In this document: one piece after another, positions 1 through 29,291 of the stretch
Layout of the letters: each line of letters begins with the position of its first letter
Position numbering within the stretch: the first letter of the stretch is position 1
Assembly (NCBI GenBank): GCA_037139435.1
Contig: JBAXGK010000001.1
Coordinates: 1-29,291, forward strand
DNA: 29,291 bases
Source of the DNA: Candidatus Omnitrophota bacterium
GTDB taxonomy: Bacteria > Omnitrophota > Omnitrophia > Omnitrophales > Aquincolibacteriaceae
Direction: 5' to 3'
Position numbers and translations under genes: made by a program
Notes under the pieces: generated by a model
The model's input: the letters and a program-made list of their open reading frames with translations, nothing else
What the model was told of the DNA's origin: nothing
Databases searched by the model: none

Positions 1-1
1 G

Positions 2-1390
2 ACACTCGCCCTCAAGGCCCCTTTCACACCTCCATTTATGGGGAATCACGGGAACTTTGTGGTTTCGCTCGGAAAAATGACGCGCTGGCTCGCCGAGATC
101 GCGGAAAAAAAGGGCGTTCAGGTTTATCCCGGGTTCAGCGTTTCAGAGATGCTCTATGAAAACGGCCGCGTCATTGGCGCCAAAACGATCGATACCGGGG
201 TGGATAAGCATGGGGTACCGATGGATAATTATCAGGCGGGTAATGAGGTCCGTGCGAAGATCACGATCCTGGCCGAAGGGCCGCGTGGCAGTTTGACCAA
301 GCAGCTTTTCCGTAAATTGAAAATGGATGAAAATAGCAACCCGCAAGTCTACTCCACAGGTGTCAAAGAGCTGTGGGACCTTCCGGAGGGAACCTTTGAG
401 GCCGGGCGGATCATGCACACGCTGGGCTTTCCTTTCTCTTTCAATCATTTCGGCGGCGGTTTCGTCTACGGTCTGAACGGCCGTCAAGTCGTGGTCGGGA
501 TCGCGGCGGGGCTGGATTATACAGATCCCACGTTTGATGCTCACGCCGCACTTCAGGTCTATAAAAAACATCCTTTCATCGCGAAGATCCTCGCAAAAGG
601 CAAGCTCCTGCGGTATGGCGCGAAGACGATCCCCGAGGGCGGCCTTTATTCGCTCCCGAAGCTTTGTCATGACGGGGTCATGATCGCCGGAGATTCCGCC
701 GGGTTCCTCAGCATGCCAAGTCTTAAGGGGGTGCACCTCGCGATCAAGTCCGGGATGATGGCTGCGAAGTCCGCCTTCGAAGCTTTAAAGAAAAATGATT
801 TTTCCGGCAAGCAGCTTGAACTTTATGAAGATCTTTTCAAGAAAAGCGCTGCTTATAAGACACTCTCCAAAACACGCAACTTTCGCGCCGGTTTCGAGCA
901 CGGCATGATCCTCGGGGCTTTTTATTTCGCGACTCAGATCCTGACCGGAGGGCGCGGCATCACGCCTTCGGGGAAGATGAAGACGCACGAGGATGCGGCC
1001 TCTTATAAGAAACTCTCGGATGTTAAACAACCGTTCTGCCAGAAGTTTTCCAAAGAGCTCGTTTTTGACAAACAGCTGACGTTCGACAAGGTGACCGACG
1101 TTTTCTTCTCCGGTTCCAAGCATGATGAAGAGCAGCCCTGTCATCTCCGGGTGTTGGACTTCAATCTTTGCCGGGATGTTTGTATCCCCAAATACGGTGG
1201 GCCGTGCCAGCAGTTCTGTCCGGCCGAGGTTTATGAGATCGTGACAGACTCGAAGACCGGGAAAAAAGACCTTCACCTTCATCCGGCGAATTGCGTGCAT
1301 TGCAAAACTTGTGATATCAAAGATCCGTTTGGAAACATTGAATGGGCCGTGCCTTATGGTGGCGACGGACCCGAATACGAGAATATGTAG
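2..1390 (+). CDS. ETF:quinone oxidoreductase (ETF-QO, FixC-FixX type), 5'-partial
   Basis: Frame is open from base 2 (TLALKAPFTPPFMGNHGNFVVSLG). Motifs GAKTIPEGG and GDSAGF...KGVHLAIKSG; C-terminal 4Fe-4S motif CPAEVYE...CVHCKTCDIKDP...GGDGPEY. Confidence 0.93.
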   Translation, partial: TLALKAPFTPPFMGNHGNFVVSLGKMTRWLAEIAEKKGVQVYPGFSVSEMLYENGRVIGAKTIDTGVDKHGVPMDNYQAGNEVRAKITILAEGPRGSLTKQLFRKLKMDENSNPQVYSTGVKELWDLPEGTFEAGRIMHTLGFPFSFNHFGGGFVYGLNGRQVVVGIAAGLDYTDPTFDAHAALQVYKKHPFIAKILAKGKLLRYGAKTIPEGGLYSLPKLCHDGVMIAGDSAGFLSMPSLKGVHLAIKSGMMAAKSAFEALKKNDFSGKQLELYEDLFKKSAAYKTLSKTRNFRAGFEHGMILGAFYFATQILTGGRGITPSGKMKTHEDAASYKKLSDVKQPFCQKFSKELVFDKQLTFDKVTDVFFSGSKHDEEQPCHLRVLDFNLCRDVCIPKYGGPCQQFCPAEVYEIVTDSKTGKKDLHLHPANCVHCKTCDIKDPFGNIEWAVPYGGDGPEYENM

Positions 1391-1391
1391 A

Positions 1392-1451
1392 AACGGCGTG
1401 CGGAGTAAGGCGTACGGCGCAGAGCGGTCATTGTTTTCGCCGTATACCGTA
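1392..1451. repeat. Tandem heptamer array with inverted copies (TACGGCG-like)
   Basis: AACGGCG TGCGGAG TAAGGCG TACGGCG CAGAGCG (1392-1426), then inverted CGCCGTA TACCGTA (1438-1451), just after the ETF-QO stop. Confidence 0.6.
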
Positions 1452-1516
1452 CGTTTTCCGTCAGGCGGTATGAGGCGAAAGAGAAATAAGAAACAAAAAG
1501 GATTTGTGGTAACAAA

Positions 1517-3484
1517 ATGACTCTAAAAATAATTGCGATTATGAAGCAGGTGCCGCTCCCGACCGAGATGCGGATGGGTGCGGACGGTCTTATGGATCGC
1601 ACTAAGGCGAAATCCTCGATCAACGCGGATTGCACGTTCGGTTTGGAGCAGGGCCTTGAGATCAAAAAGCATGTACCGGACGCGGAGCTGATCGTGGTTT
1701 CGATGGGGCCTCCGAGTTTCGAGCAATCGCTTAAAAAAGCCCTGGCGATGGGTTACGACCGTGCGGTCCTTCTCTCGGACAGAAAGCTCGGGGGGTCGGA
1801 TACTTTTGCCACCGGCTATGCGATCTCCTCGCTTCTCAAAAAACTCGGATTCTCCAAGGATAGCAAAGACCCCTTTATCATATTCTCCGGACGCCAGACG
1901 ACAGACGGAGATACAGCGCATGTCCCGTCTCAAACAGCCGAGAATCTCGGAATCCCTCAGGCGACTTTCGTGGAAAAAGTGGAGTTCAAAGGAGATCATC
2001 TGAAGGTCCGGCGTATCATTGAAGGCGGTTTCCAAGTCCTTAAAGTTCCCGTTCCATGTCTTATTTCGATCGCCCCGACTGCGACGCCGGCGCGCCGGCC
2101 GTCTCTTAAGGGCGCTATCCGCGCGAAAAATACCAAGATCGAAGTTTGGTCGCTCGATCAGACCGGTGCTGACGTCAGCGTGGTCGGGCTTACCGGATCG
2201 CCGACGCTTGTCTGCAAGGTTGTGGATATCCAAAAAGACAGGGCTCCGGTCAATATGATTTCCGGCCATGATCCCAAAGACCTTGCGAATGTTCTTGTGT
2301 CTGAGATCGAAAAGATCAAGGACTCGATCGGCGGGGGACATGGGCAACAGGCAGGAGACGAAAGTGCAAAAGGTGCAGTCGGGGAAAAGGTCGCCGCGGA
2401 CGTGGATTTTCCGAGGGTGGATTTCCGTAATGGCGCGCGCGGCATTCTAACCTGGATCGAAATGCTCGGTGAAATGCCGTCGCGCTCATCCCTTGAGATC
2501 CTGAATCCTGCCCGAAAACTTGCGGACCAGCTCGAGACCCAAGTGACCGCGATCGTGACCGGACATAACATCAAGCATGTGGCGTCTGAGATCATCGCAT
2601 ACGGTGCCAATGAGGTCGTGGTGGTGGATGATCCGCGTCTTAAAGAATACAGGATCCTGCCGGTTGCGGCGGCGATCGCGCAGTGGATCGAACATAAGCG
2701 GCCGGAGATCGCACTTTTCGGAGCGACGACCTCAGGCCGTGAACTTGCGCCGCGTCTCGCGAGCCGCGTGCGGGCCGGTGTGACCGCGGATTGTACGAGT
2801 CTTGAAGTGGGCGAATACGTGCACCGATTAAAAAAGTCCATTTTTTATCCCGTGCTTCAATCCATTCGTCCAACTTACGGCGAAAGCAAACTTGCGACGA
2901 TCATCGGCTTTTGGTGCCCTCAAATGGCGACCGCGCGTGCCGGAACTTTTAAAATATTGCCCAAAGATTCAAACCGGAAGGGGACCGTTCGTGAATTTAC
3001 GCCCACGTTCAGGGACAGTGATTTCGCCGTGGAGGTGCTTGAGGTTAAGCGCGAGGCAGGCGGCGGCGACAACCTTTTTGTCGCGGACATCATTATTTCA
3101 GGTGGTCGGCCGGCCGGCGACCATGACGATTTCAAACTTATCCAGGAGCTCGTGAAGGCCCTGCAAGATCAAGGGATTAACGCCGATTGGGGCGCAAGCC
3201 GTCACGCGGTGGACAATGGTTATGCCCCCTACGCGCGGCAGGTCGGACAGACCGGGAAGACGGTTCGCCCGAAGCTCTATGTCGCCGTCGCGATCTCAGG
3301 GGCAATCCAGCATCTTGCGGGGATGAAAGAGTCCGGCAAGATCATCGCTATCAACCAGGACCCGCAGGCTGCGATCTTTCGCCATGCGGACTTTGGCATT
3401 GTTCGTGATTATCGGGAAGTACTCCCCGAGCTTATCGCCAAGGTGAAGGCCGGCTTTACCTTCGGGCTTGCGCCGAGTAAATAG
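1517..3484 (+). CDS. etfBA: Fused electron transfer flavoprotein beta-alpha (EtfB-EtfA), 655 aa
   Basis: N-half has EtfB motifs (MKQVP, GGSDTFAT, GRQTTDGDTAHV); Gly/Ala-rich linker; C-half has EtfA motifs (GVTADCT, GASRHAVDNG, RQVGQTGKTVRP, AISGAIQHLAGM, AINQDPQAAIF). No internal stop. Confidence 0.92.
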   Translation: MTLKIIAIMKQVPLPTEMRMGADGLMDRTKAKSSINADCTFGLEQGLEIKKHVPDAELIVVSMGPPSFEQSLKKALAMGYDRAVLLSDRKLGGSDTFATGYAISSLLKKLGFSKDSKDPFIIFSGRQTTDGDTAHVPSQTAENLGIPQATFVEKVEFKGDHLKVRRIIEGGFQVLKVPVPCLISIAPTATPARRPSLKGAIRAKNTKIEVWSLDQTGADVSVVGLTGSPTLVCKVVDIQKDRAPVNMISGHDPKDLANVLVSEIEKIKDSIGGGHGQQAGDESAKGAVGEKVAADVDFPRVDFRNGARGILTWIEMLGEMPSRSSLEILNPARKLADQLETQVTAIVTGHNIKHVASEIIAYGANEVVVVDDPRLKEYRILPVAAAIAQWIEHKRPEIALFGATTSGRELAPRLASRVRAGVTADCTSLEVGEYVHRLKKSIFYPVLQSIRPTYGESKLATIIGFWCPQMATARAGTFKILPKDSNRKGTVREFTPTFRDSDFAVEVLEVKREAGGGDNLFVADIIISGGRPAGDHDDFKLIQELVKALQDQGINADWGASRHAVDNGYAPYARQVGQTGKTVRPKLYVAVAISGAIQHLAGMKESGKIIAINQDPQAAIFRHADFGIVRDYREVLPELIAKVKAGFTFGLAPSK

Positions 3485-3534
3485 CTTTTTTTGACACCCG
3501 TTGACAAGCGGGGCAAAGGCGAAAAGAGTGTCCC

Positions 3535-3563
3535 TTGACGGGGGACATACTTCCAATTAAAAT
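3535..3563 (+). promoter_or_regulatory. Sigma70-type promoter candidate
   Basis: TTGACG (3535-3540), 17-nt spacer, TAAAAT (3558-3563), upstream of the CDS at 3704. Confidence 0.65.
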
Positions 3564-3629
3564 TCTCAGGGAATGGTCGATAATCTACCCTGGCTTTGGA
3601 TTTCTTTTTCTTGAGGGTAGCCAGGGTTG

Positions 3630-3666
3630 CCCAATTTCATCTTCGATGAAATTTAAAGGTATTGGG
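3630..3666. repeat. 42-bp-period repeat family, single B unit (CCCAAT-N25-ATTGGG)
   Basis: cccaat-ttcatcttcgatgaaatttaaaggt-attggg; internal 9-bp hairpin aatttcatc/gatgaaatt; homologous to 5670-5706 and 14203-14239. Confidence 0.85.
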
Positions 3667-3703
3667 ACTAGGGCGTCATAAAATTAACAAAAAGGGGGAC
3701 ATT

Positions 3704-4081
3704 ATGTTCAAGAAGATCATCAGCGTGTTGGTTATTGCGGTCCTGTTTACGGCCGCGAGCGGTATCGCGTATGCCGAGGAGAATAACTCGGATAAGAGCC
3801 TGACCCGTGGCGCAGCGTCCTTGGTGCTGCCGGGCTGGGGGCAGTATCTGAACAATGAAATGGACACCAAGAGCGGCAAGTTCAAGACGGGAGCCATGAT
3901 CGTGCTCGAAATCGGCGGCATCGTGACCACGATCCTGCTCGGGACCCTCGTCGGCTATCCTGTGATCTGGGTGGGTATCGGGATCCTTATATTCAACCAT
4001 ATCTGGAGCGCTTCAGATGCTTATCTGAAAGTTCCGGTGGGCCCTGAAGTAGCCATGAAGGGCGAGAAGCTCGATCGTTAA
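3704..4081 (+). CDS. Exported/membrane hypothetical protein with SLVLPGWGQY motif (DUF5683/TM2-like)
   Basis: ATG 3704 follows a GGGGG RBS; signal peptide MFKKIISVLV...AYA; two further hydrophobic segments. Confidence 0.75.
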   Translation: MFKKIISVLVIAVLFTAASGIAYAEENNSDKSLTRGAASLVLPGWGQYLNNEMDTKSGKFKTGAMIVLEIGGIVTTILLGTLVGYPVIWVGIGILIFNHIWSASDAYLKVPVGPEVAMKGEKLDR

Positions 4082-4085
4082 TGCT

Positions 4086-5117
4086 TTGAAGTCCGATCTT
4101 TCTTTTAAAAAAAGCAGGCCGTGGCAACTCGGCGGCCTGCTTTTTTTATGCTTCCTATCCTCTGGATTTTCCCTGTCTTCCTCAAAATCCGAAGGCCGCT
4201 CGTTTCCGCTCCCGGGGAATTTCGAAGAAGTCTGGAATGCCACGCTCGCGACGCTCGCGGCTGAAAAGATCCCGCTGGAAACGACTGACAAAGCCCGAGG
4301 CTATATCCGTTCCGCGACATTTCCTTTGTTTAAAAAAGAATATAAAGAGTGGGCCAAAGCCCCGAGCCTGTCCTCGAGCGGATTTTGCGCGCTTGAGATC
4401 GGTGTTGTGGAAAAAGATCCGACTCTGACGGTTGTGGGGCTCAAGGCCTACTTCAAGAGGAAAACGGGTCTTTCGACCAAGGGATTTCGAAAGACTGACG
4501 GGTCTCGTGGGAGGTTCGAAGGACTCTTGGGCAAAAGTATCCATGCACGGATTGTGGAGGCAAAGTTTCCGGCACTTAAAAGTGTGATCCTGGGTTGCGA
4601 CCTTCACTACGATGACAAGACGGCGCATTATTTCATTTCAGGAGCCGACGCGTCCACGCTTGGCTATGAGCAAGGACTCCGCAACGGCGATGTTCTCATG
4701 AAGATCTCGGGCCAGGACGTGACGCCTGCGAATCTCTTCGGTTTCTTTTTGAATGTCCCAAGCGAATCCCTCAAAAAATTCATGGTGGTTCGTAAGGAGG
4801 GAGAGCTGGAGCTCCCGATCAGTATTTTCTTTCTGAACCCCGATGCGCCGCATCTTGGGTTTCGAGTGGAACGTGATCCGGAAACTCTGCGATTCACGGT
4901 CAAAAACGTGCGCGCCGGTTCTCCGGCAGAGCGGGAAGGATTTTTGCCTGGGGACATCCTGCTCAAGCAGAATAGCATCCTGCTCGATCGCTGGGAGAAC
5001 TATTATCGTGCGATCCTGGCCCAAAAGGATGGCGAACCTCAGATCTTCCAGGTCGAGCGTCGGGGCAAACTCCTGGAAAAGAAAATTATACTTGCCGGTA
5101 AGCAAGTCCCTCTTTGA
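4086..5117 (+). CDS. Exported protein: BamC/NlpB-like N-terminal domain plus two PDZ-like domains
   Basis: TTG start uncertain; signal-like N-terminus; FEEVWNATLATL...DKARGYIRS segment; PDZ signatures GLRNGDVLMKISG and SPAEREGFLPGDILLKQN. No protease domain seen. Confidence 0.7.
   Translation: MKSDLSFKKSRPWQLGGLLFLCFLSSGFSLSSSKSEGRSFPLPGNFEEVWNATLATLAAEKIPLETTDKARGYIRSATFPLFKKEYKEWAKAPSLSSSGFCALEIGVVEKDPTLTVVGLKAYFKRKTGLSTKGFRKTDGSRGRFEGLLGKSIHARIVEAKFPALKSVILGCDLHYDDKTAHYFISGADASTLGYEQGLRNGDVLMKISGQDVTPANLFGFFLNVPSESLKKFMVVRKEGELELPISIFFLNPDAPHLGFRVERDPETLRFTVKNVRAGSPAEREGFLPGDILLKQNSILLDRWENYYRAILAQKDGEPQIFQVERRGKLLEKKIILAGKQVPL
4107..4147. terminator. Bidirectional intrinsic terminator-like hairpin
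   Basis: Perfect 15-bp inverted repeat AAAAAAAGCAGGCCG / CGGCCTGCTTTTTTT with an 11-nt loop. Confidence 0.6.
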
Positions 5118-5563
5118 AAAATCCCCATTTGGCGGGTATTTATTCCGTCCTGCTTCCCGGGTTGGGCCAACTTTATCTTGGAGAGCGCGCCAAGGGTTGG
5201 ACGCTTGTTTGTATGGATGCGGGCGTTGCGGTGAGTCTTCTCTTGAGTCATACAGCGATCGCCTGCTTTGTAATGGGAGGGATCTATTTTGCCGTGATGA
5301 TCCCCGCGGTGATGGACGCTTTTCAGACCGCTTCCGGTCGGCCCCGGACTTTTACCGCGGATACCGTTCCTTACGTGATCGTTATGTTGCTCATGGTCGG
5401 TCCGTTCGCTATTCCGCTTTTGTGGCAAAGCCGGAAATTCTCAACTTCGTGGAAGATCGTCTGGACCCTCGTTGTTATCCTGATCGCCCTTTTAGGGATC
5501 GCGATCTTGACGTTTGCGGCTTCGTCCCTGGAGCAGTTCATGAAACAGGCGGTGGCAGTTTAA
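5114..5563 (+). CDS. Membrane protein with SVLLPGLGQLY motif (DUF5683/TM2-like)
   Basis: TTG start overlaps the upstream TGA (TTGA); several hydrophobic segments; motif shared with the 3704-4081 protein. Confidence 0.75.
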   Translation: MKNPHLAGIYSVLLPGLGQLYLGERAKGWTLVCMDAGVAVSLLLSHTAIACFVMGGIYFAVMIPAVMDAFQTASGRPRTFTADTVPYVIVMLLMVGPFAIPLLWQSRKFSTSWKIVWTLVVILIALLGIAILTFAASSLEQFMKQAVAV

Positions 5564-5642
5564 TTCGCTTATTTTGTATGCGGAGCGTTTCAAAAGAACG
5601 GTCTCCCTCGCGGGGCTCCATGCTATCCTTGTCTGAAACTTT

Positions 5643-5706
5643 GTTTCGATGGATTGGTATTGGGACTGCTCCAATTTCAACTTCGTTGAAATTGAGAGGC
5701 GTTGGG
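5643..5706. repeat. 42-bp-period repeat family, partial A unit plus full B unit
   Basis: GGGAC at 5662 and 5704 (42 apart); gtttcgatggattggtattggg matches the A unit; 10-bp hairpin caatttcaac/gttgaaattg in the B unit. Confidence 0.85.
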
Positions 5707-5739
5707 ACTAAAATACCTCAAAATATATTAGGAGGCTTG

Positions 5740-5867
5740 CCCCGTTAGAGATGGGGGTAAGAATTTATTCTTGAAGAATCAGGTCTAGGACATCGGGTTT
5801 TTTCGCATTGAATTTCTATTAATTTACGGAAGCGCTTATTTAAAATCGCTTCCTATCTCTAACGGGG
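5740..5867 (+). repeat. MITE-like element with perfect 13-bp inverted ends CCCCGTTAGAGAT / ATCTCTAACGGGG
   Basis: Ends at 5740-5752 and 5855-5867; subterminal hairpin GGAAGCG/CGCTTCC; homologous to 11538-11650 in opposite orientation. Confidence 0.7.
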
Positions 5868-5872
5868 TACCT

Positions 5873-6352
5873 ATGAATTCTAAGCGGGCCGTTGCACTTT
5901 TCTTGTTATTGTTTTTGCTGCTGGGGCCGGGGTGCTATGCCGAAGATCCCCAGGCAACTCTTGGGCCATCGGCTGTTTCAACGCCGGCTGCGGGGCAGTG
6001 GTCCGAGGGCTGGTATCAGGGCGCTTCCGGGTACGAAAAAGCGATCGAAGAATACAAGCGGACCAATAAACCAATGGTCGTCTATATGACCGTCACATGG
6101 TGCCCTTATTGCCGTAAGTTTGAAAAAGAGGTGCTGTCGTCACCTCGGGTTCAAGATATGTTGAGGGACAAGATCAAGGTTACGATCAATCCGGAATCCG
6201 GAAGTCGCGAGAACGCGATCGCGTTTCAATACGGGATCCGGGGATTTCCGTCTTTTTTCCTCCACCCGCCTCAGCCTGCCAGTGCTGTGCAGCTTTACAC
6301 CGGGGTGTCCCCCGAGCAGTTCGTCGATTTCTTTAGACAAGTTCTCAAGTGA
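5873..6352 (+). CDS. Exported thioredoxin-like protein (WCPYC)
   Basis: Signal peptide; TWCPYC active site; GIRGFPSF cis-Pro loop. Confidence 0.85.
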   Translation: MNSKRAVALFLLLFLLLGPGCYAEDPQATLGPSAVSTPAAGQWSEGWYQGASGYEKAIEEYKRTNKPMVVYMTVTWCPYCRKFEKEVLSSPRVQDMLRDKIKVTINPESGSRENAIAFQYGIRGFPSFFLHPPQPASAVQLYTGVSPEQFVDFFRQVLK

Positions 6353-7122
6353 TTCCCGTAGCGCTTTCTATCGCCGGTTCTGATCCTTCGGGCGGGGCCG
6401 GTATTCAAGCCGATCTCAAGACCTTCCATCAGCACAAGGTCTATGGGATGGCGGTGATAACGCTTCTTACAGCCCAGAACACGCGGGGTGTCCGGGCCGT
6501 CTACGTCATGAAACCCGCTCAGGTGATACGTCAGCTCGAAGCCGTACTTGAGGACATCATGCCTCAGGCAGCGAAGACTGGCGCGCTGGGGGATGATAAA
6601 CTTCTCCGTGCGGTCGCGAGAGCGGCCAGGCAATTCAAGTTTCCCCTCGTGGTAGATCCGGTCATGATCAGTAAACACGGTGCGCCGCTACTCAAGCGAA
6701 ATGCTGTTCGTGTTTTTATCAAAGAGCTCTTGCCGCACGCAGCTCTGGTGACGCCGAATCTCTGTGAAGCTGAGGTCTTGAGCGGGATCAAAGTTCGCGA
6801 TCCGGCATCTATGGAAAAAGCAGCGCGGATCATCGCCGGGTTTGGCCCTCAAGCGGTGCTTGTCAAAGGCGGTCATCTGGAAGGAGAAGCCTTGGACCTT
6901 TTTTATCAGGATGGGCGCGTGCGCTTCTTCAGGGCTCCGAGGATCAAAACGAGGCATACGCATGGGACCGGCTGCACATATTCCGCCGCTATTACCGCTG
7001 AGCTTGCCAAAGGAAATAGCCTCCTTGCGGCCGTCTCGAGTGCCAAAAAGTTCATCACCCGTGCTATTCGTACCAGCCCCGGCCTCGGGCAAGGCATGGG
7101 CCCCGTGAACCATTTCGCCTAG
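6349..7122 (+). CDS. thiD: Hydroxymethylpyrimidine/phosphomethylpyrimidine kinase
   Basis: IAGSDPSGGAGIQADLKTF, VVDPVM, TPNLCEA, KGGH, HTHGTGCT, PVNHF; GTG start overlaps the upstream TGA. Confidence 0.95.
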   Translation: MIPVALSIAGSDPSGGAGIQADLKTFHQHKVYGMAVITLLTAQNTRGVRAVYVMKPAQVIRQLEAVLEDIMPQAAKTGALGDDKLLRAVARAARQFKFPLVVDPVMISKHGAPLLKRNAVRVFIKELLPHAALVTPNLCEAEVLSGIKVRDPASMEKAARIIAGFGPQAVLVKGGHLEGEALDLFYQDGRVRFFRAPRIKTRHTHGTGCTYSAAITAELAKGNSLLAAVSSAKKFITRAIRTSPGLGQGMGPVNHFA

Positions 7123-7206
7123 CATTCTTCCCAGCAAAAGATTGTTTTTTAAAATCATTCACGTTCGGATATAATTCCTTAACAAACTGATCGAAGGAGA
7201 AGAAGT

Positions 7207-7800
7207 ATGATTTGCTGTTTGGATCTGGAAGGCGTGTTGATCCCAGAAATTTGGATCAATGTGGCGAAAAAGACCGGCATTAAAGCGCTTGAGATCACCA
7301 CGCGCGATGAGCCGGACTACGATAAGCTTATGCGCTATCGGCTTGCGATCTTGAAACGTGAACGGATCAAACTTTGCGACATCCAAGCCGTGATTAAGCG
7401 CATGAACCCGCTTCCGGGGGCCAAGGCATTCCTGAAGAAACTCCAGGAACGGTACCAAGTCATCATTCTCTCCGATACTTATTACGAATTTGCCGGGCCG
7501 ATGATGAAAAAGCTTGGGAACCCCACGCTTTTCTGTAATTGTCTCTCCGAAGACAAAAAAGGTTTTATCGGGAATTACCATCTGCGGCAAAAGAACGGCA
7601 AGAAAGAGGCCGTGCGAGCGATCAAGGGGCTAGGCTTCAACGTCGTCGCCGCGGGGGATTCCTATAACGACATCGCAATGCTCAAGACCGCCGACCGCGG
7701 GATTTTGTTCCGTCCGCCCGCAAAGATCGTCCGCCAATTTCCTCGCTTTAAAGTCACCCGCACCTACGCCCAACTCCTCAAGGCCTTTAGCAAAGACTGA
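7207..7800 (+). CDS. thrH: Phosphoserine phosphatase/homoserine phosphotransferase (HAD family)
   Basis: CLDLEGVLIPEIW, TTRDEPDYDKLM, ILSDTYYEF, AGDSYNDIAML; GAAGGAG RBS. Confidence 0.93.
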   Translation: MICCLDLEGVLIPEIWINVAKKTGIKALEITTRDEPDYDKLMRYRLAILKRERIKLCDIQAVIKRMNPLPGAKAFLKKLQERYQVIILSDTYYEFAGPMMKKLGNPTLFCNCLSEDKKGFIGNYHLRQKNGKKEAVRAIKGLGFNVVAAGDSYNDIAMLKTADRGILFRPPAKIVRQFPRFKVTRTYAQLLKAFSKD

Positions 7801-8097
7801 CCTGTGGGCGCTTTTCTTGGATTTGTTTAGAGTTTTGCCATCCGACCATTGTTTTGCTCATCTTAAGAATCCGAACAAAGATTTGTTACCCGTGCGCCAT
7901 GCTTTTGGTTTATATGGCGGCGGAGAAATCCCGTATTCCATAAATCAATTAACAAGAACGGGGCTCTATACAGCCACGAATACCCCGAGTTTGTGCCGAC
8001 GGTAACCATTAAATGGGATGAATTGGCGGTCATTTAGAAAAGCCTTTTTGAGTCGATAAAGACAGTGGTATTGTTTGGTGTCTATGAGGAGGGGGAA

Positions 8098-8739
8098 ATG
8101 GATTCTGTGCTAACGAATTGCGTAACGCTTATCGTTATAGTAGGTTTCGTATTGGGAATTGTTTTTCTTGTATTTCTGCGACCTGCTCAAGAAAAAATCA
8201 AGCGTTTGGCTGTCTCGCTAGGAGCTTCTAGCGTTCCTTCTTTCTTTCGTCTCCCCGGAATCAAAGGTGACTATGAGGGGGCTGCTTTTGAAGTTGCTTT
8301 CCGTGCCACAAAATCGCCGGGGATTGTTGCTCTTCGCATTACTCTTTTTCACGCTTTTATGGCAGAAGTAGACATTTTTTCCAGCGTAAGCGGCCCCATG
8401 GACAAATTTTTAAATAAAAACCCACTTCTCAAGAAAATGATGCCGTATTTTGCTGGACTTGAGCATCCAATCTATACGGATGACACAGTTGCCGCAGAAA
8501 ACTTCCTACAATCTGAACGAATAAAAAAGACGATAGATAAGCTATTTGCGATAGGGTTTTCATTGATTTCAGTTCGTAAGAATAAAATCTTTATTAATTC
8601 GGACTATTTCCTGAAGGGACTCCATCTCAGCGCCGCAGACCGGCAAACAATTTATGCAGCTTGGTTCCGTGATGACGCTTACGATCCAGAGGATATCAGA
8701 ACGGTTTTGAAAAACTTAAGTCTCATTGCGAAGGGGTAA
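8098..8739 (+). CDS. Hypothetical protein with N-terminal transmembrane anchor (AT-richer islet)
   Basis: ATG 8098 after GAGGGGG RBS; 213-aa ORF; one strong N-terminal TM helix; no family recognised. Confidence 0.65.
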   Translation: MDSVLTNCVTLIVIVGFVLGIVFLVFLRPAQEKIKRLAVSLGASSVPSFFRLPGIKGDYEGAAFEVAFRATKSPGIVALRITLFHAFMAEVDIFSSVSGPMDKFLNKNPLLKKMMPYFAGLEHPIYTDDTVAAENFLQSERIKKTIDKLFAIGFSLISVRKNKIFINSDYFLKGLHLSAADRQTIYAAWFRDDAYDPEDIRTVLKNLSLIAKG

Positions 8740-8816
8740 CACTGCTGTCAAAGCCACAATTCCCTACGCTAGAATCACAGGACTGCACCGCTGATTTTGA
8801 AGCCCATCTAGCTAGC

Positions 8817-9032
8817 CTATCCATACCACTGCCGGTCCAAACTCCGGTATTGGATCGCCTCGGCCCCAACTTTTCCATTCTTTTCCAAAATGGTAGTTGG
8901 GACGGCCCCAATCTCCACGGCGTTTCGATTGATTGGTATTGGGACCGCGATATGCTCGCTTTGAATTTGCTCGCAGCCCGCTAAGCCCGCGATAGTGCGG
9001 CCAATTTTTGGGATCTTGTAATAGGCCTTGCG
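8817..9032 (-). pseudogene. comM: 3'-terminal fragment of comM/yifB (Mg-chelatase-like ATPase), split by an 84-bp in-frame insertion
   Basis: Translates RKAYYKIPKIGRTIAGLAGCEQIQSEHIA [28-aa insert] EAIQYRSLDRQWYG*, matching the ComM/YifB C-terminal consensus I recall (R-A-Y-x-R-I-L-K-V-A-R-T-I-A-D-L...E-H-I-A-E-A-I-Q-Y-R). Confidence 0.85.
8865..8948. repeat. 42-bp-period repeat family, two tandem units (C plus A) inserted in the comM fragment
   Basis: CCCAAC 8865, GTTGGG 8896, CCCAAT 8907, ATTGGG 8938; 5-bp linkers TCGGC/ACGGC/ACCGC; total length 84 = 2 x 42. Confidence 0.9.
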
Positions 9033-9073
9033 AAGCAGTAAAAAAGGTGACGGTCCTCTTTTAGTCAACACAC

Positions 9074-9115
9074 CTACCACGGCCCATACAAGCTTTTATG
9101 TTGAATCGCCTCCGC
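9074..9115 (-). pseudogene. Second, more degenerate comM 3' tail
   Basis: Minus strand reads AEAIQHKSLYGPW*, aligning with AEAIQYRSLDRQW of the copy at 8817-8864. Confidence 0.65.
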
Positions 9116-9167
9116 AGCTGTAGGCGTTAAGCTGGAAATTCAAAGCGGTTGCGTTATACTACGAGCC

Positions 9168-10826
9168 ATGTTGAATCAACTTCACATCAGAAATTTCGCG
9201 CTGATCGAGGACCTGACGCTTGAATTCTCCGGGCAAATGAACGTGCTTACGGGGGAAACGGGTGCTGGCAAATCCATTTTAATCGATGCGATCCGTTTCG
9301 TCTTGGGCGAGCGGCTGGACGGGCTCAGGACGGAGCCGAGCGAGAAACCCTGCCAGGTGGAAGCTGCGTTCGAGCTCCGGGAAGACTTCCTCAAGAAACA
9401 GCCTGCGCTCGAGCCTTACCTTAACGAAGATGGCCTGGTCATCCTGCGCCGGGAATTCTCCCAGGGAAAGACCCGCGCGTGGATCAATAACCGCCTCGTG
9501 CCACTCTCCATTCTGAAAGAAGCCGGCGCTTCTCTGATCGATATCCATGGACAGCATGACCACCAGCAGCTGCTGGATAGCGCCGTGCATCTTGATATTC
9601 TCGACCGTTTTGCCAAGATTGAACCTCTGAAGGAAGACTACCGTATCCTCTATGAGCAGTATGCCCGTTTAAAGAAGGAGCAGGGAGAGCTCGCGGAGCT
9701 TGAGGACCACAAGGAACGGGAGCTCGACGTTTTGAAATACCAAGTAGACGAAATTGAACGCGCGGAGATCAAGGATCTGAATGAAGAAGACCTGGAATTG
9801 GAGCGCATGCGGCTCGCGAACGCAGAGAAACTTGCCGAGATCGTAACGCATGCACTTGCGGTTCTGGATGAAAACGATACAAACGCGGACGGTTTTTTAT
9901 CCGAAGCCGTGCGCGATCTTAGAAGTCTCGTCAAATTCGATAGCTCGGTCGAAAAGATCAAAACCGATTGCGAGAACGTGCAGTACTCACTCCAGGAGGC
10001 CGTGAGCGCTCTTCGGGATTACCGGGAGAAACTCACGTTTGATCCGGACCGTCTCAAGGAGTTGGACAGTCAGGCCAATCTTCTCGACCATCTCAAACGG
10101 AAATATGGCGGGACGCATGCCAAGGTGCTCGAATTCTACCGGGAGGCCAAAGCGAAATACGACAAACTGATCGACATGGACATGACGAAGAAGGACCTGC
10201 GGAGGGAGATGGAGGGGCTGGAACCGAAGTTGCAGGAGGCCGCGCTTAAATTCTCCGAGAAACGGAAAAAGGCGGGGGGGCTCCTTGAAAAGTCGATCGA
10301 GTCTGAATTGAAGGACCTTCAGATTGCACACGCGGAGTTCGAGGTGCGGATCGAAAGGACGGGTTTTTCTGCGGAAGGGATGGACCACGTGGAATTTCTA
10401 GCGCGCATGAATCCTGGCCAGCCGATGCTTGCGATCGCGAAGATCATTTCCGGCGGCGAAGCGTCCCGCGTGATGCTCGCCATGAAAAAGGCGCTTATGC
10501 AGGTCGATCTCGTGCCCGTCCTTATCTTTGATGAGATCGATACCAATATCGGCGGACGCTTGGGCAACGTTACCGGCCAAAAACTCAAAAGCATCTCTGG
10601 CGAGCGGCAGGTGCTGCTCGTGACCCATTTGCCGCAGATCGCGTCTTTCGCGGACCGGCATCTTAAAGTGACCAAGTCCGTCGAAAAGGGCCGGACGATG
10701 GTCCGGTATCAGGTACTCGAAGGCGAGGCCCAAGTGCGGGAGCTCGCACAGATGATGAGCGGTCAGCAGGAAAGCGAGATCTCACGGCGCCACGCTGAGG
10801 AAATGCTCGACCGCGCGAATTCCTGA
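9168..10826 (+). CDS. recN: DNA repair protein RecN
   Basis: LTGETGAGKSILIDA Walker A, IHGQHDHQQL, ISGGEASRVMLAMK, LIFDEIDTNIGG, VTHLPQIA. Confidence 0.97.
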   Translation: MLNQLHIRNFALIEDLTLEFSGQMNVLTGETGAGKSILIDAIRFVLGERLDGLRTEPSEKPCQVEAAFELREDFLKKQPALEPYLNEDGLVILRREFSQGKTRAWINNRLVPLSILKEAGASLIDIHGQHDHQQLLDSAVHLDILDRFAKIEPLKEDYRILYEQYARLKKEQGELAELEDHKERELDVLKYQVDEIERAEIKDLNEEDLELERMRLANAEKLAEIVTHALAVLDENDTNADGFLSEAVRDLRSLVKFDSSVEKIKTDCENVQYSLQEAVSALRDYREKLTFDPDRLKELDSQANLLDHLKRKYGGTHAKVLEFYREAKAKYDKLIDMDMTKKDLRREMEGLEPKLQEAALKFSEKRKKAGGLLEKSIESELKDLQIAHAEFEVRIERTGFSAEGMDHVEFLARMNPGQPMLAIAKIISGGEASRVMLAMKKALMQVDLVPVLIFDEIDTNIGGRLGNVTGQKLKSISGERQVLLVTHLPQIASFADRHLKVTKSVEKGRTMVRYQVLEGEAQVRELAQMMSGQQESEISRRHAEEMLDRANS

Positions 10827-10840
10827 CGAGGATATCTTTT

Positions 10841-11138
10841 ATGGAAAAATTAACCAGCGGTCCAGGTTGGTCTCTCAGTTCCGATGAGCCGAGTCCTGCG
10901 ATCAAAAAGAAAATCCAAACACCCCCAAGCCCGTGATCCATTTGGAAAAAAGGACCTGGAAATACGTGAAGGTCGTCTCCGGGCTCCACATCTATGGCTC
11001 AGAGAGATTGAAGGGGTGGCCCGTGAATGGAAGACGCTTTGTGGGGCCGGCGGCACGGTCAAGAACGGGGCCATTGAGATCCAGGGCGATAAGGTTCCGT
11101 TGATCCGACAATGGTTTTTAAAGAGAGCCTCCCGGTGA
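10841..11138 (+). pseudogene. yciH: SUI1/YciH-like translation initiation factor with two apparent -1 frameshifts (pseudogene or assembly error)
   Basis: ATG 10841 with GAGGA RBS. Three frames in succession give MEKLTSGPGWSLSSDEPSPAIKK / ENPNTPKPVIHLEKRTWKYVKVVSGLHIYGSERLK / GVAREWKTLCGAGGTVKNGAIEIQGD. Span is 298 nt; adding 2 nt restores a 99-aa ORF. Confidence 0.7.
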
Positions 11139-11141
11139 TTT

Positions 11142-11531
11142 TTACAGATTTGCGCGGATCTTATCAGCGGCCTGGGTGAGCTCTTCAGGAGTTGCGGCTT
11201 TGGCGCGGGCGAAGCTGAGGTCGCCGACACTATTGATCGGGATAAGATGGATGTGGGCGTGCGGGACTTCAATCCCGGCGACCATGATACCGACTTTCTT
11301 GCAGGGGAAGGCCTCCCCGATCGCTTTGGCGACCTTCTTGGCGAATACCATCAGCCCTTTTAACAGCTCATCCTCCACATCAAAAATATAATCAACCTCT
11401 TGCTTGGGGATGACGAGCGTATGGCCGGGATTCACCGGACGGATATCGAGGAATGCGAGATATCGGTTGTCTTCGAGGATCTTGTGGGCGGGGATCTCTC
11501 CCGCGAGGATCTTGGTGAAAATAGTAGGCAT
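11142..11531 (-). CDS. HIT family nucleotide-binding protein
   Basis: Start MPTIFTKILAGEIP at 11531; DIRPVNPGHTLVIPK; HIT motif VPHAHIHLIP. The ORF-track extension to 11723 is judged spurious. Confidence 0.92.
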   Translation of the reverse strand: MPTIFTKILAGEIPAHKILEDNRYLAFLDIRPVNPGHTLVIPKQEVDYIFDVEDELLKGLMVFAKKVAKAIGEAFPCKKVGIMVAGIEVPHAHIHLIPINSVGDLSFARAKAATPEELTQAADKIRANL

Positions 11532-11537
11532 GGGCTC

Positions 11538-11650
11538 CCCCGTTAGAGATAGGAGGCGCTCCGAAAGCGCTCCCGTGAGTTTCTGGAATTGACTGACAGG
11601 AAACGAACTGTTGAAATCTGGGGAAATTATAGGACCAATCTCTAACGGGG
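11538..11650 (-). repeat. MITE-like element with perfect 13-bp inverted ends (second copy)
   Basis: CCCCGTTAGAGAT 11538-11550 and ATCTCTAACGGGG 11638-11650; subterminal hairpin homologous to that of 5740-5867. Confidence 0.7.
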
Positions 11651-11806
11651 TAAACCTCCTTTTTGAGAGCGATATAGTTTTTTTAATGAAATGCGGTACA
11701 ATATTCCAAGACGTGCTTCTCATGCTGCGGTTTCCATAGGTAGTATGGGCCCAAGCCCTTATTTTTTCATGAAAAGTAACTTCGATAAAAAAACAGGGGG
11801 TTTAAG

Positions 11807-12148
11807 ATGGCAGATGAAAATAAAAATACAGTGATGGGCGTGACGGAGAATCTCGAAGGGCTTCTTTGCTATGCGCTGGGCTGGGTGACGGGACTTGTTT
11901 TTCTGCTTCTCGAACAGAAGAACGCGTTCGTGCGTTTTCACGCGCTTCAGTCGCTGGTAACCTTCCTAGCGCTTTTCATCGTCTCGGTGGTGGCCGGGTT
12001 TATTCCGGTTCTTGGAGTTTTGATGGGATTGCTCCTCTGGATTTTGGGAGTGGTCCTCTGGATCGTTCTGATGGTGAAGGCTTATAAAGGGGAACGTTAC
12101 AAACTGCCTGTCATCGGTGATTTCGTCGAACAGCAGCTCGGAAAATAA
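11807..12148 (+). CDS. DUF4870-like small membrane protein
   Basis: ENLEGLLCY...FVRFHALQSL...AYKGERYKLPVIG; three TM helices. Confidence 0.85.
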   Translation: MADENKNTVMGVTENLEGLLCYALGWVTGLVFLLLEQKNAFVRFHALQSLVTFLALFIVSVVAGFIPVLGVLMGLLLWILGVVLWIVLMVKAYKGERYKLPVIGDFVEQQLGK

Positions 12149-12156
12149 CAAAGAAG

Positions 12157-12223
12157 CACAACGGTCAACGCGCAACGGTCAACGAATGGATTTTCGTTTT
12201 CACGTTGCGCGTTGTGCGTTGCG
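12157..12223. repeat. Inverted heptamer array (NNCAACG x4 / CGTTGNN x3)
   Basis: CACAACG GTCAACG CGCAACG GTCAACG (12157-12184), then CGTTGCG CGTTGTG CGTTGCG (12203-12223). Confidence 0.85.
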
Positions 12224-12259
12224 CGGGAACAATGAGTCACACTTCTTTTCTCTCCTCCC

Positions 12260-12625
12260 ATGAACGATTTTAGCTGCCAACGCTGCAGCGCCTGTTGTCG
12301 CCAGCCCGGTTTCGTCTATCTTAAGGAAGGGGAGGCCGAACGTCTTGCCGCTCGTCTTGCGATGGACCTTTACCCGTTCACAGAAACGCATTGTCTTCTC
12401 ATGGACCGGCAGCATCTTGTGCTTAAAAATCGTCCCGATGAAACGTGTCTCTTTCTTGAAGCTAATGGTTGTCAGGTCTACGATGCAAGACCCCTTCAAT
12501 GCCGTGATTTTCCCTTGCGCTGGAAAACAGAAAAAAGTTTGAGCTACTGCGAAGGGTTGAAAGGGATCGAGCGACGCGAGAATGATGCTGCGGGGAAACT
12601 ACGGCGCGACGATTTTGGCGGCTAG
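12260..12625 (+). CDS. YkgJ-like Cys-cluster (zinc/iron-chelating domain) protein
   Basis: FSCQRCSACC...CLFLEANGCQVYDARPLQCRDFP...C. Confidence 0.88.
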   Translation: MNDFSCQRCSACCRQPGFVYLKEGEAERLAARLAMDLYPFTETHCLLMDRQHLVLKNRPDETCLFLEANGCQVYDARPLQCRDFPLRWKTEKSLSYCEGLKGIERRENDAAGKLRRDDFGG

Positions 12626-13993
12626 GTTCAAGCTTGCTTTCAAATCCGCCTCTTCGGATTTCGGCGCCGGAGGGGCTGGGGGGAGCGTAAAGATGAACCG
12701 GGATCCTTTGCCTGGCTCGCTTTCGAGCCAGATCTTCCCGCCGTGCATTTCCACGAATTGTTTGCTAATGGCAAGTCCCAAGCCGGTTCCTTTATGGCTC
12801 TGCTCAGAAGTTCGCCCTGCCTGCTCGTAAGCCTGGAAAACGGCCGTCTGATCTTTTAAATCGATCCCGGGTCCCGAATCTTCCACCGTGATCCTCGCTC
12901 CGCCATCGGGCTCTTTTGTCAGGGCAATATGGACAAAGCCTTTCTGGGTGAATTTCAGAGAGTTCGAGAGGAGATTGTAGAGGATTTGACGGACCTTGAG
13001 CTCGTCCGCCGTAATCTGGAGATGGGCCGGTTTTTCCGTGAATCGAAGGGTGAGACGTTTGGTGAGGGCTTCTTCACAAAAGAGATCGATCGCTGTGTGG
13101 ATGACCTTTACAAGCTCGATCGGATGGAGCGATAGCTGGATCTTTTTGGACTCGATCTTGGACAGGTCAAGAACGTCGTTGATGAGCTCGCGAAGATGCT
13201 TCCCGCTGCGCTCCACGCGAGAAAGGAAATCCTTTTGCTTTTCGGTGAGCGGTTCGGTTGGGCTTTCGAGCAAGAGCTGGGAAAACCCAAGGATCGAGTT
13301 CAGGGGCGCGCGGATCTCATGGCTCATACGGGCAAAATAATCGGTCTGCAAGTGATGGGCATATTTGACTTTAGCGCTTGTTTCCCGGAGTTCCCAAAGT
13401 AGTTCTTCGAGACGCTCGTCCTTTTTCACAAGAGCCGAGGCCATGAATCTTATGAAGATCGCGATCAGGTAGAAGAAGGCGATGTGTCGCACGACGATAG
13501 CCGTTTGCTGGACCATGTTTAGGTCCGAGCCGAGTGAGACAGTCTGCGGGATGATATTTAAATTCCCGAGAACGATCAATCCCGCATAAAGAGCCGAGGC
13601 AAGGGTCGCCATCTGGAGGGTCAGAATGGTCGGCAGATTGAGCGCGCAGTAGACGATCGAGATGAAGAAGCAGGAGGCGTAGATGAAAAGGTCCACGTTC
13701 CCCAAAAGGTGCATAGCGGCGGTTTCTGCCAGGAAGTCGATTATGACGGAAGCGATCAAAGCATCAGTCCCTGAGCGGATATTGGTAAAAAGCCCCTTGT
13801 AGGGGTAGTTGACGAAGAGCTCGACAGCTATCACGAGGTAGAGGGGCCAAAGGTTTTGGATCGTGAAATTTCCCCACTTGCAAGTCAGGGAGTAAAGGGG
13901 AATAAGAAGTAGAATGGTGAGGATGCGGAGCTGATAAAGTTGGCAAGCTTTCTGGTAAATCTCAGCGATCGAAGTTCTTCCCGTGATTCTCAT
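12599..13993 (-). CDS. Membrane sensor histidine kinase (HisKA plus HATPase, no receiver domain)
   Basis: Multi-TM N-terminus; H box MSHEIRAPLNSILGF; N box QILYNLLSNSLKFT; G boxes DSGPGI and GTGLGLAI. Start 13993 chosen for the GAGG RBS; 14002 or 14062 are possible. Confidence 0.9.
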   Translation of the reverse strand: MRITGRTSIAEIYQKACQLYQLRILTILLLIPLYSLTCKWGNFTIQNLWPLYLVIAVELFVNYPYKGLFTNIRSGTDALIASVIIDFLAETAAMHLLGNVDLFIYASCFFISIVYCALNLPTILTLQMATLASALYAGLIVLGNLNIIPQTVSLGSDLNMVQQTAIVVRHIAFFYLIAIFIRFMASALVKKDERLEELLWELRETSAKVKYAHHLQTDYFARMSHEIRAPLNSILGFSQLLLESPTEPLTEKQKDFLSRVERSGKHLRELINDVLDLSKIESKKIQLSLHPIELVKVIHTAIDLFCEEALTKRLTLRFTEKPAHLQITADELKVRQILYNLLSNSLKFTQKGFVHIALTKEPDGGARITVEDSGPGIDLKDQTAVFQAYEQAGRTSEQSHKGTGLGLAISKQFVEMHGGKIWLESEPGKGSRFIFTLPPAPPAPKSEEADLKASLNLAAKIVAP

Positions 13994-14152
13994 GATGTGC
14001 ATCCTCAGAAATTGATGGGTCCCTTCAAGCGGGATTGCTCTTATAATAGCTAAGCGCGCCATGAAAAGGAAATCTATTCTTCGTCTGAGAAGTGAGAAGC
14101 TTGTGGCGAGGTGCTTGCTGGCTGTTATCTCTATCTTTTCTTATTGGTGACA

Positions 14153-14239
14153 GGGACAGCCCCAATCTCAGCTATGTTTCGATCGATCGGGATTGGGACG
14201 GCCCCTATTTCAACTGCATTGAAATTGATGGGTATTGGG
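14153..14239. repeat. 42-bp-period repeat family, A plus B units
   Basis: GGGA(C/T) at 14153, 14195 and 14237 (42-nt period); units cccaat...attggg 14161-14197 and ccctat...attggg 14203-14239. Confidence 0.9.
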
Positions 14240-14289
14240 ATTAAAATGAACCGTTGCTTTTAAAGCTCTCATTGCATGAAAGGAGTCCC

Positions 14290-15396
14290 ATGGACACGAA
14301 TGCTTATTTGACGGATTGTCTAGAGGCGGTTATCGAACAGAGGGGGCAGGACGTTTTTTTAAAGGCAGGAGTGCCTCCCCGTATACGTCTTGGGGGGCAA
14401 GTGGTGTCGCTTCCTTTGAAGGGACTTTCCGGAGAAGAAATCCATGAGCTTGCTACTGAGCTCTTGGATCCCCACCAACAGGAAATGCTCCAAAAAAACA
14501 AGAGCGTGGATTTTGGATTCTCTTTCCATGAGCGGGGCTGTCGGTTTCGGGCCAACGCTTTTTTTCAGCAGGGGGAGATCTCCCTGGTTTTTCGTTTGCT
14601 CTGGAAAGGCATTCCGAGCTTTGAAGAACTTCGGTTGCCGCCGATTCTGAAAAGGGTCGCTCTCGAGAAATCCGGGATCATTCTTATCGGAGGAACGGTC
14701 TCTTCCGGGAAGACCACCACGGTCGCGGCCATGGTTCGGACTATGAATGAGAGCGTTCAAAAGCATATTCTAACGATTGAGGATCCTGTGGAATATCTGC
14801 ATGAGGACAATAAGTGCCTCATCCAGCAGCGCGAGATCGGGCAGGATGCTGAAAATTTTAGTTCGGCGCTGAAATACATGGTGCGTCAGTCTCCCGACGT
14901 AATCGTGATCGGTGAGATGCGCGACGCGGAGTCCTTCAGCTTCGCGCTTTCCGCGGCCGAGGTAGGGAGGCTTGTGATCTCTACCGTTCATGCTCAATCT
15001 GCGGACCAGGTTTTTGATCGCGTGATGGGGTTCTTTCCGCCCTCCGAAAGGGAAGCGGCTTTGCGTTATTTTGCAGCTAATATGTCCTGCATCATGGTCC
15101 AGAAACTTTTAGTGGCTAAGGATGGGAAGCTGCTTGTACCTGCTGCAGAGGTGCTTTTGGGCAATTACACGATCAGGCAGCTGATCCTTGACAAAAAGAT
15201 CGACAAGATCCCGCAAGCCATGCGCAATGCCCGCGAAGATGGGATGCAGACGATGGATCAGTCAATCGTGGAGCTTTGGAAAGCCGGGATGATCAGTCAG
15301 GAGACTGCGATCAGCGCAAGCTCGTCGCCGGAAGATATTCAGGCGATGATGAAAGGAATCCGGATCGGTCAAGACACAAAGATCCTCGGAACTTGA
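14290..15396 (+). CDS. PilT/PilU-family type IV pilus retraction ATPase (PilU-like)
   Basis: ATG 14290 after AGGAG; RFRANAF, Walker A GGTVSSGKTTT, TIEDPVE, QREIG, RQSPDVIVIGEMRD, GMQTMDQ. Confidence 0.92.
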   Translation: MDTNAYLTDCLEAVIEQRGQDVFLKAGVPPRIRLGGQVVSLPLKGLSGEEIHELATELLDPHQQEMLQKNKSVDFGFSFHERGCRFRANAFFQQGEISLVFRLLWKGIPSFEELRLPPILKRVALEKSGIILIGGTVSSGKTTTVAAMVRTMNESVQKHILTIEDPVEYLHEDNKCLIQQREIGQDAENFSSALKYMVRQSPDVIVIGEMRDAESFSFALSAAEVGRLVISTVHAQSADQVFDRVMGFFPPSEREAALRYFAANMSCIMVQKLLVAKDGKLLVPAAEVLLGNYTIRQLILDKKIDKIPQAMRNAREDGMQTMDQSIVELWKAGMISQETAISASSSPEDIQAMMKGIRIGQDTKILGT

Positions 15397-15454
15397 GGAA
15401 GCGTCACGAAGACGCCGAGGAGCTGACAGGAAAAGAGAGTCTTTGAAGCGGGCC

Positions 15455-16510
15455 TTACGAGACGTATTTTTCGCGGTAAATTTTTATCAAAGCGAAGAAG
15501 ATAGAGAGTACCACGGGCGCCAAGAAGATCCCCATCAGGCCGTAGAATTTCATGCCCCCCATGATCCCAAAGAAAAGAAGGAAGTAGGGAAGCTTCGTTT
15601 TTTCTCCGATGATCGCCGGCTTCATGATGTTATCGAGCAGGCTGATCCCAAAAAATCCCACCACAAAAAGGATGATCGCCTTGGTATAGAATTGCATGAT
15701 CAAAAGATAGACCGCGATCGGGAACCATACGCTTGCCGCCCCCAGGATCGGGACAAGCGAGGTAAGAAAGATCAGGAATGTAAAAAAAAGCGGAATGGGG
15801 ACGCCCAAAGCCGTGAACATGACCCCCGCCACAGCCGCCTGCGTGATGCTGGTGAGAAGTTGTCCCCGTATGACGGCGACGAAGGTCTCGTGGATCTGCT
15901 TGAAAAGATGCTTCTTGGTCTCTTTCTCAAATGGCGATATTTCATAAATGAAATTGTAGATCTTTTCGCCATGTTTGAAGAAAACGAAAGTAAGAAAGGA
16001 CATAAAGAAAATATTCAGGAGGACAAAGAAGATGTTTTTGGTGAACGTTCCTGCCTGAGCTGCGGCAAGGTTCCCGACCGTCTTGGTGGTTCCGAGAAAC
16101 CAGGAGGACAGGCTGTCTTTCACGGGTTGGGAAGCAATGACGTGAGCTTGAACGTTCTGAAACCAGGGAAGTCCCCGCACCTGCTCGACGAGCTGCTCTA
16201 GTTTTCCATCGCGGACATAAGTGTAGGCCCACTGGGAAAATTCGATAATCTGGGTCGTCATGTTGATAACAACAAAGATGAGAGGCGGAACGACGACAAG
16301 GAATACAGCAACCGTCATGATGAGCGCGAGGGAATTGCTCCGTTTAGGGAACAATTTGCGGAGCTTTTCGTAGAGAGGATAGAAGGCGAACGAGAGGATC
16401 GCCGCCCAGAAAATAGCGGTGAAGAATGGGGCGAAGATGTTAAAGACCTGATAAATAATGAAAGCCAGGATACCAATAAAGAAAAACGAGATGAATTGTT
16501 CGCGTTTCAT
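15455..16510 (-). CDS. AI-2E family transporter
   Basis: Start MKREQFISFF (GGAGG upstream); PFFTAIFWAAILS, LVPILGAASVWFP, DNIMKPAIIG, FYGLMGIFLAPVVL. Confidence 0.9.
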   Translation of the reverse strand: MKREQFISFFFIGILAFIIYQVFNIFAPFFTAIFWAAILSFAFYPLYEKLRKLFPKRSNSLALIMTVAVFLVVVPPLIFVVINMTTQIIEFSQWAYTYVRDGKLEQLVEQVRGLPWFQNVQAHVIASQPVKDSLSSWFLGTTKTVGNLAAAQAGTFTKNIFFVLLNIFFMSFLTFVFFKHGEKIYNFIYEISPFEKETKKHLFKQIHETFVAVIRGQLLTSITQAAVAGVMFTALGVPIPLFFTFLIFLTSLVPILGAASVWFPIAVYLLIMQFYTKAIILFVVGFFGISLLDNIMKPAIIGEKTKLPYFLLFFGIMGGMKFYGLMGIFLAPVVLSIFFALIKIYREKYVS

Positions 16511-16526
16511 GGCTGTAGTCTCTTGG

Positions 16527-17444
16527 CTATTTTTTAAGGAGGTAATTCTTAACGTAATCCAGGATGCCTTCACGCGTCGTATAGCGGCAGCGGAAGCCCG
16601 TCATTCTTTCATGATGGCTCATGTCGGCCTGCGTGAAGTTCTGATAAAAGCTGTAAGGATTGTCGAAGTAATCGGGCTTATGGTTCGTCCCGAGCGCCTC
16701 ATTCAGAGCGTCCACGATCTCATTGAAGGAGGTCGCCTGTCCGGTGCCGAGGTTCATGACCGTGGATTCCTTGGCCTTGTGCGCCAAGAGCGTGGCTGTC
16801 ACGACGTCTTTGACGTAAATGTGATCGCGCTTTTGTTCGCCCCATTTGAAAATGCGCGGGCGGTGACCTTCCATCATTTTAAGTGCGAGCTGGTAGATCA
16901 TGCTTGAGGCGTGCCCTTTGTAACATTCCCTGGGCCCGAAGACGTTGAAGAACCGAAGTCCGACTACCTTGATCTTGTCATAATAGGAAGGCGCAAGCTG
17001 GTCCATGATCCACTTGGAGTAGCCGTAGATATTGTTGGGATTTCCCGCATCGGCTTCTTTGATGGGCCGGTCGATCGAGCCGTAGGTCGCGGCAGACGAG
17101 GCGTAGACCACGGCGGCTTTCTTTTCGACGGCGAGGTCGAGGACATTGCGGAAGCCCTCGACGTTATCGAACATCATCTTTTGCTCATCGAGGATCGTTG
17201 TGTCCGTGATGGCAGCCATGTGATAGATTATGTCCAGCTTTTTGCCCTTGGCCCAGCTCATCCAGGTCTTGTCCGAGCAGTCGTAGGCCAAAAGGTCGCC
17301 CTTGAAGCCGAGGAGGTTCTTGAAACAGGAGCTGCGGAAGTCCTCTAAGACCGTGATTCGGGCGTCAGGAAGGCTGGATTGTAGTTCGAGAGCAATGTTA
17401 GAGCCGATAAAGCCGGAGCCGCCCGTCACTAGAATATTCTTCAT
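16527..17444 (-). CDS. hldD: ADP-L-glycero-D-manno-heptose 6-epimerase
   Basis: TGGSGFIGSNI, YASSAATYG, YGYSK, GLRFFNVFGPRE.YKG..SSM, QNFTQADMS. Confidence 0.88.
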   Translation of the reverse strand: MKNILVTGGSGFIGSNIALELQSSLPDARITVLEDFRSSCFKNLLGFKGDLLAYDCSDKTWMSWAKGKKLDIIYHMAAITDTTILDEQKMMFDNVEGFRNVLDLAVEKKAAVVYASSAATYGSIDRPIKEADAGNPNNIYGYSKWIMDQLAPSYYDKIKVVGLRFFNVFGPRECYKGHASSMIYQLALKMMEGHRPRIFKWGEQKRDHIYVKDVVTATLLAHKAKESTVMNLGTGQATSFNEIVDALNEALGTNHKPDYFDNPYSFYQNFTQADMSHHERMTGFRCRYTTREGILDYVKNYLLKK

Positions 17445-17517
17445 AGGGTCGATATCATAGCCAAAAACAGCGAAAGTTCAAAGCTTTAATGCCGACAATA
17501 GAAGGGGGACATCGACG

Positions 17518-17826
17518 ATGAAAAAGACAAAGATCTTTTTAGTTCTTCTGCTTGTTCTTGGCGTGCTCTTCTCGCCTTCTTTTGCCTATGCGGAAATGGC
17601 AGAGGATATTTCCTATGCCGCTCGTGGAGCCGGTAAGATCGTGGGGGGTGTGTTCGCGATCCCGAAAGCCATGTTGCAGGATTCCGGGCGCGTGATGTTC
17701 CCCTTCGGGCTCGTGACCGGAGCGCTTCGAGGGACCGTTCAGACGGTGACGGGGGTGGTCGGCGGGGCTCTGGATGTCGCTCGCGGCGGCGCTCCGTATG
17801 CCAAGTACGCAGCTCTCGCGCTTTAG
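17518..17826 (+). CDS. Small exported Gly-rich hypothetical protein
   Basis: GAAGGGG RBS; signal peptide ending AYA; Gly-rich hydrophobic helices. Weak resemblance to TIGR04073-like proteins is unverified. Confidence 0.7.
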   Translation: MKKTKIFLVLLLVLGVLFSPSFAYAEMAEDISYAARGAGKIVGGVFAIPKAMLQDSGRVMFPFGLVTGALRGTVQTVTGVVGGALDVARGGAPYAKYAALAL

Positions 17827-17845
17827 AGTCTCTTCTTTTTAAAGG

Positions 17846-17880
17846 GGACAAGTTACTTTATGGAATAAAGTAGCCTGTCC
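17846..17880. terminator. REP-like hairpin/terminator between convergent genes (GGGGACA...TGTCC type)
   Basis: GGACA-AG-TTACTTTAT-gga-ATAAAGTAG-CC-TGTCC followed by a T run. Confidence 0.6.
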
Positions 17881-17883
17881 TTT

Positions 17884-18234
17884 TTATTTTCGAAAAATCT
17901 CTACGCCGACTTTTTTCGCGTTCCGGAGTGCATTCGGTTTTGAAACCCGCAAGAAGATATCCTTCAGTTTGAATTCCAGGAGCAGTACCTGAGCAAGGCG
18001 TTCTGCCAGAGTTTCGATCAGATAGAAACGGCTCTTTGCGGTAAATTCCGTGGCGCGGTCAGCGATCCTCTTATAATTCAAAGCATCCCTCAGATCGTCC
18101 CGCTTTGCGGCCTTTTTGATAGGGGCAGAAAGCTCGAGATCGATCACGATTTTTTGCTGTTTCGTGCGTTCTCGAGGAAGCGTTCCGATGATGCAGGAAA
18201 TTTCCAATCCTTGGATAAAGATTTTGTCAGACAT
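17884..18234 (-). CDS. folB: Dihydroneopterin aldolase
   Basis: DKIFIQGLEISCIIG...ER...QKIVIDLEL, ALNY, FYLIETLAERLA, VSKPNA...VGVEI. Confidence 0.93.
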   Translation of the reverse strand: MSDKIFIQGLEISCIIGTLPRERTKQQKIVIDLELSAPIKKAAKRDDLRDALNYKRIADRATEFTAKSRFYLIETLAERLAQVLLLEFKLKDIFLRVSKPNALRNAKKVGVEIFRK

Positions 18235-18259
18235 TGCGGTAGTGTAGCACTTGAAATAA

Positions 18260-18337
18260 AAGTTTCAAAGTGTCAGAGTATCAAAGTGTCAAAGCGTTGA
18301 TACTCTGATACACTGACACCCTGACACTCCAATACGC
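18260..18337. repeat. Inverted octamer array in the folB/rlmD divergent promoter region
   Basis: AAGTTTCA AAGTGTCA GAGTATCA AAGTGTCA (18260-18291), then TGATACTC TGATACAC TGACACCC TGACACTC CAATACGC (18298-18337). Confidence 0.85.
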
Positions 18338-18352
18338 TCTATATTTAATCCT

Positions 18353-19396
18353 ATGGAAACTAATACGAAAACAAAGCCACTTTGTCCATTGTTTGGCACC
18401 TGCGGAGGATGCCAGTATCAGGACATTCCCTACGAGGAGGAGCTTTCCCGTAAGGAGGCGATCTTGAAGGCCCTTCTTACCCAAGAGCTGAACCTTTCGG
18501 GCGAGGTCTTTGAGCCGATCGCAGCATCGCCGGAATTCTATTATTATCGTAATCGGTTGGATCTGACGCTCCGGAAAAGGAATAATGGGGAGCGCCAGAT
18601 GGGCTTCATGCTTCCCGGGACACAGCGGCTCCAGGAAGTGGCGGTTTGCGCGATCGCACGCAAAGAGATCAATGATTTTTTGCCTACCTTAAAAGAAGAA
18701 GCCGTCCGCAAGCTCCCGGAGGATTACAAAGTCGCGAATCTGGTGGTTCGCGTCGGCGATGAAGGCAAGGTGTTTTGGGGCGGCATCGGCCGGAGGTCGC
18801 TCCGGATGAAAGAAGAGGACTATTTTTGGACGACCGTAAAAGGGCGCAAGATATTTTACTCGCTCGATACATTCTTTCAGGCCAATCTATCGATCCTGGA
18901 TAAGATTGTTTCGAGGATTGAAAACCTGATCGAATGGAAGGAGGAGACGGTTTTCCTGGATCTTTATTCCGGCGTCGGACTTTTCGGGATCGCGTTGGCC
19001 GATCGCGCCAAGGAAGTGGTGATGATCGAATCCGGGTGTGATTCTGTGAAGCTGGCCCATTACAATGTCCTACATCATAAGTTGAACCATGTGAGGATCT
19101 TTGAAGGGCAGGTCGAGGTCCATTTGCCGGAGGCTTTGAAAGAGTTGAGCGGGAAACCTTGCGTGGCGTTGATCGATCCGCCGCGCGGAGGTCTTGCAGG
19201 CTCCGCGATCGAGACGCTCGGACAGGCGAAGGATCTTCATTCTTTATTTTATCTCTCTTGTTCGCCGGAGTCGCTTGCGCGGGATCTGAAACACCTGGCG
19301 CAGGTAGGCTGGCAGATTCGGAAGATCATGCCATTCGATTTTTTCCCGCGGACGAGACACTTGGAGACCCTGGTATGGCTTGTTCGGTTCCACTAG
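18353..19396 (+). CDS. RlmD/RumA-family RNA (uracil-5)-methyltransferase, lacking a TRAM domain
   Basis: CPLFGTCGGCQYQ Fe-S motif, YYRNRL, FFQAN, LDLYSGVGLFG, DPPRGG, YLSC, DFFPRTRHLE. Confidence 0.9.
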   Translation: METNTKTKPLCPLFGTCGGCQYQDIPYEEELSRKEAILKALLTQELNLSGEVFEPIAASPEFYYYRNRLDLTLRKRNNGERQMGFMLPGTQRLQEVAVCAIARKEINDFLPTLKEEAVRKLPEDYKVANLVVRVGDEGKVFWGGIGRRSLRMKEEDYFWTTVKGRKIFYSLDTFFQANLSILDKIVSRIENLIEWKEETVFLDLYSGVGLFGIALADRAKEVVMIESGCDSVKLAHYNVLHHKLNHVRIFEGQVEVHLPEALKELSGKPCVALIDPPRGGLAGSAIETLGQAKDLHSLFYLSCSPESLARDLKHLAQVGWQIRKIMPFDFFPRTRHLETLVWLVRFH

Positions 19397-19398
19397 GC

Positions 19399-20034
19399 AT
19401 GTCATCCCCGCATGCTTTAATCGGGAATGACAAAGAAATTAAAGCGCGAAAGTTCGTACAGGAGAATTATACTCCCATTGTTTTCAACGAATTCTTCGGG
19501 AATTCCAACCCTGTGGAGATGGAGATCGGATGCGGGAAGGGGAAATTCCTGGTTGCTCGCTCGATTGAAAATCCCCATACAAACTTTTTCGGGATCGATC
19601 GGGTCAGCAAGTTCATGAATATAGGGAAGACGCGCGCACAGAAGCGAGCGCTTCCCAACATTCGGTTCCTTCGGGCCGAGGCACGAGCTTTTTTGACGGA
19701 GGCGATCGCGCCCGGAAGCGTGAGCCTCTTCCACATCTATTTTCCGGACCCCTGGCCGAAACGCAGGCATCATGTTCGCCGGGTTTTCACAACGGAGCTT
19801 CTTAAGCTGCTTCACGCACGGCTTGTGCCAGGCGGGCTGGTGGAGATCGCGACTGATGATAAAGACTATTTTGATGCCATGAAGAAAACCATAGCGGCTA
19901 CTGCAGAACTCTGGGAGAATGTGCGCGAAGCCGTCAATGAGAGGATCCTGGGCGGCATGAACAAGACAAGTTATGAGATCAAATGGGCGGCGCAAGGCCG
20001 TTCTCTTTACTACAGGGAGCTTAAAAGACGATGA
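19399..20034 (+). CDS. trmB: tRNA (guanine-N7)-methyltransferase
   Basis: EIGCGKGKF, FFGID, HIYFPDPWPKRRHHVRR, ATDDKDYF, TSYEIK; ATG 2 nt after the upstream stop. Confidence 0.92.
   Translation: MSSPHALIGNDKEIKARKFVQENYTPIVFNEFFGNSNPVEMEIGCGKGKFLVARSIENPHTNFFGIDRVSKFMNIGKTRAQKRALPNIRFLRAEARAFLTEAIAPGSVSLFHIYFPDPWPKRRHHVRRVFTTELLKLLHARLVPGGLVEIATDDKDYFDAMKKTIAATAELWENVREAVNERILGGMNKTSYEIKWAAQGRSLYYRELKRR
19400..19432. repeat. Short GTCATCCC...GGGA(A)TGAC palindromic element overlapping the trmB start
   Basis: TGTCATCCCCGCATGCTTTAATCGGGAATGACA; left arm homologous to 27237-27263. Confidence 0.7.
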
Positions 20035-20765
20035 GGATCGCACACGCTTTGGCCAGCGCGGGGCTTGGGTCTCGCAGGAAATGCGAGGTCTTTGTCACCA
20101 ATGGCGCTATCTCTGTCAATGGCGAGGTCGTCCAAGACCTTGGCCGGCAGGTCGATTTCCAAAAAGATACGATCATGTATCGGCAAAAGGTCCTCCAGCT
20201 CGCGCCGCATGTCTATTTTATTGTGAATAAACCCGAGGGGTATGTGGTGACGGCCGAGGATCGGCATGCCAAGAAAACGGTCTTTGATCTTTTGCCGCGG
20301 CATCTTGTGGTTGCCACAAGGCAATCCTCTACGAACCGCGTCCGCGTGTTCCCGGTCGGGCGACTGGATAAAGATTCTTCAGGATTGCTCCTGATGACCA
20401 ATGATGGCGAACTCGCGAACCGTCTGATCCATCCGCGCTTTCACGTGGAAAAATGGTATCAGGTGAAGCTCAATCGCGCCTGGGACGAGCGGGACCGCAA
20501 CAGGGTGCTCGAGGGTTTCCATTCGTACGATGGATTTCTCAAGCTGGAAGAGATCCGGCCGATCTCAACGCGGATCGTGATGGTGGAACTTCGCGAAGGA
20601 AAGAAGCGCCAGATCCGGCGGGTGCTCCAGCGATTCGAATATGATGTGGTGATGCTCAACCGTTTTTCTTTTGGGCCCTTAAAGCTCGGGCATCTTGCGC
20701 CCGGTCAGGGCCGCTTTCTGACTTCCTACGAGGCCCGCGAACTTCGCGAGGCAGTGGATCTCTAA
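20031..20765 (+). CDS. Ribosomal RNA pseudouridine synthase, RsuA/RluB family
   Basis: S4 domain (GLGSRRKCE), NKPEGYV, PVGRLDKDSSGLLLMTNDGELANRLIHP, EGKKRQIRR. Confidence 0.92.
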   Translation: MRIAHALASAGLGSRRKCEVFVTNGAISVNGEVVQDLGRQVDFQKDTIMYRQKVLQLAPHVYFIVNKPEGYVVTAEDRHAKKTVFDLLPRHLVVATRQSSTNRVRVFPVGRLDKDSSGLLLMTNDGELANRLIHPRFHVEKWYQVKLNRAWDERDRNRVLEGFHSYDGFLKLEEIRPISTRIVMVELREGKKRQIRRVLQRFEYDVVMLNRFSFGPLKLGHLAPGQGRFLTSYEARELREAVDL

Positions 20766-20771
20766 AGATCG

Positions 20772-20839
20772 CGCAACGCTCAGCGGTCAACGATCAACGT
20801 AAAAGCCTAGAATACATTCGTTGCGCGTTGTACGTTGCG
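20772..20839. repeat. Inverted heptamer array (NNCAACG family), second copy
   Basis: CGCAACG CTCAGCG GTCAACG ATCAACG (20772-20799), then CGTTGCG CGTTGTA CGTTGCG (20819-20839), between convergent stops. Confidence 0.85.
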
Positions 20840-20843
20840 CGCG

Positions 20844-21089
20844 CTATTCCTCAATCGTTTTGTTCCGCGGGTGATAGAAGAGGCGCTTCTTCGAATCTGC
20901 ATCCTCCATGATAACCACCAAGTGATCGTCCACTGAAAAGGCCGGATGCATCTGGATCTCTTCGGCCCTGACGCCCTTGCCCTTCAAAAAATCCAGAAGG
21001 AATTCCTGCTCGGGTTCTTTTAAAGTGCATTTGATCTCCAGAAAATCCCGCACCAGATATTCCCAGGTTTGTTTGTTGACGAAGCTCAT
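20844..21089 (-). CDS. Hypothetical protein, 81 aa
   Basis: CGGAGG RBS upstream; fills the gap; no family recognised. Confidence 0.7.
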   Translation of the reverse strand: MSFVNKQTWEYLVRDFLEIKCTLKEPEQEFLLDFLKGKGVRAEEIQMHPAFSVDDHLVVIMEDADSKKRLFYHPRNKTIEE

Positions 21090-21271
21090 CGCAATACCTC
21101 CGTGGGTTGTTCGCTTGTCCTTAACAATAGCGGGTGGGGGCGATCTTTGAAAGGGAGGAAGTTGTAACTTCTTTGGGGAGTCTACTATTGGTAGATGCCT
21201 GGTGTTTTTTAGTATAGGGCCCGAGGGAGGATTCAGCCTCGGTTTTCCCCTAAAAAAATTTTAAAATAAAT

Positions 21272-21300
21272 TTGACAGATATTGAATCGTGAGCTATATT
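21272..21300 (+). promoter_or_regulatory. Sigma70-type promoter of the sulfur operon
   Basis: TTGACA (21272-21277), 17 nt, TATATT (21295-21300). Confidence 0.7.
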
Positions 21301-21330
21301 ACGCCTACTAATCTATGGGGTTACTAGACT

Positions 21331-21783
21331 ATGATATCTAACAAGACAAAATACGCTCTTAAAGCCGTTCTGATGCTGACGGGGAAATATGCCTCGAAGG
21401 AGCCTGTTCTGATCGCCGAGATCGCAGAAAAAGAGTCGATTCCGAAGAAATTCCTGGAGTCGATCCTTCTGGAGCTCAGGAATAAAGGACTCCTGCAGAG
21501 CAAGAAGGGAAAGGGTGGCGGGTATCTTTTGGCACGCTCACCGGACCAGATCAGCTTTGGGGAAGTGATCGGGATCTTCGAGAATCCTTTTGGGGCGCTG
21601 CCTTGCCTGGACGTGAAGGCGAATCGCCGGTGCGATGAATGTAAAAGAGGTAGCGCCTGCGGGATCCAAATGGTGATGCAGGAAGTCTACCGGACGACTT
21701 CGAGCATTCTGAACATTACGACTTTTAAAGACGTCTATGATCGAATGCGAAATACGAACCAGGAAGCTATGTATTTCATATAA
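21331..21783 (+). CDS. Rrf2 family transcriptional regulator (CymR/IscR-like)
   Basis: KTKYALKA, IPKKFLESILLELRNKGLLQSKKGKGGGYLLARSPDQI; Cys pattern C-X8-C-X2-C-X5-C. Confidence 0.93.
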   Translation: MISNKTKYALKAVLMLTGKYASKEPVLIAEIAEKESIPKKFLESILLELRNKGLLQSKKGKGGGYLLARSPDQISFGEVIGIFENPFGALPCLDVKANRRCDECKRGSACGIQMVMQEVYRTTSSILNITTFKDVYDRMRNTNQEAMYFI

Positions 21784-21793
21784 CTAAAACGAA

Positions 21794-23145
<1,352 letters not shown>

Positions 23146-23167
23146 GGGACAAGATCGGATAAAACCT

Positions 23168-23368
23168 ATGGCCACAGAACCTGAAAAAGTCAAAAAGGGC
23201 AATATCATCAACGACGCGATCATCAAAGATATCGCGGTGATCCTTGGCGGCTTGAAATACGGGGAAATCGTCATTAAGGTCCACGACTCGAAGATCATCC
23301 AAGTCGAAAAGACCGAAAAAACAAGATACGACAACTACCGTGGCATGGAACAGGGCTGCGGTATCTGA
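23168..23368 (+). CDS. YezD/DUF2292-like small protein
   Basis: GLKYGEIVIKVHDSKIIQVEKTEKTR signature; 66 aa from ATG 23168. Confidence 0.85.
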   Translation: MATEPEKVKKGNIINDAIIKDIAVILGGLKYGEIVIKVHDSKIIQVEKTEKTRYDNYRGMEQGCGI

Positions 23369-23388
23369 AGGAGGACAAGTTTTTCAGT

Positions 23389-23467
23389 CTACCGGACCAC
23401 CGGCTGACACAATGAAGTAACAATCAAAATTAAATTTTCGCCTTTCCGACCCGACCACGGGATGACA
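23389..23467 (+). promoter_or_regulatory. Pair of ACCA-loop mini-hairpins (candidate RNA regulatory element)
   Basis: CTACCGGACCACCGGCTGACA (23389-23409) and CGACCCGACCACGGGATGACA (23447-23467); 17/21 identical, with one compensatory stem pair. Confidence 0.45.
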
Positions 23468-23500
23468 GGGCACACAAAATCGGACAAGGAGAAAACTAAA

Positions 23501-24394
23501 ATGAAGAAGTTCATTGTGTTGGGGCTTTTGGCCTCTTTCGTCAGCTGGCAGTTTACCGGAATTTCGTATGCTGGAGTTCCCTTAAACAATCTGGAAGGTG
23601 TCGGAGGTATTGCGTTCAACCCTTTGGCGTATCTGGCCAATGCGGGAAGTAAATGGAAGAAAGAAACGCCGGTATCACCTGAAGCAGGAAAGCCCGGAAC
23701 AGAAAAGAAGGCTTTTAACGATTATGGGTTGCTGGAAAATGTCAGCAAGCCCCAGGGCGGAGTGTGGTACGTGCGTTTGCCCCAGTCTCACGTGGATTGG
23801 ACCGCGCTGGGCTCGGCTTTCTCGCTGTACGACCGGGTCGAAGTTTCGTATGGGTGGGAGGCGGTGGCGCAGCATGGTGCTAAGACGATCTATAAGAACA
23901 ATGTCGGCACCAAATTGCTTTTGGTTCCGGAGAATGCCGGAGATCATAAGTTTATCCCAGCGATCTCGATCGGCGGTATTCTGAAGAATACTGACTATGT
24001 ACCGTCAGGGACAAAACATGTGGGCGTTGACGCGTATTTGGTCGCAACGAAGCTGATCAAAGAAACGCCGCTTCCGGTGCTGTTGTCGGGAGGTTTGTTG
24101 GCCACGAACAGCCGTACAACCGGTGTTTTTGGATATGATCCCAATTACCGGTTCACATGGTTCGGGAATGTGGACCTGATCGTTCTTAAGAATTTGGCGG
24201 TGGGTTATGAATACAAGCAAGGCGCCAAATTCCACGGTTGGCACGATGCGGATTATCAAGACGTTCATGCGGCGTGGTTCATCAATGACAAGTGGACCCT
24301 CGTCGGCGCTTGGGTCTATGCGGGCAAAGCCAAGAGCAGTAAGGAGGTCGGACTGGGGGATGGTTTTACAGCCAGCTTGCATTACGCTTTTTAA
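23501..24394 (+). CDS. DUF3034-like predicted outer-membrane beta-barrel protein
   Basis: AAGGAG RBS; signal peptide; GVPLNNLEGVGGIAFNP; alternating amphipathic strands; C-terminal aromatic signature LHYAF. Confidence 0.7.
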   Translation: MKKFIVLGLLASFVSWQFTGISYAGVPLNNLEGVGGIAFNPLAYLANAGSKWKKETPVSPEAGKPGTEKKAFNDYGLLENVSKPQGGVWYVRLPQSHVDWTALGSAFSLYDRVEVSYGWEAVAQHGAKTIYKNNVGTKLLLVPENAGDHKFIPAISIGGILKNTDYVPSGTKHVGVDAYLVATKLIKETPLPVLLSGGLLATNSRTTGVFGYDPNYRFTWFGNVDLIVLKNLAVGYEYKQGAKFHGWHDADYQDVHAAWFINDKWTLVGAWVYAGKAKSSKEVGLGDGFTASLHYAF

Positions 24395-24442
24395 AATGGA
24401 AAAGGGCTTAGTTTTACAGAAAAAAATAAAAAAGGAGGATAC

Positions 24443-25375
24443 ATGGGAATCTATCAAGATATTACAAAAACCGTTGGAAATACGCCGCTGGTGCGCTTGA
24501 ACCGTCTGACAACGGGACTTGCCGCGACGGTGCTGGTAAAACTGGAATCGGCGAACCCGCTTTCAAGCGTCAAGGACAGGATCGGTGTCGCGATGGTCGA
24601 GGCCGCCGAGAAAGCCGGGAAGCTCAAGCCTGGCAGTGTCATTGTGGAGCCTACGAGCGGAAACACAGGGATCGCTCTGGCGTTTGTTGCTGCGGCGCGA
24701 GGGTACAGGCTTATTCTAACCATGCCGGAGACCATGAGCGTCGAACGTCGCCAGCTTTTGAAGATCCTGGGTGCGGAAGTGGTTCTGACCGAGGGGGCAC
24801 AGGGCATGCGAGGTGCGGTCGAAAAAGCTGAGGAGATCGCGAAGAAGGTTCCCGGAAGTTTTATTCCGCAACAGTTCAACAACCCTGCGAATGCGGAGGT
24901 CCACCGGAAAACGACGGCTGAAGAGATCTGGAAAGATACGGACGGAGCTGTAGATATTTTTATCGCCGGGGTTGGGACAGGCGGTACGCTGACCGGCGTA
25001 GGCGAAATCCTGAAACAAAGAAAACCCTCGGCAAAAATCATCGCTGTGGAGCCGGTCGACTCTCCCGTATTGTCGGGCGGAAAAGCAGGACCTCACAAGA
25101 TCCAAGGGATTGGCGCCGGGTTTGTCCCCGGGGTTTTGAACACGAAGGTCTACGATGAGATCATCAAGGTTCGTCATGAGGATGCCGGGGAAGTAGCCCG
25201 TCAGTTGGCACGCCAGGAAGGGATCCTGGGAGGAATCTCGGCCGGCGCGAATGTTTGGGCCGCGCTGGAAGTGGCGAAACGGCCGGAGTCCAAAGGCAAG
25301 ACGATTGTGACCGTCATCTGCGATAGCGGAGAAAGATATCTCTCGACCTGGCTCTTTCAGGAATTCGCGGGTTGA
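24443..25375 (+). CDS. cysK: Cysteine synthase A
   Basis: [59 protein letters not shown]. Confidence 0.97.
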
Positions 25376-25389
25376 TTGCTGAGAATCCT

Positions 25390-25611
25390 ATGATAGACCA
25401 CCATTGGAGAAGTATCGTAAAAGCAATTTCATACCGGATCACAGGGACTATCACGACGATTCTTATTTCCTTGGCCATTACCCGGCAACTGAAATTTGCT
25501 CTCTCGATCGGGCTTGCCGACGTGTTCATCAAGATCCTGGTTTATTATCTTCATGAACGCGCGTGGAACAAAATCAAGCTGGGTCGAAAGCCGCTCGATT
25601 ACCAGATCTAA
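25390..25611 (+). CDS. DUF2061-like small membrane protein
   Basis: RSIVKAISYRITGT...KILVYYLHERAWNKI. Confidence 0.85.
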   Translation: MIDHHWRSIVKAISYRITGTITTILISLAITRQLKFALSIGLADVFIKILVYYLHERAWNKIKLGRKPLDYQI

Positions 25612-25615
25612 CGCT

Positions 25616-26344
25616 ATGGAAAATCTTAAAGCATTCAATCTAAATTTGGCGGGAAAGGGGCCCGAGGATGTTTTGTCATGGGCCATCGGCCATTTCGGGC
25701 CGGACAAGGTCGCTCTGGCGTCAAGTCTTGGGGCGGAGGATCAGGTCCTGACGGATATGCTGCTCAAGATCGATCCAAGTGCAATCGTTTTTACAATTGA
25801 CACGGGGCGGTTGCCTCAGGAAACGCTTGAGTGCTTAAAGGACACAGAAAAAAAACACAGTTTCAAATACCACGTTTATGCTCCAGAGGTTGGCGCAGTA
25901 AAAAAAATGGTAGCGGAGAAGGGGCTGGATCTTTTTTATGAAAGTGTCGAGAACCGGAAACTTTGTTGCCATATCCGGAAGGTCGAGCCGCTCAAGCGCG
26001 CGCTGCAAGGTCTCAAGGTCTGGATCTGCGGTCTGCGTCGCGAGCAATCCGTGACGCGCGCGGACCTGAATGTTATCGAATGGGATGAAGCGAACGGTCT
26101 TTATAAGATCAATCCGCTGATTGATTGGACGGAAAAGCAGGTTTGGGATTATGTTCATGCCGAAAAGATTCCTTATAACAAGTTGCATGATCAGGGATAT
26201 CCGAGTATCGGTTGCGCTCCGTGCACGCGGGCGGTGAAGCCAGGTGAGGATGTTCGTGCCGGACGGTGGTGGTGGGAGAGCCCGGATAAAAAAGAATGCG
26301 GCTTACATTTTAAGGACGGCAAAGTTGTGAGGAAAGGTTCGTAA
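25616..26344 (+). CDS. cysH: Assimilatory APS reductase (Fe-S type)
   Basis: ATG 25616; [12 protein letters not shown] (117-118) plus SIGCAPC (200-203), i.e. CC-X81-CXXC; [13 protein letters not shown]. Confidence 0.95.
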
Positions 26345-27225
26345 TGGACACTTTAAGAAAGCTTGAAGCGCAGAGCATTCATATTTTGCGGGAAGCGTAC
26401 AAGGAATTCAAAAGCCTTGTCATGCTTTGGTCGATCGGTAAGGACAGCACGGTTCTGCTCTGGCTGGCCCGGAAGGCATTCTTTGGTCATGTGCCGCTCC
26501 CGCTCCTCCATATCGACACGCATTACAAGATCCCGGAAATGATCGCCTATCGCGACAAGCTGGCCGCAGATTGGCATCTTAATATTTTGTACGGCGAGAA
26601 TGCGCAGGCGCTTGCGGCGAAGCAGACGTTTCCGGATGGGAAAGTCGATCGCTTGACTTGCTGCAAATCCCTGAAAAGCGAGGCGCTCAAACATACGCTT
26701 TCTGGCGAATGGCCGCGTTACGCGTTCGACCATAATCTTGGGAAATATATACAGGAGAAGAACCCGCAGCCTTATACCGGCGTGATCGTGGGGGTTCGTG
26801 CGGATGAAGAAGGGAGCCGCTCCAAGGAGCGCTATTTTTCGCCGCGCGATAAACAAAGCGATTGGAATATCGGCGATCAGCCGCCTGAGCTCTGGAGCCA
26901 GTACAAGACCGATTTCGCGCCCGGAACCCATGTGCGCGTGCATCCGCTCCTCGATTGGACTGAGCTCAATATTTGGGAATACATCGATCGTGAAAATATT
27001 CCGATCATTCCGCTTTATTTCAATAACGGGAAGGGGCTTCGTTACCGCTCGCTCGGCTGCTATCCCTGCACGGGATCGGTGAAGTCGGATGCACGGAACG
27101 TGAAGGAGATCCTTTCAGAACTCAAAACCGGAAAATTCTCGAACATCGCAGAGCGCTCCGGTCGGGCCCAGGATAAAGAAGACGGCGGCGGGCTCGAGAC
27201 GCTTCGCCGCGAAGGGTATATGTGA
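26344..27225 (+). CDS. cysD: Sulfate adenylyltransferase subunit 2
   Basis: [60 protein letters not shown]. Confidence 0.93.
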
Positions 27226-27236
27226 CATCTTTCGGA

Positions 27237-27297
27237 TGTCATCCCTGAATGTTTAAATCGGGGATCCATTTCTGGATTCCCGCTTTCGCGGGGATGA
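27237..27297. repeat. Palindromic intergenic element (GTCATCCC.../CCCGCGAAAGCGGGAATCCA type)
   Basis: Outer 9-bp inverted repeat TGTCATCCC/GGGATGACA; inner hairpins CCCGC-TTTC-GCGGG and GGATCCA-TTTC-TGGATTC; minus strand reads VIPAKAGIQ. Confidence 0.8.
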
Positions 27298-27331
27298 CAG
27301 GCTGAATTTGAAAGGTATTAAGGACTGACTT

Positions 27332-29122
27332 ATGGACAGAATGAACATTGTGATCGTCGGGCACGTGGACCACGGCAAAAGCACTGTGATCGGCCGGCTT
27401 TTGGCCGATACGGGATCTTTGCCTGAGGGGAAACTTGAACAGGTCAAAGCGACTTGCGCGAAGAACGCGAAACCTTTCGAATACGCGTTTCTTCTCGATG
27501 CTCTCAAAGATGAGCAATCTCAGGGGATTACGATCGATGCCGCACGTTGCTTCTTCCACACGAAGAAGCGCGAATACATTGTGATCGATGCTCCGGGGCA
27601 TATTGAATTTTTGAAGAACATGATCACGGGTGCTTCGCGGGCCGAAGCGGCACTCCTCGTGATCGATGCGAAGGAAGGCATTCTCGAAAATTCTAAGAGA
27701 CACGGTTATCTGCTTTCCATGCTCGGGATTCGCCAGGTGGCGGTGCTTGTGAACAAGATGGATCTCGTGGAATACAGCGAGCAGGTCTTCCGGGCGATCG
27801 AAAAAGAATACGGCGATTTTTTGAAAGGGTTCAGCATCCAACCGAATGCTTTCATCCCAATGAGCGCGATGAACGGTGTGAACATGATCGCCAAGTCACC
27901 GGAAATGCCGTGGTATTCCGGGCTTTCGGTATTGGAACAGTTGGACTCTTTTCATCATGAAACCACGAGTGAAGCGTATCCCTTCCGTTTTCCGGTGCAG
28001 GACATTTACAAATTCACAGAGCTTGCCGATGACCGGCGCATCATGGCCGGAACGATCGCCACGGGAACGATCCGGGTCGGTGACGAAGTGGTGTTTCTTC
28101 CTTCGAAAAAAAGAACGCGGATCAAAACGATCGAAGAGTTCAATGCGCCGTCGAAGCAAGAAGCCTCCGCCGGGGAAGCGATCGGTTTTACGACCGAGAC
28201 CCAACTTTATATCAAGCCAGGCGAGCTGATGGTGAAAACATCGGATCCTCTGCCGTCCGTGAGCACGCGTTTTAAGGCGAATATTTTCTGGATGGGCCAT
28301 GCACCGCTTGTGAGAGGCAAAAAGTACAAATTAAAACTCGGTGCGAGCCGTCCTTCGGTTCGACTCGTCGAAGTTCTGAATGTTCTGGACAGCTCGGAGC
28401 TGACTTCGATCACCAACAAGGCACAAGTGGATCGGCATGATGTTGCGGAGTGCATTTTTGAAACGGGTAAACCGCTCGCCTTCGACAAGGCGGGCGATCT
28501 TCGTGAAACAGGCCGTTTTGTGATCGTGGATAATTATGAGATCGCAGGCGCCGGGATCGTTTTGGAGGCGCTTTCGGAGGATCGGTCGATTCTGAAGGAT
28601 CATGTGCGCCATCGCGAGCAGATCTGGGAGCGGAGCGGTGTCAGTGCTTCGGAAAGAGGCGGGATCTATGGTCACCGGCCGGCATTCATCCTGATCTCCG
28701 GCAAGGTCAATACCGGCAAGCAGAAGATCGCACGGGAGCTTGAAGCGCGTCTCCTGAAGCAAGGAGTGAAGGCTTTTTATCTCGGCATTTCAAATCTTGT
28801 TTCGGGTCTCGACAGCGAATTGCCTCAAGGAGTCGATTCGCAGGAAGAGATCGTCCGGCATCTCGGAGAACTCGGCAGGATCATTGCCGAATCCGGGCAG
28901 GTTTTTATCACGACCGCATCGGATCTGGATGATTTTGATATCGAAACCCTCCGAATCTTGAACAGTCCGAATGAGGTTTGGGTGATCCAGGTGGGGCCCA
29001 ATACTTTCTCTGGGTTTAAACCGTCTTTTGTTTTAAAGGAAAATGAATCTCTGGAAGCGGCGGTCGAGAAGATCGGCTCTTTTCTCAAGAAAAAAGAGAT
29101 CATTCTGGAATATTATCTCTAA
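27332..29122 (+). CDS. cysN: Sulfate adenylyltransferase subunit 1 (GTPase) with a degenerate C-terminal APS-kinase-like domain
   Basis: [34 protein letters not shown]; C-terminal CysC-like domain with eroded P-loop. Confidence 0.94.
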
Positions 29123-29144
29123 CGGGGCAAAGGAGATCTATCCG

Positions 29145-29291
29145 ATGGCGCTGATTCGGGAAGAACAGATCAAAGCGGACCAACATCCCTTCGATGCTTG
29201 GGACAACCTTGTCCGGGCGTCCCGTGATGGGTTTGCTTCGATCTCTCCTGAGAATTTCCTGCGCTTTCGTTGGTTCGGTATCTACCAGCAG
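29145..29291 (+). CDS. Nitrite/sulfite reductase (siroheme type), 3'-partial
   Basis: AAGGAG RBS; MALIREEQIKADQHPFDAWD...FLRFRWFGIYQQ resembles the Sir/NirA N-terminus; operon context. Confidence 0.75.
   Translation, partial: MALIREEQIKADQHPFDAWDNLVRASRDGFASISPENFLRFRWFGIYQQ

Follow-up and report, generated by a model that had tools for sequence, protein, structure and literature searches.

What kind of sequence is repeated at four places in this stretch of a freshwater-lake Candidatus Omnitrophota MAG (2.44 Mb), and what has kept its hairpins intact? The stretch, referred to below as the window, comprises 29,291 nucleotides (assembly GCA_037139435.1, contig JBAXGK010000001.1, positions 1 to 29,291). 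The first-pass annotation described the repeat, CCCAAY-N25-RTTGGG, as a mobile element in which both a hairpin and a 14-residue reading frame are under constraint. The observations presented here point, with good confidence, to a non-autonomous, MITE/REP-like mobile DNA element of one freshwater Omnitrophota genus-level group and a few sister genera. Our verdict is that of a selfish element which is tolerated inside genes in the manner of Rickettsia palindromic elements (RPE) and which relies on a putative enzyme supplied in trans.

Repeat units and their anatomy

The pattern CCCAAY-N25-RTTGGG has six matches in the window, spread over four loci, where chance would give 0.30 (100 shuffles, none of which reached six). 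All units lie on the + strand, with starts at 3630, 5670, 8865, 8907, 14161 and 14203. The earlier count of six units was thus confirmed, as were the one-base changes in the left arm of two of them (one mismatch each) and the GGGAC-N-GYCCC junctions between adjacent units, while the additional 'partial' unit at 5643 proved to be the 3' half of a hybrid module that begins at 5626. Two modules had been missed, namely the 5' hairpin of locus 1 (3588-3626) and a degenerate one in locus 4 (14128-14156). Since all four loci are spanned, with zero differences, by contigs assembled independently in other lake studies, the units are not assembly artefacts. The parts of the loci, as read from the sequence, are as follows.

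3585..3670, + strand: locus 1, composite element
3585-3587, +: CTA, 5' flank triplet
3588-3626, +: type C hairpin module, stem CCCTGGCT/AGCCAGGG, T-rich loop
3627-3629, +: linker TTG
3630-3667, +: type A module
3668-3670, +: CTA, 3' flank triplet
5623..5710, + strand: locus 2
5623-5625, +: CTA, 5' flank triplet
5626-5665, +: hybrid first module, type C 5' arm and type B 3' half
5666-5668, +: linker CTG
5669-5707, +: type A module
5708-5710, +: CTA, 3' flank triplet
8861..8947, + strand: locus 3
8861-8863, +: CGG, 5' flank triplet
8864-8902, +: type C module
8903-8905, +: linker CGG
8906-8944, +: type B module
8945-8947, +: CCG, 3' flank triplet
8817..9080, - strand: 3'-end remnant of a comM/yifB-type gene, 87 codons, weak Mg_chelatase_C match
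14125..14243, + strand: locus 4, three-module array
14125-14127, +: TTA, 5' flank triplet
14128-14156, +: type C module, degenerate and shortened
directly after 14156, +: linker CAG
14160-14198, +: type B module
between the type B and type A modules, +: linker CGG
14202-14240, +: type A module
14241-14243, +: TTA, 3' flank triplet

Each module forms a hairpin of 39 nt (YCC-stem-loop-stem-GGR), and the 3-nt linker after it completes the 42-nt period. This spacing is found at 8865/8907 and 14161/14203; the period is nevertheless not strict, as had been proposed, but only the genome-wide mode, with a module length of 39 nt in 26 of the 41 parsed modules and a range of 35-40. The usual element consists of two modules (~84 bp), a type C hairpin at the 5' side, whose loop is T-rich and whose covarying stem is highly variable, and then type A or B; longer chains and other 3' modules occur as array variants. 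The module ends are constant (...GC before CCCAAT and AC... after ATTGGG, or YCC and GGR), while the two ends of an element have just ~3-4 nt in common (TCC...GGA), which differs from a classical MITE. Each module is its own inverted repeat.

Copy number and host range

The repeat is not confined to the window: across its 2.44 Mb, the source genome contains 59 exact loci, about 104 A/B units detectable with nhmmer and 92 matches to the type C module. A generic hairpin-module search gave too much background to be informative (927 matches vs 561 in shuffled sequence). The common orientation of the units holds for the window but is a chance effect, since orientation is about 50:50 across the genome. 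Within the genus, 18 of the 19 other genomes carry 11-126 exact copies, the richest being G015 with 126, compared with 0-2 for reversed-pattern controls; all genomes compared are MAGs, which are prone to losing repeats and insertion sequences. Among 300 further genomes of the phylum sample, only the sister genera g30, g31 and g28 rise above chance level, with 4-12 copies that are true A, B and C types. The correctly spaced unit pattern had no match in viral contigs, and no repeat family described for Omnitrophota was found in the literature.

Several established classes were considered and set aside. CRISPR and terminator readings were dropped on sequence grounds. The core sites of integron attC read RYYYAAC ... 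GTTRRRY, and cassette arrays are co-oriented beside intI, whereas most of the present units read CCCAAT...ATTGGG and the copies, which may have either orientation, are spread over many contigs among housekeeping genes.

Insertion sites and flanking triplets

Orthologous sites with and without the element show that it has moved in the past. Locus 1, in the gap that separates the ETF gene from the next gene, is filled in four genomes (the source included) and empty in eight, where the site reads GATAA-CTA-GGGG. The gaps orthologous to locus 2 are empty in G016, G009, G004, G018 and G012 (...ATGC/GTGT-TA-GAAT/AAAT). Locus 4 lies in the divergent gap between a histidine kinase gene and a T2SSE ATPase gene; the gap is empty in three genomes (CTG-TTA-AAAT), and in two others it holds a two-module C+A element with CTA flanks, one of these with a further nested insertion. 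At loci 1, 2 and 4 the flank triplet is single when the site is empty. Inside genes, the ValRS insert of 87 bp (84 + 3) is missing from the 16 other aligned orthologues, the AddA insert is present in four of five genomes with CGG/CGG flanks, and the AddB insert in two of six. Different species thus carry copies inserted at different sites, and insertion generates a 3-nt target duplication, which is seen at window loci 1, 2 and 4, in ValRS and in AddA, and is imperfect at AddB and comM. The description of the repeat as dispersed, modular and mobile is borne out at both genome and genus level. Within a population, no empty allele was seen in the reads or contigs inspected, and no contig skips an element.

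The triplets display a further regularity. Of the 41 parsed elements, 15 carry the same triplet on both sides, where 4.4 would be expected, and 17 have a 5' flank identical to the mid linker; 5' flank, linker and 3' flank are all CTG in five cases and all CAG in two. When 3' flanks were shuffled within linker classes, 11.4 matches between the 5' and 3' triplets were expected (p = 0.026). Flanks and internal linker are thus correlated, and some of the apparent duplication may therefore be subfamily-specific.

Such triplet identity is among the features that would be explained if each 39-nt hairpin were the minimal mobile unit, inserted by a hairpin-plus-triplet-reading enzyme either at the foot triplet of a hairpin already in place or at a genomic triplet that matches, with the hairpins also being actively maintained, even inside essential genes. 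Single-hairpin mobility would also account for the 39+3 period, the differing module numbers at orthologous sites and the swappable 3' modules. We regard this extended proposal as distinctly speculative and improbable; modular, self-targeting hairpin mobility has, to our knowledge, not been described before.

Search for a mobilising enzyme

The triplets also bear on a mechanism of the REP/RAYT or IS200/IS605 type, in which a single-strand HUH (Y1) transposase would act on the hairpins. Cleavage would occur at a triplet at the hairpin foot and insertion beside a matching target triplet, and the apparent duplication would consist of the target plus the element's own cleavage site. The modules are indeed REP-sized imperfect palindromes in clusters, the frequent identity of 5' flank, mid linker and 3' flank recalls guide-sequence recognition of a cleavage site, and 16 of the genus's 20 genomes encode PF01797 proteins. 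However, PF01797 had no match in G000, G019 or the copy-richest genome, G015, and the six best Y1 loci in the genus have no module within 1.5 kb. The GTAG or CGTC tag is absent from module ends, and four of the five filled/empty comparisons show flanks that agree with each other and not with the mid linker. Insertion into single-stranded DNA at the replication fork would predict a bias, but element orientation is unrelated to gene strand and shows no association with GC skew. Taken together, this makes a Y1-type mechanism unlikely.

The search for other families was equally negative. Across 22 Y1, DDE_Tnp_1 or rve loci, no module turned up in the flanking sequence retrieved; in five copy-rich genomes no module was found beside any match to DDE_Tnp_1, rve or DDE_Tnp_4, the last of which was wholly absent; and G015 had none of the four transposase families searched, despite its 126 copies. 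A transposase, for which a search had been advised, was therefore not encountered next to any copy among the families and loci examined, but the absence of an autonomous partner is weak evidence, the genomes being MAGs.

For the preferred reading, that of a non-autonomous mobile element, a trans-supplied enzyme would recognise the terminal hairpins and cut with a 3-nt stagger. The hairpins would be retained as mobility requires them, and template-switch correction of quasi-palindromes may possibly help to keep them.

Hairpin covariation

The proposal that hairpins are retained through compensatory change is supported by covariation in both type A and type C. In type A, pair 7-21 is TA in 56 modules and CG in 20, pair 10-18 is AT in 43 and CG in 19, and pair 11-17 is AT in 36 and GC in 29. 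Stem positions 4-8 of type C exhibit 2-4 Watson-Crick pair types apiece, with 22 distinct stems among 33 modules. Orthologous copies differ in the same manner, by compensatory pairs at locus 1 (CATC/GATG vs CAAC/GTTG) and by different stems at the AddA site. Stem pairing is thus preserved via compensatory changes.

Strong covariation of both hairpins, including that between orthologous copies at locus 1 and AddA, would also be expected of a structured RNA or cis-regulatory element (mRNA stabiliser, terminator, small RNA or protein-binding site) selected locus by locus. Such a reading gains from significant folds at locus 1, which forms two hairpins (z -4.0 on the + strand, -5.1 on the - strand), and at locus 2 (z about -4), as well as from a single RNA-library contig that covers 3615-4096, the type A module of locus 1 included; the RNA-library contigs cover the stretch only in part, and starts and strand are not readable from them. 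Against it, elements between tandem genes are oriented 20 the same way and 20 the opposite way, the types of intergenic gap around elements equal the background, and intragenic copies occur in either orientation. There is no excess of G-T over A-C mispairs (13 vs 17) that would mark a transcribed strand, the elements have no U run and no G+C-rich stem, and Rfam returned nothing at gathering score and nothing relevant at E <= 1. The same site is, moreover, filled or empty between close species. We therefore consider an RNA or regulatory function very unlikely, and the hairpins are taken to belong to a mobile DNA element.

Placement relative to genes and the question of a conserved peptide

Insertions are strongly depleted in genes: 55% of units lie outside crude ORFs, compared with 8% of random positions, and no more than about 6-14 of 89 arrays lie within a gene. 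In the window, the four loci are all intergenic, the sole gene overlap being the comM remnant, which is also the only open frame of the window that holds repeat units. There, locus 3 forms an 84-nt in-frame insert on the minus strand, 28 residues placed between ...HIA and EAIQYR...; as this piece lies only 88 bases away from recN, it is a non-functional gene fragment. A few insertions persist in frame within intact genes, namely those for ValRS, AddA, AddB and a histidine kinase, which have orthologues without the insert. The ValRS that carries it has 990 aa and every domain. The intragenic survivors are situated in variable, apparently permissive protein linkers.

As a separate observation, a proportion of 0.82-0.88 of the words sampled from the ValRS insert region was present in runs of other studies, which hints at its occurrence there.

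According to the postulated dual constraint, a conserved 14-residue module (VPIPxNxNxxEIGA) is added to proteins. The minus-strand peptides were reproduced, with the exception of the 3630 unit, which reads VPIPLNFIEDEIGQ. The period of 42 and insert sizes of 36, 81, 84 and 87 nt are divisible by three, and the VPIPxNxNxxEIGA frame is used in histidine kinases on G000 contig C27 and on C83, as well as in the comM remnant. However, the majority of copies are intergenic, and in the window this frame is closed 3-20 codons upstream in four of six units. The genes for ValRS, AddB, AddA and DinB translate the element in other frames or from the opposite strand, yielding unrelated peptides; four or more frames or strands are represented among the intragenic copies, so no peptide is conserved. 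Codon periodicity is absent (column variability 0.80, 0.72 and 0.61 bits at codon positions 3, 2 and 1), stem changes are non-synonymous, and stop codons are not depleted, with 2.16 of six frames open vs 1.96 in random intergenic DNA, while the consensus unit in any case has four open frames out of six. The 14-residue reading is already contradicted by these data and its probability is close to negligible; the peptide would rather follow incidentally from a period divisible by three and from frames open by accident. The claimed coding constraint is accordingly not upheld, and annotators are cautioned that open frames of the repeat should not be called peptides.

Comparison with known systems

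The element adds a lineage-specific, highly structured selfish repeat to the candidate phylum Omnitrophota, where it accounts for some MAG fragmentation. Bacterial MITEs are small, non-coding and mostly intergenic, with occasional in-frame intragenic copies (PMC10969869, PMC5896051). Like Correia/NEMIS of Neisseria, QMITE1/2 of Coxiella and Nezha of cyanobacteria, the Omnitrophota element is small and non-coding, reaches tens to hundreds of copies, is mostly intergenic with occasional in-frame intragenic copies, has a short target duplication and varies in presence between relatives. Unlike them, it lacks long terminal inverted repeats common to both ends and consists of self-complementary 39-nt modules strung together by 3-nt linkers, the 3' modules being interchangeable; no parent insertion sequence was found for it. 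With REP/BIME and RAYT (REPtrons) of Proteobacteria it shares imperfect palindromes of 35-40 nt, clustering, compensatory stems and restriction to a lineage, but its clusters are directly oriented and not alternating, a 3-nt duplication is present, and there is neither a flanked RAYT gene nor, outside the stem, the GTAG or CGTC tag that is the hallmark of the two REP superfamilies (PMC3733652). The IS200/IS605-derived palindrome-associated elements (PATE) resemble it in their terminal hairpins and in hairpin-foot motifs that match the flank; PATE, however, insert without duplication and with strand bias, whereas the Omnitrophota copies show neither property and no linked TnpA.

The analogy with RPE drawn in the first-pass annotation holds in so far as both are palindromic selfish DNA of which copies, here a minority, survive in frame within housekeeping genes, but not as regards a conserved peptide. 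The likeness is one of features alone: the Omnitrophota element is rarely intragenic, uses several frames, is shorter (about 84 vs about 100-150 bp) and resides in a free-living or epibiotic freshwater candidate phylum. It thereby offers a second clear case, beyond Rickettsia, of in-frame palindromic DNA tolerated within essential genes (ValRS, AddAB), while its modularity and odd triplet behaviour would, with closed genomes available, provide a tractable route to a new hairpin-recognising mobilisation enzyme.

Architecture of the repeat

Six matches to the unit CCCAAY-N25-RTTGGG were found in the window by pattern search with at most one mismatch, against 0.30 expected. The unit sequences and the 42-nt spacing between neighbouring units described in the first-pass annotation were reproduced, as were the minus-strand 14-residue peptides upon translation, and both the palindromic junctions GGGAC-N-GYCCC between units and the three-way split of the cores into types A, B and C were confirmed. 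Since lake-metagenome contigs from other studies span all four window loci with zero differences, the repeats are not assembly artefacts.

Features of the repeat loci in the window
3588-3626: type C module of locus 1, complete, missed by the first-pass annotation
3630, 5670, 8865, 8907, 14161 and 14203, all six on the + strand: CCCAAY-N25-RTTGGG units (pattern search)
starts at 5626: hybrid first module of locus 2, previously taken for a 'partial unit'
8817-9080, - strand: 3'-end remnant of a comM-type gene, 87 codons, the sole unit-containing open frame in the window
14128-14156: type C module of locus 4, shortened

The anatomy was read from all copies in the genome carrying the window (G000), printed with their flanks. 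Almost every type A or B unit has a second hairpin, type C, on its 5' side, with an 8-bp stem that begins YCC and finishes GGR, and a T-rich loop of ~22 nt with ATGGT at its 3' end. The type C stems are highly diverse (CCTTGTC/GACAAGG, CCTGACT/AGTCAGG, CCAAGCT/AGCTTGG, CCCAACT/AGTTGGG and CCTGGCT/AGCCAGG). A 39-nt module followed by a 3-nt linker yields the 42-nt period, which had been described as strict; the length of 39 nt, however, holds in just 26 of the 41 parsed modules. The commonest element is type C, linker and type A or B (~84 bp), which also occurs in tandem arrays, and three-module arrays are found as well, for example at window locus 4. Loci 1 and 2 show the two-hairpin fold on both strands (fold z-scores of -4 to -5), which is less clear at loci 3 and 4.

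The type C module also partners two other 3' hairpin types, which makes the family a modular superfamily of two-hairpin elements. The first, with arms TCCCATTRACC...GAGAATGGG, is present on G000 contigs C112, C144, C173, C184, C79, C80:4249 and C93, and the second, with arms CMTGATTACC...GAGAATCAKG, on C102, C106:5062, C118, C176 and C185:2847; joined to type C, they constitute further two-hairpin families in G000.

Genomic context and distribution

G000 is a 2.44-Mb MAG (455 contigs, 93% completeness); its RecN has relatives of 83-85% identity in MAGs named Candidatus Omnitrophota, and the window sequence is present in freshwater and lake metagenome runs. The window genes are ordinary housekeeping genes (encoding ETF, a PDZ protein, a thioredoxin-like protein, RecN, a histidine kinase, a T2SSE ATPase and others), and all four loci are intergenic, lying between them. 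The comM 3' remnant, located upstream of recN (minus strand), is split by two modules, which together add 84 nt in frame (...HIA / 28 residues / EAIQYR...). Another short comM-like tail, AEAIQHKSLYGPW*, occurs at 9074-9115 on the minus strand in a different frame, and the presence of two tails at one junction suggests a duplication or rearrangement there.

A 483-nt lake metatranscriptome contig matches window 3615-4096 exactly, beginning within the locus 1 element and extending across the downstream gene of 125 codons. The match agrees with a position of the element in the 5' leader of that gene, 3' of a promoter-like site (TTGACG-N17-TAATTA) that is kept in orthologues devoid of the element. 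A second dispersed motif, (C)CTATCTCTAACGGGGTA, occurs immediately 5' of start codons (5852-5869, 11635-11652 and 29112-29129), one copy stopping 4 nt short of the ATG at 5873; the orthologous gaps of relatives keep the motif too, and it looks like a common 5'-leader or translation-initiation signal.

The copies are not confined to the window: the genome-wide search proposed earlier returned 59 exact loci in G000, and nhmmer gave ~104 matches at E <= 0.01. Of the 19 other genomes in the genus, 18 carry 11-126 exact copies (0-2 for a reversed-pattern control), the same search yielding zero in the small genome G013. Among 300 further genomes sampled from the phylum, counts exceed chance (4-12 copies) only in three sister genera that belong to the same family, and the copies there are of genuine types A, B and C. 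The pattern search of IMG/VR viral contigs gave zero copies.

Filled and empty sites

The proposal that the element is mobile was borne out by orthologous sites that are occupied in some species and vacant in others. The locus 1 gap, 3' of the ETF gene, is filled in four genomes including G000 (GATAAT-CTA-[element]-CTA-GGG) and empty in eight (GATAA-CTA-GGGG). Locus 2 is filled in G000 only, the empty orthologues reading ATGC-TA-GAAT/AAAT. Three genomes lack an insert at locus 4 (CTG-TTA-AAAT), while two hold a C+A element with CTA flanks and G000 a C+B+A array with TTA flanks. At the locus 4 orthologue in another genome of the genus (L048, G016:C1), an element of a different two-hairpin type (ACTGATT...AATCAGT plus TCCCAACC...GGTTGGGAC) is nested inside the 3' arm of the resident type C module.

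The evidence favours insertion of a pre-formed element of ~84 bp with duplication of 3 nt of target, the mark of a staggered double-strand cut. The 5' and 3' flanking triplets are identical in 15 of 41 parsed elements against 4.4 expected. A minority view is that of a guide-like, HUH-type mechanism, to which two observations point: in 17 of 41 elements the 5' flank is identical to the internal linker, and shuffling 3' flanks inside linker classes raises the expected 5'-3' matches to 11.4 (p = 0.026). Either the choice of target triplet is partly specific to the subfamily, or arrays lengthen as successive insertions use one triplet. Of five direct comparisons of filled and empty sites, however, four have flanks that agree with each other and with the empty site, not with the linker.

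PF01797 (Y1) proteins are encoded in 16 of 20 genus genomes, but not in G000, G019 or G015, the last being the richest in copies, and no unit lies within 1.5 kb of any of the six best genus Y1 loci. In five copy-rich genomes, no module adjoins DDE_Tnp_1 or rve matches and no DDE_Tnp_4 occurs; all four transposase families searched are missing from G015. Because MAGs lose insertion sequences, such absence is weak evidence.

Structural constraint

Covariation among copies, proposed earlier as a check, was found in type A, where units have TA (56) or CG (20) at pair 7-21, AT (43) or CG (19) at pair 10-18, and AT (36) or GC (29) at pair 11-17. The 2x2 mismatch of type B is fixed. In the type C stem, every position from 4 to 8 has 2-4 Watson-Crick pair types, with 22 distinct stems in 33 modules; these modules were chosen for pairing, and the informative measure is stem diversity rather than the percentage paired. 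Differences between orthologous copies include compensatory pairs.

Neither strand is marked, G-T and A-C mispairs being equally common (13 versus 17). Orientation is unbiased relative to tandem gene pairs (20:20) and unrelated to local GC skew, and elements occupy tandem, convergent and divergent gaps in background proportions. Taken together, the pattern agrees with a DNA-level constraint linked to mobility and does not agree with a transcript of fixed function, nor does any Rfam family match the element. Quasi-palindromes are corrected by template switching, and such correction may add to hairpin upkeep.

Copies inside genes and the peptide reading

The single-copy valyl-tRNA synthetase (ValRS) gene of G000 carries an insert of exactly 87 bp (84 plus a repeated CAG) that follows the N-terminal KWY...GYF motif and precedes the PPPNVTG motif; the insert is missing from all 16 other orthologues aligned, and the reading frame continues through all domains. 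The linker joining the two motifs (codons ~28-75) is a permissive site, as its length is hypervariable across the genus (orthologues L069-L087; aligned 5' region 521-674 nt) and short direct repeats (CAGTCTG, CAAGTC) abound in it. AddA has an 81-nt in-frame insert at the helicase/nuclease domain boundary in four of five genomes (flanks CGG/CGG), AddB an 81-nt insert in two of six, and a sensor kinase a lone 36-nt type B module in G000 only. The same kinase codon (G000 contig C27) holds an unrelated G+C-rich palindrome in a relative (L096, G016:C6), 87 nt and in frame; the loop is either a hot spot for hairpin inserts or unusually permissive for them. The insert sizes of 36, 81, 84 and 87 are multiples of three because survivorship requires it.

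The dual constraint involving a 14-residue coding frame did not hold. Of the units, 55% fall outside crude ORFs, compared with 8% of random positions. The consensus unit is open in four of its six frames, which makes an open frame in a unit uninformative, and the frame proposed earlier meets a stop 3-20 codons upstream for four of the six window units. Nor is a frame preserved among intragenic copies, in which frames differ and both strands are used: VPIPINRN-like peptides occur in two kinases and comM, PNT.Q-like peptides in ValRS and AddB and a SQYQS-like peptide in DinB, while the AddA insert reads the forward strand of the element. Codon periodicity is absent (column entropy 0.80, 0.72 and 0.61 bits at codon positions 3, 2 and 1), and the elements show no stop-codon depletion relative to random intergenic DNA. 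A dual-coding repeat is therefore rejected.

Relation to known systems

A literature search found no description of repeats in Omnitrophota. The present analysis adds the 3-nt duplication, the rejection of the peptide frame, the phylum-wide range and the in-frame insertions into ValRS, AddA, AddB and a kinase. The element resembles bacterial MITEs in being small and multi-copy, with target duplication and presence or absence varying among relatives, but it has neither long shared terminal repeats nor a parent insertion sequence. Like REP clusters, it is built of 39-nt imperfect palindromes, although it lacks a flanked RAYT and the GTAG/CGTC tag, the defining test of the REP family (PMC3733652). 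The comparison with Rickettsia palindromic elements stands with respect to occasional in-frame tolerance in housekeeping genes (PMC10969869, PMC5896051), seen here in a minority of copies to which such behaviour is limited, but not with respect to a conserved peptide. The element thus lacks defining features of each of these families; it is a genuine hairpin transposable element of the MITE/REP kind, modular and specific to its lineage.

Follow-up and report, generated by a model that had tools for sequence, protein, structure and literature searches.

Two relics of the comM 3' end, one holding a two-hairpin mobile element, in a genome of “Candidatus Omnitrophota”

How did the last codons of comM come to lie twice, side by side, in a stretch of DNA that has no comM gene, one copy interrupted by 84 nt and the other beginning at the very point of interruption? 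The question is raised by positions 8817 to 9115 of the DNA analyzed here (the window: the 29,291 nt at the start of contig JBAXGK010000001.1 in the “Candidatus Omnitrophota” assembly GCA_037139435.1). The genome of the window (G000) is a MAG of 455 contigs and 2.44 Mb that is 93% complete; other genomes and their contigs are given below by G and C numbers. We consider it likely that the relics come from islands at the comM 3' end, that a piece of such an array was moved, that a hairpin element inserted later, and that a particular CGG was hit repeatedly. The features on which this explanation is built are listed in Table 1.

Table 1. Features of the comM relics, the inserted element and the surrounding 3.3-kb insertion
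Feature	Position	Strand	Remarks
Whole insertion, 3.3 kb	7801..11141		Relative to the four closest relatives
Inverted degenerate X arm	7862..8037	+	~76-nt internal insertion common to contig C118
orf8065	8065..8739	+	224 aa, membrane-anchored, no Pfam family
comM tail relic 1, 3' part	8817..8860	-	EAIQYRSLDRQWYG and stop codon; E 5e-7
Left flanking triplet CGG	8861..8863	+	Imperfect target-duplication copy; CCG expected
Two-hairpin mobile element, 81 nt	8864..8944	A-to-B on +	nhmmer 71.2 bits; both hairpins fold
Module A	8864-8902	+	39-nt hairpin
Linker CGG	8903-8905	+	Joins modules A and B
Module B	8906-8944	+	39-nt hairpin
Right flanking triplet CCG	8945..8947	+	CGG in tail sense; target triplet spans the Ala codon GCG (bases 2 and 3) and the Glu codon (base 1)
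comM tail relic 1, 5' part	8948..9045	-	ComM C-terminal domain, PF13335 positions ~55/61-88; ends with AYYKIPKIGRTIAGLAGCEQIQSEHIA
28-nt spacer separating the two relics	9046..9073		Holds an imperfect palindrome; no repeat-model match
comM tail relic 2, 3' half only	9074..9115	-	AEAIQHKSLYGPW and stop codon; starts GCGG/AGGCG, abuts recN block
recN, translocated	9168..10826	+	Follows ABC-F ATPase gene in G009 and G010
Frameshifted yciH/SUI1-like gene	10841..11138	+	Travelled with recN

Direct translation of the minus strand from 9045 to 8817 yields KIPKIGRTIAGLAGCEQIQSEHIA before the 84 nt and EAIQYRSLDRQWYG with a stop codon after them. Relic 1 comprises the last ~46 codons of ComM, interrupted after SEHIA by exactly 84 nt, and the claim of an earlier note that a ComM C terminus is split here in frame is borne out. 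With the insert in place, the ORF scores 23.8 bits against PF13335 (gathering cut-off, 26 bits) over model positions 61 to 88; once the 84 nt are taken out, the Mg_chelatase_C match does not disappear but rises to 38.4 bits (E 1.9e-9) and runs unbroken over positions 61 to 94 of 94, the last third of the domain being all that is present. Nor is the 28-residue segment native to the lineage: 17 of 17 same-genus comM C-terminal domains match PF13335 positions 2 to 94 without an insert. The 5' part of relic 1 has 70 to 79% DNA identity to same-genus comM tails, with many of the differences at third positions.

Relic 2 has 13 codons and begins where relic 1 is split, at GCGG/AGGCG, 1 to 3 nt from the insertion triplet, as the second tail had been described. 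Alone it matches weakly (tblastn E 0.41, 7 of 8 residues), and its position adds support. The AAA+ Mg_chelatase core (PF01078) and the Lon-like N-domain are not found in the same ORF as the tail, the window has no Mg_chelatase core at all, and only 52 nt lie between relic 2 and the start of recN; the segment therefore consists of two nonfunctional relics of the comM 3' end and is not a comM gene. An Rfam scan of the whole window (E ≤ 1) returned nothing at the repeat or the relics. The palindrome at 9042 to 9062, once thought to resemble the repeat core, folds at the level of shuffled sequence (z -0.06) and is not matched by the repeat model.

It is extremely unlikely that this arrangement is an assembly chimera or that the ORF of 87 aa at 8817 to 9080 is functional and expressed. 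The fragmentation of the MAG into hundreds of contigs would suit the former and an open frame of 87 codons the latter. However, three lake studies, each independent of the others, produced contigs that cross the filled site (7600-9130, 7653-9225, and 8836-9251) with 0 to 1 differences, joints included, which indicates that the DNA is real. As for a small protein, the openness of the frame follows from the stop-free frames of the element on that strand, as in many spurious ORFs, and the ORF belongs to no family beyond its partial match to PF13335. A single RNA run yielded only a recN contig and matches to the repeat. No empty-site allele was found among Logan contigs of three DNA runs, a result that does not imply its absence from the population, as contigs drop rare variants.

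The 84-nt insert had been read as two units of a 42-bp repeat. It is instead a single composite unit, made up of two unlike 39-nt hairpin modules, a linker, and one duplicated target triplet, and full copies elsewhere are built in the same way, with a 3-nt linker between the modules. Each module is palindromic in itself (YCC...GGR). In module A, the loop is T-rich and the 8-bp stem varies strongly. Its positions 4 to 8 pair with positions 36 to 32 in 28 to 29 of 29 copies through two to four base-pair types per position; module B has invariant CCCAAT/ATTGGG arms around a variable inner stem, which covaries likewise. The copy in the window folds into two hairpins on both strands (z -2.2 and -2.9). 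Across copies, the modules are arranged as A-B, A-A-B, A-B-B, or B alone with a strict period of 42 nt, and copies nested within one another are also observed.

The value of the comM tails is that they supply clean pairs of filled and empty sites. In the tail sense, the empty site of intact orthologues reads catatcgCGGaggcg, filled relics in G007 and G017 read catatcgCGG(81 nt)CGGaggcg, and the window reads CGG(81 nt)CCG. These pairs fix the boundaries: the element is 81 nt long and duplicates 3 bp of its target, with a net gain of 84 nt, or 28 codons. The frame is kept because 84 is 28 times 3, and in a dead comM fragment the in-frame state is meaningless. Among full copies in general, 24 of 45 have the same triplet on both sides, compared to 7.1 on average and at most 16 in 5,000 shuffles. 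The flanking triplet also correlates with the internal linker of the element, which simple target duplication does not predict.

The dispersed repeat reported earlier is real, with 59 copies by strict pattern and 135 by nhmmer in the genome of the window, mostly intergenic and in both orientations relative to genes. Of 19 other genomes of the genus, 18 have 10 to 80 copies by the strict B-module pattern, which is essentially absent from 21 genomes representing further genera in the same family or order; a reversed control pattern had 0 matches in the 41 genomes. When 185,579 species were scanned, one genome each, the only matches were “Candidatus Omnitrophota” MAGs and unnamed bins. The element family is restricted to one Omnitrophota genus. 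Reconstructed target sites share no common sequence beyond C-N-R. The idea that hairpins are targeted was tried and dropped, as the reconstructed empty sites of 24 copies (mean, -8.4 kcal/mol) fold no more stably than 600 intergenic C-N-R controls (-10.1 kcal/mol).

Some copies lie within open frames, namely, those of a class I aminoacyl-tRNA synthetase (ValRS by its motifs), UvrA, a Kdo transferase, a UvrD-like protein, and a histidine kinase. In uvrA, G000, G009, and G018 have ~30 additional residues that 13 relatives lack, with the frame of the 1,025-aa ORF intact. The target duplication there is not clean, and the occurrence of GGCNAG three times at the site suggests that the insertion is old.

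The proposal that the repeat is an ultrasmall nonautonomous mobile element is upheld by its copy number and its target duplication. The element is short and noncoding, has many dispersed copies, and duplicates its target site, as MITEs do, with the caveat of the correlation between triplet and linker. No transposase for it was found in G000 when Y1_Tnp, Phage_integrase, and Resolvase domains were sought; Y1_Tnp (PF01797) has no match in this 93% complete genome, and in G009 a 101-aa Y1_Tnp fragment lies beside one relic.

comM itself lies elsewhere. G000 has a single comM body, on contig C54, with the only PF01078 match typical of comM. Its ORF makes sense only up to AAMNPCPCG, where it meets a convergent gene whose product has Resolvase, Recombinase, and zinc ribbon domains, that is, a large serine recombinase gene that reads into the comM junction. 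The 3' part of comM is absent from the assembly. The neighbor usual on the 5' side, a DUF212-like gene, is on C54, and the usual 3' neighbors, a response regulator pair, are at the end of C19, which stops 600 nt past the response regulator gene. In G031, comM is split at the same place, and in G008 and G011 the ComM C-terminal domain stands in open frames of only ~160 to 180 aa, consistent with the same recombinase split.

These locations bear on whether the window could be the ancestral comM locus, its gene body deleted and its end decaying in place. Relic 1 does resemble a gene end in having a proper stop codon and a convergent neighbor, but decay in place is highly improbable: the neighbors of comM are on C54 and C19, the two genes that flank the insertion have nothing between them in the four closest relatives, and relic 2 is only 52 nt away from recN. 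The window is thus not the comM locus; the comM body is on another contig, and the relics are inside a 3.3-kb insertion.

The insertion separates a phosphatase-like gene (7207-7800) from a convergent HIT gene (11142-11723), which are adjacent in G009, G010, G031, and G012. It holds, in order, the inverted X arm (described below), orf8065, the two tails, recN, and the frameshifted yciH. orf8065 has no homologue in 19 other genomes of the genus and a GC content of 42%, compared to 52 to 53% in its flanks, and it is read as island cargo. The ABC-F ATPase gene of G000 is on contig C137 and is followed there by other genes; with no recN behind it, recN has moved. Relic 2 lies <30 nt from the joint of the translocated recN block. 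An open yciH-like copy is present on contig C244 (100 aa aligned, 86% identity). The window encodes no tyrosine or serine recombinase, in agreement with the earlier note.

Relatives indicate where such tails may originate, and here the suggestion that the comM 3' end is a recurrent site of integration and duplication holds: further partial PF13335 matches, restricted to model positions ~60 to 94, are found in 11 genomes. In G006, G007, G017, and G031, tail relics lie downstream of comM at a distance of 1 to 5 kb and share its strand; G031 has the recombinase-split comM, and the other three have an intact one. Cargo islands are bracketed by direct repeats of the final ~95 to 120 nt of comM and encode unrelated proteins, among them an acyl coenzyme A (acyl-CoA) ligase/acyltransferase, a VWA protein, and small membrane proteins, as well as a protein that, by our reading of its sequence, resembles aldo-keto reductases. 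Sometimes two or three relics stand in series before the conserved response regulator genes. The islands inspected contain cargo only and no integrase, and no relic-bearing contig in the 20 genomes carries a tyrosine integrase (PF00589). Because integrases are missing from these contigs, it is from the anatomy that we infer tandem accretion by site-specific integration at the comM 3' end. Together with the mid-gene split by a serine recombinase, the 3'-end islands make comM a double hot spot in one uncultured Omnitrophota genus.

Many displaced tails are directly preceded by a conserved non-comM sequence, the X arm (pseudo-ORF ...NPNKDLL...YPEFVPTVTIKWDEL and stop). It is conserved across species and metagenomes, mostly with third-position changes in the antisense frame (...KYPNKDLLYTTYEYPEFVP.VTIKWDEL and stop). 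No gene behind it emerged when its 34-aa conserved peptide was compared with 1.84 billion proteins and the 41 genomes; the peptide forms the end of short frames only, 33 to 141 aa long, and it matched no Pfam family. The N-terminal parts of X-arm frames are mostly antisense of comM tails.

At least five relics, belonging to three species, carry the element at the identical CGG and in a single orientation: that of the window, that on G000:C4, a pair on G007:C2, and one on G017:C169. Two further candidates were set aside. A match to the tail peptide on C40 is a false positive, a leucyl-tRNA synthetase by its conserved motifs, and C15 (15435) is doubtful as a further relic, possibly broken at the junction, since its alignment score only equals the best of 300 shuffles.

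One reading of the shared CGG, which we regard as unlikely, is a single ancestral insertion into the tail at an island end, the composites then multiplying within genomes and passing between species, with no hot spot. Several observations favor it. Subfamilies of the junction element go with their tails: the window, C4, and C15 copies resemble one another, their B modules being nearly the same, and relics L020-5031 (G007) and L027-3207 (G017) have in common, across species, an unusual B module. Within each of these sets, the copies clearly have a common ancestry. A Logan contig contains another locus with X arm, tail, and element from the same population, and target sites generally show no structural preference.

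Five points weigh against a single insertion. First, at least two element subtypes occupy the same CGG. Second, a relic linked to htpX is orthologous in G000, G016, G014, and G007 and is filled, with different element subtypes, in G000 and G007, but empty, with GCGGAG intact, in G016 and G014, so that two precise losses would be needed; by HtpX, G016 is the nearest to G000 (80% identity versus 69% for G007). Third, filled tails are 63 to 79% identical to each other, whereas they are up to 84% identical to empty tails; that a filled tail is no nearer to other filled tails than to empty tails favors repeated insertion. Fourth, siblings that share one X arm (L020-5877 and L026-5501) differ in occupancy of the junction. 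Fifth, the C199 relic has GCT at the junction codon, and so no CGG, and its element is at the next CGG of the tail. Occupancy of the same CGG is probably the result of independent hits.

Another reading, suggested in the earlier note, is that the 42-bp unit is a remnant of a recombination site or an element dedicated to the comM junction. The repeated occupancy of one trinucleotide fits this, as do the relics that break at the junction: relic 2 does so with no element present, the C4 relic is a 5' half broken exactly there, and the C15 candidate perhaps breaks there too. Element density in relics is also, by our own estimate, ~8-fold above that of average intergenic DNA. Nevertheless, a unit of either kind is very improbable, and the genome-wide distribution largely refutes it: the ~135 copies are at unrelated sites, mostly intergenic but including the uvrA, aminoacyl-tRNA synthetase, Kdo transferase, and histidine kinase genes, most tail relics and all intact comM genes are without the element, and no recombinase is linked to it. 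What stands of the targeting claim is the identical CGG; what falls is the exclusive tie to comM.

A more speculative and, in our view, improbable proposal is that the hairpin modules, instead of being mobilized by a cut-and-paste transposase, are inserted by recombination at a 3-nt core, like folded single-stranded attC sites, and that GCGG/AGGCG is a crossover site shared with the integrase-less islands. Were it true, it would explain the agreement of triplet and linker and the strict 42-nt stacking of modules, and it would account for the half-tails of relic 2 and C4.

The history that we favor, in which islands, a moved piece, and a later insertion succeed one another, is as follows. (i) Small genomic islands would accumulate at the comM 3' end in this genus, as the relatives suggest, each arrival duplicating the last ~31 to 40 codons of comM; this would produce comM-island-tail(-island-tail) arrays with the X arm ahead of the displaced tail, and pieces of such element ends would also come to lie away from comM. 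(ii) In the window, the X arm, the strain-specific cargo gene, and the two tails are a piece of this kind and form, with the translocated recN-yciH block, the 3.3-kb insertion between two housekeeping genes that are otherwise neighbors. (iii) Relic 1 was later hit by the 81-nt nonautonomous element, with duplication of CGG, to give the frame-neutral insert of 84 nt. (iv) The recurrence at this CGG may reflect repeated insertion into a favored site in neutral, multicopy DNA, and composites of tail and element may also have been copied within genomes. The locus is a real and mostly ordinary scar, that of a MITE-like or Rickettsia palindromic element (RPE)-like element together with that of an integration hot spot.

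The scar is useful in several respects. A single trinucleotide that is hit repeatedly provides a handle on the target choice of the element and on the enzyme that moves it. The addition of 28-residue loops to essential proteins makes the mechanism relevant to the evolution of these small genomes. The integrase-less cargo islands at the comM 3' end in one Omnitrophota genus merit a further look.

Parts of this picture are familiar from other systems. Islands at the 3' ends of genes and tRNA genes displace a duplicated tail and may accrete in tandem, e.g., the tycheposon islands of Prochlorococcus, and the comM arrays are alike in the tail repeats that bracket cargo, in tandem islands, and in a conserved element-side arm. 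They differ in that no integrase is near any island or relic in the 20 genomes and that relics are also scattered away from comM; the copy in the window has no adjacent comM, and bracketing is seen in the relatives G006, G007, G017, and G031. Large serine recombinase elements split the competence gene comK in Listeria, and likewise spsM in Bacillus, and are excised to restore it, and comM is a known target of AbaR-type transposons. comM in G000 and G031 is similarly cut, at AAMNPCPCG, but this split is mid-gene, has no long duplication, and is unrelated to the tail relics of the window.

Other likenesses concern the hairpins. The attC sites and cassette arrays of integrons resemble the element only in their hairpins, whose ends are conserved and whose stems vary; the copies of the Omnitrophota element are dispersed, and none is adjacent to a tyrosine recombinase. 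REP, BIME, and REPIN sequences are hairpin units of 35 to 40 nt in mosaic arrays, with compensatory changes in their stems, and are mobilized by RAYT (Y1) transposases without target duplication. The Omnitrophota element likewise consists of hairpin units in mosaics with compensatory stem changes, but G000 has no Y1_Tnp gene, and the copies are flanked by 3-bp direct repeats.

There are also the bacterial MITEs (Correia, ERIC, Nezha, and others; PMC10969869), which have in common with the element small size, lack of coding capacity, dispersal, hairpin-forming ends, and short target duplications. The Omnitrophota element differs in being modular, with a 42-nt period and a triplet tied to the linker, and no parent insertion sequence or transposase was found. 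The RPEs are short palindromic mobile elements whose lengths are multiples of three, whose frames are open, and which survive in frame in housekeeping genes (PMC10969869). They measure ~100 to 150 nt, compared to 84 nt here, and in contrast to them the Omnitrophota element has two separable 39-nt modules with covarying stems, its host belongs to a free-living or epibiotic candidate phylum, and the host “gene” at 8817 to 9045 is a dead fragment. The likeness is one of behavior: the Omnitrophota element is also short, palindromic, and present in many copies, it stands in frame in genes for UvrA, a class I aminoacyl-tRNA synthetase, and a Kdo transferase, and in uvrA it lies within an intact ORF whose orthologues are without it.

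The flanking triplet and the internal linker of the hairpin element, an 81-nt dispersed mobile element in which 39-nt modules A and B are joined by a 3-nt linker, go together: CTA with TTG, CTG with CTG, CAG with CAG, and CCG with CGG, as read from the parsed copies of the genome of the window itself (G000). Many G000 copies have the 3' arm of an additional A module just before them, which indicates that modules stack at a strict 42-nt period (A-A-B, A-B-B, etc.). At locus L001 (1380-1510; G000:C4), the inner loop of a B module contains two nested A-type modules, and this B module lies at the comM junction, the insertion point of the element in the comM tail.

Hairpin elements are also found in frame within intact open reading frames, and the copies listed are all on G000 contigs (table). 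The copy in uvrA is common to G000 and the same-genus relatives G009 and G018, while 13 relatives are without it.

Hairpin elements inside genes, ORF6N-domain genes at tail relics, and contigs with short tyrosine-recombinase genes
Feature	Contig or locus	Position	Gene product or basis
Hairpin element, in frame, intact ORF	C48	5870-5957	class-I aminoacyl-tRNA synthetase (ValRS by motifs)
Hairpin element, in frame, intact ORF	C112	4628-4711	UvrA
Hairpin element, in frame, intact ORF	C10	18149-18231	Kdo transferase
Hairpin element, in frame, intact ORF	C134	804-886	UvrD-like protein
Hairpin element, in frame, intact ORF	C83	3222-3310	histidine kinase
ORF6N-domain gene adjoining tail relic	L021	5022-5534	Pfam-confirmed
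ORF6N-domain gene adjoining tail relic	L001	1596-2195	similar N-terminal sequence
ORF6N-domain gene adjoining tail relic	L022	4886-5434	similar N-terminal sequence
ORF6N-domain gene adjoining tail relic	L027	~3378-3960	similar N-terminal sequence
Short tyrosine-recombinase genes	G000 C225, C255, C169; G007 C38, C258, C260, C266; G018 C130; G010 C77		

Some dead copies of the comM 3' end (tail relics) are adjoined by ORF6N-domain genes or, at locus L024, by a YhcG nuclease gene in place of the ORF6N-domain gene. Such genes stand beside tail relics in several species, and one locus, by htpX, is syntenic in four species. Immediately 3' of the tail relic of G009:C17 is a 101-aa Y1_Tnp (IS200-like) fragment (L019, 6008-6313); Y1_Tnp had zero matches in the G000 genome. 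The X arm, a conserved sequence preceding displaced comM tails, is interrupted by a short conserved segment (...acccgtgc...caattaa..gaacgggg) at 7893-7968 of the window and at ∼1440-1520 of G000:C118. This segment, which also occurs just 3' of tail relics in G009 (L019, ∼5900-5960) and G007 (L020, ∼5990-6050), may be a further small mobile or site element.

In the window, recN (9116-11141 block) is displaced from its usual site behind an ABC-F ATPase gene, which in G000 lies on contig C137, and a conserved TATACT box is ∼70 nt nearer the recN start than in relatives. The accompanying yciH-like gene is frameshifted; a second yciH-like copy, on G000 C244, has an open frame. Elsewhere in the window, positions 18257-18339 form a long, near-perfect hairpin, i.e., an inverted repeat. 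Its match to an Rfam plant microRNA model was below threshold (31.7 bits versus a cut-off of 100), and it is certainly not a member of that family.

Short tyrosine-recombinase genes (open frames of ∼210 to 250 aa) lie at contig ends or on very short contigs in several genomes, and this siting suggests that they belong to a multi-copy element that breaks assemblies. The comM of G000 is interrupted mid-gene, after AAMNPCPCG (C54; locus L003, 2-2565), by an element carrying a large serine recombinase gene that reads into the junction. The comM of the relative G031 (C29; L179, 12783-14561) is cut as in G000, at the PCPCG motif. In G008:C45 and G011:C17, the ComM C-terminal domain lies within open frames of only 163 to 172 aa, which would fit the same mid-gene split.

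What the first reader, a model, noticed from the sequence alone, without database searches (positions are those of the whole stretch)
26659..27069. CysD retains an APS-reductase-like CC...CXXC cysteine set
Seen: CysD has TCC (C106, C107) and SLGCYPC (C239, C242). The adjacent CysH has CC (117-118) and CAPC (200-203). Established: CC-X~80-CXXC ligates the 4Fe-4S cluster of APS reductases, CysD belongs to the same PAPS-reductase fold family, and the enteric CysD as I recall lacks this set. Inference: this CysD subtype may bind an Fe-S cluster or metal, an ancestral or redox-regulated ATP sulfurylase. Spacing is longer (131 aa), partly from a visible insertion ([23 protein letters not shown]).
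Basis: partly seen in the sequence, partly recalled or inferred. Interest (0 to 1): 0.6.

Follow-up and report, generated by a model that had tools for sequence, protein, structure and literature searches.

The report
CysD keeping APS-reductase iron-sulfur cysteines
This gene encodes the catalytic subunit (CysD) of the GTP-coupled sulfate-activating enzyme, and it keeps the four cysteines that hold an iron-sulfur cluster in its cousin APS reductase; this is the inherited, majority state of CysD across many phyla, so the cofactor-free E. coli enzyme looks like the exception, but nobody has yet shown that a cluster is bound.

Summary
Observation confirmed exactly. CysD (26344-27225, 293 aa) has only four cysteines, C106, C107, C239 and C242 (nt 26659-27069). 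Profile, multiple-sequence and structure alignments all place them on the [4Fe-4S] ligands of solved APS reductases (M. tuberculosis C140/C141/C223/C226).

The protein is a real CysD. It scores above the NF003587 cut-off, has the PP-loop, matches 1ZUN chain A at Z 24.8, and sits in a cysK-cysH-cysD-cysN operon. It is not a hidden reductase, because it has no C-terminal catalytic Cys.

The four Cys are invariant in 80/80 orthologues from at least 17 phyla. They are also kept in two other CysD architectures: short forms, and 301-aa forms that carry the "canonical" 35-aa insert.

On trees rooted with CysH, the 4-Cys forms are basal and paraphyletic. The Cys-less E. coli/Pseudomonas type is compatible with a single loss, and at least two further losses occurred elsewhere.

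The most likely reading (about 0.6) is a non-redox [4Fe-4S] cluster inherited with the APS/sulfate pocket. Metal binding, and any redox regulation, remain untested.

Seven literature searches found no description of this. The scan has flagged the same feature before on other DNA, with the same reading. I rate it a new variant of a known kind, interest about 0.55.

The parts
26344..27225 (+). cysD, the sulfate adenylyltransferase small (catalytic) subunit, 293 aa, of the 4-Cys '293-aa' type
   Evidence: NF003587 scores 348 bits (cut-off 195) and PF01507 133 bits. The AF2 model has pLDDT 90. The model matches 1zun_A at Z 24.8, rmsd 1.4 A.
26431..26448 (+). PP-loop S30-I-G-K-D-S35, the ATP pyrophosphatase signature
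   Evidence: Read directly from the sequence. S30, G32, K33, D34 and S35 are invariant in alignment A2.
26659..26664 (+). C106-C107, a tandem Cys at the N-terminus of helix 103-120; proposed cluster ligands 1 and 2
   Evidence: These residues align to C140/C141 of 7LHR and to the CC of 2GOY (ligands named in PMC8173546). They are invariant in 80/80 loci.
26674..26676 (+). K111 (four residues after the CC), equivalent to the sulfate-contacting K144/K145 of APS reductases
   Evidence: K111 is nearly invariant in all CysD types and in CysH. The role of K145 is described in PMC8173546.
26704..26772 (+). 23-aa insertion (residues 121-143, GEWPRY...NPQP), predicted to form a beta-hairpin directly after the CC helix
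   Evidence: It is present only in the 293-aa clade. The model shows strands 126-129 and 134-137 with pLDDT about 94. It co-occurs with a CysN that carries a degenerate kinase-like domain.
27058..27069 (+). C239-Y-P-C242 in a loop between strands 232-234 and 245-247; proposed cluster ligands 3 and 4
   Evidence: These residues align to C223/C226 of 7LHR and to the GCePC of 2GOY. The structural superposition on 7lhs_B is in the same register, with an offset of 16.
27154..27165 (+). R271-S-G-R274, resembling the R(S/E/A)GR sulfate-binding motif of APS reductases
   Evidence: R271, G273 and R274 are invariant in A2. The motif is described in PMC8173546. Homology of this motif is my inference and was not tested.
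25616..26344 (+). cysH, an Fe-S-type APS reductase (CC 117-118, CxxC 200-203, ECGLH); its TAA stop overlaps the cysD ATG by one base (TAATG)
   Evidence: TIGR02055 scores 267 bits (cut-off 235). The sequence was read.
27332..29122 (+). cysN, the GTPase subunit, with a C-terminal APS-kinase-like domain whose P-loop is degenerate (GKVNTGKQ at residue 457)
   Evidence: TIGR02034 scores 348 bits, and PF01583 only 34 bits over profile positions 2-80 of 152.
24443..25375 (+). cysK, cysteine synthase A
   Evidence: TIGR01139 scores 473 bits.

Best explanation
The gene is an ordinary, functional CysD: the PP-loop subunit that, with the GTPase CysN, adenylylates sulfate to APS. It sits in a PAPS-independent assimilation operon, cysK-cysH(APS reductase)-cysD-cysN.

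Its four cysteines are the same four positions that ligate the [4Fe-4S] cluster in the homologous APS reductases. They were inherited from the common ancestor of CysD and CysH.

They most likely still bind a [4Fe-4S]2+ cluster. That cluster would sit next to the pocket that holds sulfate, or the sulfuryl group of APS, together with the conserved K111 and the R271-x-G-R274 motif. It would act as a structural and electrostatic organiser of the pocket, as argued for APS reductase, and not as an electron carrier, because adenylyl transfer is not a redox reaction.

The textbook E. coli/Pseudomonas CysD is a derived form that replaced three of the four Cys (H, T and L).

Shown here: identity as CysD, positional homology of the Cys, co-conservation, and ancestral polarity. 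Inferred: that a cluster is bound, and what it does.
For: Identity as CysD:
- NF003587 scores 348 bits against a cut-off of 195.
- The model matches 1zun_A at Z 24.8, rmsd 1.4 A over 192 residues.
- CysN lies next to CysD in 76 of 80 orthologous loci.
- The genome (93% complete) has only these two PAPS_reduct genes and no intact APS kinase.

Positional homology:
- A CysD profile puts CC on C140/C141 and GCxPC on C223/C226 of 7LHR, and on the same motifs of 2GOY. These are the crystallographic ligands (PMC8173546).
- MAFFT L-INS-i independently puts the CC-K-C-C of nine CysH and all 4-Cys CysD sequences in the same columns.
- The AF2 model (pLDDT 90) superposes on 7lhs_B at Z 18.3, rmsd 2.3 A, model 6-247 on chain 26-231, the same register as the sequence alignment.

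Co-conservation:
- CCKCC is found in 80/80 loci from at least 17 phyla and in 30/30 Omnitrophota loci of three architectures.
- All 120 homologues of the 301-aa form gave only Cys at every motif position that a regex could read (108 read at all four).
- In the first, quick alignment of the 50%-identity representatives, 36 carry all four Cys. Most other patterns are fragments, the canonical HTCL/YTCL type, or a short Cys-less class.
- Only 11 columns separate long 4-Cys CysD from canonical Cys-less CysD, and 3 of them are these Cys.

Polarity:
- On trees rooted on CysH, CysD is monophyletic (100) and the 4-Cys forms are basal and paraphyletic.
- Holding the canonical Cys-less forms as one clade is not rejected (p-AU 0.82).

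Context conservation: K111 matches K144/145, which contacts the APS sulfate.
Against: No experiment and no metal-aware model supports cluster binding.

The reaction needs no redox cofactor, and cofactor-free CysD enzymes work well. Several lineages have lost the Cys without losing the gene.

R143 of APS reductase, described (from memory) as a cluster neighbour, is L110 here.

C239 is also kept in the Cys-less canonical forms, so at least that Cys has a role independent of a cluster.

The 4-Cys form also occurs in Gemmatimonadota, usually aerobes, so there is no simple link to anoxia.
Confidence: 0.6

Rival explanations
1. The cluster is bound but acts mainly as a regulator. Loss or oxidation of an O2-, NO- or iron-sensitive [4Fe-4S] cluster would switch off the costly first step of sulfate assimilation, giving a redox- or iron-gated ATP sulfurylase.
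For: The ligand set is the same as in the best explanation. Simulations argue that in APS reductase the cluster's redox state modulates K144 and substrate binding (bioRxiv 10.64898/2026.09.04.749436). The operon lies downstream of an Rrf2 regulator that has four Cys. Many carriers come from low-oxygen habitats.
Against: There is no direct evidence. APS reductases with the same site work in aerobes such as Pseudomonas and Mycobacterium. The 4-Cys CysD is also common in Gemmatimonadota. A cluster that fails under sulfur or iron shortage would block the very pathway that relieves sulfur shortage.
Confidence: 0.15
2. The four Cys bind a structural Zn2+ or another single metal ion rather than an Fe-S cluster.
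For: Four-Cys sites in the wider PP-loop/adenine-nucleotide hydrolase superfamily can be Zn sites (from memory: QueC, and the zinc fingers of TtuA). The Foldseek and VIA lists include such relatives.
Against: The positions and local motifs (CC-x3-K and S-[LI]-G-C-x-P-C-T) are those of a crystallographically defined [4Fe-4S] site. Two adjacent Cys are an unusual pair of ligands for a single tetrahedral Zn (general knowledge).
Confidence: 0.12
3. No metal is bound. The Cys are conserved for thiol chemistry, such as regulatory disulfides or persulfide/sulfite sensing, or simply for packing.
For: C239 persists in the cluster-less canonical CysD. Plant sulfate-assimilation enzymes are thiol-regulated (PMC9426629, title and abstract only).
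Against: Three Cys are lost together in every loss lineage seen (HT..L, RA..EI, VT..I), which fits a single shared function for the set. They have been invariant since the split from CysH, which uses them as cluster ligands.
Confidence: 0.08
4. The protein is a hybrid or cryptic sulfonucleotide reductase that makes sulfite itself.
For: It has the cluster ligand set and the K and RxGR pocket residues of APS reductases.
Against: It has no fifth Cys and no C-terminal ECG[LI]H motif; it ends in the CysD-type REGYM. TIGR02055 scores 43 bits against a cut-off of 235. A complete APS reductase is encoded immediately upstream. CysN is the constant partner.
Confidence: 0.03

Closest known systems
CysD of the GTP-regulated ATP sulfurylase CysDN (E. 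coli K-12 b2752; P. syringae, PDB 1ZUN chain A)
   Same: It shares the family (NF003587, PF01507), the PP-loop, the RxDEE and ERxGR motifs and the C-terminal GY[MF]. It has the same CysN partner and operon logic. The fold matches at Z 24.8, rmsd 1.4 A. Identity to E. coli CysD is 38%.
   Different: The E. coli and Pseudomonas proteins have H-T in place of C106-C107 and L in place of C242. They carry a 35-36-aa insert before the GC..L loop and lack the 23-aa insert at 121-143. The window protein scores below the cut-off of the narrower TIGR02039 model (248 against 396.6 bits). 1ZUN chain A has no modelled residues beyond about 211, so it shows nothing about the equivalent loop.
Assimilatory [4Fe-4S] APS reductase (CysH; M. 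tuberculosis 7LHR/7LHS, P. aeruginosa 2GOY)
   Same: It shares the fold (Z 18-19, rmsd 2.3-2.9 A). The CC...CxxC ligand positions, the Lys four residues after the CC, and an RxGR-like motif are the same.
   Different: It lacks the C-terminal catalytic Cys (ECGLH). The ligand spacing is 131 residues rather than 81. It has CysD-specific segments and the CysN-binding C-terminus. It catalyses adenylyl transfer, not reduction.
301-aa 'long' 4-Cys CysD of Omnitrophota, Elusimicrobia and Armatimonadota (for example L081, P0297-P0416)
   Same: It has all four Cys and K111, and it is paired with CysN.
   Different: It has the canonical 35-aa insert, the LYSxGKDS motif and a GYF end. Its partner is a CysNC with an intact GLSGSGKS kinase P-loop. 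It is only 36-38% identical to the window protein. It shows that gaining the insert and losing the Cys were separate events.

Membership tests
CysD (sulfate adenylyltransferase subunit 2) | Score above the curated family cut-off | tested here: met
   NF003587 scores 347.9 bits against a cut-off of 195. The narrower models TIGR02039 (248 against 396.6) and NF009214 (245 against 413) are not reached.
CysD (sulfate adenylyltransferase subunit 2) | PP-loop SxGKDS and the CysD-specific motifs (RxDEE, ERxGR..D, C-terminal GY[MF]) | tested here: met
   S30-IGKDS, R152-ADEE, E270-RSGRAQD and G291-YM are present, and most are invariant in A2.
CysD (sulfate adenylyltransferase subunit 2) | Encoded next to, and working with, the GTPase CysN | tested here: met
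   cysN starts 107 nt downstream. A CysN hit lies in 76 of 80 orthologous loci. A physical complex was not tested.
CysD (sulfate adenylyltransferase subunit 2) | Fold of solved CysD | tested here: met
   The model matches 1zun_A at Z 24.8, rmsd 1.4 A, with 192 residues aligned.
CysD (sulfate adenylyltransferase subunit 2) | ATP sulfurylase activity stimulated by GTP hydrolysis | not testable with these tools
   This needs an enzyme assay.
Assimilatory APS reductase (Fe-S CysH) | CC...CxxC cluster ligands | tested here: met
   C106, C107, C239 and C242 fall in the ligand columns of 7LHR and 2GOY.
Assimilatory APS reductase (Fe-S CysH) | C-terminal catalytic Cys in ECG[LI]H | tested here: not met
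   There are only four Cys, none after residue 242, and the C-terminus reads ...LRREGYM.
Assimilatory APS reductase (Fe-S CysH) | Score above the family cut-off | tested here: not met
   TIGR02055 scores 43.3 against 235.3, and NF002537 scores 63.9 against 154.
[4Fe-4S] protein | Four ligands close enough in space to hold one cluster | tested here: inconclusive
Indirect support: the model superposes on the cluster-bearing 7lhs_B at rmsd 2.3 A over a range that includes all four positions, in the same register.
[4Fe-4S] protein | Fe and acid-labile sulfide, and UV-vis/EPR signature | not testable with these tools
   This needs anaerobic purification and spectroscopy.

The most novel reading that the evidence does not exclude
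Most CysDN-type ATP sulfurylases in nature are iron-sulfur enzymes whose cluster is required for sulfate activation and is oxidant-labile. On this reading the cofactor-free E. coli/Pseudomonas enzyme is an adaptation that freed the pathway from Fe-S dependence, parallel to the APS-to-PAPS reductase transition. The cluster-bearing CysD and CysH, which here have overlapping genes and elsewhere are fused, may also form an APS-channelling unit.
Probability: 0.3. Interest if true: 0.75.

Novelty: new variant of a known kind. Interest (0 to 1): 0.55.

Why it matters
Everything known about how CysDN works comes from Cys-less enzymes (E. coli, Pseudomonas, and from memory rhizobial NodPQ).

If the 4-Cys forms bind a cluster, the first step of assimilatory sulfate reduction would depend on Fe-S in a large share of bacterial and archaeal lineages. 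That would link sulfur assimilation to iron and oxygen status. It would also show that the cluster site predates the split between the sulfate-activating enzyme and the APS-reducing enzyme.

It further offers a clean natural experiment. The long 4-Cys and canonical forms differ at only 11 diagnostic columns, so the role of the site could be tested by a few substitutions.

The claim is cheap to test with standard anaerobic biochemistry.

Tried and rejected
1. I first thought the canonical 35-aa insert replaced the lost cluster. I rejected this because the 301-aa forms have both the insert and all four Cys.

2. A strict link to anaerobes is not supported. 16 of the 80 best loci are Gemmatimonadota.

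3. A hidden reductase is rejected: there is no catalytic Cys and the APS-reductase cut-offs are not reached.

4. Direct measurement of Cys-Cys distances was not possible. Structure prediction gives no coordinates and nothing appears in /data.

5. The free quick tree nested the long 4-Cys forms among the canonical ones, which would imply several losses or a regain. The constrained tree has higher likelihood and the AU test does not reject one canonical clade, so I do not claim multiple losses there.

6. Seven literature searches found no paper describing cysteines or a cluster in CysD. Subscription journals are not covered.

7. Rfam found no riboswitch or other RNA in the window.

8. The listing of cluster members gave almost no taxonomy for the short and Cys-less clusters.

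9. Many odd Cys patterns among the 50%-identity representatives (CCCR, CCCA, CC-A and similar) belong to fragments or to ORFs that match the query over only part of its length. I left P0122, P0123, P0126, P0127, P0129, P0146, P0151, P0153, P0156, P0193, P0196, P0220 and P0241 out of the trees. Six rows without a PP-loop were also left out (P0175, P0176, P0195, P0222, P0236, P0240).

Full report
**1. What is in the window**

The + strand carries a sulfur-assimilation cluster:
- an Rrf2 regulator (21331-21783)
- a Cys/Met PLP enzyme of the MetY type (21853-23145)
- a DUF3034 protein (23462-24394)
- cysK (24443-25375)
- cysH (25616-26344)
- cysD (26344-27225)
- cysN with a C-terminal APS-kinase-like domain (27332-29122)
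- an ORF that runs off the end of the window

The cysH stop and the cysD start overlap by one base (TAATG). Names that sources give to near-identical proteins place the window in Omnitrophota.

**2. The observation**

CysD has 293 residues and exactly four cysteines: C106, C107, C239 and C242. Their codons span 26659-27069, which are precisely the finding's coordinates. With its start at 25616, CysH has CC at 117-118, CAPC at 200-203 and a C-terminal ECGLH. It scores above the cut-off of the Fe-S APS-reductase model TIGR02055 (267 against 235 bits).

E. coli K-12 CysD has H-T at the CC position and C..L at the CxxC position. P. syringae CysD (1ZUN) is the same.

**3. It is a CysD, not a reductase**

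- NF003587 is passed (348 against 195 bits), although the narrower TIGR02039 is not.
- The PP-loop, Rx[11 protein letters not shown] and the C-terminal GYM are present.
- The AlphaFold model is confident (pLDDT 90). It matches 1zun_A at Z 24.8, rmsd 1.4 A.
- There is no fifth Cys and no ECGLH tail, and the APS-reductase models are far below cut-off.
- The genome (93% complete) holds only these two PAPS_reduct genes. Its only APS-kinase-like sequence is the degenerate CysN tail.

The pathway is therefore sulfate -> APS (CysDN) -> sulfite (Fe-S CysH), without PAPS.

**4. The cysteines are the APS-reductase ligand positions**

- A profile of 4-Cys CysD sequences aligns CC to C140/C141 and GCxPC to C223/C226 of M. 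tuberculosis APS reductase (7LHR). It aligns to the same motifs of P. aeruginosa 2GOY.
- The 7LHR paper states that those four residues coordinate the [4Fe-4S] cluster in a C-C-X81-C-X2-C motif (PMC8173546).
- MAFFT L-INS-i independently put the CC-K-C-C of nine CysH and all 4-Cys CysD sequences in the same columns.
- The Lys four residues after the CC (K111) matches K144/K145, which contacts the APS sulfate.
- The model superposes on 7lhs_B at Z 18.3, rmsd 2.3 A, model 6-247 on chain 26-231. That offset of 16 is the one the sequence alignment requires for C239/C242 = C223/C226.

I could not read coordinates. Spatial proximity is therefore inferred from this superposition and not measured.

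**5. Co-conservation**

- In the 80 best loci from one genome per species, spanning at least 17 named phyla and including one cultured Clostridium, residues 106/107/111/239/242 are CCKCC in 80/80. 28 of these proteins have no other Cys.
- The first, quick alignment of the representatives of 50%-identity clusters gave 36 rows with all four Cys, a canonical class (HTCL/YTCL) that always carries the 36-aa insert, and a short Cys-less class.
- In Omnitrophota, 77 of 201 genomes have a CysD, and all 30 loci fetched are CCKCC.
- Twelve of those 30 are a 301-aa form with every 'canonical' hallmark (35-aa insert, LYSxGKDS, GYF end) plus all four Cys. Its 120 closest homologues show only Cys wherever the motif could be read.
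- Only 11 alignment columns separate this long 4-Cys form from canonical CysD, and three of them are the Cys.

**6. Polarity**

On trees rooted on CysH, with the four Cys columns removed, CysD is monophyletic (SH-aLRT 100). 4-Cys lineages branch at the base and the insert-bearing clade is 100-supported, but the backbone is otherwise weak.

An AU test does not reject the canonical Cys-less forms as one clade (p 0.82), and the constrained tree is better than the free quick tree.

Because the outgroup and several ingroup lineages share the four positions, the 4-Cys state is ancestral. It was lost at least three times on these trees: in the canonical branch, in a short 'RAKEI' clade, and in P0142.

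**7. Three module types**

This goes beyond the finding.

| CysD type | Partner CysN | Evidence |
|---|---|---|
| Short 4-Cys, 266-275 aa | 405-437 aa, no C-terminal domain (11/11) | |
| 293 aa, 4-Cys, 23-aa insert at residues 121-143 | About 596 aa. 64 of the 69 CysN hits not cut by a contig end extend past residue 550. None of the hits that reach the Walker A position keeps GK[ST]. | |
| 301 aa, 4-Cys, canonical 35-aa insert | CysNC of 638-643 aa with GLSGSGKS (4/4) | |

It may be its docking surface, but each feature probably arose once, so this is weak evidence.

CysD is far more conserved across phyla (70-78% for all but the closest locus, L001 at 92%) than CysN (mostly 47-58%) or CysH (mostly 48-65%) in the same loci.

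**8. How it most likely works**

In APS reductase the cluster sits several angstroms from the sulfate of APS (8.5 A in 7LHS). It is thought to organise K144 and the substrate rather than carry electrons during S-sulfocysteine formation.

CysD binds the same adenylyl-sulfate moiety as its product, using the homologous Lys and an RxGR-like motif. The simplest reading is an inherited, non-redox [4Fe-4S] cluster that shapes the sulfate/APS pocket. A regulatory role, a Zn site, or thiol chemistry cannot be excluded.

Cys-less CysDs exist, including about 20 clusters of CysH-CysD fusions in which only the CysH half keeps its Cys. So the site is dispensable in some contexts.

**9. Novelty**

Seven full-text searches found no description of an Fe-S or Cys motif in CysD. 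Subscription journals are not covered.

The scan has flagged the same feature before on other DNA, and follow-up agents reached the same reading. I re-tested their main claims here and agree, with two refinements: the link to anoxia is loose, and the canonical insert predates the loss of the Cys.

Noticed in passing
window 27332-29122 (P-loop-like GKVNTGKQ at CysN residue 457, about nt 28700-28723): CysN carries a C-terminal APS-kinase-like domain with a degenerate Walker A motif. None of the orthologous CysN partners that reach this position keeps GK[ST]. The genome has no other APS-kinase hit.
   Followed up: partly
window 26704-26772; loci L112-L126 and L001-L080: The 23-aa CysD insert co-occurs with the dead-kinase CysN. 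Short 4-Cys CysDs pair with a CysN of 405-437 aa that lacks the domain. The 301-aa 4-Cys CysDs pair with a CysNC whose GLSGSGKS P-loop is intact. The insert may dock onto the dead-kinase domain.
   Followed up: partly
window 26342-26346; proteins P0125, P0417-P0434, P0447-P0468: cysH and cysD overlap (TAATG). Many database proteins are CysH-CysD fusions. In about 14 clusters both halves keep the cluster Cys. In about 20 clusters the CysD half has lost all four (RAKEI) while the CysH half keeps its own. This hints at a physical CysH-CysD unit.
   Followed up: partly
proteins P0140, P0158, P0436, P0438, P0441-P0444, P0448 and others: Some 4-Cys CysD genes contain a LAGLIDADG intein (Pfam PF14528/PF14890) that splits the PAPS_reduct domain. 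One is labelled as coming from a candidate division MSBL1 archaeon.
   Followed up: no
proteins P0152, P0159: These are APS kinase (CysC)-CysD fusion proteins with the 4-Cys set.
   Followed up: no
window 21331-21783: The Rrf2-family regulator at the head of the cluster has four Cys (C92, C101, C104, C110). This spacing is reminiscent of Fe-S-binding Rrf2 proteins such as IscR, so the operon may itself be under Fe-S-dependent control.
   Followed up: no
genomes G030, G032, G130, G174, G194, G198 versus G000, G024, G044, G062 (same genus g1): Species of one Omnitrophota genus carry either the 293-aa or the 301-aa CysD module, and a few genomes have more than one match. This suggests replacement of whole cysDN modules by transfer.
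   Followed up: no
loci L001-L080: Apart from the closest locus (L001, 92%), CysD is 70-78% identical across at least 17 phyla. The adjacent CysN is mostly 47-58% and CysH mostly 48-65% identical. That is an unusually slow-evolving subunit, or a sign of recent spread.
   Followed up: partly
window 23462-24394: A 310-aa protein with an N-terminal hydrophobic stretch that looks like a signal peptide (by eye) and a DUF3034 domain lies between the metY-like gene and cysK. It has no obvious link to sulfur assimilation.
   Followed up: no
PDB 1zun_A: The solved canonical CysD chain has only 204 modelled residues, ending near residue 211. The region equivalent to the CxxC loop is not visible in the only CysD structure.
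   Followed up: no
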